In this document: piece after piece, positions 1 to 64,000 of the stretch | How the letters are laid out: every line of letters starts with the position of its first letter | How positions within the stretch are numbered: the stretch's first letter is position 1 | Source of the DNA: an uncultured Methanosarcinaceae archaeon | GTDB taxonomy: Archaea > Halobacteriota > Methanosarcinia > Methanosarcinales > Methanosarcinaceae | Length of the DNA stretch: 64,000 nt | NCBI GenBank assembly: GCA_963847185.1 | Contig: CAWJYV010000010.1 | Coordinates: 704,001 to 768,000 of the forward strand | Direction: 5' to 3' | Position numbers and translations under genes: made by a program | Notes under the pieces: model-generated | Told to the model about the DNA's origin: nothing | Database searches by the model: none | Seen by the model: the letters and a program-made list of their open reading frames with translations, nothing else

Positions 1-2265
1 AGTCTCCAGTTCCTCGTTGGTAGATTGCAGCTCCTCATTTACTGACTGCATCTCTTCGTTGGCAGATTTGAGTTCTTCATTGGAAGTCGCCAGTTCCTCA
101 TTGGAAGCTTTGAGACTTTCTTCTTTGGCCTGCAATTCCTGCTTCAACTTCAAGATTTGCACATCAACTCCCATTTCACTTTTGCAGGGGTTTTCACCGG
201 CATCTATAGCAGCGGTCCTCCCGGTTTCGATTTTCTTTGACTCCGTCAGTTCCTCAAAGGTGACCAGGAATAAGTTTGGCCAGGCAACTTCATGACCTGA
301 TTCCGCAGGTCGTACCGCCAGATTAACTATAGTGAAACCGCCATTGGTTTTGACCCGCACCCTGGGATAGAACACCGACTCTTTATTTACGGCGGCTCTG
401 TGCAGGGCCGTGGTTAACTCAGACCTCAATCCTTCTCTAGCCATGTTAAGGATGTTCAGACCAGCTTCACCCTGAGCCAGCTCTAAGTACAGGCTGGTAT
501 GGCCATGAACATAGAGGATATCGCCATGTTCGTCGACCAGAACACTGACAGGGGCATAATAATTCATTACTGCTCTCTCGGTCAGCTCGCGCAGTTGAGG
601 TCTGATTTCAGCAGGAGCGTTGCTGGAAGGTGATGAGGCCACGCTTTTCAGTTGTTGTAGGGGAAATTTCGCTATGGAAAGGAAATATTCACTGCCAACG
701 CCCTCTTTTCTTACATATAATTTTGACTTGCGATCCAGCGTATCAAAAAGATTCGTGAAATCTCCTATGGATTCGGAGGGGCCAAGAAAAAGAAATCCCC
801 CAGAATTCAATGCATAATGGAAGAGGGGAATTAGCTTCTTTTGCAGTTCCCTGTCCATATAGATCAGTAAGTTTCGACAACTGAGCAGGTCAAGTTTAGA
901 AAACGGTGGATCCTTGATAATGTCCTGCTCGGAAAAAATAACCATTTCACGGATACTGTGCTGAATAAGGTAATTGCTATCTGAATCCGGGGTGAAGAAA
1001 CGTTTAAGCCTCTTTGGAGAGATATCACTGGAAATACTGACTGGATAGAGGCCGCTACGGGCCTTTTCGATGGCTCGACTGTCAATATCAGTGGCGAAAA
1101 TCTGTACCTTAAAAGTTTGATTCAACTTTTCCATCTGCTCCTGTATCAGAATGGCTATGGAATATGCCTCCTCACCTGTAGAACAGCCGGGTACCCAGAC
1201 GCGTATTACTGAGTTAGGGTGCCTGCCGACAAAGAGGCGTGGGATAACTTTCTCCTGGAACGCTTCAAAAGTCTCAGGATTACGGAAGAAACTGGTGACG
1301 CCGATTAAGAAGTCACGAAAGAGAGATTCCACTTCAGCAGGCTTTTTCTCTAAATAACGAACATATTCATCTACATTTTCGATATTCTGGACGGCCATAC
1401 GCCGCTCGATGCGCCGGTTGATGGTATTTTGCTTGTAATGGGAGAAGTCATGACCGGTCTTGATGTATAGCAGATTGAATATCTGTTTCATTGAATCTTT
1501 TGCCCTGAGAGCTTCATGGGGCCTTTTTCCAAAAGCCTTGGCAACATAAGAAATAAGCTGAGCTGGCATTTCTTCCGGCTTCAGGACGTAATCTACCAGA
1601 CCTGTGGCAATGGCACTGAGCGGCATATTGTTGTACTCGCTGGACTCAGGAGCCTGTGCTATCACCATTCCTCCCTCAGCCTTGATCACCCGCAATCCTT
1701 CCGTGCCATCGCTGCCAGTACCCGAGAGCACAATACCGATAGATCTCTCTTGCTTTTCCTGAGCTAAGGAACGAAAGAACAAATCAATCGGCAGACGTTG
1801 GCCGCGCGGCTCAGCAGGCTTCGTCAATTGTAATGCTCCATCCTGCAGAACCATACTGCGATTAGGCGGGATGATGTAGACGCAGTCAGGCTTAACAGCC
1901 ATCTCGTCCGTGACTTCGTAAACCGGCATCTGCGTATAGCGCTCGATCAGTTCAGTAAGGATGCTCTTATGGTTTGGGTCTAAGTGTTGTATCAGGACAA
2001 AAGCTATTCCAGTCTTAGAATTGGCGGGTATGGCTGAAAAAAAAGCTTCGAATGCCGCTAGGCCACCAGCCGATGCACCGATGCCCACGATGGGAAAGTC
2101 CTCTTTTGGAAACTCATCAGAGGCTGCATCCAGAGGAGGATTTTCTTTATTAAAAGAGGTTTCCTCTAAAGAACGTGGCTGTTCTTCTTCTGACATTTGT
2201 GTTTTCCCTTTTCCTGTATTTTCCTTTTTCTGGATAATATTATCGCATCCTTTAAAACCCGTCAT
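1..2265 (-). CDS. CheB methylesterase-CheR methyltransferase-PAS-like/coiled-coil fusion protein (3' end runs off the window; start 2265 or 2196)
   Basis: Manual minus-strand translation: FPIVGIGASAGG and VLSGTGSDG (CheB), VTSFFRN / RVWVPGCSTGEEAYSIA / SCRNLLIY (CheR), then the NEELQSTNEELET coiled coil at the left edge. Missing from the ORF track because there is no stop in the window. Confidence 0.9.
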   Translation of the reverse strand, partial: MTGFKGCDNIIQKKENTGKGKTQMSEEEQPRSLEETSFNKENPPLDAASDEFPKEDFPIVGIGASAGGLAAFEAFFSAIPANSKTGIAFVLIQHLDPNHKSILTELIERYTQMPVYEVTDEMAVKPDCVYIIPPNRSMVLQDGALQLTKPAEPRGQRLPIDLFFRSLAQEKQERSIGIVLSGTGSDGTEGLRVIKAEGGMVIAQAPESSEYNNMPLSAIATGLVDYVLKPEEMPAQLISYVAKAFGKRPHEALRAKDSMKQIFNLLYIKTGHDFSHYKQNTINRRIERRMAVQNIENVDEYVRYLEKKPAEVESLFRDFLIGVTSFFRNPETFEAFQEKVIPRLFVGRHPNSVIRVWVPGCSTGEEAYSIAILIQEQMEKLNQTFKVQIFATDIDSRAIEKARSGLYPVSISSDISPKRLKRFFTPDSDSNYLIQHSIREMVIFSEQDIIKDPPFSKLDLLSCRNLLIYMDRELQKKLIPLFHYALNSGGFLFLGPSESIGDFTNLFDTLDRKSKLYVRKEGVGSEYFLSIAKFPLQQLKSVASSPSSNAPAEIRPQLRELTERAVMNYYAPVSVLVDEHGDILYVHGHTSLYLELAQGEAGLNILNMAREGLRSELTTALHRAAVNKESVFYPRVRVKTNGGFTIVNLAVRPAESGHEVAWPNLFLVTFEELTESKKIETGRTAAIDAGENPCKSEMGVDVQILKLKQELQAKEESLKASNEELATSNEELKSANEEMQSVNEELQSTNEELET

Positions 2266-2619
2266 AACCTCTTGTGAGAGCCTTATTGAGCTTTTCAATC
2301 TAGCCGTTTAAGGCTTTTTCCGAGTCAAAAATACCCTCTTTTAAAAACCAATCAGCATACGAAATAAACTCTATTTGCTTCTTTTCCAGGTAAGCGTCAA
2401 AAGAAGGAATAGCTTTTCTCAATGCGTTTTTCGCCTTCTCTACTTCAAAGGGCTGTGACGTTGACCACACACAGAATTCATTATTCTCCAGACCTGCTCT
2501 GAAGTATGGGACAATTATGTCCGCTAAGTATTATTTTGTCTGGTAGAATGGCAGAAATGTGTTTCCCAGGGCATATCTCCAATAATCTCAGTTCCAGAGA
2601 TTCTACTATTGTCTCTCAT
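2255..2619 (-). pseudogene. Decayed MEDS sensory-domain gene directly upstream of the cheB-cheR fusion
   Basis: MRDNSRISGTEIIGDMPWETHFC/FYQTK*YLADIIVPYFRAGLENNEFCVW...DWFLKEGIFD...G*IEKLNKALTRGYDG aligns with the N-terminus of the 30125 protein; one frameshift, a TAA, and a TAG at 2300-2302. Confidence 0.8.
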
Positions 2620-2760
2620 CTCTCTCCGAAATAGGATTCGAAGTCAAAAGAGTGTTACGTTAGTGTTTTCACTTTACATATAACTGAAATTTCTTTTTAT
2701 TTAGCTTTTTATGTATGCATTTTATCTTACTTAATGAGATTTGTAAAAGTAATTATTATA

Positions 2761-2889
2761 GAGCTCATCTCAAAACCAATTTTATTCTCAAATCAGAAAG
2801 TTTTAGAATCATTTTTCACGATCAGAAACTAGATTGATTATTTAGAATAAGGGACTTAGAAAAGCAAGTTTGAGTTTTGGGATCAGTTC
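2761..2889. mobile_element. MITE-like element (~129 bp)
   Basis: Imperfect terminal inverted repeats GAGCTCATCTCAAAAC ... GTTTTGGGATCAGTTC and no ORF; related ends at 3827 and 6566/6669. Confidence 0.6.
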
Positions 2890-3163
2890 ATAATTAAAAA
2901 CCCATATAAAATACCTTATGACAAAAACACCGTAAGTACCTATATATTTGATTATTGACAGGGGTCAGAAATTGAATTTCTTATATATCTGATAGCTTTT
3001 GTCAAAGAATAGTTGGTAAGAATAGGTTTAATTATTGCAAAAAATTTCTGGACTTGTAAGCAAGTAGTAAGAATTGGTAGTCTCAACAGACATATATCAA
3101 ACACAAAAATTGAAAAAAGGTAAAAAGCAGATAGTATTTATAGAGCTCTCGATTCCCTCTCTA

Positions 3164-3364
3164 TTATAACGGAGCTACGCTGAGTATATCCCATCCGTAA
3201 TGTTTGATGTAGATATTGAAAAATTTCTCTGCTGAAAGCTTACTTCCACTGGAAAGAGAGTGAATGCTGTTCCACTGCTCACAGAGCTTCCAGCACGTCT
3301 CTTTTTCAGAATCCGTAAGATCGTTGTAACTCATATTTCTTAGACGGTTTGACTTGTATCTCAA
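3164..3364 (-). CDS. Small hypothetical protein (66 aa)
   Basis: ORF track; plausible composition, no recognisable family. Confidence 0.35.
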   Translation of the reverse strand: MRYKSNRLRNMSYNDLTDSEKETCWKLCEQWNSIHSLSSGSKLSAEKFFNIYIKHYGWDILSVAPL

Positions 3365-3559
3365 TTAGATATTCTCCTGATTTTTATTCCAGTCTCAATA
3401 TATCCAGGAACGGTATTGACTAAGGTTGTCTGTTCCAATGCATAGTGAAGCCGATACGTAGAGTCTAAAGGCATACTTAAGAAGGCATACTTAAGGTAAT
3501 TTGGTGGAAAACATAAGGAAAAAGAGTATTTACTAACAGAATCTCCACCGTAAGTATGT

Positions 3560-3716
3560 AAGAAGAAGCCCAAGACCACTGCATCCTTTCACTGTATCCC
3601 CCAACACAGTCTCTTCGACTATTATGCTCCCCCAAGCATTTAGTTCGAAGAAGGTTCAGTGATCCCAGGCGATTCTTTATTTGATAGATGATACCCCAAT
3701 TCTACTTCCCAACTCC
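3560..3716 (-). ncRNA. Structured sRNA candidate, copy A (three UGGGG(G)-loop hairpins)
   Basis: Paralog of 29159-29317; TATA TTTTAAATA (3747-3739) 23 nt upstream; closing stem GCCTGGGATCAC/GTGGTCTTGGGC followed by TTCTTCTT. Confidence 0.75.
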
Positions 3717-3738
3717 AGGATATACTAATAAGATAAAA

Positions 3739-3747
3739 TATTTAAAA
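3739..3747 (-). promoter_or_regulatory. Archaeal TATA box of sRNA copy A
   Basis: TTTTAAATA at the same 23-nt spacing to GGAGTTGGG as in copy B; flanking sequence is also conserved between the copies. Confidence 0.6.
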
Positions 3748-4066
3748 TAAATTATATCAAAAATTGTTTTTAAGCAAAAAATAGTTGTAGTCATTTTATT
3801 TTAATGCAATTAAAATTTTTAAAATTGAGCCTATCTCAAAACTCAAGATCGCTTGAAAGGCTCCTTGACGAATTGTACAATTTCGCAGGTTTATTTATGG
3901 GAGTAGATGTGTCCTTATAGCTCAGGAATTTGGAGCTAATAACATCAGGCTTGTATTTTTTGTATTAAATATCCCGATGGTAACCTGATCAAGAAAAAAA
4001 GATTAAAGAGAAAAAATAAATTTATGCAGATTCAAGCCTTTTTAAGGTTAAATAATAAAAAATAAA

Positions 4067-5596
4067 GTAACTATTCAGGGTATATTTAACGGCGCTCCCC
4101 TGAGCGCCGCTATAATACTCTCTAAAACAGGCAACCCATTCTTCCTGATTGTAGAAATGTACGCTCTATTTCTGCAGAAAGCTTGCGCTCCCTGTGCTGT
4201 TCTGAAAGTTCCTGATATTTTCTGCTGTAGTTTCATCATCCTGATATCTCTTTCTGCTTGATTGTTCTCAAACGGAACTTTCAAATCTGTCAGGAATCTC
4301 ATGATCTTTTCTTTGTGTTCTATAAACCTATCCAGCAGATTCCTTGCTTTGGTTTTTGGATTCTTTCCACGTTTTCCTTTCTTTTCAGGATTTAGAAACT
4401 GTGGATTTTCTTCAATTCCTTTCATGATAATAGCATCGAACCTTTCTTCTAATGATTTAATTTGCTCAAAATCCAGTTCTTTGACTTGCTCTTTGCATTC
4501 GTCAGTATACTTTTTCATCTCAGTGAACAATTCATTCATTCCTTTAGTCCACTGCTGTTTATAGTTCTCTTCAATTCCAGTAAGTTCTCTCTGTAAATGA
4601 GCATTACAGAGAGCATGATCACAGTCATAAATGTTGTAAGGTTTCCATCCGTCGTGAACTGCTACTCCCTCAAACTCAGGAAGAATACCCATAGCATTTA
4701 TTGCCTCTGATCCTCTTTTTGAGTGAGGAAAATAACAGGTGTATTTATCATTAGAAGCTACATGAAGCCAGTGTCTTTTTCCTTCGATCTTCATACCAGT
4801 TTCATCAAAATGAACAACAGGAGAATTCATTAATTTCTTTCGAATAATGTTTTCAAAACACTCTAAATTCTGGGAACATTTTTTTTCTGCTCTAATTATC
4901 GTAGCAGGACAGATTTTTATTCCCATAATATCTTCAAAAAACTCAGAAATTCGTTCATAGGGGATAAAATGATGATTTTTACAGTAAACAGCTGAAGCTA
5001 AAATATTTAGACCATACTGAACTGGATATTTTACTGATTCAGGAAAAACAGCTTTATTTATTTTTCCACAGTAAGGACAGGTCTTAATCTGACTTTTGTG
5101 TTCTGTAACAATCAGATTCACAGGAGGAATATCAAAGACCTGTCTTTTCTTATAAGCTTCAACTTCAACATTCTCAAGAGTATGGCCACATTCTTTGCAG
5201 CAACTCAAAGAAAGTTCTATTACCTAATCAGGATCATCAACCATTTCAAGAGTTGTTCCTAGATGACCCTCTTGACCTCCAGGTTTCTTACCGCTCTTTT
5301 TACGGAGACTCTTGGGATTAGGTTTCTCCTTGACAAATAAATCAGTAGAAGGAGGTCTACTACTGTTTCTGCTATTTTGATTTAAGCGAGATTCTAAGGC
5401 TATTAATCTTTCAGTGAGTTCTTTTATTTGAGATTCTAAGCTCTCAGTGTAAGTTACAATAAATTCAGGATTTGAAGTACACAGTGATAGAATCTCTTCA
5501 CGCTTCATAATACAAAATAAGAAGTCATTTTAGATCCAATTTTTCCTCGGAAAGAGGAAAAATTGTGGAACCTTAAAAAGACTCCTGAATAGTTAC
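4067..5596 (-). mobile_element. IS66-family insertion sequence (ISBst12-like single-ORF type), 1530 bp
   Basis: Terminal inverted repeats GTAACTATTCAGG (4067) / CCTGAATAGTTAC (to 5596); 8-bp target duplication AAAATAAA at 4059-4066 and 5597-5604. Confidence 0.93.
4075..5508 (-). CDS. IS66 TnpC transposase with a single in-frame TAG at 5224-5226
   Basis: The two listed ORFs (5224-5508 and 4075-5208) share a frame: EMVDDPD*VIELSLSCCKECGH. Motifs NSRNSSRPPS, CxxC zinc finger, HFDETG, HDGW, CNAHLQRE, NNQAERDIR. Confidence 0.88.
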
Positions 5597-6265
5597 AAAA
5601 TAAATTGATAATAGTTAATTAATTGTCAGATGATCACACTTTTATTCTGTTACCCAATTTAAAAGCTTGTCCTGTTTTATATTCACCCTTTATAAGTATA
5701 TTTTGATTTTGAAAAGAAAGGGCTAGAGTGGTGAAGCTCAAAAATGAAAGAAGTTATTCAATTTTTTTAACTAAATAAAATCATCTTAAGGCTTCAAAGT
5801 TAATTTAATTGGAAATAAGAGCTTACATATATTATCTAGATTATTTTTTTGGTTAAATAGTTAATTCCAGATTATTATTCATGATTTTAGTGCGATATTT
5901 TAAAAATCATAATTTGAAATTAAATAAAAGACTGAGCTTACTGTCTTAGCATCTGGTTTACTCAATTTTTCAAAAACTATTAATATTCAGAAGAAGTTAT
6001 TCTAGCGAATTTATATAATTCGTATTTATATTTCTAATTGTACTTACTGGCAATTGAAGTTAAACTGTTCTTCTCTAAATGAAAGCGTAACAAAGAAAGT
6101 AGCTTCTTAACACAACTGCCAGGAGTAAATTTAGGCTTGGGGAGATAATAAAACAATTAGGTTAGAATATTGAATTATGATCTTAGAAAGATCACTCTCC
6201 ACATGCAAAATGAGTATTAAATACTACGAATTACAGGCTATATTTAAACTATGGAGGTAAATATA

Positions 6266-6412
6266 ATGGTATGGAATTATGGTTGGAGAGATTGGGATAG
6301 GCGTAGAGGCTGGGGCTGGGCCGGATGTGGCGGCTGGGGCTGCGACGGCTGGGGCGGTCGTAGAGGTAGGTTCTGGCGTCATCGTGTAAACCGCTGGTGG
6401 GACTGGGACTGA
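6266..6412 (+). CDS. 48-aa Trp/Arg/Gly-rich small protein
   Basis: GGAGGT Shine-Dalgarno at 6253-6258; MVWNYGWRDWDRRRGWGWAGCGGWGCDGWGGRRGRFWRHRVNRWWDWD*; GC-rich island in AT-rich DNA; below the ORF track cutoff. Confidence 0.7.
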   Translation: MVWNYGWRDWDRRRGWGWAGCGGWGCDGWGGRRGRFWRHRVNRWWDWD

Positions 6413-6565
6413 GACTGTAAATAACCGTTGAACCTGTAGAATTAATTGGTATTAAAGGAAAAACATTGCAGTCATCTTTTCAATACATCGAAAAAGTCTG
6501 ACGATTGTCTTGAATCGATGGCTATTCATTTCCTATATTTTACCACTACTTCTCTTTTTTACAAT

Positions 6566-6669
6566 GGGCCTATCCCAAAACTTCATGTAATCTAATTATT
6601 GCTGCTAACATTACAATTCCCAAAAAGTAAATTTATAATTTAAATATAATATTATTTTTGAGATAGCTC
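6566..6669. mobile_element. MITE-like remnant (~104 bp)
   Basis: Ends GGGCCTATCCCAAAA ... TTTTGAGATAGCTC, same inverted-repeat family as 2761 and 3827. Confidence 0.45.
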
Positions 6670-6935
6670 AATATAATTTTTCAATTATATTGAAATTTCA
6701 AATTAGGCCAAATCTTTCATATCGGTTATAATATATATGGCCTTGTTAATATAAATTCACAGAAGATTAAGAGTAGTAGGGTTTCCTCTTAATCTATGGT
6801 TGGATCTCAGGCAGGGTTTGAGAATAGGGACTCAAAACTCTACCATTTACTTCAACTAAGCTTTTGAATCATTGGAAAATGTTGAAAGAATTGATTGTGG
6901 AAAATAAAGAAAGATGATACTGGGAAGTTACTAAC

Positions 6936-7046
6936 ATGAAAGAAGAGGTATATCTTACGTTTGATGATCATGAGGATTTCCGAAGGTCTCTTGAAGAAGT
7001 ACTGCAAGATAGAAAGGAATCACCTACAATGCCTACAAAAACTTGA
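6936..7046 (+). CDS. Possible 36-aa small protein
   Basis: MKEEVYLTFDDHEDFRRSLEEVLQDRKESPTMPTKT*; downstream of a TATA-like box (~6730) and two hairpins; no strong RBS. Confidence 0.3.
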   Translation: MKEEVYLTFDDHEDFRRSLEEVLQDRKESPTMPTKT

Positions 7047-7656
7047 AATTCTTGCAAAAACTTGAATTATGTTTTTCTGGCGGATGGCGTGAGCCTGCAG
7101 TTGTTTCAATTTCTCAGAGATCTCGGTTTGCGTTTTATTGCTTCTATAATATTCTTATTCAAGTCATAGACAAATCGGATCTTATCACAAAGATGACCAG
7201 AATAAGAAAATAGGTTGATGAAATAATAAGATCAGGTAACTAAATTGTAAAAAATATAATACCGTTTCATTTCTACTGAAGAGTTCCTACAGTGCTGGAT
7301 TTACAAAAAAGATATATTTCGAGTCAAGACTTTACTGAAGTAACTGATAAAAAGAGAAGAAGATAGTGTCCGACGATACCCGACAGGGCACAACTCTTTC
7401 TATTCATTTGTAAAAATTCACAGCCTGGCATAAAAGCAAAAGAGACCATTATCAAATAAGAATAACACCAATCTTTTACCATATGCCTTGTTTCATCGAT
7501 TGCCGTTACTCCTTCTAAAAACCAATATTGCGATGATTCATCCATCTGCAAGTCATTCTTTATCTTGAAACTTTGCTGTTTTATGCTCGCTTCTGATGGT
7601 TCTTCTATTGCCTCTTCATTTGATGCTCCGCCAGTTACTAATTTAGATGATTCCGT

Positions 7657-8619
7657 TTATACATCATTTTGAGTCTCGCCCTGCTCGAAAAAAAGACATC
7701 CCAGGTTAGACACATCTGCTCCATGATTGATTTCCTTGAGTGTGTAATTTCCAAATCTGTCACCAGTCTTGAATGTCCCAGCATTTGCATAGTCAATAAG
7801 CCAGAGACCATCTATCTGAGCAATGTCATCGGCTGCAACGAAGTAGATCTGGTTTATGTGAACTCTGAAAACAATAGTATCATCTTCTCCCTGTATGTTA
7901 TCGAGTTCAATTTTCCATGTGCTGCCACTACTATTAGAAGCAGAAATGATTTCGTCGTCGACATATTTTCCATTATGCCTGAATTCGAGCCAGACCTTCT
8001 GATCGTCGACATTTACCTGCCTGGCTTTGAGAGTGTAGCCTCCACCGAGGTCAAGAGTCTCGTCGGTTCTAATAGTATAGTTGTCGCAGTTATTAAGAAC
8101 TAATTTGGCAAGCTTGTTTACGTGGTTATTCCAGATCTTTTCACTATTCTCAAGCAAAGGAACATAGATCTCGCCAAATAATTCAATTGCCGGATACTGC
8201 TCATTAGACCAACTGCTACATCTATAATAGCCTCTGTCAACGTTAGAAGTGTAGAGTTTGCGCTCTAAAATAGTCGCTGTCTGTGTTCCTATTGATTCAG
8301 AAGATGCCGCAATTGCCTCATTGCCACTACCTGCTGCTGGGGTTACATGCGGTACTGCGGCGAATGCTGCTACTATTGAACAAAAAACAACAAAAAATTT
8401 TACACTTGTAGACAGTGAAAAATTTAGTCTTTTTTCCACATAGTCTATTGTTTGCTTCATTGTTACAATTGCTGCTAAAATAAAAAAAAGTCCAGAGATA
8501 TAATTTGTTACCAAAATTTCAGCTACACCAAAGAGTAAACAAATAGCTCCAATAACATAACGATCAATGATATTCAATGTAATTTTCCTCTGTTTCTTCA
8601 TTGTTCCATCCACATACAA
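7657..8619 (-). CDS. Membrane-anchored Methanosarcinales S-layer domain (DUF1608) protein
   Basis: N-terminal TM helices, then YPAIELFGEIYVPL...KLAKLVL...LDLGGGYTLKARQVNVDDQKVWLEF...VDDEII...QIDGLWLID, typical of the S-layer duplication domain. Confidence 0.8.
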   Translation of the reverse strand: MYVDGTMKKQRKITLNIIDRYVIGAICLLFGVAEILVTNYISGLFFILAAIVTMKQTIDYVEKRLNFSLSTSVKFFVVFCSIVAAFAAVPHVTPAAGSGNEAIAASSESIGTQTATILERKLYTSNVDRGYYRCSSWSNEQYPAIELFGEIYVPLLENSEKIWNNHVNKLAKLVLNNCDNYTIRTDETLDLGGGYTLKARQVNVDDQKVWLEFRHNGKYVDDEIISASNSSGSTWKIELDNIQGEDDTIVFRVHINQIYFVAADDIAQIDGLWLIDYANAGTFKTGDRFGNYTLKEINHGADVSNLGCLFFEQGETQNDV

Positions 8620-8998
8620 CCCTCAATAAAAAATATATTTTTTCTTTTTATTACCAAGATTGTACATATATATTAATCGCTCGAATTTCGCATTAGTAAT
8701 TTTAAACTCAAAAAAGATGTATTCGACTAAAAATAGTCAGGCAATTGGATTCTGGCACCAGGGAATAATGGGAGTAAAGCTACGAATGATCTTGTTTTAT
8801 ACTCGAAAGTCCCCAAACTGTCTTCAGAATTATTCTTTAAATTCATTGAAAATTAACAAGATAGCTATCTTGCATTTATATCTGCCAGCATTCATTCAAA
8901 CATGTTTACAGTTGCCTTTTTTTGATTAGATAACGATTCTAATATATATTGGCAAACTATACTATTTATCGCACAAGATGTGCTCAGTTCAATTTCGT

Positions 8999-9052
8999 AA
9001 ACCCAAACCCAAACCCAAACCCAAACCCAAAACCCAACACAAACTCAAACCC
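8999..9052. repeat. (AAACCC)n hexamer microsatellite, degenerating to the right
   Basis: About five perfect units plus variants, seen directly. Confidence 0.85.
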
Positions 9053-9145
9053 AGGCATACCCCCTTGCCTGGGTTAAATTAAACTTTATATAGAATCTTG
9101 AATCATAGACCCTTTGAGATTTCTGCATTCTTTTTTGGGACTTTT

Positions 9146-9565
9146 CAACTTCCTTTAGAGAAGTGAGCTTTTTTGAACCGGAGCAACGTAATTATCATCT
9201 TAAATGGAGCTTTTCCCGAACGCAGTGAGGCTATACCTTAAAGAATAAATTAAAAAAGCAATTTAAGTGTTCTATTTCCAAAAAAATGAAAAATTCGTTG
9301 GATTTTTCTTTCAAAAAGCCCTTTATTTTGCTTTTTCGCTTTTTCGGGCTGTCCCAAGCATTCACTCGGTGAAAACAAGGTTTTAAATGCCGACTAGTGT
9401 TTTTTGGGCAAGATCCATAACTTTATTTTTATTTTTGGGGGCAGCTCCATTAAATATTCCTCTAACAATCGTTTCCATAAGGTTCTCGCTCTCTTCCCTC
9501 CTTTTTCTTAGTTTTAATTCGAGTTCATCAGACAACCTCTGAGTTGCTCAACTTTTTCAGCGATG
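9146..9565. repeat. ~420-bp direct repeat, copy 1 (ends in an hsdS 3' remnant)
   Basis: Colinear with 10495-10915, from CAACTTCCTTTAGAGAAGTGAGC to CTCAACTTTTTCA.CGATG, with scattered substitutions. Confidence 0.9.
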
Positions 9566-9716
9566 TTGTTTTATCACGCCTAAACGCGATTCGGGAGTAT
9601 GCTATTCTTTTCTGAAGTTTAACTTATTACTTCTAGGGTATAGCAGAGTCCTAATTACAGTAATTTTCCTCACTGGTGAAAACGTTCATATCTTATAGCA
9701 TCCTATAGGTTACTAT

Positions 9717-9953
9717 ATGGTAGCTTCGACAACAATTTGTCTTGACCCCAAAGTAAAAGAGATGCTCACAAGCCTAAAAACACATCCCCAGGAGTCTTAC
9801 AATTCAGTGGTAGAGAGGCTTATTAACATGGCAGTTGATTCTGAACCCCTGAGTGAAGAAACGATAAAAAGGATTGAAGAGGGACTTGAAGATATCAAAA
9901 AAGGAAGGTACTACACAGAAGAAGAAATTGCGGCCGAATTGAGGCTTGAGTAA
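9717..9953 (+). CDS. Type II antitoxin (RelB-like, ribbon-helix-helix-type N-terminus)
   Basis: 78 aa, TTI..ESYNSVVERLI..EGLEDIKKGR; TAATG overlap with the downstream toxin. Confidence 0.82.
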   Translation: MVASTTICLDPKVKEMLTSLKTHPQESYNSVVERLINMAVDSEPLSEETIKRIEEGLEDIKKGRYYTEEEIAAELRLE

Positions 9954-10216
9954 TGTACTCTGTAATTTATACACAGGCGGCCCTTAAAGATCTACAAAAA
10001 CTTCCTCATGAAGTAGCTCAGAAGATTTACAACGCTGTTAAACGAATAAAAGATGACCCTTATTCTCATGTAAAAAAATTAAAAGCTTCACCTACAATTC
10101 CTTTTTATTCATTGAGGGTTGGCGAATACCGTGTTGTCATGACAATTGAAAGCCAGCAATTAGTTATTTTTATCATCGAAGTTGGACACAGAAGCAAGAT
10201 TTACAGGAAATATTGA
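9953..10216 (+). CDS. relE: RelE/ParE-family toxin
   Basis: MYSVIYTQAALKDLQKL...YSLRVGEYRVV...IEVGHRSKIY RelE signature. Confidence 0.9.
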   Translation: MYSVIYTQAALKDLQKLPHEVAQKIYNAVKRIKDDPYSHVKKLKASPTIPFYSLRVGEYRVVMTIESQQLVIFIIEVGHRSKIYRKY

Positions 10217-10218
10217 AT

Positions 10219-10445
10219 TTCCGAGTTCCGCCTCTTCCGAGTTCCGCTTCCCGAGTTCCGCTTCGGGAGCACGGGGTCTGTTTCCCTCGCTTCGCTCGCT
10301 CAAGCAGACTAACTTATTGCTTAGGATCCTGCCTAACTTTCTGAATTGCGCCTCGGGATCACAGGAAATCGGAGATTTTCTGGGAGTTGCGATGTAATCG
10401 TAACAGTACGCGGTACTTTTCCCTCGCTTCGCTCGCTCAAGAGGA
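10219..10445. repeat. REP-like GC-rich repeats
   Basis: TTCCGAGTTCCGC x3 (10219-10262) and TTTCCCTCGCTTCGCTCGCTCAAG x2 (~10281 and ~10418). Confidence 0.7.
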
Positions 10446-10494
10446 CGAATTTTTGGCGAAGAGTCATAACTTGAATTTTATTTTTTTGGGGCAG

Positions 10495-10915
10495 CAACTT
10501 CCTTTAGAGAAGTGAGCTTTTTTGAACCGGAACAACGTTATTAGCGTCTTAAACGGAGCCTGTTCCGAACGTAGTGAGGCTATACCATAATAAATAAATT
10601 AAAAAAGCAATTTAAGAGTTCTATTTTCCAAAAAAATGGAAAATTCGTTGAATATGACATTCAAAATGCCTTTCATTTTGTTTTGTGCTTATTAGGACTG
10701 GCCCGAGCGTTCGCTCGGTGGAAAACAGATTCTAAACGCCGACTACTGTTTTTCGGGCGGGATCCATAACTTTATTTTTATTTTTGGGGGCAGCTCCATT
10801 AAATAATCCTCTAACAATCGTTTCCATAAGTACCTGACTGTTTTCTCTCTTTTCTTATTTTTAATTCGAGTTCATCACACAAATCCATGAACTTCTCAAC
10901 TTTTTCAACGATGCG
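10495..10915. repeat. ~420-bp direct repeat, copy 2
   Basis: See 9146-9565. Confidence 0.9.
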
Positions 10916-10996
10916 TTTCTGTTCTGCGAGGGATGGAAGAGGAATTGCAAATTTTGAGATATTGCCCATACTCAAATTAACTCTTGCATTGTCCAC
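10800..10996 (-). pseudogene. hsdS: C-terminal fragment of a type I restriction-modification specificity subunit
   Basis: IPLPSLAEQKRIVEKVEKFMDLCDELE is the conserved HsdS helical motif; no N-terminal domain and no hsdM/hsdR nearby. Confidence 0.78.
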
Positions 10997-11319
10997 TTGT
11001 TTATCGAATTCTTAAATACTTAAATAGTGAAGTGTGCTCCATATTTTTAGGCTTAAAAATGAATTTCCAATAATCTTGATTAATAATTTACTTTTACAAA
11101 AAAGAAAAAAATATATTTACCTTTTCCGGACTTATACATAAAAAATCCATTCTGTGAGAATATGGCTTGGAGCTCAGCCGGCTCTTAAAATACCATTATA
11201 TCAATGATATATAGATTAAATCAATGAGCTAATTATTAGAATAATGCGTTAATCGATATATGAATGGAATAATATTATGTGTTAAAAATATTATATATAA
11301 TGAGTGTATAGTATGAATT

Positions 11320-11492
11320 GCGTTCTCATCCCTTGAACACCCCATTAGTAAACACCTACTCCAAAAAGATCTACCGCAATAAGGGATCAAAATAAGAACT
11401 CTCAACCCCGAGATGCCTAACCTCTTTCCAGACTAAGAAACTGAGCATTCTATAATGTCATTAGAACTTCCAGGCTTTTTGGATGAGAACGC
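11320..11492 (+). ncRNA. sRNA candidate closed by a 12-bp terminal stem
   Basis: GCGTTCTCATCC (11320-11331) is the perfect reverse complement of GGATGAGAACGC (11481-11492); TTATATAT box at 11291-11298; no sizeable ORF. Confidence 0.55.
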
Positions 11493-11542
11493 TAATCCTC
11501 TTCTAAATAAAAACAATACCCTGTTTTAAACTTCATCTATCT

Positions 11543-11640
11543 TTCCTTTGTTTTTGTCATTCCTTTGTTTTTGTCATTCCTTTGTTTTTGTCATTCCTTT
11601 GTCTTTTGTCATTCCTTTGTTTTTGTCATTCCTTTGTCTT
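11543..11640. repeat. 17-bp tandem repeat TTCCTTTGTTTTTGTCA (~5.5 copies)
   Basis: Seen directly; explains the low-complexity ORFs at 11548-11902. Confidence 0.9.
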
Positions 11641-11724
11641 TCTTTTATTACTTTTGTCCTTTTTTCTTTTATCCCTTTCTCCTTCAATGTCCTTTTTTTT
11701 ACTTTTTTCCCCTTCACTCCTTTA

Positions 11725-13182
11725 TTATTCCTTCTTTGCCTCTTTCTTTGCCTCATCTTTCATAATTATTCCTTCAGCTGCCATGATTCCTGTTGCAGCT
11801 GCGTTTACTATGTCCCTTGAAAGTCCTGCCCCGTCTCCTGCTGCAAAGAGATTTTTAATGCTGGTTTCCATTTGTCTGTTCACTTTAAGGTGCATTGCAT
11901 AGAACTTGACTTCAGGAGCGTACAGCAGGGTTGAGTCTGAAGTAACGCCGGGTATGATCTCGTTTAGGGTCTCCAGGCCTTCGATTATGTCCATAACTAT
12001 CCTGTGGGGGAGCGCCATTGAGATGTCTCCTGGAGTTATGTCTTTGAGCGTATTTACAACAATGTTTCTGGCAATTCGTTCTTTTGTGGAGCGGCGACCG
12101 CGCCTCAGGTCTCCCATGCGCTGCAGGACAGGCTTGCCTCCTCCTATCGTGGTTGCCAGCTTTGCAATTGAACGGGCGTATTTTGTAGTGTTTTCCATGG
12201 GCTCCGTAAGCTCAACTCGGACAAGGAAGGCGAAATTGGTGTTTTCGGACTCTTTGTTGGCCATAGAGTGGCCATTAGTTGCGATAAAATCTTCATATTC
12301 TTCCTTTACGACAAATCCGCGCATATTTGTGCAGAATGTCCGGACGAAGTCATCGTAACGGCGGCTCTGGATATGGAACTTGGGGTCGCGGTTGATTTTC
12401 GTTACAGGATCCATAACGATTGCAGGGACTTCTACTCTCACCCCGATATCAATTCCACCGTATCTGGCTTCTATTCCGTGCTTCTCAATCATCTCAGAGA
12501 TCCAGTTGAATCCTCTTCTTCCCGGAGACAGAAGTACATAGATGGCATGGATTATTCTCCCGTCTGAAAGTACGATCCCTTTGCAGATGCCTTCCTCGAC
12601 CAGCAGGTCTTCCACCTCGCTCTCAAGCAGGAAATCCACGTCTTTGTCAACAAGGTCCTGTTTAAAGTGCCCTATTACAGCAGGAGCGTTGTCCGAACCT
12701 ATGTGCCTCTGCTTGATCTCGATAAACCGGGCTCCGACAGAAGCAGCTCTGCGCTTCAGCTCTTCTATCTCCGGGCCTTCTGTCAAAAGAGCTTCATGTG
12801 GCGCTCCAAACTTCAGAAAAACCTTATCCACTCTTTCTACAAGCTCCCAGGCTTCTGTCTGATCCCCTGTCAGAGCTGCCAGATCCCCTCCCACATCAGG
12901 CCTCAGGTTTAAGGTCCCATCCGAGTAAGTTCCGCAGCCCCCTACCCCGCACATGATATCGCAGGGAGTACAGTGCATACAGTAAGTCTGGGTTTTCATG
13001 GGGCACAGGCGTTTGTCTATATCGCTGCCCATATCTACAATAAGGACTTTCAGATGTTTTACCTCTGCAAGCTCGTAAGCTGCAAACATCCCGGCAGGCC
13101 CTGCTCCTATAATCAGGACGTCGTACTTCGAATTTATCTCCTCTTCTTTAAAAAATCCATCTTCTTTCTCCATGCATAGCAC
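11725..13182 (-). CDS. NAD(P)/FAD-dependent oxidoreductase (COG2509-like uncharacterised FAD dehydrogenase)
   Basis: IIGAGPAG Rossmann motif, GVGGCGTYSDG, VRTFCTN, TNGHS, LFAAGDGAG. Confidence 0.88.
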   Translation of the reverse strand: MLCMEKEDGFFKEEEINSKYDVLIIGAGPAGMFAAYELAEVKHLKVLIVDMGSDIDKRLCPMKTQTYCMHCTPCDIMCGVGGCGTYSDGTLNLRPDVGGDLAALTGDQTEAWELVERVDKVFLKFGAPHEALLTEGPEIEELKRRAASVGARFIEIKQRHIGSDNAPAVIGHFKQDLVDKDVDFLLESEVEDLLVEEGICKGIVLSDGRIIHAIYVLLSPGRRGFNWISEMIEKHGIEARYGGIDIGVRVEVPAIVMDPVTKINRDPKFHIQSRRYDDFVRTFCTNMRGFVVKEEYEDFIATNGHSMANKESENTNFAFLVRVELTEPMENTTKYARSIAKLATTIGGGKPVLQRMGDLRRGRRSTKERIARNIVVNTLKDITPGDISMALPHRIVMDIIEGLETLNEIIPGVTSDSTLLYAPEVKFYAMHLKVNRQMETSIKNLFAAGDGAGLSRDIVNAAATGIMAAEGIIMKDEAKKEAKKE

Positions 13183-13803
13183 CCTTTAAAATTATGTGAA
13201 TTTTTGAAGCATTAAGTGGTCAGAAACTCCTAACCTCAACTTTTTATCCGGAATTTTTCCGAAAATCTGAAATAAATTGTTTAGATTTCCCCATATACTC
13301 AATTGAGCCCTGTTCTCTATTGAGAAATAACGTAATCTGGTTTTTGTCCGCCGTTATTGTGCATAGAAGTACTCTAGAAACATTATCAGTTCCTCTATGT
13401 ATGGAAATTTTCCTGCATAGATAAATGTACTGATAAAAGGAAATAGAAAAATGAAAGCTACAAAAAGTGCTCAACCGCTGGTCATAGATGCTCCTCAAAA
13501 ATGATTTCTCCCTTCCCCCTAAATAGGTATGAAATCGTCAGTATAAAAAAGTTTCATTCATGTTTGAAATGCATAAATGATTTTTTGGAATGAATACAAA
13601 AAATAATGAATAAAGATCATTAAAACTCAAAACTATGATCTTTAACCAGTTAAACGCAAAATAACTTCCCAACATGCTGTACTTTCCTTGAACAGAAGAT
13701 CAGGATTATATCAAGTCCCTGAAATAAGGTCTATTAACTCTTAAATAGCTAAATTTTTAGTGCTTTATAATTTGATATTTCTGATTTAAAGGGGGAGTAA
13801 CAG

Positions 13804-16800
13804 ATGTGGGTAAGTAAATTAACCGTTCTTTTAGCGGTTGCTATCTTCCTTTTGACTGCTACCAACAGCCCTGCATCTGCCAGGGAGATTATAGTGGATG
13901 ATAAAGGTTCGAATGCAGGTTTCAGATCTATTCAGGAGGCAGTGGATAGTTCCTCTTCAGGAGATATAATTCTTGTTTATCCGGGCCTCTATAATGAGAG
14001 CGTGAATGTAAGTAAAGACAACTTGAGCATTCTTTCTGAGTCTGAAGAGCCTGAAGATACTCTTGTTAGGGATTTTAATGTAAGCGCGAATAATATTATT
14101 GTAAAAGGATTTACCATACAAGAAAATTTAGCTTTACAGGGTCTTAAGGGTGATCTCTGGTATGCTAAAATTGAAAACTGTACTGTTAAAAATAACATTT
14201 TGGAATCAGGTATTTATGCTGATGAATGTTACAATTCCACTATTGGGAAAAATGTAATTTTAAACTCAGGTATCTTTGTATCGGGGCCTGAAGCAGATTC
14301 TAATTTAACAATTTCTGATAATTTAATTGTTAACGGAGATATTGGAGTTCATCACGGTTCATATAATTGTGTCTTGCTTAATAATACACTTCTGAATGGA
14401 GGCATAGGAGTAGGTGAAGGTCCTGGCTGCAAAATTCTCGGCAATTATATTTCAAATGGGATAGATGACGGTTACGGAATTGTCTTTTCTGAATCTTCTT
14501 CTAGTGGGATAGAAAACAATACGATTGTAAATTGCACTAATGGTATCTTTTTAGTCCGGCTCACGGGGCCTAACACAGTTTATAATAATACTCTGATGTC
14601 AAATAATCGGGGGATTTATATTGGAGACTCAGGAGGAAACTCGCTTCTAAATAACACTATCTCAAAAAACAATATTGGGATACTATTAAACGGCATGACC
14701 ACGGATCAGGCGGGAGCTAATTCGCTTGTTAATAACACCATTTCAAACAACAATATAGGAATATTATTCGAAGGCGATTCTTCTGGTAATCTGGTAACCA
14801 ATAACAAAGTGGAGCTAAACAAGCAATATGGAGTATATATCAAACAGGTTAGCTATGAGATACCATATAATGGAACTGCACCATATAATGGAACTAACTG
14901 GTTCTACAATAATAGATTCAATAATACTGTTAACTTCTTTAATGATACAAGCAACTATACAAACGACCATTATACTGCAAGGGAAATAAATAATAGAAAT
15001 AATAGCACTGGAATAATTTCTGTTGCTTTGAACACTTCAAAAACTGCAGGCACTAACATCATAGGTGGGTCCTACCTTGGTGGAAATTTTTGGGCAAAGC
15101 CTGATGGCGCTGGTTTTTCCCAGATATGCGCGGACTCGGAGGGGGATGGAATTGGAGATTTACCCTATTATATAACCGGTAATGATATTGATTATCTTCC
15201 TCTTGTATCTGTATCCAGATCACAAGAAACAATAATTCCATTTGCAAACTTCAGCACCAACATCACACAGAATCTTGCCCCACTCGCTGTCCAGTTTACA
15301 GATCTTTCGCAGAATGCAGTTGCATGGAACTGGGATTTTGACAATAACGGAATATCCGATTCTGCAAGCCAAAATCCGGTTTATGTGTACATAGTCCCTG
15401 GAACCTACATTGTCAATTTAACAGCTAGCAACGGAAAAGAAACATCCTCAAAAACTCAGATAATAATTATGCAGGAAGCAACAGTTCCTCCCGTAGCAGA
15501 CTTCAGTTCCAATGTTACAGGCGGTCAGGTTCCTCTTTCAGTCCGGTTCATGGATATTTCCCAAAATGCAACATCAAGAGAATGGGATTTTAACAATGAC
15601 GGAAACTTTGACTCTACAGAAAGAACCCCGGTTTATGTATATACTTACCCTGGAAACCATACTGTCAACCTGACAGTAAGCAATACAAAAGGTACTGTTT
15701 CAAAATCATTTCCAATAACAGTATATCCTGCACAGCGTTTGGAGGGTGAACTCATCTTAACGGAATCTCAGATTACCACGAATGACTCGAATCAGGAGTA
15801 TCCTGCTATCTGCGGGGACAGAATAGTATGGCAGGATAGTCGTGATGGAAACTATACTTTATATCTATACGATATATCCACTTCTTCGGAAACTCCCATT
15901 GTCAGCGGCTATCCTCAATTTGACCCCGTTATCTATGAAGACAAGATTGTGTGGCAATCTGGAAATATATACCTATATAACCTCTCAACTTTTTCAAAAG
16001 ATCAGATCACTAATCAATCCGGAAGATATCCTGCTATTTACGATAATAAGATTGTCTGGGAGAGCTCTCATATCTACATGTACGATCTCTTGACTCTCAA
16101 AGAAACTCAAATTACTAACAACAATAACACATCATATCAAGAGTATCCAGCTATCTTTAGTAACAGGATTGTGTGGGGAGACTGGCGCAATAGAAACTGG
16201 GATATTTATATGTATGATCTCTCCACCCAAAAGGAATTACAGATAACTGCCAATGAATCAGATCAGGTAAGACCTGCTATATACGGAGACAGAATAGTAT
16301 GGGTAGATTCCCGTAATGGATATCCAAATATCTACATGTATAACCTCTCCAGTTCCAGAGAAACTCGGATAACCAGCAATAAATCAGGTCAATATTTGCC
16401 TGCTATTTACGGAGACAGAATTGTATGGGAAGATGGTCGCAGTGGCAATGGATCTGATATTTACATGTACGACTTCTCTACCTCCAAGGAAATCCAGATC
16501 ACTGCCAGTGGATCAGCATCCAATCCTGCTATCTACGATAACAGGATAGTATGGCAGGATCATCGGAATGGAAACTCGGATATCTACATGTGCACTATTT
16601 CAAGAGATGGACATAATTTGAAAACACCTGTTTCTGACTTCTTTGCGAATATAACATCAGGAAATGCACCCTTAAAAATATTATTCACTGACAACAGCAC
16701 TGGTGCACCGATTTTCTGGTTCTGGGATTTCGGAGATGGTATTAATTCAAAACACGCTTTAAACGCAACTCACACATTTACTGAACCTGGAAAGTATGAT

Positions 16801-16881
16801 ATAAGTCTTACAGTAACAAATGAAAACGGTAGCAATACAAGGATTATGCCTGATTATATTACAGTCTCCGAAAGTAAATGA
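13804..16881 (+). CDS. Cell-surface protein: NosD-like beta-helix, PKD domains and Methanosarcina-type beta-propeller repeats
   Basis: Signal peptide; Asn-rich parallel beta-helix; GGNFWAKPDG; PKD WxWDF motifs; repeated PAIYGDRIVWxDxRNG..DIYMYDL. Confidence 0.92.
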   Translation: MWVSKLTVLLAVAIFLLTATNSPASAREIIVDDKGSNAGFRSIQEAVDSSSSGDIILVYPGLYNESVNVSKDNLSILSESEEPEDTLVRDFNVSANNIIVKGFTIQENLALQGLKGDLWYAKIENCTVKNNILESGIYADECYNSTIGKNVILNSGIFVSGPEADSNLTISDNLIVNGDIGVHHGSYNCVLLNNTLLNGGIGVGEGPGCKILGNYISNGIDDGYGIVFSESSSSGIENNTIVNCTNGIFLVRLTGPNTVYNNTLMSNNRGIYIGDSGGNSLLNNTISKNNIGILLNGMTTDQAGANSLVNNTISNNNIGILFEGDSSGNLVTNNKVELNKQYGVYIKQVSYEIPYNGTAPYNGTNWFYNNRFNNTVNFFNDTSNYTNDHYTAREINNRNNSTGIISVALNTSKTAGTNIIGGSYLGGNFWAKPDGAGFSQICADSEGDGIGDLPYYITGNDIDYLPLVSVSRSQETIIPFANFSTNITQNLAPLAVQFTDLSQNAVAWNWDFDNNGISDSASQNPVYVYIVPGTYIVNLTASNGKETSSKTQIIIMQEATVPPVADFSSNVTGGQVPLSVRFMDISQNATSREWDFNNDGNFDSTERTPVYVYTYPGNHTVNLTVSNTKGTVSKSFPITVYPAQRLEGELILTESQITTNDSNQEYPAICGDRIVWQDSRDGNYTLYLYDISTSSETPIVSGYPQFDPVIYEDKIVWQSGNIYLYNLSTFSKDQITNQSGRYPAIYDNKIVWESSHIYMYDLLTLKETQITNNNNTSYQEYPAIFSNRIVWGDWRNRNWDIYMYDLSTQKELQITANESDQVRPAIYGDRIVWVDSRNGYPNIYMYNLSSSRETRITSNKSGQYLPAIYGDRIVWEDGRSGNGSDIYMYDFSTSKEIQITASGSASNPAIYDNRIVWQDHRNGNSDIYMCTISRDGHNLKTPVSDFFANITSGNAPLKILFTDNSTGAPIFWFWDFGDGINSKHALNATHTFTEPGKYDISLTVTNENGSNTRIMPDYITVSESK

Positions 16882-17122
16882 ATATCTTATTGAAAAATCA
16901 GTGAAAAACCAGTGAAAAACCAAAAGATAAGTGATAAGCCGGAAAATCAGTGTAAAATCGAAAGATCCGAAAGAGCCAAGGATAAGGGTCAAATCAGGAG
17001 CAATTGATTAATCTGTAAAGCAAAAACTTCTGATACACCAATCCCTTAGCCTCTCTGGCAAATATGAGAACTTTTGAGAACCATTATCAGGCTTAATATT
17101 TTTCAGTTTATTTTTTTGATTT

Positions 17123-19864
17123 TCAGTTAATTTTTCTGATAATCAGTCTCTTCAATACTTTCTTCCCATCTCTTTCATTATCTGCTTCATTTTCTTGGCT
17201 TTCGGGTATTTCAATCCAGATCATGAAGCAATAGTCACTGCCTGCCCCGAGATCTTTGATGCGGATTTCAAGAGGATTATCCTTTGCAGGTTCTGTTTTC
17301 CCTCTTAACTTCTGGTGAAATATTTTTGCTACAGCTTTTTCGGGGGCAGGGGCAGAGATTACTCCTATCATTCCTCCTTTTTCGTCAGTGGCTATGAAGG
17401 TTTTTTCCTTTTTTTCCTGCGCTGCCGAAACTTCCTGTTTTATGGTTTCCCGCCTGAGCTGACGTCTGACTCTGCTCAAAGCATCTTCTGTGCTTCTTTT
17501 TTCAGGAGCTGGTCTCGATGAAGCTTTGAGTTCTGAAAGGTGCTTTTCTTTTTTCTCAGGCGGAATATAAGGCTCTTTTCCAAGGAGTTCGTGAAGGAGC
17601 ATGATTGCAGCATGCTTGTCCAGCGGCTCATTATTATTTCCACATTTAGGTGACTGGATGCAGCTCGGACAGCCGCTCTCACAGGGACAGCTCTCGATTG
17701 CTTTCAGGGTGCCGTCAAGTACCTCTTCTATCAGGTCATAACCTTTTTCGGCATATCCTACTCCTCCCCTGTGCCCGTCATAAATGAATATCCCGCTTTT
17801 GCTTCCAAGGTCAGGATGAGATGGAGTGGAAACCCCGCCCACATCGCTTCTGTCCACAAGCAGATGAAGAGGATACATAGAAATCATTGCATGCTCGACT
17901 GCGTGAATACCGCCTGCAAAATCCAGCTTATGTTCTCCTACAAGCTCTTGCAGCCGATTTGGAAGCTTCAGCCAGAGAGCCATTGTCTGGAGCGTTACAG
18001 GAGGCATTTCAAGATTATGAGCACTCATGATATCATTGCTGTGGGTCTGGATTTTTCTGTATCCTATTACCCTGTCTGTTACCTCTACTTCTCCAAGCCC
18101 TACTTCAACGTCAGAAACATGCAGAAGAGGTTTTATTGAATAGGTCTCCTGCACCTGGACTGAAGAGTCGATCATGGGTTTCGTATGATAATTGTCATGT
18201 GTTTTTACAGCATGTATCTCCTTTTTCTCATGGTCGATCCTGTTTATGTAGTAGGTTTCTCCTCTGTGCATATAGACCGCACCAGGGTGACACTCACGAA
18301 AAGCCAGAGTCTCTTCGATATCTTTTTCTATTGGGAAGCTTTTTTCCCCTTCGAAAGCAAGGAGAGAGTAGGTATTATTGTCTATTCCCCTCAGGGAGAC
18401 ATGCTTGTACGGGAACGGATCAGTTGAATATTTGAGGTGGTCTCCTGCAAGCAGGCCTTCGGCCTCCAGAAGTTCAACGACTCTGGAATACCCTTTACCG
18501 AAATACTTTTCATCGGATTCTTTCAAAGGGATTTCTTTTGCGGCACAGAGCAGGTGTCCTGCAAGGATGTAAGGGTTTTTGGGGTTAAGGACTGCATTTT
18601 CACTGCTTCTTTCAAAAAAGTCGGCAGGGTTTCTCATATAATACTGGTCAAGGGCATTTGTGCCCGCTACAAGCACAACAAGGCTTTCATTTCCGCTTCT
18701 GCCTGCCCTTCCTGCCTGCTGCCTGGCACTCATCACGGTTCCGGGATAACCGTCCAGAATACAGGCATCAAGCCCCCCGATATCTATCCCGAGTTCGAGG
18801 GCATTTGTGGAAATTACACCCCGTAGCTCCCCTGAATTCATTTTTTTTTCGATTTCTTCCCTTTCCCTGTCAAAATATCCGCTCCTGTACGAGCAAATAG
18901 CATAGGAGAGATTTCTGTCTCTCAAAAGCTCTCTGCAGTTTCTGTACATCCTTTCAACTCCCTGTCTGGAGCGGGTAAAGACCAGAGTTTGAAGCCCTGC
19001 CTGGACAGCCCTTGTAAAAATGGAAGAAGCCTCTGAAAAGCTGCTTCTCCTGAGGGTACAGCCCCTGTTATTCATATAGAGAGGCGGATTCCAGAATACG
19101 AATTTTTGAGGCCCGTTTGACGAACCGTTGTTCTCGACTACTTCTGGCTCCCTTCCGATCAGAGTTTCAGTATGCTCTTTTGGGTTTCCGATGGTTGCAG
19201 AACAGCAAATGAACTGAGGGATCGCTCCGTAATATTCAGCCACGCGCAAAAGCCGTCGGAGCAGGTTTGCCATATTGCTTCCAATAACCCCCCTGTAGTA
19301 GTGGCTTTCGTCAACAACTATGAATTTCAGGTTTGAGAAAAAACGCCTCCAGAGATGGTGCCAGGCAAGAAAACTCATATGGACCATTTCAGGGTTTGTG
19401 AAAACAATATTGGTCTTCCCTTCCCTTACTTTTCTTTTCTGGGCTTCACTGAGGGCTCCGGTATAACGGGCTATCCCTGCTCCTGACTGCAGACTTTCTT
19501 CGAATCCCATAAAAGCCTTTAGCTGGTCGTTTACCAGCGCATTTAAAGGAGAAATATAAAGGGCAGTAGCTTCAGGATTTTCCAGGATTGTTTCAAAAAT
19601 AGGAACCATATAAGTAAGGGTCTTTCCGCTTGCCGTGGTCGTGCAGAGCACAAGATCTTTTCCGTTCCTAATTTTTTCTATAGCTTCAGCCTGATGGGAG
19701 TAAAGAGCCTCAATTCCTGCTGCTAGAAGGGAATTTTTTACCTGTATTTTCAATTCAAGGGGAGTATAAAGGGCTTCCTTTGCAGGAATCTCTTCTATGT
19801 GAACTATCTGGTTTTCATAGCGGCTGGAAGCTTTTATCTCTTTCAGCAGGAGGGAAATATCCAT
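17123..19864 (-). CDS. SF2 DExH helicase with DUF1998 zinc domain (Hrq1/MrfA/SftH family)
   Basis: TASGKT, DESH, SAT, QQAGRAGR, and CPCESGCPSC at the C-terminus; start taken at MDISLL. Confidence 0.92.
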   Translation of the reverse strand: MDISLLLKEIKASSRYENQIVHIEEIPAKEALYTPLELKIQVKNSLLAAGIEALYSHQAEAIEKIRNGKDLVLCTTTASGKTLTYMVPIFETILENPEATALYISPLNALVNDQLKAFMGFEESLQSGAGIARYTGALSEAQKRKVREGKTNIVFTNPEMVHMSFLAWHHLWRRFFSNLKFIVVDESHYYRGVIGSNMANLLRRLLRVAEYYGAIPQFICCSATIGNPKEHTETLIGREPEVVENNGSSNGPQKFVFWNPPLYMNNRGCTLRRSSFSEASSIFTRAVQAGLQTLVFTRSRQGVERMYRNCRELLRDRNLSYAICSYRSGYFDREREEIEKKMNSGELRGVISTNALELGIDIGGLDACILDGYPGTVMSARQQAGRAGRSGNESLVVLVAGTNALDQYYMRNPADFFERSSENAVLNPKNPYILAGHLLCAAKEIPLKESDEKYFGKGYSRVVELLEAEGLLAGDHLKYSTDPFPYKHVSLRGIDNNTYSLLAFEGEKSFPIEKDIEETLAFRECHPGAVYMHRGETYYINRIDHEKKEIHAVKTHDNYHTKPMIDSSVQVQETYSIKPLLHVSDVEVGLGEVEVTDRVIGYRKIQTHSNDIMSAHNLEMPPVTLQTMALWLKLPNRLQELVGEHKLDFAGGIHAVEHAMISMYPLHLLVDRSDVGGVSTPSHPDLGSKSGIFIYDGHRGGVGYAEKGYDLIEEVLDGTLKAIESCPCESGCPSCIQSPKCGNNNEPLDKHAAIMLLHELLGKEPYIPPEKKEKHLSELKASSRPAPEKRSTEDALSRVRRQLRRETIKQEVSAAQEKKEKTFIATDEKGGMIGVISAPAPEKAVAKIFHQKLRGKTEPAKDNPLEIRIKDLGAGSDYCFMIWIEIPESQENEADNERDGKKVLKRLIIRKIN

Positions 19865-20283
19865 TTTTCGGCACCATTTTATTTTATTTCTTACTTTATA
19901 TTTTGGTCTTCCCATTGCAAGTGGTGGTATTTTAATCTATTTTTTAATTTATTTCTTCATCCTTTCTTAATTTTTTAACCTCTTTTTAATCTTTTATTTT
20001 AAAGTCTCTAAATTTAATTTGCTTCTTTATCGAGACACATAGCCAAAGCCTTTTAGGTTTGCAGAAAAGAAATTATACGAAAAAAACAGGTAAATAAGGA
20101 GTATATAAAAGGAGTAGTAGATAAAGGAATAATTGTTGCAGATAAACAAACAACTAAAGTGAGCAAATAGCGCAGTAAATAACATGAGTAAGTGGATAAA
20201 ACGAATAACGAGTAAATGAAATGAATAAATGAAACGAGTAAAAATAAGTAATAAAATGGGAGTTATCTGAATCAGAAGCTGAA

Positions 20284-20844
20284 TCAGAACTCAACTTTTG
20301 GAACTTCCCTTTCGGCTTGCGTGGCTTCAAATAAGTCTTTTTTCTGGAATCCCAGCAAAGAAGCGACAATGTTTTTCGGAATTGTCTGGATACTGATATT
20401 GTATTTCATGACTGTATCATTATAAAATTGCCTTGCATAAGCAATTTTGTTTTCAGTCTCCATCAGGTCTTTCTGGAGCTGGATAAAGTTCTGGTTGGCT
20501 TTCAGGTCGGGATAATTTTCTGCAACTGCGAAAAGGGATTTCAGCGTAGAGGACAGGTAATTTGAAGCTTCTGCGGTTTCATTCACATTAGTTGCAGACA
20601 TTACTGCTGCCCTGGCTTTTGTAATGTTTTCGAAAAGAGTTTTTTCGTGTTTTGCATACCCTTTCACCGTTTCTATCAGATTGGGAATAAGATCATAACG
20701 CCTTTTCAGCTGGACTTCTATTTGAGCCCAGGCATTTTCTACTCTATTTCTTTGCTTTATTAGGTCATTATAAATTAGAACGAAGATAAAACCCAGAATT
20801 ATTACTGCTATTATCAAAATTTCTACTATCAAATACACCACCAT
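20284..20844 (-). CDS. lemA: LemA family protein
   Basis: N-terminal TM; [43 protein letters not shown]. Confidence 0.93.
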
Positions 20845-20847
20845 CCT

Positions 20848-20948
20848 TTTTTCAAGCCTTCTCAAACCTTTCTCAAATTTTTTTCTCAAACGTTTTTCAA
20901 ACGTTTCTCAAGCCTTTTCCAAATTTTTCCCAAATTTTCTCTAAATTA
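20848..20948. repeat. Degenerate ~11-bp pyrimidine-rich tandem repeat (TTTCTCAAA-like)
   Basis: Seen between the DUF2207 gene and lemA. Confidence 0.6.
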
Positions 20949-20950
20949 CT

Positions 20951-22831
20951 TTACCTGGCACCGCCTCCGCCTCCACCGGCGCCTCCACCTACGCCGCCTA
21001 CTCCCCCGCCTCCGCTTCCTGAAGGGGCTGATGATGCATAGGCACTCCCAAAGCCGGATCCAAATTGAGCAAAACTATGGTGTATGAGATAGAAATTACT
21101 TCCCTGGAGCTGTTCAGCAGGCACGACAAGAGACATATTATGAAGGACTTCTTTTGCGACCCCCAGAGAAGTTGCATACACCAGATAAAAATCCCAGATC
21201 TTTATCGATTCAGGAGGGTGCTCTTCAAGAGCAGAAAAGTCTGTGAGATATTTTTTGAAATTGTCCCAGCGTTTGTAGTAAAGTCTTCCTTCAGGAGTCC
21301 AGCGCCCAAGTATCTTGTCGAAGATTCCTGAGAATACCAGCATAAATATCCCATACCCTAAGAAATAAGTGATTAAGATACTCATTTTTGAAGCCAGAAG
21401 GAGCTCGTCTGAAGGGAAATATGATGTGAATACAAATAAATAAACAAATGACACCAGTATTATTGTTAAAGAAAATATACCCATGTATGTATTTCCTGTG
21501 GATCTGAAGAGTTTCTCGAATGCGGCATGTGATTTGACTTTCTTATTCCATGCAGTGATAAATTCGTAGAAATCAGTACCTTTTCCAAGCTCTTTTTTCA
21601 GCTCATCCCAGGAGATTTTATCTTCGAAAGCATGTTTTTTTAATAAATTAAATACATCTTTTTCGAAATCATTCAGTTCGCGTATTTTTTCCATTTCTAT
21701 CGAAGAAGTTTTAGGGTCCTTAATTTCAATTATAATATCTTCAGATTCGGATTTTATAAGGCCTAATACACTGCTTTCTTCGGACTTTACAGTACGAAGA
21801 GAAATATAACCAAGATTAGCAAGGTCCATAACTGTTGCTGTAAAACCTTCTATTGTAGGGATACCTCCTTTTCCCCGCATGATAGCATTGACAACGGCAG
21901 GTCTGGAATCTGTAGGAGGTTCTCTCTCATATATTGCTTCATAATTTATTTTTGGCTCTCTTCCGTATTTGAAGTAAATAAAGAAGGGAAATGCCAGAGC
22001 TACTAGAGCAAACAATAATGTCAGATTATAAAGGCTCTTTAAGATGGAACCCTTCTTTTGATATTCATCTTCAATCGACTTTATCTGCTCAAGTCCCTCT
22101 TCATTATCTACCTGAACAATACTTGAATTGGGAGATTCTATTCTTGGAAAAACCGCTCGAATTTCGTACCATTGATTAGAGGGAATCTCGTTTGTCTCTA
22201 AACTGATAACACTCTTTTCTATATTCACCTGTTTTGTATAGCCAGTAGGGTGGAGCCAGTACTGAATTTCATTTTCGTTTTCTACTGGAAGGGTAATGTT
22301 TCCTTTTAAGCCTCCCAGGGGTTTTTCCCATTCTTCTCCCCAGAGTTTATAGTGAAATTCGGAAACATCCTTGTGGACTTTAACTGCGCCATAATGATCG
22401 TAAGAAACAAAAAAAGTCACTTTTTCAGGGGCAGGAGTTGGAAGCCCTCCTATTAACTCGTATCCTTCAGAAGTCGGTTTAACACTGAAGGTACATCCTT
22501 CTTCTGAACAATGTCCCTGGATATTCCGGATAGATTCCCCGGGAGCCACATTAAGTTTTCTGAAAACCTCGTGATAATCTCCGTCAAATGCATATGAAAT
22601 TGATTCCTCAACGTGAACTAACCCGCTGGGACTAATAATGATATTCGTTGTTGCTCCTTCCATCGCGTAGTCTTTTGCACTGGCTAAAGGTACCAGGCAG
22701 AGAAGAATAAGCAAAATAAGAGCTGTTTTCAAAACTTTAGAGCTAATCAAACCCGTAGAATTAATCAAATCCAGAGAACTAATATTTACTTCTCTGGCAG
22801 GTTCAGAAGAACCCTCTGAAAGCTTCAACAA
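20951..22831 (-). CDS. DUF2207 family membrane protein
   Basis: Extracellular domain, TM helices, W..FKKYL.DF, YLVYATSLGV and a Gly-rich GGGGGGAR tail; adjacent to lemA. Confidence 0.88.
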   Translation of the reverse strand: MLKLSEGSSEPAREVNISSLDLINSTGLISSKVLKTALILLILLCLVPLASAKDYAMEGATTNIIISPSGLVHVEESISYAFDGDYHEVFRKLNVAPGESIRNIQGHCSEEGCTFSVKPTSEGYELIGGLPTPAPEKVTFFVSYDHYGAVKVHKDVSEFHYKLWGEEWEKPLGGLKGNITLPVENENEIQYWLHPTGYTKQVNIEKSVISLETNEIPSNQWYEIRAVFPRIESPNSSIVQVDNEEGLEQIKSIEDEYQKKGSILKSLYNLTLLFALVALAFPFFIYFKYGREPKINYEAIYEREPPTDSRPAVVNAIMRGKGGIPTIEGFTATVMDLANLGYISLRTVKSEESSVLGLIKSESEDIIIEIKDPKTSSIEMEKIRELNDFEKDVFNLLKKHAFEDKISWDELKKELGKGTDFYEFITAWNKKVKSHAAFEKLFRSTGNTYMGIFSLTIILVSFVYLFVFTSYFPSDELLLASKMSILITYFLGYGIFMLVFSGIFDKILGRWTPEGRLYYKRWDNFKKYLTDFSALEEHPPESIKIWDFYLVYATSLGVAKEVLHNMSLVVPAEQLQGSNFYLIHHSFAQFGSGFGSAYASSAPSGSGGGGVGGVGGGAGGGGGGAR

Positions 22832-23096
22832 AATTCCTCCAACTCTTAATTATTCTCTGAATATTAATATTTTGCCAGAGTTTACCTGGTTAATATGAAA
22901 AAACAAAAAAAGTGGAGAAAAAAGGAATTTCTTACAAGCTCTATTTAATGCTGCTCTTAAGGAAAAGATCCGTTTTAAGTAGTCTATTTCCGGACGTGTA
23001 AGTTATGTCAGCCTAGAAATCTTTCAAGCCCTTTTGGCTGCTGATTTTTTGCATTTTGGTTCCGGTTTTTTCCGGAAGCTAAAACTATTTATTTGC

Positions 23097-25001
23097 TTAA
23101 TCGGTGTCTCCTCCACTCCCCCTTCCGCCTCCATCATCTATGCTGCCTGCTCCATCTTCATGAACGGGTGAAGAATAGACACCCTCAAAATCATAGTCAG
23201 CATAGTTATAATTATAAATTATAGAAAATAAATGGATCTCTTTTAACTGTTCAGGCGGAACAATCGCAGACATGTTCTCAAGGACTTTTTTTACAACTCC
23301 CAGAGAAGTTGCATAAACCAGATAAGAATTCCAGTTCTTTACTGATTCAGGAGGTTGATCTTTAAGAGCAGAGAGATCAGTTAGATATTTTTTGAAATTA
23401 TCCCATCTTTTATAGTAAATACTTCCTTCAGGGGTCCAGTGTCCGAATATCGTTATGATCATTCCCGAGTACTCCATCATAACGAACCCGAAAATCCCGA
23501 TTAAAGCAGTCAGTACATTAACCCTCGACGCTAGAGGAAACTCGGTTGGAGGGAAATATTTAGTAATCGCAATATAATAGATAATTGCAGCTACTAATAT
23601 GAACCTGGAAAACCAATTCATATACGTGATCCCTATTGATTGAAAGAGTTTACCAATCTCAATATGGGATTTAACTTTCTTATTCCAGGAAGTAATAAAT
23701 TGATAAAAATCGGTTCCTGTCCCGAGCTCTTTTTTAAACTTGCTCCAGGAAATCTCTTTATTTTCAGAAGCATGTTCTTTCAATAAATAGAGCGCGTCTT
23801 TTTCGAAATCTTCCAGTTCTGATAAGCTTCCTTCAGATTTAGAGTATATCTCATTGTTTATAAGTTGTATTGCAAAGTCCCTGGACTCGGATTTTGGAAT
23901 ACTTGAGGTGAATTTTTGGATGCATAACGAAGATTTCGGAATGCTTGATGAATTTCCTTCTTCGGGTATTAAATTGCTCAGAGAAATATAGCCGCGGTTA
24001 GCAAGATCCATAACTGTTGCGAAAAATCCTTCTATCTGAGGAATACCCATCCTTCCTTTCATAATAGCGTTGACTACGGCAGGTTTGGAATCTGTGGGAG
24101 GCTTTCTTTCATATATTTCTTCGTAACTTCCGAATGTTTCTTGATAATCTATTTTTGGCTCTCTTCCGTAAAGCAGGTATATGACGAAAGGAAAAGCCAG
24201 GATAAGAAGTAAAAAGTAAACCGTAAATCTGTAAATATTTTTTAAATACAAATCTTTCTGCTGATATTCTTTCTCAATAGCTAATATTTCCTCAAGACCC
24301 TCTTTATCATCCACTTGAACAAAACTGGAATTGGGATACATGATTCTTGGAAAAATCACTCTTATTTTATACCATTGAGATGAGGGAATTTTTTTTGCCT
24401 TAAAGTTGATAACATTATTTTCAATATTGAACTCCTGTGTATACACAGGAGGGTGAATCCAATACCGAATTTCATTTTCATTGTTCACAGGAAAAGCAAT
24501 CCTTCCGCTTAAGTTTTCCACAGGCTTTTCCCATTCTCCACCCCACAGCTTGTAGTGGAATTCAGAGGTATCGCTGTAGACCTTGACCGCACCATGAAGA
24601 TCGTAAGAAGTAAAAAGCGTCAATTTTTTAGGGCTGGGCTTTGGAAGTTCACCTACTAACCTGTATCCTTCAGGAGTCCGTTCGACTCTAAATTCACAGG
24701 CTTCGTCCGAACAATGTCCCTTGATGTTATAAATGGATTGTCCGGGCAGCGCCTTGAGTTCTCTATGAACGTCAATGTACTCTCCGTCAAATGCATATAA
24801 GATTGCCTCCTTAATATGAACTACACCATTAGGGTCAACAGTTATATTTGTTGTAGCTCCCTCCAGTGAGTACCTCGCACTGGCTGAAGGCACAGAATAA
24901 AGAACAAGCAAAATAAGCAGAATAAGAATAACTGTTTTCAATATCATTGAATCGATACTTGCTTCTCCTACAGGCTCAGGAGAACCATTTGAGAACCTCA
25001 A
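23097..25001 (-). CDS. DUF2207 family membrane protein, tandem paralog
   Basis: Colinear with 20951-22831 (GHCS..C, SEFHYKLWG.EWEKP, YYKRWDNFKKYLTD). Confidence 0.88.
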   Translation of the reverse strand: MRFSNGSPEPVGEASIDSMILKTVILILLILLVLYSVPSASARYSLEGATTNITVDPNGVVHIKEAILYAFDGEYIDVHRELKALPGQSIYNIKGHCSDEACEFRVERTPEGYRLVGELPKPSPKKLTLFTSYDLHGAVKVYSDTSEFHYKLWGGEWEKPVENLSGRIAFPVNNENEIRYWIHPPVYTQEFNIENNVINFKAKKIPSSQWYKIRVIFPRIMYPNSSFVQVDDKEGLEEILAIEKEYQQKDLYLKNIYRFTVYFLLLILAFPFVIYLLYGREPKIDYQETFGSYEEIYERKPPTDSKPAVVNAIMKGRMGIPQIEGFFATVMDLANRGYISLSNLIPEEGNSSSIPKSSLCIQKFTSSIPKSESRDFAIQLINNEIYSKSEGSLSELEDFEKDALYLLKEHASENKEISWSKFKKELGTGTDFYQFITSWNKKVKSHIEIGKLFQSIGITYMNWFSRFILVAAIIYYIAITKYFPPTEFPLASRVNVLTALIGIFGFVMMEYSGMIITIFGHWTPEGSIYYKRWDNFKKYLTDLSALKDQPPESVKNWNSYLVYATSLGVVKKVLENMSAIVPPEQLKEIHLFSIIYNYNYADYDFEGVYSSPVHEDGAGSIDDGGGRGSGGDTD

Positions 25002-25030
25002 TCAAGTTTCCTCCCACTCCATATATTTCT

Positions 25031-25290
25031 GAATACGAGTATCCAGATTTTTCGTCCCTGTACTAGTTCTAAATACGAGTATCCAGGATTCCCTTCCCTG
25101 AACTATTTATGAATACGAGTATCCAGAATTCACTTCCCTGAACTATTTCTGGTACTGGTATCCAGAATTCTCTTCCCTGAACTATTTCTGGTACTGGTAT
25201 CCAGAATTCTCTTCCCTGAACTATTTCTGGATACTGTGTATCCAGAATTCTCCTCCCCACACTATTTCCGAATACTATATTCTCCAGAAT
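25031..25290. repeat. ~39-40-bp tandem repeat (~6 copies), best-preserved units with an internal inverted repeat
   Basis: Unit GTATCCAGAATTCTCTTCCCTGAACTATTTCTGGTACTG; CCAGAA/TTCTGG arms; no unique spacers. Confidence 0.88.
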
Positions 25291-25490
25291 CCACTTAATA
25301 CTTTGTTCCAACTGGCTTGCAGACGCTTATTTATTTTAAATTTGGCAATTGCTTTTGATCCGGGGCTGTTTTACCTGCATTTTGAGGCATTTATCTATAA
25401 ATATGCAAATATATTGAGCATGCTGAAGCATCTGTCTAAAAATCGAGAACAATCGAAAAGAAGTTAAAGAGAAGATCTGATAGTTAATTA

Positions 25491-27698
25491 ATGCAAATAG
25501 AAAAACATATTTTTGGGGTTTTTTTTGTGTGGCAAGTAAATAAGACCGAAATAATGTTATTTTCATTATTATCTGCATTTTTTGTATTAATGGCAGGGTC
25601 CGGAATAAGTGCTGCAGCCGAGTTTATCGTACATGACGGTGAATCGATACAGTTAGTTGTGGATAATGCGACGTCAGATGATACAATAATCGTAGAACCT
25701 GGTACGTATAATGAGAGTGTTACTGTCCAGTCACCGATTACAATAATGTCTGAATCTGGAAATCCGAAGGATACGATAATTCAGGGTTCCGGCTTCAGCC
25801 TTTACGCAGGCAACGTAGCTATTAAAGGCTTCACCTTAAAAGGTGACGGTGAGTCGACTGGAGTCTTTCTATCTGATTCGACTATTAGTTGCATAATTGA
25901 AAACAACAATATACTGGATTACGATACCGGTATTAGCACATCAATATATTGTTCAGGTACTGCAGTTAACAATAATGAAATTTCAAATTGTGGCAAAGGC
26001 GTAGAAATAGGGGAATCCTGGGATAACCTTGTTAGTAATAATGAAATCTCAAATTGTGATATCGGCGTTATCATTAATGATCTGGCATCAGTTGACATTA
26101 ATAGTAATACGATTACTGATAATGGTGTCGGAGTCTCTATTACAGGTGACTGTAATGTGTCCATTGTAGGCAATATTATAAGTTTCAATAGTGAATGCGG
26201 TCTTTATAATAACGCATACGGTAGTAACACAATCTACAACAACCTTTTCAACAATACAAAAAACGTGGTTTTTGATGAGTTTCACCAGGCGCCTGATAAC
26301 TGGAATACGACAAAAAACAAAGATATGAACATTATCGGCGGGCCCTACATTGCAGGGAACTACTGGGCAGAGCCTGAAGGTGTGGGTTTTAGTCAGCTTA
26401 ATTATGATACTAATAGTGATGGTGTAGCCAATGAGCCTTATACTATCGATGGAGAAGATACCGACTTCACGCCTCTGGTAACCCTGGAGAAACAAGCAGA
26501 ACCCGTACTTCCTGTTGCAAACTTCAAGGCAAATACGAGTCAGGGACCTGCTCCTCTTTCAGTTTCATTCACTGATCTTTCCAAAAATGCAGTTTCATGG
26601 AGCTGGGACTTTGAAAACGATGGAAAAATTGACTCTACAGCCAAAAACGGAGTTCACGTGTATACAGCTCCTGGATCTTATAAAGTCAACCATACTGTAA
26701 AAAGCGAAGCTGGAACAGTCTCAAAACTGATTACGATAAATGTTACGGAAGCTGTTAATAATAAGTCAGGAAATAATGGGACTTCAAGCACCGGGATTAC
26801 TAAAAATAATGGGAATAGCTGGGATAATGCAACCGACGGTGGAAACAATAGTATAGATAATGGAAATAACAGTATAAATGATGTAAACAGTAGCGTAGGC
26901 AATGGAAATAGCAGTATAAGTAATGGAAATGGCAGCGTAGACAGTAGCATTAATGGAGATAATGGAAACTCTGGCGAGAGTGGAAGCAGCGGAAGTGATG
27001 GCGGAAGCAGTGGTGGAGGTGCAGGTGGTTCTCCTGAACCTGCAGAAAATATAGAAGTAAAAGAACTTTCACAGGCGTTTATCACAAACGGAGAAGAGAC
27101 CAAGTTTGATTTCTCACAAAATGCGACCTGCGTTGTATATGTCAGTTTTGATGCAAAGAAGACTTTGGGAAAAATAACAACCACTGCCGAGATGCTGAAA
27201 GGAAAATCAGCTCTGGTTTCGGAACTGCCTGAAGGTGAGGTCTACAAGTCCTTTAATGTCTGGGTTGGAAACGGAGGAATTGCGACCTCTAGTAATATGG
27301 AAAACCTGACAATGTGCTTCAAGGTTGAGAAGTCCTGGCTGCAGGATAAAAGTATAGATCCGATATCAATCACCCTTAACTGGTATAATGGGAAAAAATG
27401 GGAACAGTTCCCGGTTACTATAACAGAGGAAGATGCAAATTATCTGTACTTCACAGCCAATGTCTCTGGGTACTCTTCCTTTGCAATAACAGGCTCAATA
27501 GCAGGTTCAGCAACAGATTCAGTAACTGGAAAGGTAAAAAGCTATCTTGAGCAACAAGAATCTTCTGAAGAGGAAAACAGCTTGCTGAGCACCAGGTCGG
27601 CAAGACTAACCAGTGAAACTGACAAGAGTGCTCCAGGTTTTGAAATAATTTTCGGAATTGTCTGTCTGCTCGGTAATTTCATTTACAGGAGAAAATAA
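25491..27698 (+). CDS. Surface glycoprotein: NosD-like beta-helix, PKD, N/G/S linker, PGF-pre-PGF domain, PGF-CTERM
   Basis: GGAGGSPEPAENIEVKELSQAFI (PGF-pre-PGF) and C-terminal KSAPGFEIIFGIVCLLGNFIYRRK archaeosortase signal; true start may be slightly downstream. Confidence 0.9.
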   Translation: MQIEKHIFGVFFVWQVNKTEIMLFSLLSAFFVLMAGSGISAAAEFIVHDGESIQLVVDNATSDDTIIVEPGTYNESVTVQSPITIMSESGNPKDTIIQGSGFSLYAGNVAIKGFTLKGDGESTGVFLSDSTISCIIENNNILDYDTGISTSIYCSGTAVNNNEISNCGKGVEIGESWDNLVSNNEISNCDIGVIINDLASVDINSNTITDNGVGVSITGDCNVSIVGNIISFNSECGLYNNAYGSNTIYNNLFNNTKNVVFDEFHQAPDNWNTTKNKDMNIIGGPYIAGNYWAEPEGVGFSQLNYDTNSDGVANEPYTIDGEDTDFTPLVTLEKQAEPVLPVANFKANTSQGPAPLSVSFTDLSKNAVSWSWDFENDGKIDSTAKNGVHVYTAPGSYKVNHTVKSEAGTVSKLITINVTEAVNNKSGNNGTSSTGITKNNGNSWDNATDGGNNSIDNGNNSINDVNSSVGNGNSSISNGNGSVDSSINGDNGNSGESGSSGSDGGSSGGGAGGSPEPAENIEVKELSQAFITNGEETKFDFSQNATCVVYVSFDAKKTLGKITTTAEMLKGKSALVSELPEGEVYKSFNVWVGNGGIATSSNMENLTMCFKVEKSWLQDKSIDPISITLNWYNGKKWEQFPVTITEEDANYLYFTANVSGYSSFAITGSIAGSATDSVTGKVKSYLEQQESSEEENSLLSTRSARLTSETDKSAPGFEIIFGIVCLLGNFIYRRK

Positions 27699-27798
27699 TG
27701 AGGTGAAGGAATCCTCCTTCATCTTTAACTTTTTTAAGTAAAAAAGGAAAAATTAATATTTCTGCTGTTATTCCCTAATTGATCGGAAGATTACCCTC

Positions 27799-28938
27799 TC
27801 AATTCACAGGCTTTTTGAGACGAGCCATGAAACCTTCGGAATCTGTATTGTGATATTTCTTTTTTCCCAGCAGGAAGGGAAAATAATTATTGATCAGGAA
27901 AATCACAGGTATCAGGCAGAGAAGGTTCAGTACCGTTAGGCTCAGAGCAAAACCAGTATTATAATAGAAGTATTCAGTATCTACACCTAAAACGATAACT
28001 ACAAGCTTTGTAAAGACATCTTTTAGAGGGAAATGAAGTGCAAGTATAGTCAGACTGTTTCTTCCATAATACTCAAGCACCTTTGAACTTCCTATTTTCT
28101 TGGAAAGGTAGACAAAACTAAATATTCCTGCGAAAGCCAACAGGTAAAAAGAAAAGAAGCCTCCATATTGCAAAACGTTCATGTTAACTTTGTTATCTGT
28201 TGGAAATTTCAGCAGGTATCCGAGATACAGCAGGCTCAAAAGAATTGCAATAGCAGTTAAATACTTCTCAACTCTGGAGAACTTCTCTATAAATCCTGAA
28301 TTAAATTTCAGACTAAAACGTGCTCCTAACTCTTTTTCTGGTTCTATGGCTTTTCTAAATAGATTTCCAGCTCCATAAAAGACTATTGCAGCCAGAGCAA
28401 CATCTACATTCCAGGGTATTCTGAAAGGCACATAAACCGAATAAAGGTATCCTATCACTCCGGCTATAGCAAGCCAGAATACAAGTTTTTTCGGCTCTCT
28501 ATAGTACTTCTTTATAAGTCCATAAAAGAGAAGTTCTGTCACAAAAAGACACGTCAAGAACCAGAGAGGTGGATTATAAGAAACTGCAGGACCAAATGCG
28601 ACAAGAATATGAGAAGTTCCATGAAGTATGCTGTTTTCAAAAAACTCAATATTTATGACTCCTGGCTGGAATGCCGTATCCAGCAAAAAGTAAAACAAGC
28701 CAGTGATTACTGCAAAACAGAAATAAGGAACTATAAGAGACCTGAATCTTCCCTTTACAAAATTTGCAGATGATTCTGCGTACTTCCCGAAATCGAACAG
28801 AAATCCTGAAATAAAAAAGAATAGCGGCATGTGAAACGAAAAGATGTAAGTGTCAAGCGCTACAGGTAAGCTATGGTGTGCAAACACCACAAGCATGATC
28901 CCAATCCCTTTTAAGGCATCAATCCATTGAAGTCTCAT
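27799..28938 (-). CDS. Acyltransferase family 3 (membrane O-acetyltransferase)
   Basis: RLQWIDALKGIGIMLVVFAH, FHMPLFFFISG, LWFLTCLF, YGRNSL..LALH. Confidence 0.9.
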   Translation of the reverse strand: MRLQWIDALKGIGIMLVVFAHHSLPVALDTYIFSFHMPLFFFISGFLFDFGKYAESSANFVKGRFRSLIVPYFCFAVITGLFYFLLDTAFQPGVINIEFFENSILHGTSHILVAFGPAVSYNPPLWFLTCLFVTELLFYGLIKKYYREPKKLVFWLAIAGVIGYLYSVYVPFRIPWNVDVALAAIVFYGAGNLFRKAIEPEKELGARFSLKFNSGFIEKFSRVEKYLTAIAILLSLLYLGYLLKFPTDNKVNMNVLQYGGFFSFYLLAFAGIFSFVYLSKKIGSSKVLEYYGRNSLTILALHFPLKDVFTKLVVIVLGVDTEYFYYNTGFALSLTVLNLLCLIPVIFLINNYFPFLLGKKKYHNTDSEGFMARLKKPVN

Positions 28939-29016
28939 ATTAACCTAAAAGATTAACAGTGTTTATATAATAAAAATGTTTGTTTGCTATTTTGGGTTTA
29001 TGACATTCTTTTAGAT

Positions 29017-29060
29017 TTGCATAAATATGACTCCAAATTAAACTTGCATAAATATGACTC
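29017..29060. promoter_or_regulatory. 17-bp direct repeat TTGCATAAATATGACTC x2, possible operator
   Basis: Copies at 29017-29033 and 29044-29060, between the acyltransferase gene and the divergent sRNA promoter. Confidence 0.4.
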
Positions 29061-29127
29061 TATGTTTGATTTGAAATTTTTAATTTGAAAATATTATTTG
29101 TTTGAAAACAATTTTTTGTATAATTAA

Positions 29128-29136
29128 TTTAAAATA
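29128..29136 (+). promoter_or_regulatory. Archaeal TATA box of sRNA copy B
   Basis: TTTAAAATA 23 nt before GGAGTTGGG. Confidence 0.6.
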
Positions 29137-29158
29137 ATTTATCTTATTAGTATAGTCC

Positions 29159-29317
29159 GGAGTTGGGAAGTAGAATTGGGGGTATCGTCTACCACAAAAA
29201 GAATCGCCTGGAAGCCACAAATCCTTTTTCGAACAATTACGCTTGGGGGAGCATAAATTCGAAGAGGCTGTATTGGGGGATACAGTGAACGGATGAAGTG
29301 CTTCTGGGCTTCTTCTT
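29159..29317 (+). ncRNA. Structured sRNA candidate, copy B (three UGGGGG-loop hairpins)
   Basis: Paralog of 3560-3716 with compensatory changes; closing stem GCCTGGAAGC(C)AC/GTGCTTCTGGGC. Confidence 0.75.
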
Positions 29318-29409
29318 ATTCTTCTTATTCTTCTTATTCTTCTTATTCTTCTTATTCTTCTTATTCTTCTTATTCTTCTTATTCTCCTTATTCTTCTTAT
29401 TCTCCTTAT
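29310..29409. repeat. (TTCTTCTTA)n 9-bp microsatellite, ~11 units
   Basis: Seen directly; expands the pyrimidine tract at the sRNA 3' end. Confidence 0.9.
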
Positions 29410-30124
29410 ACTATTCTTTTTGCTGCATTTAACTCTCTAATTATGGTTTTCTAGATGTTCTTTTATCTTAATCCGATTTACTAATTATTTTTTTGATCCT
29501 TATCGCATCAAGAACTCTTATATTTCAATATACAGATTGATTAAATGTATAATTCTTTCAATCGATTTTCACTTATTTGGCGTGAAAGTTCTTTCAACTA
29601 CTTTCATGTTTTTGTGCATGTTATTCAAAGAATATCATATCCGTTTTCTGAATAAATCAGCTGTTTCGTCTTCTGATCCTATTAATAACTTCTTGGATAT
29701 GCAAAAATATAGTTTTATCTTCGGATCGAGCAAATTATTATAAATATATACATATAATTATTTACAGATCATTTTTGTGGCATAGAAAACATTTACAAGT
29801 TTTTGTCACATTGGATCAAACCGTAATTTTATCGAATAAAAACTAGGTTTTTGCAGCAGTATAAATATGCAAAATTACTTCACAAAATCAAGGAATTAAT
29901 TCCAGGAGAATTACCAAAATTCTGCAATCGATTGCTGATTTGACTTACAAAGGATTTTCAACACACATTTTCATTAAGGCTATCGGTCTGATTTAATAAT
30001 AATGTCAGTTATCTGTAGAAGTGAATCAGATAAGTATTGAAATTTTAAGGCAGTTTGGTACATAGATTGACATCTCAAATCAATGCATTTTTTGACTTTA
30101 TCCATTAAAATCGGAGAAAAGTAG

Positions 30125-32605
30125 ATGAGAAATGATATTAGGAATTCTGGAATTGATACTATTGGAAATGTGCCCTGGGGAACACATTTCTGTCAATTTT
30201 ACCAGACAAAAGAAGATTTGATGGATACATTTGTTCCTTATTTGAAAGCAGGACTGGAAAATAACGAGCTTTGCATATGGATTATACCAGAGTTTCTAAG
30301 TGTGGAAGAAGCAAAAAAGTTCCTGAGAAAGACTATTTCTGATATTGATATCTATCTGAAGAAGGGGCAAATTGAGATTACTTCTTCTGACAATTGGCAT
30401 ATAAAAGATGGTGTTTTCGACTTACACAGACCATTAGCCAGCTTGCTTTGCAAAGTAAATCAATCATTAAGCAGTGGTTATGATGGTTTGAGATTGACCG
30501 AGGACATTTTCTGGCTGGGAAGAAAAAACCGGAACGATTTAATTGATTATGAGAGAAGAATGGATTCTGCTACGGATAAATACCCGATAATATCTCTATG
30601 TACTTATTCACTTGAAATGTGCAGTGCAACCGATATAATGGATATTGTTGCAAATCATCAATTTTTTTTGGTTAGGAAAGAAGGAAAGTGGGAGCAGATA
30701 GGCAACTCAGGCAGGAAAAGTACTGCCGAGTGCAAGTTAACTGAGCAGGAGTTGCAGGAGAGTGAAGAGCGTTACAGGATGCTTTTCACAAACATGACCG
30801 ATGGCTTCGGTCTTTTAGAGATTATCTATAACACTGATGGTAAGCCTTGTGACTATCGTTACCTTGAGGTAAACCCTGCTTTTGAGCTCAGTCTGGGTGT
30901 AAAAAGGGAACAGATATTAGGCAGGACTATGCTGGATGTATTCCCAAATGTGAGCCCTATAGCGATTGCAAAGTACGAAGACGTTGCACTCTCAGGAAAG
31001 TCAATTCACTTTGAGATATTTAGCCAAATAACGCACAAATATTTAGACATTTATGCATTCAATCCTGAGAAAGGAAAGCTAGCGCTGATTCTTAGAGATA
31101 TCACAGAACGTAAACTAATAGAGAAAGAGCTGCAAGAAAGTGAGAGAAAATACCGCAATATCATAGAAACAGCCAGCGAAGGTATATGGATAGGTGATTC
31201 AGAATCCAGGACGACATATGTTAATAAAAGAATAGCTGAGGTGTCAGGATATACTCAGGATGAGATGATTGGCAGATATCCATGGGATTTTACTGATGAA
31301 GGAAGTAAGCCAGTTATTAAAAAGAATATTGAAAAAAGACGACAGGGTGTCGATGAAAGCTATGAGTTTAAATTCCTGCGTAAAGACGGCTCTCCAATAT
31401 GGGCAATTGTAAATTCTAAGTCCCTCTTTGACAGCAATGGCAAATTTATCGGCTCCATGAGTATGCTCACAGACATTACCAGGCGAAAAGAAGTAGAGGC
31501 TAAATTGAAAGATACATTAGACAATTTAGAAAACTCAGTCAAAGAACGTACAGCCGAGCTTGAGAAGGCTTACAATTCATTGAAAGAAAGCGAAAAGAGT
31601 CTTGCTGAAGCTCAAAAAATGGCTCATATTGGAAGCTGGGAGTGGGATATTAGAGCTGATAAAGCATACTGGTCTGATGAACTATATCGCATTTTCGGGC
31701 GTGATCCTCAAGAATTAGCACCACCTTATAACGAATATTTAAGTTACATACATCCCGATGATCAAGCTTATTTTGATAATGCTACTAAGAAAGCTGTAAA
31801 TGGAAAACCTTACAGCATTGATTACAGGATTATCCGGGTTGATGGGGAAGAACGCACCATACATATGCAATCATACGTTATTTTTGATGAGGAAAATATC
31901 CCTATTCGAGTAAAAGGAACAATTCAGGATATTACCGAGCGCAAGCAAATGGAGGAAGCACTGCGTCAGAATAAGGTGCTACTTTCTGCTTTTCTCGAAC
32001 AATTGCCGGTAGGTCTTGGACTTGCTGATACCAACGGACACTGGTTGATTACTAACAGCGTTTTACGTCGCTTTATGGGCAAATTTATTCCATCGCTGGA
32101 TCCTGAAAATAGCTGGCGCTGGCGGACTTGGGGAATCGATGGCCGCCTACTTAATCAGTCCGAATGGCCAAGCGTGAGAGCACTGCGAGGAGAGAACATA
32201 ACCCCAGGACTAAATTTCCTGTACACCTCCGACACCGGACTGGAGATATGGACGCGGGTAAGCTCGGTTCCTTTCCGCAACGAAGCTGGAGAGATTGCAG
32301 GTATTATCACCGTCATTCAGGATATTGATGAGCAAAAGAAGGCTGAAGAAACCCTGGCAAAAATAGACAAAATTCGCATAAAAGAAATTCATCACAGAAT
32401 TAAGAACAATCTGCAGGTGATTTCATCCTTACTTGATCTTCAGGCAGAAGAATTCTCTCATATTGAAATTTGCAGGACTCCGGAAGTTGTAGAGGCTTTT
32501 ATGGAAAGCCAGAGCCGAGTAATTTCCATGGCTCTTATTCATGAAGAACTATATAAGGGAGACAAAATTGATACACTTGACTTTGCAGCTTATGTGAAGA
32601 AACTA
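30125..32605 (+). CDS. MEDS-multi-PAS-HisKA_2 sensor histidine kinase, truncated at the junction (no HATPase domain)
   Basis: PWGTHFCQFY (MEDS), four PAS/PAC repeats, KEIHHRIKNNLQVISSLL H-box; archaeal sequence ends at DFAAYVKKL. Confidence 0.9.
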
Positions 32606-32610
32606 CTGCC
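32600..32610. other. Archaeal/bacterial chimeric junction
   Basis: Abrupt switch from AT-rich to very GC-rich DNA at ...AAGAAACTA|CTGCCGCAGG...; genes on both sides are cut mid-domain. Confidence 0.92.
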
Positions 32611-33946
32611 GCAGGATGCGCTGCGCGTCGTAGCGCTCCCGGAAGAAGCGCCGATCCAGCGCATCCATCCAGTGCTGCCGGCGGAACTGCGCGAGGACGG
32701 CGACACCCGAGAGGACGAAGTACGCCAGCGCCCGCGCGGCCACCACGTCCTGCATCGCCTCGTCACGATGGACGTAGAGGTCCACCGCCATGCTGAGAAG
32801 CAGCAGCGGCACGAGCGACAGGAGCAGCCGTCGCGCGAGGGTGTACTGCACGCCGCGGCGCACGATCAGCCGGACGTCGAAGAGCCGGTGCCGAAGAATC
32901 GCGTAGGCGAACGACACGGGGACCGCCAGGAGGAGCGGGAACAGCCAGCCCATGGCGGTCGGGAGAAAGAGGCTGGCCGAATCGCTGAACCACCAGCCGA
33001 CGAACACGGCGGTCCCGGGGACGCATCCAAAGCCGCCGCCGGTGAGCAGGACACGAAGGCGCCGCTTCTCCGTCGCGTCCTGCAGGTGCCGATAGCTCCA
33101 GACAGCCGACACCACGGTGGCCATCACGTAGAGCATCGACACGCCCACCAGGATCGAGAAGCCATCCCAGGCGGCAAACGAGGCCGGCGGACGGTAAACG
33201 GTCAGCGCGCGGTAGCGGATGAACGGGACGGCGCCGAGGATGGGCAGCCACAACGCGGCGAGGTGGGTCGTCCGGTGGACGCGGCGCACGGGAAAGAGCA
33301 GGAAGAACGTGAGGAGCAGCGGGCCGAGGACGAGCGAACTGACGAACGGCACCCAGAGGACCAGGCCGGCCGGCCACCACACAGCGCGCCAGACCGCGGC
33401 GAACCGGTACGGCATCGTGACGCAGAAGACGCCCACGGCGCCGAGGAGCCAGGCGCCGACGCGGGCCACCGGGTCGTACGGCCGGCGGTACAGCACGAGG
33501 ATGCCGACGCCCAGCGTCACGAACTGGACGACGCGGACGAGGGCCAGGTCGATCCCTTCGCGCGACAACCAGCGCGACGAGCGCTCCGGCGCGAAGACCA
33601 GCGCCAGCTGCATCGGCACCCCGTTCCGGCGTATGTCGATCCGGACTGGCTGGCCGATCGCCGCGTTCATCGTCAGCGCTTCCCAGTCGAGCTTTGCCTC
33701 CCACGTCGCCTGGCCATCGCCGATCGCCTGCCCGTCGATGCCCGTAATCTCGTCGCCCGCCCGGAAACCCGCTCGCCCCGTCGCGCTCCCCGGGGCCACC
33801 GCTTTCGCCACCAGGCGCGGCCCGAAGTCGAACGTTACCCCTTCCGGCTCCGGCCGCCGCGCGTCGCAGTCGACGAGCAGCGCGAAGTAGGCGAGAAACG
33901 GCACGATGCAGGCGAAGGCCCACCACGGGGCCCGTCGGCCGGACAT
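32606..33946 (-). CDS. PDZ-domain multi-TM signalling protein, C-terminally truncated at the junction
   Basis: VAPGS...AGFRAGDEITGIDG (PDZ), several TM helices, FAYAILRHRLFDV, LDRRFFRERYDA; the apparent TAG comes from the archaeal side. Confidence 0.75.
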
Positions 33947-34046
33947 AGGTGTCGTGACGGAAAGGACAGTTCGCCGCGAGGTCTCGCCCGCGTATTATAA
34001 TCGGCGTTTTCCCGTCACCCTCCGAAACCACCCAGGGAGCGAGCGC

Positions 34047-34688
34047 GTGGACCTGATCGAGCAGTTCTTCAAGACCGTCTACAACGTGCCGTTGCTGATC
34101 AAGCTGGTCGGGTTCCCTGGCCTGATGGTCATCGTGTTCGCGGAAACCGGCTTGATGGTCGGGTTCTTCCTGCCGGGCGACTCGCTGCTCGTGACGGCCG
34201 GCGTCTTCGCCGCGAAGGGATGGCTGAACATCTACTGGCTGATCCCGGTCCTGATGCTCTGCGGCGGTCGCGGGCAACACCACCGGGTATCTGATCGGCC
34301 GCAAGGCCGGCCACGCGCTCTACAGCCGGCGCAACTCTTCTTCTTCCGCCGCGAGCACTTGATCCGGACGCACGAGTTCTACGAGCGCCACGGAGGCAAG
34401 ACCATCATCCTGGCGCAGTTCATGCCGATCGTCCGCACATTCGCGCCGGTGGTCGCGGGCGCCGCGGAAATGCCCTACCGGCGGTTCGCCACCTTCAACG
34501 TGATCGGGGCGGTGCTCTGGATCAATTCGATGCTGTTGACCGGGTTCTTCCTGGTGCGGTTCTTCCCCGTGCTGGAAGAGCGGATCGACCTCGTCGTCGC
34601 GGTGGTGATCTTCCTGTCCCTGTCACCGGCCATCATCGCGTGGGCGAAATCGAGGCTGGGACCGAAGACGGTGGAGGCGGGAACCTAG
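34047..34688 (+). CDS. dedA: DedA/VTT family membrane protein (two compensating indels at ~34265-34340)
   Basis: FAETGLMVGFFLPGDSLL, FYERHGGKTIILAQFMPIVRTFAPVVAG. Confidence 0.9.
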   Translation: MDLIEQFFKTVYNVPLLIKLVGFPGLMVIVFAETGLMVGFFLPGDSLLVTAGVFAAKGWLNIYWLIPVLMLCGGRGQHHRVSDRPQGRPRALQPAQLFFFRREHLIRTHEFYERHGGKTIILAQFMPIVRTFAPVVAGAAEMPYRRFATFNVIGAVLWINSMLLTGFFLVRFFPVLEERIDLVVAVVIFLSLSPAIIAWAKSRLGPKTVEAGT

Positions 34689-34726
34689 AAGCGAGAAACC
34701 GGAGGACCCTTCGCTCTTGCTTCCCC

Positions 34727-34759
<33 letters not shown>

Positions 34760-35151
34760 TCACTGTCCTTCCCGCGCCGCCCCGGATGAGCGCTTCCATG
34801 TGATCGAGGTAGCGCTCAGCGCGCGCCGGCCGGGCGCCGTAGCCGGTACTCGGTCTTCGGCAGGCGGCCCTCGAACGACTTGGCGCAGTCGACGTAGCCC
34901 GCTTCCTCGAGCTTGCGCGCGTGGACGCTCAGGTTGCCGTCGGTGGTGCGCAGCAGCGCCTTGAGATCGTTGAACGACAGCGAGTCGTTCACGGCCAGCG
35001 CGCTCACGATGCCCAGGCGGATCCGCTCGTGGATGAGGCGATCGAGGTCGGGCGCAACGACGTCCGGCCGCGCGCGAACCGGTCGTGGCTCCTCTTTCGC
35101 CGGCCTGTGCGGCCGGCCCTCGCGCTCGCGGACGAGTGCTGTCTTACCCAC
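34760..35151 (-). CDS. Winged-helix transcriptional regulator (frameshift near the 3' end)
   Basis: [18 protein letters not shown]...[18 protein letters not shown]...[12 protein letters not shown]. Confidence 0.82.
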
Positions 35152-35765
35152 CGTACTCGCCGCGATAATCACGCCGAACACGATGTGGACGACGCCAAAG
35201 CCGGCGGCCATGAGCCAGCCACCCCAGGAAGGGGGCGCGGCGAGGGCCACCGCTCCGAGCGCCATCAAGCAGCCGCCCATGACCGGAACCACTTTCACCG
35301 ACGCCGACCCGCTGCTCACCACGCCGGTGCCGAACAACAGCAGCCAGACGCCGGGCAGCCACCCGAACACCGGCCGGAGCCGGCCAGCGCAACGTCAGGA
35401 GCGCGCCGGACACGAGCGGCGGGCAGGAACCCGAGCGCGAACTTGCGGCCGGGGCCCGACAACAGCGGGACGCCGGCCCGCCGTGCCTTCCGCCACATCG
35501 CCACCCACGCGACGACAGCCCCGAGCGCCGCGGTGACGAGCCAGACGGCGAGCTCCGCCTCGGCGAGGCCTGACGACCGGCCCGAACGCGGCCACGAGAC
35601 CGACAACGCCCACCGCCACCTGGCCTCTCCCGGAGACGGCGGTAAAGCGCCCGCCCGCTCCATCGTCTCGCGGATGAACCGGAGATGGTCCAGCGCGTGG
35701 TCGTGGATCTGACGGGGAGCGCGTCGCACCGGCGGCAGGCGCTGCGGCAACGGGGCGAGGGACAT
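35144..35765 (-). CDS. Membrane protein paired with the winged-helix regulator (frameshifted)
   Basis: [42 protein letters not shown] spread over several frames. Confidence 0.7.
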
Positions 35766-35797
35766 CCTGCAGTACAGGTAGCAAGCGACGGGAGCTG

Positions 35798-36451
35798 TCA
35801 AGCGCTTTGCCGGGCCAAGCCAGCCGGCCGGCGCCGCGTCCAGCGCGACCGCGCCACGCGCGGCGAAGAGCCCGAGGCAGCAGGCCGCGTAGAGCGCGGC
35901 CGGCGCACGTCGGCCTTGCACGAGCCACCAGTAGTGCACCACGCCGGCCGACGCCGGCCACGTAGACGAGCCGGTGCAGGCGCCTGCCAGCGCCGCCCGC
36001 CCAGCCGGCGGATCATGCCGCTGGTGGAGGTGAGCGCGAGCGGCACCAGCAGCGACGAACGCGGTGAAGCCGACCGTGATGAACGGCCGCTTGCGATGTC
36101 GGTCGAGGATGGCCGGCAAGTCGAAGAACTGGTCGAACCAGACGTAGGTGAGCAGGTGCAGGCAGGCGTAGAAGAACGCGAACAGCCCGAGCATGCGCCG
36201 GAAGCGGATGAGCGCGTTCCAGCCGGTCAGCCGCGCGCAGCGGCGTCATGGCGAGCGTGAGCAGCAGGAACCGCAGCGTCCAGTCGCCGGTGCCGTGCGG
36301 TGACCGCCTCGATCGGGTTCGCGCCGAGGTGCCGCCGGCGCGCCGGCCAGCAGCCACGCAGCCGAGCCGCAGCCGGCGCCAGCGGCCAGCAGCGAACCAC
36401 GGACGGCTTCGAGCGAGCGAACCGCGGCTCGACGCTCGCCGCCGGCCGGCC

Positions 36452-36453
<2 letters not shown>
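35798..36453 (-). CDS. msrQ: Methionine sulfoxide reductase heme-binding membrane subunit MsrQ (frameshifted)
   Basis: TGDWTLRFLLLTLAMTPL, RRMLGLFAFFYACLHLLTY, KRPFITVGF, PLALTST; follows msrP. Confidence 0.85.
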
Positions 36454-37418
<965 letters not shown>

Positions 37419-37468
37419 GTCGCCCTCTGGGGCCTGATGCAACAACCCCCGGCATCCGCCCGTATTCC

Positions 37469-37565
37469 TCACCAAATCCCCCAGTCAAAATCACGAATCA
37501 CCAAATCACCATCCAAATCCCCCAGTCACTCAAATCGCAAATCACCAAATCACCAAATCACGCAA
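37469..37565. repeat. Degenerate 8-bp repeat (CACCAAAT-like)
   Basis: AT-richer repeat tract between msrP and the beta-helix gene. Confidence 0.7.
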
Positions 37566-37571
37566 TGGAAT

Positions 37572-39153
37572 TCACTTGATCCGCTGTCGCCGGGTTGCGT
37601 TCGCGGTCGCGGTCGAGCGCGGCGACTCCGGCACGTCCCCGCCTGGGCGGCACGCCAGGCCCGGTTCACTTCGTCGATGTCCGCCCCGGCCGATGCTTGG
37701 CCGTCCGCCGAGGCGTTGGAACCCTGCAGGTGGAAATCGCCGTCCGAAGGGTTGACGAACGACCGGTCGAAGGCGGCCGGCGACGGGAAGCTGTTGTCGG
37801 GCGGGTAGAGGCCGGCGGCGCCGCCGCCGATCACGTTCCGCGGTGAACACAGCCGCCGGGGAAGTACGGCGGTGAGCGTGTCGTTACCCACCCCCGGTCG
37901 CTCCCGTGGACACCGTAGGCGTTGTGCCGCACGAGGTTGAACCTGAACACGAACCCCCGCACCACCTCAGGCTGGTTCGCGGACCCGCCGTAGGCAGAGA
38001 CGATGTTGCCCGATTGCAGGACGGTATTGTGCTCGACTTGCACGTTCAGCGGCCCGTCGCCAATCAGGAGGAACTCGCCGTTCCCTCCCCAGCTCGAATC
38101 GACGTCGTACAGCAAGTTGTTCGAAATCTCGATCCCCTTTGCCTGGCCGCTGGGGTGGGGGCTGTCGCGTCCGAGCAGGTTGACGGCGGCGGCGACGTGC
38201 CGGACCACGTTATATCGAAAGTGGACGTCCTCGACCGTGGACCACGGCGCCTGGCCGTCCTGGTTTCGCGGCGTGAAGAGGATGGCGTACCCGGACTGCG
38301 CGCCGCGCCAGTTGTTCTCGAACAGGTTGCCGTCAATCCAGACGTTGCGCGCGTTCTTCAGCTCGAAGAGGTTCTTCACCTGCCAGGCTTCGCCACGCCA
38401 GGAGGCGGGACGCGTGACATGGTTGCCGACGAACCGGACGTCGCTCGGCACGAGGCCCGAAATCGCCGGGTCCGCGCCGCCGAGCAGGAAGACCTCACCT
38501 GCCGCTTCCAGGTAGTTGTTGAGGATGCGGTACGGCCCAGGTCCGTTCCATCCCGCAATCGCCTGGCTGTCCTGGCCGACCGCTTTGATGTCCGCGATCC
38601 AGGAGTTCTGGATGACGGTTTGGCCGCTGTTGAGCGCGATGCCTCGCTTTTGTCCCGCGCGAGGGTCGCCGTGGATGTAGCAGCGGTCGAGGACCAGGTC
38701 GCGAGGAACCGAACCAGCGAGGATTGAGCGGAGCCGCCGTCGCCGAGGCGGATGATGTCGCCCGCCCCCCCGGCGTTGGCGAGAAACTCGACCAGCACGA
38801 GGCGCCAGCCGCGCGCTCCCGGGGCCGTCCGCAGGGCGGCCTCGCCGTTGGGCGATCGCAGCTTCGGCAGGAGATCCGACACGTCCGGTCGAACACGGGC
38901 CATCTCAGCCGGCAAACGGGCATCGGTCGCCGAGCTTCGGATGGTGATGGGATCGCCGGACGCCGCCTTGGCGGGCAGGACGTAGTTGCCCGACAAACGT
39001 CGCGCCAGCCTCGAGCAGGATGACATCGCCGCCGCGTGCCTGGTCCAGCGCCGCCTGCAGGTCGCCGCCCGCCCGCACCAGGACCGTCGCGCCGGCGGAC
39101 GAGCCAGCGTGCAGCAAGCTGGCGAACGACAGCATGACCAGCAGCCGGTTCAT
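37572..39153 (-). CDS. Secreted right-handed beta-helix (pectin-lyase-like) protein (frameshifted)
   Basis: Signal peptide, GGDLQAALDQARGGDVILL, KNLFELKNARNVWIDGNLFENNW, repeated N-rich coils. Confidence 0.75.
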
Positions 39154-39175
39154 GCAGGCCTGAAAGGCGCGCAGC

Positions 39176-39481
39176 TTAAGTCGTCCTCCTGACGGCTGCT
39201 GCCAAGCCCAGCAGCAATCCGCCGACAACAACAAGCGTCAACGTGTCGGGAAGGGGCCCAAAAGTTCCGCGCCGCATCGGCACCGCGATCCTCGGGCCGG
39301 TTCCGGCCGCGCTTTCGGCCGCGGTCGCCGCAGCCACGGTGTACTCCGCACGCGCGGTTTGCGTGTCCTTGCGTTCCTGTTGTTTGCCCATCGCCACGGC
39401 CGTCCCCGCCGCCGCGATCGCCACCACGGCAAGGATGCCAACCGCCAGCCTTAGCTTCGACAAGATCGATCTCCTCCGCAC
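39176..39481 (-). CDS. Small secreted protein with a PEP-CTERM-like C-terminal sorting signal
   Basis: Signal peptide and a PLPDTLTLVVVGGLLLGLAAAVRRTT tail (Pro motif, TM helix, basic end). Confidence 0.65.
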   Translation of the reverse strand: MRRRSILSKLRLAVGILAVVAIAAAGTAVAMGKQQERKDTQTARAEYTVAAATAAESAAGTGPRIAVPMRRGTFGPLPDTLTLVVVGGLLLGLAAAVRRTT

Positions 39482-39600
39482 CGGCTTGCCGTGATCCTGA
39501 AGAGAACGCTCCGCGCAACCGTTGCAGGATTACTGGTTCGCCTCAGACGGCCAGCCCGGCCACGAACTTGCACCGCGTCTGTGTCGCCGGCCCTCGGAAC

Positions 39601-39616
39601 TTCAAGGGTCGTGCCA
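39601..39616 (-). promoter_or_regulatory. Sigma-54 (-24/-12) promoter candidate
   Basis: Minus strand TGGCACGACCCTTGAA against consensus TGGCACG-N4-TTGC. Confidence 0.55.
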
Positions 39617-39813
39617 CGGGGGCACCATCAAATCGCCGTCGTTCGGTGCGGTATCGAGCCTCGAGGTGACAGCACTGCAAGGAGTTTCCCTCGATCGCAC
39701 CTCGAGGGGACCAAGGTGGGCACAACCGGCGGCCGTGGGGATCGGCCGTCGAGGGTGCCCGCGCCTCGCGTGCTACGATCGTTTTGGGCGTCCGTTCCTG
39801 AGACAGTCGCTGT

Positions 39814-40526
39814 ATGACCGACCATCGCGATCATCTGGCAAAGCTGTTGTCGCTCGGCGTGCACGAGTTCCGCACCCCGGTGTCCGTCGTCTCGGGCTAC
39901 CTGCGCATGATCCTGCGGCACTTCGGTGACAACCTCACCGAGCAGCAGCGGAAACTGCTCCAGGACGCGGAGAAATCGTGCGGGAACCTGACCCTGCTGA
40001 TCGGAGAGATGAGCGACCTGGCGCAGATCGAGGACGGGCGCATCGGCCTCCGGCGCGATCCGATCCCGTTGTTCGCGCTGCTCAAGCAGGTGGCCGACGG
40101 TGTGCATGAGGCACAGGATCGCGGTGTGGTCCTGTCCGTGCGCGACGAAGGCCTCGAGGCGGTCGTCACCGGCGACCGCGAGAAGCTTCGCTCGGCGCTC
40201 ACGTCGCTGCTGACCGCCGCGCTGCGCGAGCGGTCGGAGCCGGGAGCGCTGGTCGCCGCCTGCGCCCGGGTGCGAGGCCCGGAGGGCGAGTCGGCGGTGA
40301 TTGCCATCGCCGACGGAAGCGACGCGGAGCGGCTCGCGACGCTCACCGGCGACACGCAAACCGGCGACACGTTCGATCAATACCGGGGCGGCATGGGCTT
40401 CAAGCTGGCGATCGCCGCACGCATCGTGGAGGCCCTCGGCGGGCGCGTGTCGTCGCCCGTCGCCGCTCGCGGCCGCCTGTCCATCGTCCTCTCGCTGCCC
40501 CTGGCGGCGGAACCGGAGAACGCAGC

Positions 40527-40530
<4 letters not shown>
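39814..40530 (+). CDS. Sensorless HisKA protein with a degenerate ATPase domain
   Basis: VHEFRTPVSVVSGY H-box; N-box lacks Asn (ALTSLLTAALRE); GMGFKLAIAARIVEALGG G2 remnant. Confidence 0.8.
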
Positions 40531-42065
<1,535 letters not shown>

Positions 42066-42179
42066 AAGCCTTTCCGTTTGTGAGCACGCCGCTGCCCGCG
42101 CCAGCGCGACCGTCGGGCGCGGCGTGCGACCCTCCTTCCGTTTTCCTTCCAACAATTTCCACTTGCCGCCGATGAGCCG

Positions 42180-42195
42180 TGGCACCGGCCTTGCT
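42180..42195 (+). promoter_or_regulatory. Sigma-54 promoter of the regulator 2/EPS operon
   Basis: TGGCACCGGCCTTGCT, near-perfect -24/-12 consensus ending 33 nt before the ATG at 42229. Confidence 0.8.
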
Positions 42196-42228
42196 GACCT
42201 GTGATCCAGTTCAGGTGAAGCGAGTTCG

Positions 42229-43674
42229 ATGAACGAGTCATTTCCGGAGGTGCTCGTGGTCGGCGATGACGAGGCTGCTCGTGGCCTCGTGTCAGCGATT
42301 GTCGAGCGGCAGGGCTACCGCGCCATCGGCGTGTCCGAAGGGCGTGAAGCCCTCGCCCGCGTCGAGTCGGACCACCCCTCGGCGATCATCCTCGACGTCG
42401 GCATGCCGAGCGTCGAGGGTCTGGCGACGCTCGGGGCGATGAAGCAGCTCGATCGCGACATCCCGGTCATCGTGGTCTCGGGCGGCGCCGACACGACGAC
42501 TGTGGTCCAGGCGATGCGGCTCGGCGCGGCCGACTTCGTCTGCAAGCCGCTGAACGACGAGGTGCTGAAGAAGCCGCTCGCCCACGCCCTCCGACAGCGC
42601 GCCCTCGCCGCCGAGCTCGCGGCGTTGCGCACGCAGATTCAGCTGCAGCCTTCGCACCGCTTCCTCCTCGGCACCAACGGACGCGTGGCCGAGGTCCGCC
42701 GGCTCATCGATCGCGTCGCGGACACGGACGTGACGGTGCTGATTCGCGGCGAGAGCGGCACTGGGAAGGAACTGGTCGCGCGCGCGATTCACACCAGCTC
42801 CTCGCGGCGCGACCACCCGCTCGTGAAAGTCAATTGCGCGGCGCTGCCCACCGAGCTGCTCGAATCCGAACTGTTCGGTTACGAGCGTGGCGCCTTCACC
42901 GGCGCGATCCAGCAGAAGCCCGGGAAGTTCGAATTCGCCAACCACGGAACAATGTTTCTGGACGAGATTGGCGAGGTCCCTCCCACGTTGCAGGCAAAGC
43001 TATTGCAGGTGCTTCAGGACGGGGAATTCTCGCGTCTCGGAGGCAAGTCGGATCTCCGCGTGGATGCGCGGATCGTGGCGGCAACCAACCGGGACCTCGA
43101 GCAGGCCGTGGCCTTGGGCCAGTTTCGTGAGGATCTCCTCTTCCGCCTGAACGTGGTGACGATCGCGCTGCCGCCGCTGCGGGAGCGGCGCGAGGACATC
43201 GCGGCCTTCACCGAGTACTTCCTCAAGAAGTTCTCCGTGCACTACAACAAGCCGCGGCCCTCGCTCTCGGCGGATACGCGCGAACTCATGGAGAAGTACG
43301 AGTGGCCAGGCAACGTCCGCGAGCTGGAGAACATGGTGCGGCGCCTCATCATCCTCGGCAGCGAGGCGCCGATCCAGCGCGAGCTTGCGCGGGGCGTGCC
43401 GCGCCCGGTTCCCCCCATCCCGGCCATGCCCGCACTCCCGAGCACCACCCCGGCCTCGCCCGACCAACCCGACGCCGAGCCGGCGCACGGGGTGGGTCTC
43501 AAAGAGATTGCGCGGACGGCGGCGCGCGACGCCGAGCGGGTGGCGATCGAAGCGATGCTGCGGCGCACGCGCTGGAACCGCAAAGAGGCCGCGGAAATCC
43601 TCGGCATCAGCTACAAGGCGCTCCTCTACAAGATCAAGGAGACCGGGCTCGACAAGAACCCGTTTACGCCATGA
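42229..43674 (+). CDS. Sigma-54-dependent response regulator 2 (NtrC family)
   Basis: REC, GESGTGKE, ESELFGYERGAFTGA, FLDEIGE, HTH. Confidence 0.93.
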   Translation: MNESFPEVLVVGDDEAARGLVSAIVERQGYRAIGVSEGREALARVESDHPSAIILDVGMPSVEGLATLGAMKQLDRDIPVIVVSGGADTTTVVQAMRLGAADFVCKPLNDEVLKKPLAHALRQRALAAELAALRTQIQLQPSHRFLLGTNGRVAEVRRLIDRVADTDVTVLIRGESGTGKELVARAIHTSSSRRDHPLVKVNCAALPTELLESELFGYERGAFTGAIQQKPGKFEFANHGTMFLDEIGEVPPTLQAKLLQVLQDGEFSRLGGKSDLRVDARIVAATNRDLEQAVALGQFREDLLFRLNVVTIALPPLRERREDIAAFTEYFLKKFSVHYNKPRPSLSADTRELMEKYEWPGNVRELENMVRRLIILGSEAPIQRELARGVPRPVPPIPAMPALPSTTPASPDQPDAEPAHGVGLKEIARTAARDAERVAIEAMLRRTRWNRKEAAEILGISYKALLYKIKETGLDKNPFTP

Positions 43675-44153
43675 AGAGCGCCCCTCACCGCGACGGATCG
43701 CGCCTCCTGACGCCCGCGGCCTTCGAGCCGGCGCTCGCCGCCGAGCTCAAGCGCGCCATGCGCAGCCAGACCTTCGTCGCGCTCGTCGCGATCGAGGCGC
43801 GGCGGGTATGGGACGGCCTGACGATTTCCGCCGACGATGGCACCGTTGCCGAACTGGCGGAGATCCTTTGCCACGAAGTCCGTGGGACGGACCTGCTCGC
43901 GTGCGCGGCCCGGGCCACGGTCTGGCTCGTCCTGCCCGACACAGACGGCGAAGGGTCGCAGGCCGTCATCGCCCGCGTCGTGGCGCGGGTCGACAGCCAC
44001 CGATTCTCCGCGCCGCTGTCGGTCGCCGTCGGCGCGTCCTGCTGTCCGACCGACGCGGCCGACGCCGCAACGCTGATGCGCGAAGCGGTCTCGCGACCGA
44101 TGTTCAGCGCGCGGCGCACCGTTGACCCCGCTCTTTCAATGGATCGCACATGA
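43671..44153 (+). CDS. Stand-alone degenerate GGDEF-fold protein retaining the RxxD I-site
   Basis: AELKRAMR..VALVAI...EVRGTDLLACAARATVWLVLPDT...SVAVGASCCP; ATGA-coupled on both sides. Confidence 0.7.
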   Translation: MKSAPHRDGSRLLTPAAFEPALAAELKRAMRSQTFVALVAIEARRVWDGLTISADDGTVAELAEILCHEVRGTDLLACAARATVWLVLPDTDGEGSQAVIARVVARVDSHRFSAPLSVAVGASCCPTDAADAATLMREAVSRPMFSARRTVDPALSMDRT

Positions 44154-44821
44154 ACAACGTCCCTCGCTCCAGCCGCACGCCGACCCGGTGGTTGGCCCCG
44201 TTCCTGGCCGTCCTCGCGGCCGTTGCGCTGCAGGCCCCCTCTCGGGCGGCCGCGCAGCAGGCGACCGGCACGAGCGGATCGTCGGCGCCCGCCCCTGCGC
44301 CCGACAGGCCCGCCGCGCCGCACGACACCGCAAACGTCAACGTCAGCGACTACCGGCTGGGCGCGGGCGACAAGCTGCGCATCGAGGTTTACAAGGACCC
44401 GCAGCTCTCGCAGTCGCTCCAGATCAGGCCCGACGGGAAGATCACCATGCCGCTCATCGGCGACATCCCCGCCGTGGGCCTCACGCCGCTCGAACTGCGC
44501 GACCGGCTGACGTCGATGCTCAAGGACTACGTGACCAACCCGGTCGTGACCGTCATCGTGCAGGAGGCCGTCGCCTCGAACGTCTACGTGATGGGCGAGG
44601 TCAACAAGCCCGGTCCCCTGCCGCTGTCCGGACCGATGACGGTCCTGCAGGCACTCGCCATGGCGGGGGGGTTCAAGGACTTTGCGAACACGAAGGACAT
44701 CAGGGTCCTGCGCCGGACGGCGACGGGCGTCGACACGCTCCACTTCAATTACAAGGACGCCGTGAAGGGGTCCGGCCGGGCCGTCTACCTCCGGTCTGGC
44801 GACACGATCATCGTCCCCTAG
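44150..44821 (+). CDS. wza: Polysaccharide export protein (Wza/OPX family)
   Basis: YRLGAGDKLRIEV, IRPDGKITMPLIG, VYVMGEVNKPG SLBB domain. Confidence 0.9.
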   Translation: MNNVPRSSRTPTRWLAPFLAVLAAVALQAPSRAAAQQATGTSGSSAPAPAPDRPAAPHDTANVNVSDYRLGAGDKLRIEVYKDPQLSQSLQIRPDGKITMPLIGDIPAVGLTPLELRDRLTSMLKDYVTNPVVTVIVQEAVASNVYVMGEVNKPGPLPLSGPMTVLQALAMAGGFKDFANTKDIRVLRRTATGVDTLHFNYKDAVKGSGRAVYLRSGDTIIVP

Positions 44822-44836
44822 CGAGCGAGGAACCAG

Positions 44837-46041
44837 ATGCACCCGACGCGTGTAGCGCACGCCTCCAGTCTCGCGGTTCTCCTCGCACTGGGGCTGTCCG
44901 TTCTGCCGGCATCGGCACAGACATTCCGCGAGGCGGATCCCGGCCGGACGCCCGGCTGGGTGTTCACGCCCACTTTCGTCTTCTCGCTGGCGCACGACGA
45001 CAACGTGACGCTCGCCGGACACCAGTCGCCGAGCGCGTCGGACACGCTCACGGTCGTCACGCCCGTCGCCGACGTGCAGTACCGCGGGCGGCACAACTGG
45101 ATTGGGGCCGGGTACGACGATCCTGGTCGCTCTATCGCACGCTCAACGAGCTCAACGCGTACGACCAGAACGTCCGGTTCGAGTCGCGCAGCGACGTCAC
45201 GCGGCGGGTGGCGCTGCTCTTCCACGAGCAGTACTCGCGGCACCCGACCACGGATGTCGTGGAACTGCTCGGCGTGCCGTTCCTCCGCACCGGTTCACGG
45301 CTGAACGACGCGCGCGCCGAGGTGAAGGTGCTCGCCGCCCGCCATACGAGCGTCAGCGCCTGGTACAGCCACGAACTGGTACGCTTCGAGAACGACCCCC
45401 TGTATGCGGAGTACCTGCACGGCGGACACGCGCACGCGTTGGCTGGATCCGTCGACCAGCAGGTATCGCCGCGGATCACGGTCGGCGCGCGCTACAGCTT
45501 CAGGCGCTCCCTGGTCGCGGACAACGGCGGCCAGGTTGACATGACGGACGCGGCGGGCAGCTTCTCGTACCTGGCGACGCCCTCCACGACCGTGGCCGGG
45601 TCGCTCGGCGTCGCCCGCCTCGTCGACTCCCGGGCGATGACCACCAAGACCGGCCCGTCGTGGAGCGCGAGCGTCGACCAGCGTCTCGACCGCGTTTCGC
45701 TGAGCGCCGCGTACGAGCGGTCGTACGTCCCCTCGTTCGGCCTCGGCGGCACGCTGCAGAACCAGGAGTTCACCGCCAGCCTTCGGATGCCGCTCGCCCG
45801 CAATCGCCTCTACTGGCAGGGCGGCGTTGCCTGGCGGCGCACCCAGCCGCTGACGATCACCGACCTGCCCCTGACGTCCCTGTGGTTCCAGACCTGGGTC
45901 GGCTACTCCGTCCAGCGGTGGCTGCGCGTCGAGGGCTACTTCTGGCGGACGCAGCAGGACTCGCACGCCGCGGGCGGCCGCGTGGATCGCGATCGCATCG
46001 GCATTCAGCTCGTGACGGCCATGCCCATGAGGATTCAGTAA
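44837..46041 (+). CDS. EPS-associated outer-membrane beta-barrel protein (frameshift ~45120)
   Basis: Signal peptide, HDDNV motif, alternating aromatic beta strands; sits next to a short Wza. Confidence 0.7.
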
Positions 46042-47487
46042 TGGACGAACCCCGTTTTCACCCGCTCGACTACCTGTCCGTCGTCAAACGGCGCAAGTGG
46101 TGGCTGATTGTCCCGCTCGCGCTCGCGACAGCCGTCGGGGTCGCGCTCGCGATCTTCCTGCCGCGCGAGGTACCTCTCGAGCACGACGATCGGCGTCACC
46201 TCGCCGTCGGTGTCGCCCGACATCGCCAAGGTCGGGGCGCCGCTCGATCGCGAGGAGCGCCAGCGGGCGATCGGCCAGCAGTTGCTCAGCAAGAACGTGC
46301 TGACCCGCGTGGTGCGCGCCGAGCACCTCTCGAACGACGACGCCTCGGACGAGGCGGCGGTCGCGCGGCTGCGAGGCCACGTCCAGCCGATCGCGCTGAC
46401 ACAGCCAATCAGCGGAGCGGAGGGAGGCCCCGACACCTTCATGTTGTCCTACGTGGATGCGACGCCCGAGGCGGCGCAGCGGATCACCGCGCGCATCGCC
46501 CAGGTCTTCGTGGACGAGACCTCGAAGGGCCAGGAGACCCGCGCGCAGGACACGACGCAGTTCATTGCCAACCAGCTCGCACTGAGCAGGACGCGGCTGT
46601 CGCAGCTCGAGGAACGGCTCACCGCGGCCAAGCGCGCGTACATGGGCAGGCTGCCCGAGCAAAGCGCCGCCAATCTTCAGACCCTCAACGGCCTCCGGCA
46701 GCAGCTCGACTCGACCGACACGGCGCTGCGCGGTGAGCAGGACCGCCTGTCGATGATCGAGCGGCAGATGGGGGCCATGCGCGAGGGCGCGGACTCGGTG
46801 CCGCTCGTGCGCGGCGACGTCCCGCAGGTGCCGTCCACGCCCCAAGGGCGCGTCGCCGCCCTCGAACGCCAGCTGGCCGAGGCGCGGCTCATGTACACCG
46901 ACAAGCACCCGGAGGTCGTGCGGCTGCAGGAGGAGTTGAAGCGCGCGCGGTCGGAGGCCGCGGCCGAGCGGGCGCGCCCGGAGTCGGACCGGATCACCAC
47001 GCTGAAGGCCGATCCGACCTACCGCCAGCTGATGGCAGACCAGGAGAACGGGCGAATGCGCGTCCGTGAACTGCAACGCGCCGAGACGCAGATTCGCGCG
47101 CAGATCAACGCCTACCAACAGCGCGTGGAGGGATCGCCGCTGGTGGAACAGCAACTGACGTCGCTGCAGCGCGACTACGACCTGGAGAAGAAACAGGACC
47201 AGGAACTGTCCGCACGACGGGATGCGGCTGCACTCTCCGAAGACCTCGAGCGGAGGCAGGCGGGCGAGCGCTTCAGGGTGCTGTCTCCCGCCAACTGGCC
47301 TCACGAGCCGTTCCGACCGAACGTCTTCCGCATCCTGGTGATGGCGCTCGTGGCCGGCGTCTTCCTCGGCGGCCTCGCCGCGGTCGGCCGCGAGTTCCTC
47401 GACCGTTCGATCTACGACGCGCACACGCTGCAGCACGACTACGACCTGCCGGTGCTCGGCGAAATCTCTCGGATCCGGGCCGCATAG
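46041..47487 (+). CDS. Polysaccharide co-polymerase/chain-length determinant (Wzc N-terminal part; frameshift ~46170)
   Basis: DYLSVVKRRKWW TM, coiled coil, YTDKHPEVVRL, GERFRVLSPA..P..PF.PN, LPVLGEI. Confidence 0.85.
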
Positions 47488-47495
47488 GAGACGAC

Positions 47496-48497
47496 ATGAG
47501 CCGCATCCAGCAAATCCTCGACAAGGCCGAGCGCGAAGGGCGCATGAGGCGCACAGTCGCGCTCGAGGACGCGGTGGCGACCCCGCCGCCCGCCGCGCCG
47601 CGACCGGTGGAGGCGCCCGCCGCCGTCCGTCCGGAGCCTGCCCGACCGGAGCCGCCGCGGCCCGATCCCCCGCGGCCCGTCGCGGTTCGGCCGACAGCCG
47701 CGCCGGCACGCGCGACCGCGGCGCCGCCGCCAGCACCAGCGCCCGTGGTCGTCAGCCCGCTGGTAACACCCACGCGCATCAGCGACGCGAAGCTCGGGCC
47801 GCTTGGCATCGCCGCTCTCCAGCCGCATTCGGCGGTGGCGGAGCAGTACCGAACGCTGCGGACCCGGATTCCGCAGTCCGAGCAGGAACGCTACTACCGC
47901 GCCATCCTCGTCACCAGCCCGTGCGCCGGGGACGGCAAGAGCGTCACCTCGCTCAACCTCGCGCTCGCCATGGCGCAGGAGTTCCACCGCCGCGTCCTGC
48001 TGGTGGACGCCGATCTCCGGGACCCGTCGCTCCACCGGCTGCTCGGCATTCCGGGCCGGCCCGGCCTCTCCGAGATCCTGGCCGGCACCGCGACGCCCGA
48101 CGAGGCGATGGTGACGCTTGCCGACTGCCGGCTGACGGTGCTTCCGGCCGGGAGCCCGGTCGATCGCCCCACGGAGCTGCTCGGGTCGGCGGAAATGCGC
48201 CGGCTGGTCGACACGCTCCGGACGCAGTTCGACCGCGTCATCTTCGACACGCCGCCGGCGGTCCCGCTCGCCGATGTCGGCGTCCTCGCGCCGCTGGCCG
48301 ACGGCGTGCTTCTCGTCGTCCGCGCGGGGCAGACGCCGCGTCCCGCAATCGATCGCGCCGTCGAGGACATCTCCCCGGAGCGCATCCTGGGCCTCGTCCT
48401 CAACGACGTCCCCGAAATTGCGGCGGAGGACCGGTACGGCACCCCGCCGGCGGACGCACCCGTGCGGCCGCGCGGCGCGCGCCGGGCGTCGGCGTGA
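47496..48497 (+). CDS. CpsD/CapB-type tyrosine autokinase
   Basis: AEQYRTLRT, TSPCAGDGKS, LLVDADLR, IFDTPP; Pro-rich N-terminal linker. Confidence 0.9.
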   Translation: MSRIQQILDKAEREGRMRRTVALEDAVATPPPAAPRPVEAPAAVRPEPARPEPPRPDPPRPVAVRPTAAPARATAAPPPAPAPVVVSPLVTPTRISDAKLGPLGIAALQPHSAVAEQYRTLRTRIPQSEQERYYRAILVTSPCAGDGKSVTSLNLALAMAQEFHRRVLLVDADLRDPSLHRLLGIPGRPGLSEILAGTATPDEAMVTLADCRLTVLPAGSPVDRPTELLGSAEMRRLVDTLRTQFDRVIFDTPPAVPLADVGVLAPLADGVLLVVRAGQTPRPAIDRAVEDISPERILGLVLNDVPEIAAEDRYGTPPADAPVRPRGARRASA

Positions 48498-48510
48498 GGG
48501 AGGCGGAAGG

Positions 48511-49884
48511 GTGACACTGTTCAAGCGGTCGGTCTCGGCGCGCGGCGTGGCGGCATTCGCGGGCGAGATCCTGCTGATCTTCGGCTCGGTCGCCGCTGCC
48601 ATGCGCCTGCACGACCCCGCGGCCGACCCGGCCACCGTGTTGTGGAAGGCAGGCCTCACGGCAGTGGTGTGCCAGCTCACCCTGTACTACAACGACTTCT
48701 ACGACCTGACGCTGGTGCAGTCGAGTCGCGAACTCGTCGTCCGGCTCCTGCAGTCGGCCGGCGCCGCGACCATCATCCTCGCGGGCCTGTACATCGCCGT
48801 GCCTGCCTTCAACCTGGGCAGCAGCGTCGTCGTCACGGCCCTCTGCCTGTTCCTCGTCGCGGTGCTCACCTGGCGCATCGTGTTCTACCGCATTGCCGAC
48901 TCGCGCCACCTCGAAGAGCGGGTCCTGATCGTCGGCACCGGCAGCGCCGCCCGCACAGTGGCGCGCCAGATTCTGATCGAGCGCGATTTCGGCTACCGGC
49001 TGGTTGGCTTCGTGGACGACGAGCCGGCCGACGCGGTCCACGGCGCCGCGCGGGCCGCCGTGCTCGGCAGCACCGCCGATATCCCTCGCCTCGTCGAGGC
49101 GTACGGCGTGAGCCGCATCGTCGTCGGCCTGCGCGACCGCCGGGGCCGCCTGCCGATCCAGGAACTGATGCAGGCGAAGCTCTCGGGGGTCCGCGTCGAA
49201 GATGCGACACAAACCTACGAGCGGATTACCGGGAAGATCCTCGTCGACAACCTGCGCCCCAGCTGGCTGATCTTCTCAGATGGTTTTTACGTGTCGAGGC
49301 TGACGCGCGCCGCAAAGCGCGCCGCCGACATGGGGCTGGCGCTGTTTGGGGCCCTCCTCGCCACGCCGCTCATGGTGGTCACGGGCATCGCGGTCTGGCT
49401 CGAATCCGGGCGACCCGTTCTCTATCGCCAGGACCGCGTGGGCCTCAACGGCCGCACCTTCACGCTCTATAAGTTCCGCTCGATGCGCGCCGATGCCGAG
49501 TCGGGGACGCCCGTGTGGGCGCAGGACCGCGACGATCGTGTCACCGCCGTCGGCCGGGTGATCCGCAAGACGAGGCTCGACGAGCTGCCGCAGCTCTGGA
49601 ACGTGCTGCGAGGGGACATGAGCTTCGTCGGTCCGCGGCCCGAGCGCCCGTTCTTCGTCGAGCAGTTGAGCGCGCAGATTCCCTTCTACCCCCAGCGCCA
49701 CGCGGTCAGACCCGGACTTACGGGGTGGGCGCAGGTGAGGTATCGGTACGGCGCTTCCGTCGAGGATGCCATGGAGAAGCTGCGCTACGACCTTTACTAC
49801 ATCAAGAACCTCTCGTTCGGCTTCGACGTCACGATCATTTTCGACACGGTGAAGGTCATCCTGTCCGGCAAGGGGGCCAAGTGA
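48511..49884 (+). CDS. Priming undecaprenyl-phosphate sugar transferase (PEP-CTERM/XrtA-system type)
   Basis: TM region, CoA-binding-like domain, [48 protein letters not shown]. Confidence 0.92.
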
Positions 49885-51459
49885 CCCAGCCCTCCCCCGT
49901 CCGCTCGCCGTGGGACGGATCCGGCACCGCGCTGCCCGCCATCGCGCGCAATGTCGGCACTCGATACCTAGCCATCGCAACCGAGGCGGTCCTCGGCCTG
50001 CGTCATCCTCCCCTTCAACATTGCGAAGCTGGGCCAGGACGGGTACGGCCTCTGGATGATCGCGGCCTCGATCACCGCCTACTTCTCGATTCTCGATCTC
50101 GGCTACGGCGGCGCGCTCGTCAAGTTCGTCGCGCACTACCGCGCCAAGCGCGATGCCGAGGCCATCAACGACATCCTGTCCACGTTGTTCGTGGTCTTCA
50201 CCGCGGGCGCGCTCCTGGCGTGGCTGCTGGCGGCCGCCATCGGCCTTCAGCTCGAATCGCTCTTCCACCTGGACCCCGCGCGCGCCGCCACCGGCCGGGC
50301 CGTCCTGCTCATCATCGCGGCGCAGGTGGCGTCGGGCTTCGCGTTCAGCGTCTTTGGCGCCGTCATCAACGGTTTTCAGCGCTACGACTTGAACAACATC
50401 GTCGGCGCCACAACCAGCATCATCGTGGCACTGGTCAACGTCGCCGTGCTCAGCGCCGACGGTGGCCTGGTGACCCTGGTCGCCTCCACCACGGCCGTGC
50501 GCTTCTTTGCGTATTTCGTCTACCGGCACAACGCCTATCGCGTCTTCCCGGCCCTCTCGGTGCGCGCGTCCCGCTTCAGCCTGATCCGACTTCGCGAGGT
50601 CACCGGGTTCAGCGTCTTCGTCCTGATGCTCGATTGGGCGGCCAAGGTGAACTACTCGGTGGACGCCATCGTCATCGGCGCCACGCTCGGCACCGCGGCT
50701 GTGGCGATTTGGACCGTGCCGCAGCGCCTGGTCGAGGCGATCCAGCGAATGACGAACCAGCTGAACGACGTGCTGTTTCCGACGGTCGTCGACAGCGACA
50801 CCGCGAACCGCCAGGATTGGCTTCGCCTCATCCTCGTCCAGGCCACGCGCCTGTCGCTTGCGGCCGTCCTGCCTGCCGCGTGCTTCCTCGCGGTATTTGC
50901 CGGGCGCATCATCACCGGCTGGGTCGGGCCCGGCTTTCCGGGCGCGGTGCCCGTCGCCATTCTACTCGCCGCCGTCGTCGCGATGCGCGTCGGCACCGCC
51001 ACGGCGATGACCATCCTCAAAGGAGCCGGGCTCCACCGCATGCTGGCGTGGACCAACCTCGCCACCGCGGCCGCGAACCTGTCGCTCAGCCTGTTGCTGG
51101 TGCGGCGCTTCGGCCTGACGGGCGTGGCGGTCGGGACGCTTCTTCCCGTCGCGGCGGCGTCCGCGTTAGTGATCTTCCCCGTCGGCTGCCGGCGCGTGGG
51201 CATCCCGCTGGGCCGGGCGTTGCGCCAGGCAGTCTGGCCGGCGGCCTGGCCGGCGGCGGTGCTCACAGCGTGGCTGTTCGCCGTGCGGCCGTTCGTGCCC
51301 GCATGGCTCCCCGCGGTGGCCGTACACGCCGCCGTTGCGGGAGCGCTGTACCTGCTTCTGTTCGTCCGTTGGGGCCTGCCTCCGGCGGAGCGACGCTTCT
51401 ACGTCTCGAAAGCCGCGCCGATGGTGGCGCGCTTCAGGCGCGCGGAGGTCACCACGTGA
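49881..51459 (+). CDS. Wzx-type oligosaccharide flippase (frameshift ~50000)
   Basis: YGLW...LDLGYGGALVKFVA and many TM helices. Confidence 0.85.
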
Positions 51460-52280
51460 GTACCAGAGCCGTCATCCTCGCCGCCGGCCGCGGGTCGCGT
51501 CTCGGACCTCGCCTGGCTGGCCTGCCCAAGTGCCTGCTGACCCTCGGCGGCGTCACCCTCCTCGAGCGGCAGCTGGCATCGCTGCGTCTCGCCGGCATCA
51601 AGTCGTGCACCGTCGTGGCCGGCTACGAGGCGCCACGTGTCTCAGCAATCTGCGCGGGTCTGGCGGACGTCCTCGTGAATGACCGGTTCGCCGAGACCAA
51701 CAGCATGTACTCGCTCTGGCTGGCGCGCACGTTTCTCGCAGACGGCTTCATCGTGATGAACGGCGACGTCCTGTTCCATCCTCAGCTCTTGACGGACTTG
51801 CTGTCGTCGCGCTTCGACGACGCGCTGCTCGTCGCCTTCCGGGATCCGACGGCGGCGCCGTTCGGCGATGAGGAGATGAAGGTGAAGGTGCGGGGCGGCC
51901 GCGTCGCGGACATTTCGAAGACGCTGCCAGCGGAAGACACGGACGGCGAGAACGTGGGCGTGGCGCGCTTCTCGCCCGACGGCGCGGCCTTGCTCTGCGA
52001 GCTCATGGACGACCTGGTCGGCCAGGGCCGGCTGCGCGAGTGGGCACCCCGGGCATTCCAGGCCTTCGCCGCCCGGCGGCCGCTGCACGCCGTCGGGACC
52101 CGGGGCTATCCCTGGATCGAAATCGACTTCCAGGAAGACTACCAGCGAGCGTGTGCGGAGGTCCTGCCGCAGCTCGATGGTGACGCCGGAGACACCGGCG
52201 AGTTGCCCGTGCTCGGCGCGCCCCCGATGGCGGCCGGCGATTCCCCGGCGGAGTGGAGGCCGCAGACCCGCCATGTATGA
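51456..52280 (+). CDS. Nucleotidyltransferase, LicC-like phosphocholine/phosphonate cytidylyltransferase family
   Basis: AVILAAGRGSRL..PKCLL, TNSMYSL, NGDVLF, EEMKV, WIEIDFQED. Confidence 0.8.
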   Translation: MSTRAVILAAGRGSRLGPRLAGLPKCLLTLGGVTLLERQLASLRLAGIKSCTVVAGYEAPRVSAICAGLADVLVNDRFAETNSMYSLWLARTFLADGFIVMNGDVLFHPQLLTDLLSSRFDDALLVAFRDPTAAPFGDEEMKVKVRGGRVADISKTLPAEDTDGENVGVARFSPDGAALLCELMDDLVGQGRLREWAPRAFQAFAARRPLHAVGTRGYPWIEIDFQEDYQRACAEVLPQLDGDAGDTGELPVLGAPPMAAGDSPAEWRPQTRHV

Positions 52281-53643
52281 GCGCTTCTTCAACCTTCGTG
52301 AGCGCCCGTTCGCGCTCAGCCCTGACCCCGACTACCTGTACCCGAGCCGGGTTCACCGGGAGGCGCTGGGCTACCTGCGCTACGGCATCGAAAGCCAGGC
52401 GGGCTTCGTGTTGATCACCGGCGAAATCGGGTCCGGCAAGACGACGCTCCTGCAGGCCCTGCTGCGGGGCCTCGACTCGCAGACAACCGTCATCCGCCTC
52501 ATGAACACGCTGCTCGAGCCGCGCGAACTGCTCGAGGCGATTGCCATCGACCTCGGCTTCGAACCGACGTCGACGAGCAAGCCCGTCTTGCTGCGTGAAC
52601 TCGCTACGCGGCTGGTGGACGAGCGGACAGCGGGCCGGATTGTCCTGCTCGTCATCGACGAGGCGCAGAACCTCGGGCTTCCCGCGCTCGAGGAGATTCG
52701 CATGCTGTCGAACCTCGAGACGGAAAAGTCGAAGCTGGTGCAGATCGTGCTCGTCGGGCAGCCGGATCTGCGCGACAAGCTCAACCTGCCAGTCCTCGAA
52801 CAGCTGCGCCAACGCATCACGGTCAGCTATCACCTGGCGGCCCTCGACGCCGGCGAAACCGAGGCGTACATCAACCATCGCCTCCGTCGCGCCGCGCTTG
52901 GCGCACCACTGCAGCTGACCCGCGACGTCACCGACCGCATTCACGAGCGGTCGCGAGGCGTGCCTCGCCTGGTCAACGTCATCTGCGACGCCGTCCTCGT
53001 CTTCGCCTATGCCGAGGAGCGGCACGGGATTGACCGTCCCCTGCTCGAGGAGGCCCTCGGCGAGCTGGAAGCGACCGGCGTGCTCCGACCGCCGGAACCC
53101 GCCACCGTTCCGGTGGAAGTTGCCGAGAGCATGCCGGAACCAGACGCGTACCGTCCCGCGGTAGCCGTCGCGCAGGAGGCACTGCCGCCTCCCTCGCCGG
53201 CGAACCACGAGGCGGAGGTCGGGCACGTCCAGGAACTGGTCGAGAAGGAAGCGACGCTGCGAATGAAGGAGCAGCAACTGGCGCGGCGCGAAGAGCAGCT
53301 CGCCGAGCAGCGGCGAGTGCTGGCCGAGGAGTATCGCCTCTTCCGCGGCCGGCAGTCGCGCGATCTCGCGGTCATGACCCTCGAGCGAGACGAGCCTTAC
53401 GGAGATTGGCCCGCCGCCGCGCCCTGGCCACCGGCCCACCCGGCCCCGGCCTCGGCGTCGAAAGCGATGGCAGCGCCGGTCGCCACTTTGTCCCCGTCGC
53501 GGACGGCGGGCGCCCGGATTGAACAGAAAGCGGTCGCCTCACAACGGTGGACATCTCAGGCGCCGCCTCGACGTCGCTTCTGGCGGCGCGTGAAGCACCT
53601 GCTGCTGGGATTCTCGGAGCCCGTCATGGAGGATCGTTCCTGA
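52273..53643 (+). CDS. ExeA/GspA-like AAA ATPase of PEP-CTERM EPS loci
   Basis: MYERFFNLRERPFALSPDP, TGEIGSGKTT, IDEAQNL, LVGQP, SRGVPRLVNVICD. Confidence 0.9.
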   Translation: MYERFFNLRERPFALSPDPDYLYPSRVHREALGYLRYGIESQAGFVLITGEIGSGKTTLLQALLRGLDSQTTVIRLMNTLLEPRELLEAIAIDLGFEPTSTSKPVLLRELATRLVDERTAGRIVLLVIDEAQNLGLPALEEIRMLSNLETEKSKLVQIVLVGQPDLRDKLNLPVLEQLRQRITVSYHLAALDAGETEAYINHRLRRAALGAPLQLTRDVTDRIHERSRGVPRLVNVICDAVLVFAYAEERHGIDRPLLEEALGELEATGVLRPPEPATVPVEVAESMPEPDAYRPAVAVAQEALPPPSPANHEAEVGHVQELVEKEATLRMKEQQLARREEQLAEQRRVLAEEYRLFRGRQSRDLAVMTLERDEPYGDWPAAAPWPPAHPAPASASKAMAAPVATLSPSRTAGARIEQKAVASQRWTSQAPPRRRFWRRVKHLLLGFSEPVMEDRS

Positions 53644-53655
53644 GCGGACGCGGTC

Positions 53656-54810
53656 ATGAAAGCCCTCTTCTGGATTGCTGCCGCCATCGTTCTCTACGTC
53701 TACGCAGGCTACCCGGCCTTGCTGGCCGTTTGGGCACGCCTCCGGCCGGCGCGCGGCACGCGCAATGCCGGCGGGGAACTGCCATCGATCAGCATCGTCG
53801 TCGCAGTTCGCAACGAAGCACCACGTCTGCCGGGACGCCTCAACAACCTCCTCTCGCTCGACTACCCGAAGCGTCTCCGCGAGATTGTAGTGGTGTCGGA
53901 TGGCTCTGACGACGAGACCGAGCAGGTGCTGCGCCCGTACGCCGCCGACGTCCGGACGCTGTTCCTTCCTCCGGGCGGCAAGGCCGCCGCGCTCAATGCC
54001 GGGGTGGCAGCCGCGCGCCACGATCTAGTGGTGTTCGCGGATGCGCGTCAACGATTCGCGACGGACGCCCTCCGGCAACTGGTGCGGCCGTTCGCCGACT
54101 CGTCCGTCGGCGGCGTATCGGGCGAGCTGATGATCGATGCCGACGAGGCGGCGTCGGCCACGATGGCAAACGGGTCGGCGGTCTCCGAAGGCGTCGGCGT
54201 TTATTGGCGGTACGAGAAGTGGCTGCGGCAGCACGAGAGCGACATCGGTTCGACGCTCGGGGCGACAGGGGCCATCTGGGCCCTGCGGCGATCGGCTTGG
54301 CGGCCGCTCCCGCCCGAGACGCTGCTGGACGACGTACTGGCCCCGCTGCGCGCTGTGCTGGACGGGTACCGGGTCGTCTTCGCCCCCCTCGCCCGCGCTT
54401 TCGACCGCAGTTCGCCCGACGCCGACACTGAACGGCGGCGCAAGGTGCGCACGCTCGCGGGTAACTACCAGCTTCTCAGTCTGGAGCCGCGACTGCTGCT
54501 GCCGGTGGTGAACCCGGTGTGGCTGCAGTTCGTGTCGCACAAGCTCGGGCGGCTCGTTGTCCCGTACGCCCTCGCTGCCCTGCTGGTTTCCAGCGCGGCC
54601 CTTGCACCAACCGGAGCGGTATACGCGGCAGCGTTGACTCTCCAGGTGCTGTTCTACGTGCTCGCGGCCCACGGGGCCGTGATCGCACTCGCCTCCGACG
54701 ACGAGGTAGAGCGAGCGGCGACAACGGCGCACGCTGGCGTCGCTCGGACCTCATGGAATCCGGCGTTGGCCGGTTACGAGGACCGCCGCGAAGAAGGAGT
54801 TCGTGAATGA
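53656..54810 (+). CDS. GT2 family membrane glycosyltransferase
   Basis: SDGSDD, GKAAALN, FADARQ, YWRYEKWLR..ES, LDDV, RRKVRTLAGNYQ, SHKLGRL. Confidence 0.9.
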   Translation: MKALFWIAAAIVLYVYAGYPALLAVWARLRPARGTRNAGGELPSISIVVAVRNEAPRLPGRLNNLLSLDYPKRLREIVVVSDGSDDETEQVLRPYAADVRTLFLPPGGKAAALNAGVAAARHDLVVFADARQRFATDALRQLVRPFADSSVGGVSGELMIDADEAASATMANGSAVSEGVGVYWRYEKWLRQHESDIGSTLGATGAIWALRRSAWRPLPPETLLDDVLAPLRAVLDGYRVVFAPLARAFDRSSPDADTERRRKVRTLAGNYQLLSLEPRLLLPVVNPVWLQFVSHKLGRLVVPYALAALLVSSAALAPTGAVYAAALTLQVLFYVLAAHGAVIALASDDEVERAATTAHAGVARTSWNPALAGYEDRREEGVRE

Positions 54811-54920
54811 AAGGTGTGATTGACCGGCTGTCGCGCGTGGCTTTCACGTTCGCGCTGATGAACTACGCCGCCATTGCGGGCTTGGTCGAGGCCGTTCGCG
54901 GCCGGCGGGTCTGGCGGTAA
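54807..54920 (+). CDS. 37-aa ORF resembling the last helix of the upstream GT2 family
   Basis: AAGGAG RBS and ATGA overlap; MKGVIDRLSRVAFTFALMNYAAIAGLVEAVRGRRVWR*. Confidence 0.65.
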   Translation: MKGVIDRLSRVAFTFALMNYAAIAGLVEAVRGRRVWR

Positions 54921-54922
54921 TC

Positions 54923-56542
54923 ATGGAACGACTGACCTTCGGGTATGGCGTCCCGCGACGGCACGTGGACACTCCCGAAGTGCGCCGGCCCTACGAACCG
55001 CCGCCCGAGGATCAGATCCACGCGGTCGTCGCGGACCCGCTTCCCGGCGAGAGCAGCGACTGGGCCTACTTCGGCCTGCTCGCCTTCACCGCGGTGCTCT
55101 TCTTCCGGCCGCAGGACCAGCTTCCGTTCCTCGAGCCGCTGCACCTGGCGGAACTGTCGGCCATCGTCGGACTGACCGCCATGGCCGTGAAGCGCCTCGT
55201 GCGCCGGCTGCCGCTCGTTCACGCGACGACGGAACTGTGGGGCCTGGTGGCGTTTGGCCTCGTCCTGGTCGGCACCACCCCGTTCTCGTTCTGGCCTGGC
55301 GGGTCGGTCGAGGTGATCACCGGCATGTACCTCAAGGTGCTGCTGATCGTCGTGCTGATGATGAACTCGCTCAACACGCCCACCCGGCTCCAGCAGTTCA
55401 CGTGGCTCGTCGTGCTCGCGTCCTCGTACATCTCGACGCGCGCCGTGATCGACTACCTGCGCGGGGTCAACCTCGTCGAAGGCGGCCGCGTGGCGGGCGC
55501 GGTGCGCGGCATCTTCGGCAACCCGAACGACCTGGCGTTGAACATGGTCGTCTTCCTGCCATTCGCCGCCCTGTTCGCCCTGCTCGCCATGCGGCGCCGT
55601 CCCGCGGCGGCGCGCGTCAAGCGAACCGGGAGCGGCCGCCAGCGACCGCGGGCGGCGGCGGCCTTCGGCGTTCGCCTGCTGGGGGCAGCCGCGGTGGGCG
55701 CGATGCTCGCGGCGATCATCTTCACCAAGTCGCGCGGCGGCTTCCTCGGCCTCGCAGCAATGGTCCTCGTGCTGCTGTATTACGGCCGCCGCCTGAAGCC
55801 GGGACTCGCCACCGCGGCCGTGGTCGTGATGGTCGCGATGCTCCCGCTGCTGCCCACCTCCTTCTGGGCTCGCATGAGCAGCATCACGGATCCCAGCGAG
55901 GACGCGACGGGATCGCGCCAGGCGCGGCGGCAGGTGATGACGGAAGCGGCGCAGGTCTTCGTGGAACGCCCGCTCACCGGGATCGGCGCAGGACAATTCA
56001 AGAACTACAACCCGCCCGGGAAGATAGAGCGGTGGCGGGAGGCCCACGACGTCTGGCTGCAGGTCGCGTCGGAGACGGGGATATTTGGCGTCCTGGTGTT
56101 CGGTTACTTGGTCTTCGCGGCGTTCCGGGCCGCGCTGTGGTCGCGGCGACGCCTGTCAAACTACGCCAAGGCGACCGGCCAGAAACTGTCGCGGCTGCGG
56201 CGTTCCTCGAGGACGGACAACGCCGACAGCGCGACGCCCCGAAAGGACGGGCTGGCCGTGCCTTCGTCCGCGCCTGCTCTCGTGGAGTCCACTGATCTCG
56301 GGATCCTCCATCTTCACGCGAGTGCGCTGGTGCCGAGCCTGGTGGGCTGGTTCGTCTGCGCCATCTTCGCCTCGGTCGCCTACAACTGGACCTTCTACTA
56401 CTTGCTCGGCCTGTGTGTCGTGACGCGCGATTTGACGCGTGCCGCCCTTGCCGCCCGGTCCTTCGAGGCGCCCGCGTCGCAGCCGGCCGGTTCCGCCCGT
56501 CATCGCCGCGCCCCGTTGCCGGCCGCCGCCCCGGCCAGTTGA
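54923..56542 (+). CDS. O-antigen ligase/Wzy polymerase family protein
   Basis: FGNPNDLA, TKSRGGFLG, PLTGIGAGQF, AHDVWLQVASETGIFG. Confidence 0.88.
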   Translation: MERLTFGYGVPRRHVDTPEVRRPYEPPPEDQIHAVVADPLPGESSDWAYFGLLAFTAVLFFRPQDQLPFLEPLHLAELSAIVGLTAMAVKRLVRRLPLVHATTELWGLVAFGLVLVGTTPFSFWPGGSVEVITGMYLKVLLIVVLMMNSLNTPTRLQQFTWLVVLASSYISTRAVIDYLRGVNLVEGGRVAGAVRGIFGNPNDLALNMVVFLPFAALFALLAMRRRPAAARVKRTGSGRQRPRAAAAFGVRLLGAAAVGAMLAAIIFTKSRGGFLGLAAMVLVLLYYGRRLKPGLATAAVVVMVAMLPLLPTSFWARMSSITDPSEDATGSRQARRQVMTEAAQVFVERPLTGIGAGQFKNYNPPGKIERWREAHDVWLQVASETGIFGVLVFGYLVFAAFRAALWSRRRLSNYAKATGQKLSRLRRSSRTDNADSATPRKDGLAVPSSAPALVESTDLGILHLHASALVPSLVGWFVCAIFASVAYNWTFYYLLGLCVVTRDLTRAALAARSFEAPASQPAGSARHRRAPLPAAAPAS

Positions 56543-56556
56543 TCACGGAGCCGTCC

Positions 56557-58772
56557 ATGCCAACGCCTGCGCCGCGCCTCTCCGTCAGCGTCGTCATCCC
56601 GGCCTTCAATGCCGAGTCGTCGATCGATGCGGCCCTCGAGTCCGTCTTCGCGCAGTCGTATTCGCCTTGCGAGGTCATGGTGGTCGACGACGGCTCCGAG
56701 GACGGCACCGCCGGCCGATTGGACGCCTGGCGGGGGCGCGTGCAGGTGATTCGACAGGCCAACGGGGGACCGGGACGCGCGCGCAACGCGGGCATCCGCG
56801 CCACCAGCGGCGACCTGGTCGCGTTCCTCGACGCGGACGATACCTGGCTTCCCGGCAAGCTGGCGTTGCAGGTTTCCTATTTCGAGCGGTTTCCACAGAC
56901 CGGGTTGCTGCACACCGCCGCACTGGATGCATCGGCGCCGGCAGCAGCCGACGTCGTCTGGAACGGGCCTGACGCTGGCCCGCCCCGCGGCATGTTCTGC
57001 GAGTTGTTCCACACCGAGATCGACGTGAACACGCTGACCGTCATGGTGCCGCGCGCCGTGCTCGATGCCGTCGGGCTGTTCGACGAGCGGCGCGAGATTC
57101 ACGTCGAGGACTGGGACCTGTGGCTGAGGATTGCTGCTCGGTACCCGGTCGGCTACCTGCCCTCCGCCACCGCTGTGCGCGCCGCGGGCGGCGTGATGAG
57201 CAGCGCGCTCGAAAAGACGTTCGACGGCCAGGCAGAGGTCATCCGCAAGACAATCCCGCTCTGCGACGCCGCGTGTCCGACCCATTCGGCGCATGCGGCC
57301 TCCTGCCTGAAACGGCGCTGGCACCGCTTTGAGTGGGAGCGCGGCTACGCGCGGCTGCGGGCCGGCGACACCCGCGGGGCGCGCGCCTCGTTCGTCACGG
57401 CCTTGCGCTGGCGGCCCTTCGATGCGCCCACCTGGCTGCAGGTCGCATCCGCGCTTCTGCCCTGGAGCCTCAGGCGTGCGGCGCGCGGCCTGCGCCAAGC
57501 GGGGAGAAGTGCCGCTCCGTCCCGGGCTCCCGAGCATCAACGATCGCTCGTCCACGACACGTGGTACCGGCGCGCGCGGCACGTCGCCGCGGAACGCGCA
57601 CACGACCTGGACGATCTCCGTGTCACACGGCGGCGACCGGCGGCGAATCCTCTTCCAGGCCGCGACGCCAATGAGCTTCGTGATCTTCCGCCCCGTGTAC
57701 GAGCGCCTCCGCAGCGACAAGCGCCTCGAGTTCTGGTTTACCGCGGGCGGCAGCACCTGGTCGCCTGAGGCGCTATATGCACGCGTGGGCATACGTGATG
57801 GCGTGATCCCGGCGAAGTCCGCCGCGTGGATGAAGGTCGACGCTTGCATCAACACGGATTTCTGGGACACGACCTGGCTTCGCCGCCGTACCTCTCGGCT
57901 CCATCTCTTCCATGGTGTGGCAGGCAAGTACGGGCTCGATGCCCCGATTGAACTCGCGCCGATCGTCGCGGCATACGATCGGCTGTTCTTCCCCAACCAG
58001 GACAGGCTCGACCGGTACGCCGACGCAGGCCTCGTCTGGAGGGGCGGGCGACGAGCGGTCCTCGCCGGCTATCCGAAGGTGGACCGGCTGGTGGACGGCA
58101 CGTTGGACGTCAGTGTGATCGTGTCGAGTCTCGGTCTCGCACGCCGGCACCCGACCGTCATCTACGCGCCCACGTGGTCGCCGCACTCCTCGCTGAACCA
58201 CTGCGGCGAGGAGATTGTCGACCGGCTGGCCGCCAGCGGCTTCAATGTCATCGTCAAGCTCCACGACCGGTCCTACGACCTGACGCCGCGCGGCTCGGGC
58301 GGCATCGACTGGGCGGCGCGCTTCTCGAAGTACGCAGGGGTGCGACAACGTGAGGGTGGTCGCCGACCCCGACTCCACCCCCTACCTGGCCGCATCGGAT
58401 GCCATGGTCACCGACCACAGCTCGGTCGGCTTCGAATTCGCCCTGCTCGATCGGCCTATCGTCGTCATCGATTCACCGGAACTGATCGCCGGCGCCCGCG
58501 TCACGCGATCGAAAGTAGTCGAACTGCGGGAGGCGGCTGAAGTGGTGCCGTCGGCGCGCGAGGTGGTGGAGGCCGTCAGCCGTCAGCTGAAGGCCCCGCG
58601 CTTGCACAGCGAGGAGCGGCGCACGCTGGCCGGCCGTTACTTCTACCGGCCGGGAACCGCAACGGCACGGGTGGCAGACGTCATCTACGACGTGCTCGGT
58701 CTCGAAGCCCCCGCGCACAGCGCGGTCGAGAGACGGGAGCGGACCACGGCGCTCGCGCCGGCGGTCCGGTGA
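56557..58772 (+). CDS. GT2 plus CDP-glycerol glycerophosphotransferase (TagF/TagB-like), probably one fused gene with indels at ~57620 and ~58345
   Basis: VVIPAFN, DDGS, FLDADD, EDWDLW; then LFHG, GYPKVD, YAPTW, VKLH, VTDHSSVGFEF..LDRP. Confidence 0.75.
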
Positions 58773-58798
58773 GGAATCCAGTGGGCGAGTCTCCAAAG

Positions 58799-59758
58799 AT
58801 GAACGACTGCACGCCGACGATTAGCGTCATCGTCGCCACTCACTCGCGCCGGGCGCTCCTGGCGCGTACGCTCGATGCACTGGTGGCCCAGGAGTGGCCG
58901 AAGGACAAGCTCGAAATCGTCGTCGTCGACAACGACTCGACCGACGACACGTATGCCTTCGTCGATCAGTTGATGCGGAGCCACGCGGTCCCCTCGTTTC
59001 AACTGGTGCAGGAGAAGCGGCGTGGCAAGACCTTCGCGGTGAACACCGGTCTCCGAGCGGCGAGCGGCGATCTCCTGGCGTTCACCGACGACGACGTGGT
59101 GCCGGAACCGCAGTGGCTGCGGGCCCTGAATGGCGCGCTCCAGGAGACCGGCGCCGACTTCGCGGTGGGACGCATCCTTCCCCTTTGGGAAGCCGCGCCG
59201 CCATCGTGGGTCGGCCCCGCACTCCATGGCGTGCTTGCCATCCCGGACAACGGCGGCACGCGGCTGGAGTTGCGGTCTGGCGTGAACGAGCACGTGATGG
59301 CGCTGGCGGGCAACCTGGCCGTCCGCCCGCGAGTCTTCGCGAAAGTCGGTGCATGGCGGACGGACCTCGGGAAGGAGCTTGGATCGTTGCGCAGCGGGGA
59401 GGACCACGAGTTCTTCCTGAGGATGATCCGCGCGGGTACCGAGGCGTGTACCGAGCCGGAGGCCAGGGTCGCCCACCTGGTCCCGGCCGCGCGCCTGCGG
59501 CGCTCGTACTTCCGCCGCTGGTTGTATGAGAACGGGCGGATGGTGGCCGGACTGGAACGCGCCTTCCCGTCGACGCCGCGGTACCTGCTCGGTATCCCGC
59601 GCTACCTCTGGAGACAGGCGGCCACCGACGCGATCCGGTTCGTCGCCGCTCTCAGGCCGCGCGCGGGCCGCGCGAGGTTCGCTGCCGAAACACGAATGGT
59701 GTGGTTCGTGGGGTTCCTGCGCGGCGCGTGGTTCGAGCGCCTGCGCACGATGGGATGA
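58799..59758 (+). CDS. GT2 glycosyltransferase
   Basis: VDNDSTD, GKTFAVN, FTDDD, SGEDHEF. Confidence 0.88.
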   Translation: MNDCTPTISVIVATHSRRALLARTLDALVAQEWPKDKLEIVVVDNDSTDDTYAFVDQLMRSHAVPSFQLVQEKRRGKTFAVNTGLRAASGDLLAFTDDDVVPEPQWLRALNGALQETGADFAVGRILPLWEAAPPSWVGPALHGVLAIPDNGGTRLELRSGVNEHVMALAGNLAVRPRVFAKVGAWRTDLGKELGSLRSGEDHEFFLRMIRAGTEACTEPEARVAHLVPAARLRRSYFRRWLYENGRMVAGLERAFPSTPRYLLGIPRYLWRQAATDAIRFVAALRPRAGRARFAAETRMVWFVGFLRGAWFERLRTMG

Positions 59759-60741
59759 GGATGACGATTAGCGTGATCATCGCAACGTACAACCGGGCCG
59801 GGGTACTGGAGCCCTGCCTCCGCGCCATGGAGAGGCAGGCATTCCTGCCCGGGGACGAGATCGTGGTGGCGAACAACGGATCGACAGATGCCACCTCTCG
59901 CGTCGTCGAAGAGGCCTCGGTCCGAATGCCCGGGCGGGTCCGGCTCGTCACCGAGATGCGTCCGGGCAAATCCCACGCGGTGGCGACGGGCGTCGCCGCA
60001 TCCCGGGGCGACGTGCTCGCATTCACCGACGACGACGTGCTCGTCGCCGACGACTGGATCGCCTGCATCCGCCGCGTCATGGCGCGGGGGGACGTCGCAC
60101 TCGTCGGCGGACCGGTGCTGCCGATGTACGCCCGGCGCGTGCCGGACTGGCTGGACCTCGCGGGGACGACGGGCTTCAACCGCATGGGCGCTCCACTGGG
60201 ACTTTTGCATTACGGTCATTCCGCGGCTCCGCTCGGCCCGCGAGTGGTGCTGGGCGCGAACGTGGCGGTGCGCCGGGACGCGTTTCTGGCGGTCGGCGGA
60301 TACCCGTCGCACCTTGGGAAGCTCCGCGGCACGCTGCTGTCCGGTGAAGACCACGAGCTGTGCGAGAGGATCAGGGCGGCCGGGTTCTCCGCGGTCTACG
60401 ACCCGTCCGTCCGGGTGCGCCACCGTGTTCCGCCCGAACGGGTGACGCCCGCCTATTTCCTGCGGTGGTTCTTCTGGTCGGGAATGACGCACGCGGTCAT
60501 GGATCACGCGCACCCGGCGACACCCGCGGGTCGGCGAGTCCTCGGGGTGCCGGGGCACATCGTCCGGGAGTTCGCGGAAGCGAGCGCGCACACCGTTCTG
60601 GCGGGACTCCGCGCGTCGTGGCACACCATGGCGCAGCACGCCACTCGCGCGGCCTTCGCCGCCGGTTACGCATGGGCGATCTGGGCGGGAGGCGCGTCGA
60701 GACATCTGCCGTCCGGCCGGCAGCCGCTGGAGGCGTCATGA
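59755..60741 (+). CDS. GT2 glycosyltransferase
   Basis: IIATYNR, NNGSTD, FTDDD, SGEDHEL. Confidence 0.88.
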   Translation: MRMTISVIIATYNRAGVLEPCLRAMERQAFLPGDEIVVANNGSTDATSRVVEEASVRMPGRVRLVTEMRPGKSHAVATGVAASRGDVLAFTDDDVLVADDWIACIRRVMARGDVALVGGPVLPMYARRVPDWLDLAGTTGFNRMGAPLGLLHYGHSAAPLGPRVVLGANVAVRRDAFLAVGGYPSHLGKLRGTLLSGEDHELCERIRAAGFSAVYDPSVRVRHRVPPERVTPAYFLRWFFWSGMTHAVMDHAHPATPAGRRVLGVPGHIVREFAEASAHTVLAGLRASWHTMAQHATRAAFAAGYAWAIWAGGASRHLPSGRQPLEAS

Positions 60742-61859
60742 ACGTCTCGGCCGTTACGGTTCTTATCTGTACCTACAACCGCAGTTCGTTCCTGGACGAG
60801 ACCCTCGCCGCGCTCCTCGCCGCACCCCGGCGCCCGGATTATGACGCGGAGTTGATCGTCGTCGACAACAACTCGACGGACCAGACGCGGGCGGTGGTGG
60901 AACGGGCGGCGGCGACGGCCTCACTCCCTGTTCGCTACGCATTCGAACCGCGGCAGGGAAAGAGCTTCGCGCTGAATCGCGGCCTGCAGATGGCGCGCGG
61001 CGACGTGATTGCCCATACCGACGACGACGTCTGGCCGGAGCCTGCCTGGCTGGACCGCATCGTGGACGCCTTTCGGACGAATGAGATCACCTTCGCCTTC
61101 GGCAAGGTCCTGCCCCGTTGGAGCCAGCAGCCGCCGGCCGAACTGCTGTTGCCACGAGCGCACGAGATTTGGGGGCCGCTCGCGATCCTCGATTACGGCG
61201 ACGAGAGAGTGCCGTACCTGCCCGACGAGGAGGGCCAGCGACTCCCCGTCGGCGCGAACCTCGCCTTCCGCCGGCAGACGCTCATCGACATCGGCGGCTG
61301 GCGGACCGACCTGGGAAAGGTGAACAACACGCTGATCTCCGGGGAAGACCACGAGATCTTCCACCGGCTCAAGCGCCTGGGCGCTTACCGGGGCTTGTAC
61401 GATCCCTTGATCGCCGTGCGCCATTACGTCCCCGCGAGGCGGCTCACTCGCCGGTACTTCCGCCGCTGGTTCTACTGGCACGGCAAGACGCTTGCGCGCA
61501 TGCCGCAGGAGATCTTCTACGACCTCGACTTCGCGCGGGTCCCTCACGTGCTTGGTGTCCCACGCTTCCTCTACCGGCAGTTCCTGACCCAGCTCTGGAG
61601 TTACGCGCGCATCCTCGGCAGCCGCGACGCGCTGTCGGTCCTGATCGAGGAGCTACGCACGGTCCAGCATCTGGGCTATTTCACACAGTGCTGGGAATGG
61701 TCGGTTCGCCGCAACCGCGAGCCCTTGCCGATGCCGGAGAGCGGGACGTTTCTCGATCCGGCCGTCGGGAGCGACGGCGCTAGGGCACCGGCGGGCCCGC
61801 GACCCAAACCATTCGCCGGGACGCTTAGCGTCAACGACGGCAACCGGACGCGAGCCTGA
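60738..61859 (+). CDS. GT2 glycosyltransferase
   Basis: LICTYNR, DNNSTD, GKSFALN, HTDDD, SGEDHEI. Confidence 0.88.
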   Translation: MNVSAVTVLICTYNRSSFLDETLAALLAAPRRPDYDAELIVVDNNSTDQTRAVVERAAATASLPVRYAFEPRQGKSFALNRGLQMARGDVIAHTDDDVWPEPAWLDRIVDAFRTNEITFAFGKVLPRWSQQPPAELLLPRAHEIWGPLAILDYGDERVPYLPDEEGQRLPVGANLAFRRQTLIDIGGWRTDLGKVNNTLISGEDHEIFHRLKRLGAYRGLYDPLIAVRHYVPARRLTRRYFRRWFYWHGKTLARMPQEIFYDLDFARVPHVLGVPRFLYRQFLTQLWSYARILGSRDALSVLIEELRTVQHLGYFTQCWEWSVRRNREPLPMPESGTFLDPAVGSDGARAPAGPRPKPFAGTLSVNDGNRTRA

Positions 61860-61864
61860 GCGGC

Positions 61865-62974
61865 ATGCAGAGACCCATCAACGTCGCGATCGTGGCCCCG
61901 AGTTTGGGGATCCTCGGAGGCCAGGCAGTCCAGGCGGACCGGCTGCTGGCGGGCTGGAAGGGCGATCCTCACGTGCGCGCATGGCTGGTTCCGGTCAATC
62001 CAGCGCCGCCCGGTCCGCTGCGGCACCTGGTGCGAGTGAAGTACGCGCGGACGCTCGTAACGCAAGGCACGTACTGGCCGACGCTCGTCCGCGAACTGCG
62101 GCGCGCCGACGTCGTCCACGTCTTCTCCGCCTCGTACTTCTCGTTCCTGCTCGCGCCGCTGCCCGCCATCCTCGTGGCCCGGCTCCTCGGGCGGCCGGTC
62201 GTCCTCAACTACCGCAGCGGAGAGGCGCCGGATCACCTGCGGCGGTCGGCGATTGCGAGGGTCGCAATCCGGACGTGCGAGCGCAACGCCGTGCCCTCGT
62301 CGTTCCTGGCGGGTGTCTTCGCGGAGCACGACATCCCGTCACGCATCATTCCCAACACGATCGACGTCGATCGTTTCGCCTTCCGGGCGCGCGCCCCGCT
62401 GCGTCCCGCGCTCGTCTCCACCCGGAACTTGGAGCCGATGTACAACGTCGCGCTCACGCTCGAGGCGTTCAAGCAGGTGCAGGCGAGGTTTTCGAACGCG
62501 ACGCTGGCGCTGGTGGGCGCCGGCTCGCAGGAGGCCGCGCTGAAAGATCTCGCAGCACGCCTCGCCCTCAGAGGCGTCTCGTTTCTAGGCCGCCGGGCGC
62601 CGGAGGACATGCCCGAGGTGTACGCCTCCGCTGACGTCTACGTGCAGACGCCGGACATCGACAACATGCCGTCGTCGGTGCTGGAGGCGTTTGCGAGCGG
62701 CAACCCGGTGGTATCGACGAGCGTTGGCGGCGTCCCCGCGATCCTCGAGGACGAAGTCCAGGGGCTCCTGGCGCCCGCCGGGGACGCGGATGCCGTCGCC
62801 AGGCAAGTCCTTCGCCTGCTCGAAGAACCACCTCTTGCGGCCCGGCTGGCCCGCACCGCGCGCGAGTCGTGCGAGCGCTATCGCTGGCCCCATATCCGCG
62901 CGCAGTGGCTCGCGCTCTATCGCGAGCTCGTCGAAGTTGGCGCACCCGCCGGCGCGGAGGTCCACGGCACATGA
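61865..62974 (+). CDS. GT4 (GT-B) glycosyltransferase
   Basis: DNMPSSVLEAFASGNPVVSTSVGG motif. Confidence 0.9.
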   Translation: MQRPINVAIVAPSLGILGGQAVQADRLLAGWKGDPHVRAWLVPVNPAPPGPLRHLVRVKYARTLVTQGTYWPTLVRELRRADVVHVFSASYFSFLLAPLPAILVARLLGRPVVLNYRSGEAPDHLRRSAIARVAIRTCERNAVPSSFLAGVFAEHDIPSRIIPNTIDVDRFAFRARAPLRPALVSTRNLEPMYNVALTLEAFKQVQARFSNATLALVGAGSQEAALKDLAARLALRGVSFLGRRAPEDMPEVYASADVYVQTPDIDNMPSSVLEAFASGNPVVSTSVGGVPAILEDEVQGLLAPAGDADAVARQVLRLLEEPPLAARLARTARESCERYRWPHIRAQWLALYRELVEVGAPAGAEVHGT

Positions 62975-64000
62975 GCGCGGCGCGCTGGCTGGAACGCGTC
63001 GGCCGCATGGATCGAGCGGAGATCGTCTTCCGCGCGAAGGCCGCGGCGCGTCAGAAGACGGAGCTCATGACAACGGCGTGGCGGCCTTCGGGTTGGCGCA
63101 GAGAGTCGCTGGCCGCCCGCCTGGTGCCGTCGGCGGGGTCCATCGGGACGGCGCTCGAGCGGCTCGAGGCACGCGACTGGGGCGGCGCTCATCGTGCGCT
63201 GTCGGATCACTTCCATCGCCGCGTGTCGCGGTTCCTCATTTCTCCGCACGCGCTTCCCGACCTCGCAGACCACATCCGCCGCGGCTTTCCCCGGGCCGCC
63301 GGCGATGCCGCAGGGCGAGCGGATGGGCCGGTGGCAGGCTTCTTCGACCTGCTCGGCTACCAGGAACTCGATTTCCGCCGCCCCGATGGCGACATCCACT
63401 GGCAGCTGGACCCGGTGCACCAGCGCGCGGCCGCCGCCGGCTGGTGGTCGCGCATCGAGTATCTCGATCCTGGCAACGGCGATCACAAGATCATCTGGGA
63501 GCTGAATCGGCATCAGCACTTCCTCGCGCTGGGACGCGCGGCCTGGCTGACGGGACGAACGGAGTACCGTGACACCTTCATCCGTCACCTCGAGAGCTGG
63601 CTGCGCGCCAACCCGCCGCTCACCGGGATCAACTGGGCGAGCATGCTGGAACTGTCGTTCCGGTCTCTCTCCTGGCTGTGGGCCCTCCACCTCTTCGTCG
63701 AGGCGCCGCCCGCTCCGGGCGGGGCGAACCGCCGGCCCGGCGCCGGCGAAGCAGCCGTTCCTGATGCCTCACCCTGGCTCGTCGACCTGCTCCTCGCCCT
63801 CGACCGTCAGCTCTCGCACGTGTCCACGAACCTCTCGCGCTACTTCAGCCCGAACACACACCTCACGGGCGAAGCGCTCGGCCTGTACGTCTGCGGGAGG
63901 GCCCTGCCTGAACTCCGGTCGGCGACCGAGTGGGCCAACCTCGGTCGGGACGTGCTGCTCGATCAGGCAAGCCGGCAGGTGGCGTCCGACGGGGGGCACG
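62971..64000 (+). CDS. Heparinase II/III-family (alginate-lyase-like) protein, runs off the window
   Basis: Manual translation: GDHKIIWELNRHQH, WLRANPP..GINWAS.LE, LSRYFSPNTHLTGEALGL. Confidence 0.85.
   Translation, partial: MSAARWLERVGRMDRAEIVFRAKAAARQKTELMTTAWRPSGWRRESLAARLVPSAGSIGTALERLEARDWGGAHRALSDHFHRRVSRFLISPHALPDLADHIRRGFPRAAGDAAGRADGPVAGFFDLLGYQELDFRRPDGDIHWQLDPVHQRAAAAGWWSRIEYLDPGNGDHKIIWELNRHQHFLALGRAAWLTGRTEYRDTFIRHLESWLRANPPLTGINWASMLELSFRSLSWLWALHLFVEAPPAPGGANRRPGAGEAAVPDASPWLVDLLLALDRQLSHVSTNLSRYFSPNTHLTGEALGLYVCGRALPELRSATEWANLGRDVLLDQASRQVASDGGH

Follow-up and report, generated by a model that had tools for sequence, protein, structure and literature searches.

A multi-copy family of G-loop RNA genes in Methanosarcinaceae with a candidate C-repeat RNA partner

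Two stretches of the window, by which we mean the whole 64,000 nucleotides of DNA analysed, are very probably members of a genuine family of structured non-coding RNA genes. These genes, referred to here as the G-loop family, occur in several copies per genome and carry the same 8-nt sequence, UUGGGGGA, in both of their conserved hairpin loops. A second, non-homologous family of elements with C-rich repeats was identified in the same genomes. We tentatively propose, with a confidence that falls somewhat short of an even chance, that the G-loop RNA may be a decoy or sponge that mimics a ribosome-binding site of the G5 type and titrates the C-repeat RNAs, as RosA and RsaI of Firmicutes do with their own C-rich partners.

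The two copies in the window

Copy A, about 157 nt long, lies on the minus strand at 3559..3716 (covariance model R1, 165.4 bits, E = 3.9e-31, together with fold and alignment), and copy B lies on the plus strand at 29159..29318 (R1, 160.2 bits, E = 4.2e-30, together with fold and a positional ortholog). The first-pass annotation of this DNA had described them as diverged paralogs with a common start behind a TATA box and a common end, which was borne out by pairwise alignment: the mean column identity was 85% over 294 aligned columns, and the similarity begins about 70-90 nt upstream of the common start and stops at the CUUCUUCUU tail. The first 12 letters of the two RNAs are identical and are located about 22-23 nt past a TATA-like box. 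From 5' to 3', copy A is composed of a stretch with two UGGGG-type runs, a closing stem, two hairpins with UUGGGGGA loops and the tail. Its TATA-like box ends about 22 nt ahead of the RNA start within a conserved promoter and upstream region (3717..3824, minus strand), whose homology with other copies reaches about -109; the promoter region of copy B that is conserved in alignment to other copies occupies 29066..29158 on the plus strand.

Fold prediction gave a minimum free energy of -52.6 kcal/mol for copy A (z -3.86; none of 200 shuffles as good) and of -47.7 kcal/mol for copy B (z -2.41; four of 200 shuffles as good). No open reading frame of at least 60 aa covers either copy, and the sole contact with one is a 72-aa GTG frame at 3361-3579 that touches the last 21 nt of copy A.

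Family size and distribution

The two copies had been regarded as a duplication of one RNA; instead, they belong to a multi-copy family. BLAST with copy A found eight places in the genome from which the window comes (hereafter the own genome), and a profile and the covariance model each returned 13 matches, comprising six strong ones, two that are diverged but intact with compensatory stem changes, and five that are decayed or partial (about eight intact copies). Homologs were collected and a covariance model was built, as the first-pass annotation had suggested: model R1 was derived from a 25-sequence alignment and searched against 121 genomes of the taxonomic family. Besides the own genome, 18 of 19 genomes of its genus (g1) and all six genomes of the sister genus g23 gave matches, 4-15 per positive genome; the 95 genomes from 14 other genera of the taxonomic family gave none. 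By BLAST, 22 of 24 genomes of the same genus were positive, with 2-13 matches apiece. G-loop gene number varies from 0 to 15 between genomes.

A conserved TATA promoter precedes each gene of the family, and the 3' end is sharply defined: sequence conservation stops abruptly past the tail, and its upstream limit is at about 70-110 nt in most copies. The genes of g23 are organized in tandem arrays, which in two genomes consist of six copies about 550 nt apart, upstream of URO-D-family genes. In addition, an ortholog occupies the place of copy B in another species (L033), where both flanks are 91-92% identical over 1.3 kb.

Covariation and loop conservation

Covariation for the closing stem and the two hairpins is strong. 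The RNAalifold consensus of 25 sequences consists of exactly these elements and has compensatory changes in 11 of its 32 pairs, in line with the compensatory closing-stem pairs that the annotation had noticed between copies A and B. For a larger test, 69 matches were aligned to the model; it should be noted that these sequences are related and that an alignment fitted to the model is biased in favour of the 94.6% of cells in which standard pairs were found, compared with 35-51% when the partners were slid by 1-3 columns. Both sides had changed in 21 of the 32 consensus pairs, and 131 cells contained double changes as against 41 ± 6 in shuffles. No shuffle out of 500 reached the observed value on any of five measures; the effect is large, and double changes were present in each of the five helices.

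The loops are the best-conserved part of the RNA. While the stems vary, the exact 8-mer is retained in 56 of the 69 copies (95 sites), which agrees with the earlier statement that the G-loops barely change. In the g23 arrays the G5 run is kept in hairpin 3, and the loop of hairpin 2 reads UAAGGGA or CUAGGGA; no repeat complementary to these two loops was found. The number of runs of at least four G per copy has a median of three and reaches five.

The fold had been read by eye as three hairpins, each presenting a G-rich loop. The closing stem with its two UUGGGGGA-loop hairpins was recovered, but the first hairpin, a 5-bp stem round the first G-run, was not: its positions are paired in only 24-49 of 69 rows, the first G-run is enclosed in a loop in 12 of 69 folds of the 5' part, and RNAalifold does not include the hairpin in its consensus. 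A better description of the 5' 50 nt is a region of weak structure with one or two further UGGGG-type runs.

Relation to described RNAs and signals of expression

The first-pass annotation could not match the RNA to a described Methanosarcina small RNA, and our searches gave the same answer. Rfam 15 at gathering scores, a check also suggested there, returned no family at either copy, the only family in the window being PYLIS_5; a permissive Rfam scan of 3450-3850 yielded two rows, both at chance level; and neither the sRNA162 model (RF02792) nor any other Rfam model of a described archaeal sRNA matched. Its published description gives sRNA162 of M. mazei as an RNA of 191 nt with three stem-loops, a 39-nt linker and one homolog, sRNA171, and by that account both are different RNAs from the G-loop family. 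A full-text literature search with sequence strings of the family retrieved unrelated papers only, and no functional description of the family was found in the main texts searched. A catalogue of 2009 reportedly contains about 240 sRNAs of M. mazei, and members of the family may already be numbered in it.

With regard to expression, matches were obtained from four RNA-library runs of four studies, all of them metatranscriptomes, in the form of contigs 31-218 nt long that are 90-99% identical; since such runs consist of metatranscriptome contigs, gaps in their cover of 3000-4200 are uninformative. Ten of the 13 contig pieces fall within 3587-3678, over hairpins 2 and 3, and most continue into unlike sequence, which indicates that they derive from other family members. 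One contig runs 130 nt beyond the predicted 3' end and two lie in downstream DNA only, so that DNA carry-over or read-through is possible. These contigs weakly support expression of the G-loop family; transcription of this family and of the C-repeat family is inferred.

A family of C-repeat elements

To find partners, all 980 CCCCCA sites of the own genome were clustered. The clusters comprised the antisense strands of the sRNA genes and a separate family with three to five C-rich repeats that is not homologous to the G-loop family. In an element of this kind, a stem of 9-14 bp lies behind a TATA box and encloses an open loop of 50-75 nt, in which CCCCAA or UCCCCCAA is repeated three to five times; the core, UCCCCCAA, is perfectly complementary to the 8-nt G-loop. 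Thus the annotated alternative that the RNA pairs with CCCC(A) targets gained a concrete candidate partner, but the pairing itself is a prediction from sequence. The own genome has at least six C-repeat elements, all of them outside the window and spread over three other contigs. Three subtypes can be told apart, with compensatory differences between their closing stems; in 17 genomes two of the subtypes are neighbours in conserved synteny, at a distance of 0.3-2.1 kb. Their TATA boxes and closing stems suggest that they are transcribed.

C-repeat loci were gathered by pattern search rather than with a covariance model, giving 40 loci in 29 genomes after eight further pattern matches (plain tandem repeats, a truncated locus and a duplicate) had been removed. 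In 35 of the 40 loci, folding showed a stem of at least 8 bp round a C-rich loop with 80% or more of its bases unpaired. CCCCCAA was found in 39 of the 40 (86 sites) and the exact complement of the G-loop 8-mer in 21 (43 sites), counts to which just the fifth C and the flanking U contribute independently, since the set had been chosen by the CCCCAA pattern. Strand-specific clusters of at least three CCCCAA within 100 nt numbered nine in the own genome, of which five were C-repeat elements, three were antisense to sRNA genes and one was of another kind.

The triple-repeat pattern was detected in the own genome and in 19/19 genomes of g1, 6/6 of g23, 2/2 of g12, 1/11 of g22 and 1/3 of g25, and in none of 79 genomes from 11 other genera; owing to simple repeats, a control pattern read backward matches a few genomes as well. 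The triple-repeat pattern is carried by every one of the 25 genomes that have the G-loop RNA. It should be noted that this co-occurrence is confounded by descent, because each family is in essence a marker of the same single clade. In one g1 genome (G008) and both g12 genomes, C-repeat loci are present and the G-loop RNA is missing, even when E <= 0.1 and laxer filters are allowed, which shows that the partnership is not obligatory.

Predicted pairing and ribosome-binding sites

The hybrid predicted between a G-loop and a C-repeat has an energy of -13.6 kcal/mol per site. Opening the sRNA loops would cost about 3.4 kcal/mol and opening the C sites about 0.1, and the single-stranded G-runs overall range from 1.8 to 3.6 kcal/mol. 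Pairing across all eight positions of an 8-nt hairpin loop is impossible without strain; by eye, seven positions of the first G-run, UUGGGGU, could pair with the conserved first C site. Complementarity between G5 and C5 is of low complexity, and part of it could therefore be coincidence; the two families might instead both bind a common third party.

The 3' end of the 16S rRNA reads ...CACCUCCU. We counted pentamers 3-11 nt before likely starts of open reading frames, using a heuristic frame call in which runs of six or seven G are counted more than once, and obtained 174 positions for GGGGG, compared with 51 for CCCCC, 71 for GGCGG and 316 for GGAGG. G5 is therefore a real variant of the ribosome-binding site in the own genome, and several genes have the exact loop 8-mer at this position.

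Acetyl-CoA decarbonylase/synthase (ACDS) is central to methane formation from acetate. G5 sites are present in the ACDS operon at cdhB and cdhE; a connection via cdhA was rejected, since a canonical GGAGG site was found there in 12 of 12 loci of g1, g23 and g12. The link of the G-loop family to acetyl-CoA synthase is thin. According to a review, sRNA41 of M. mazei represses ACDS by masking ribosome-binding sites inside polycistronic mRNAs. By analogy, the C-repeat RNAs are of a kind that could mask ACDS sites as sRNA41 does, and of the two families it is the C-repeat one that might be the counterpart of an RNA such as sRNA41.

Proposed role and comparison with known systems

Site-like loops held invariant on covarying stems, high gene dosage, the lack of a protein candidate and a unique, multivalent family of complementary RNAs together suggest that the G-loop RNA works by pairing and titration. 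Each gene would be transcribed from its own conserved TATA promoter into an RNA ending in a pyrimidine tail, which would act in trans, its G-runs base-pairing with C-repeat small RNAs. Because the loop resembles ribosome-binding sites of the G5 type, the G-loop RNAs would be site mimics, and the C-repeat RNAs titrated by them would have their effects on mRNAs with G-rich ribosome-binding sites relieved or buffered. The high and variable gene dosage, including the tandem arrays, fits such a role. We infer both the direction of this regulation, that is, which partner controls which, and its link to translation.

Two bacterial RNAs offer the closest comparisons. RosA of Bacillus subtilis is described as a sponge of the C-rich sRNAs RoxS and FsrA (PMC8216469). 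On that description, RosA and the G-loop RNA would have in common that each is a stand-alone non-coding RNA for which titration is proposed and which sets several accessible G-rich regions against C-rich regions with which its partners pair to ribosome-binding sites. By contrast, there is no sequence or structure homology between them by Rfam, and the G-loop family is archaeal, has 4-15 gene copies instead of one, displays its G-runs in identical hairpin loops and would face a partner with three to five tandem repeats in one open loop. In Staphylococcus aureus, RsaI (RsaOG) pairs through two conserved G-tracks with the C-rich RsaG, RsaD and RsaE (10.1101/278127). The same text attributes to RsaI a CU-rich region that regulates mRNAs directly, for which the G-loop RNA has no evident counterpart besides its pyrimidine 3' tail; moreover, RsaI is single-copy and bacterial. 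Rfam gave no homology of the G-loop RNA to either RosA or RsaOG. Nevertheless, two traits of RNAs of the RosA/RsaI type are found here, namely at least two accessible G-rich regions in the G-loop RNAs and, in the same genome, partner small RNAs with complementary C-rich regions, provided that the C-repeat elements are transcribed as their signals suggest. By analogy, the mechanism would be of a known kind, the titration of C-rich sRNAs by a G-rich sponge, but would be new to its domain of life and new in its multi-copy form with the pairing sites displayed in loops.

The small RNAs sRNA162, sRNA41 and sRNA154 come from the same genus, have their own promoters, are conserved within Methanosarcina and act at ribosome-binding sites, according to the available descriptions. 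They differ, by the same descriptions, in carrying anti-ribosome-binding-site sequence, whereas the G-loop family carries site-like sequence.

Of the two partners, the C-repeat pair is the better conserved and the more widely distributed, as would befit a core regulator, and the G-loop genes look like a younger, dosage-driven modulator. A more elaborate RNA-versus-RNA titration circuit can be envisaged, in which the conserved C-repeat pair and its extra copies would mask G5 sites, the fast-evolving set of 4-15 G-loop genes would soak the C-repeat RNAs up, and gene dosage and the shared promoter would set translation of the G5 regulon; in this complete form we regard it as possible but doubtful. 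To our knowledge, a partner is known for very few archaeal small RNAs, and no archaeal small RNA described as a sponge of another small RNA was found in the literature searched, so within that literature the circuit, if true, would be the first description of a sponge RNA system from Archaea. What is gained already is an RNA family that is supported by covariation, missing from Rfam and plentiful in a methanogen genus amenable to genetics. Provided that the pairing is real, it would open a route to how methanogens tune the translation of genes with G-rich sites, including two ACDS cistrons. The companion families, the C-repeat elements and RNA2 (see below), are unannotated candidates themselves.

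Alternative explanations

The first-pass annotation had favoured a protein sponge, in which the repeated G-loops titrate an RNA-binding protein in the manner of CsrB or RsmZ and CsrA. The bacterial CsrB, RsmY and RsmZ RNAs titrate a CsrA-type protein through repeated GGA-loop hairpins, the CsrA loop consensus being A(N)GGA. The likeness is that many hairpins bear the same short G-rich loop, here kept in 56 of 69 copies over covarying stems, and that dose matters, as the many gene copies and tandem arrays seem to indicate; the G-rich AAUAGGG loops of the neighbouring RNA2 would also suit a protein that reads RGGG loops. The UUGGGGGA loops end in GGA; on the other hand, each RNA has only two of them plus one or two runs, and the conserved part is a G5 run, not A(N)GGA. 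However, CsrA/RsmA (PF02599) was not found in the own genome, which is 99.8% complete, while the controls from E. coli, B. subtilis and T. maritima matched. RRM proteins bind UAGGG or GGG and were considered as loop readers, but RRM_1 (PF00076) occurs in 0 of 19 g1 and 0 of 6 g23 genomes and in one of 121 overall, which belongs to another genus. No conserved neighbouring protein gene was found among the copies compared, and the perfectly complementary RNA that was found instead is neither needed nor predicted by this explanation. Since neither a CsrA nor an RRM protein turned up, the idea is left without support and appears unlikely.

To a similar degree, we think it unlikely that the loops bind the 3' end of the 16S rRNA and thereby sequester small subunits or tune initiation. 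GGGGG does serve as a ribosome-binding site in the own genome, and the loop can form five pairs with the 16S 3' end, one of them G.U. The predicted energy of -8.4 kcal/mol is, however, much weaker than that of the C-repeat hybrid (-13.6) or of a canonical site with the rRNA (-12.9), and binding to the ribosome leaves unexplained the conserved U and A beside the G-run, which the C-repeat core explains.

GcvB of enterobacteria pairs with mRNAs through a G/U-rich seed, and the G-runs, which are single-stranded and accessible (opening cost 1.8-3.6 kcal/mol), might likewise pair with C-rich mRNA sites and alter translation or stability, given about 980 CCCCCA sites in the genome. That the G-loop RNA is such an ordinary mRNA regulator strikes us as quite improbable. 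CCCCC is not enriched before the starts of open reading frames, its 51 positions being the lowest count among the controls; beyond the C-repeat elements there is one other cluster of at least three CCCCAA; and the near-identity of the loops over all paralogs and both genera speaks for a single conserved partner rather than for a variety of mRNAs.

It is very unlikely that the family is a selfish or decaying repeat, that is, a promoter-bearing unit spread by duplication or mobile DNA with no cellular role. Compensatory changes maintain all five helices, the loops are invariant over two genera, copy B has a positional ortholog, and no match was obtained in phage or plasmid collections; in its favour are a copy number of 0-15, five decayed or partial copies among the 13 in the own genome, and the frequent location of copies beside IS elements, an integrase gene or a dispersed repeat of about 110 nt. 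The IS66 element at copy A is an insertion into the unit and not part of it.

Finally, UUGGGG is the repeat unit of a classic quadruplex former and copies have a median of three and up to five runs of at least four G, but a G-quadruplex core of three to five stacked runs, from one RNA or several, that organises the fold or binds a planar ligand is hardly credible, because two of the runs sit in short hairpin loops far apart in sequence and the complementary C-repeat family would be left unexplained.

Genomic neighbourhood

Upstream of copy A, an IS66-family insertion sequence of 2,847 bp occupies 3825..6671 on the minus strand (Pfam DDE_Tnp_IS66, zf-IS66 and DUF6444; PYLIS_5; breakpoints against uninterrupted copies). 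It has terminal inverted repeats of about 16 nt and a pyrrolysine-type transposase with an in-frame TAG/PYLIS element, the PYLIS_5 match lying at 5127-5226. Its insertion point at about -109 of copy A parts the sRNA gene from its usual upstream neighbour: in five of the eight own copies homology extends to about -310, and the counterpart of this segment for copy A is found at 6672-6873, beyond the element. An IS-borne guide RNA (IS66 or IS200) was considered as a further candidate and rejected, as the IS66 element is inserted into the unit with its own inverted repeats and the neighbours of other copies are unrelated.

The parted segment contains RNA2, a second conserved structured element at 6762..6855 on the plus strand, divergent from copy A and recognised by fold and alignment. 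It has two hairpins with AAUAGGG-type loops and compensatory changes, and its own TATA box at about 6730-6738. Its usual place is 110-310 nt upstream of a G-loop sRNA gene, which it adjoins in 21 loci of 16 genomes; it is also found alone. The alignment of 24 sequences folds to -25.7 kcal/mol on the strand opposite the sRNA versus -13.2 on the sRNA strand, with 94 versus 13 G.U pairs. RNA2 has no match in Rfam, and a search for the complement of its loops in CCCTATT clusters returned the antisense of RNA2 itself and scattered pairs, with no partner among them. If real, RNA2 would be a third partner, with AAUAGGG loops.

The protein genes next to the G-loop genes vary by copy and include sensor kinases, Nramp fragments, IS200, an integrase gene, DUF1699, a PKD protein, PAPS reductase and URO-D; none is conserved across the copies compared. 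Four of the eight own copies are near MEDS/PAS sensor kinase genes, which made a leader or cis element of such genes a candidate; as a general rule it was rejected, because a MEDS-like start lies downstream on the same strand within 1.5 kb in only three of 52 other loci. A phage or plasmid origin was likewise discarded after searches of phage and plasmid collections gave no match. At the other copy, a tandem array with 11.1 copies of a 9-nt unit (29310..29409, plus strand; Tandem Repeats Finder, 96% matches, score 186) grew out of the 3' tail of copy B.

C-repeat elements and candidate targets

Outside the window, C-repeat elements, a second, putative small RNA family whose C-rich repeats are complementary to the loops of the G-loop sRNA and which is its proposed pairing partner, were located in the own genome in locus extracts L077 (1297-1408, plus strand), L078 (1706-1819 and 1985-2079, both minus strand) and L079 (1959-2069, 2341-2453 and 4335-4450, all minus strand). 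They share a layout in which a TATA box is followed by a closing stem of 9-14 bp and an open loop with three to five repeats of CCCCAA or UCCCCCAA. Two C-repeat subtypes form a syntenic pair, present in almost every genome of the two sRNA-carrying genera and also in a third genus. The family had no match in Rfam; a published M. mazei sRNA (for example, sRNA41) may be among its members.

In the own genome, UGGGGG(U/A) was also observed as the ribosome-binding site in two small paralogous gene families, one of small glycine-rich ORFs (for example, contig positions C1:35391, C4:45326 and C4:172896) and one of 135-aa ORFs (for example, C1:258331, C8:722484 and C8:983444). Both families would qualify as candidates for targeting by C-rich RNAs.

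Neighborhood of the G-loop sRNA genes

RNA2, a conserved structured element of ∼95 nt (window 6762-6855, plus strand), usually lies on the opposite strand, 110-310 nt upstream of a G-loop sRNA gene. It is preceded by a TATA box of its own and folds into two hairpins with loops of the AAUAGGG type and compensatory changes in the stems. These loops are similar to the hairpin-2 loops (UAAGGGA, CUAGGGA) of sRNA copies in the sister genus. No match to RNA2 was found in Rfam. A further place was L038:4694-4892, and RNA2 stands alone in the own genome at C1:135139, C7:743380, C10:470430 and C10:470835. At sRNA copy A, an IS66-family element (window 3825-6671; terminal inverted repeats of ∼16 nt) is inserted ∼109 nt upstream and separates the sRNA promoter from RNA2. 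Its transposase has an in-frame TAG that is read through, with PYLIS_5 at 5127-5226.

Directly upstream of a CheB/CheR-type ORF (window 1-2298, minus strand), window 2302-2604 showed ∼70-73% DNA identity to parts of three further sRNA loci (L013, L067 and L033). These parts overlap the mapped starts of MEDS-sensor genes, a hint that a MEDS N-terminus has been lost or frame-shifted.

The 9-nt 3' tail unit is single in copy A and most other sRNA members, whereas copy B carries a tandem array of 11.1 copies (window 29310-29409). Finally, a dispersed repeat of ∼110 nt that resembles a miniature mobile element was found at, for example, C1:182144-182280 (approximately −430 to −320 relative to one sRNA copy) and in at least 30 other places of the own genome. 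It is common on contigs C1, C5, C4 and C10, often with sRNA genes close by.
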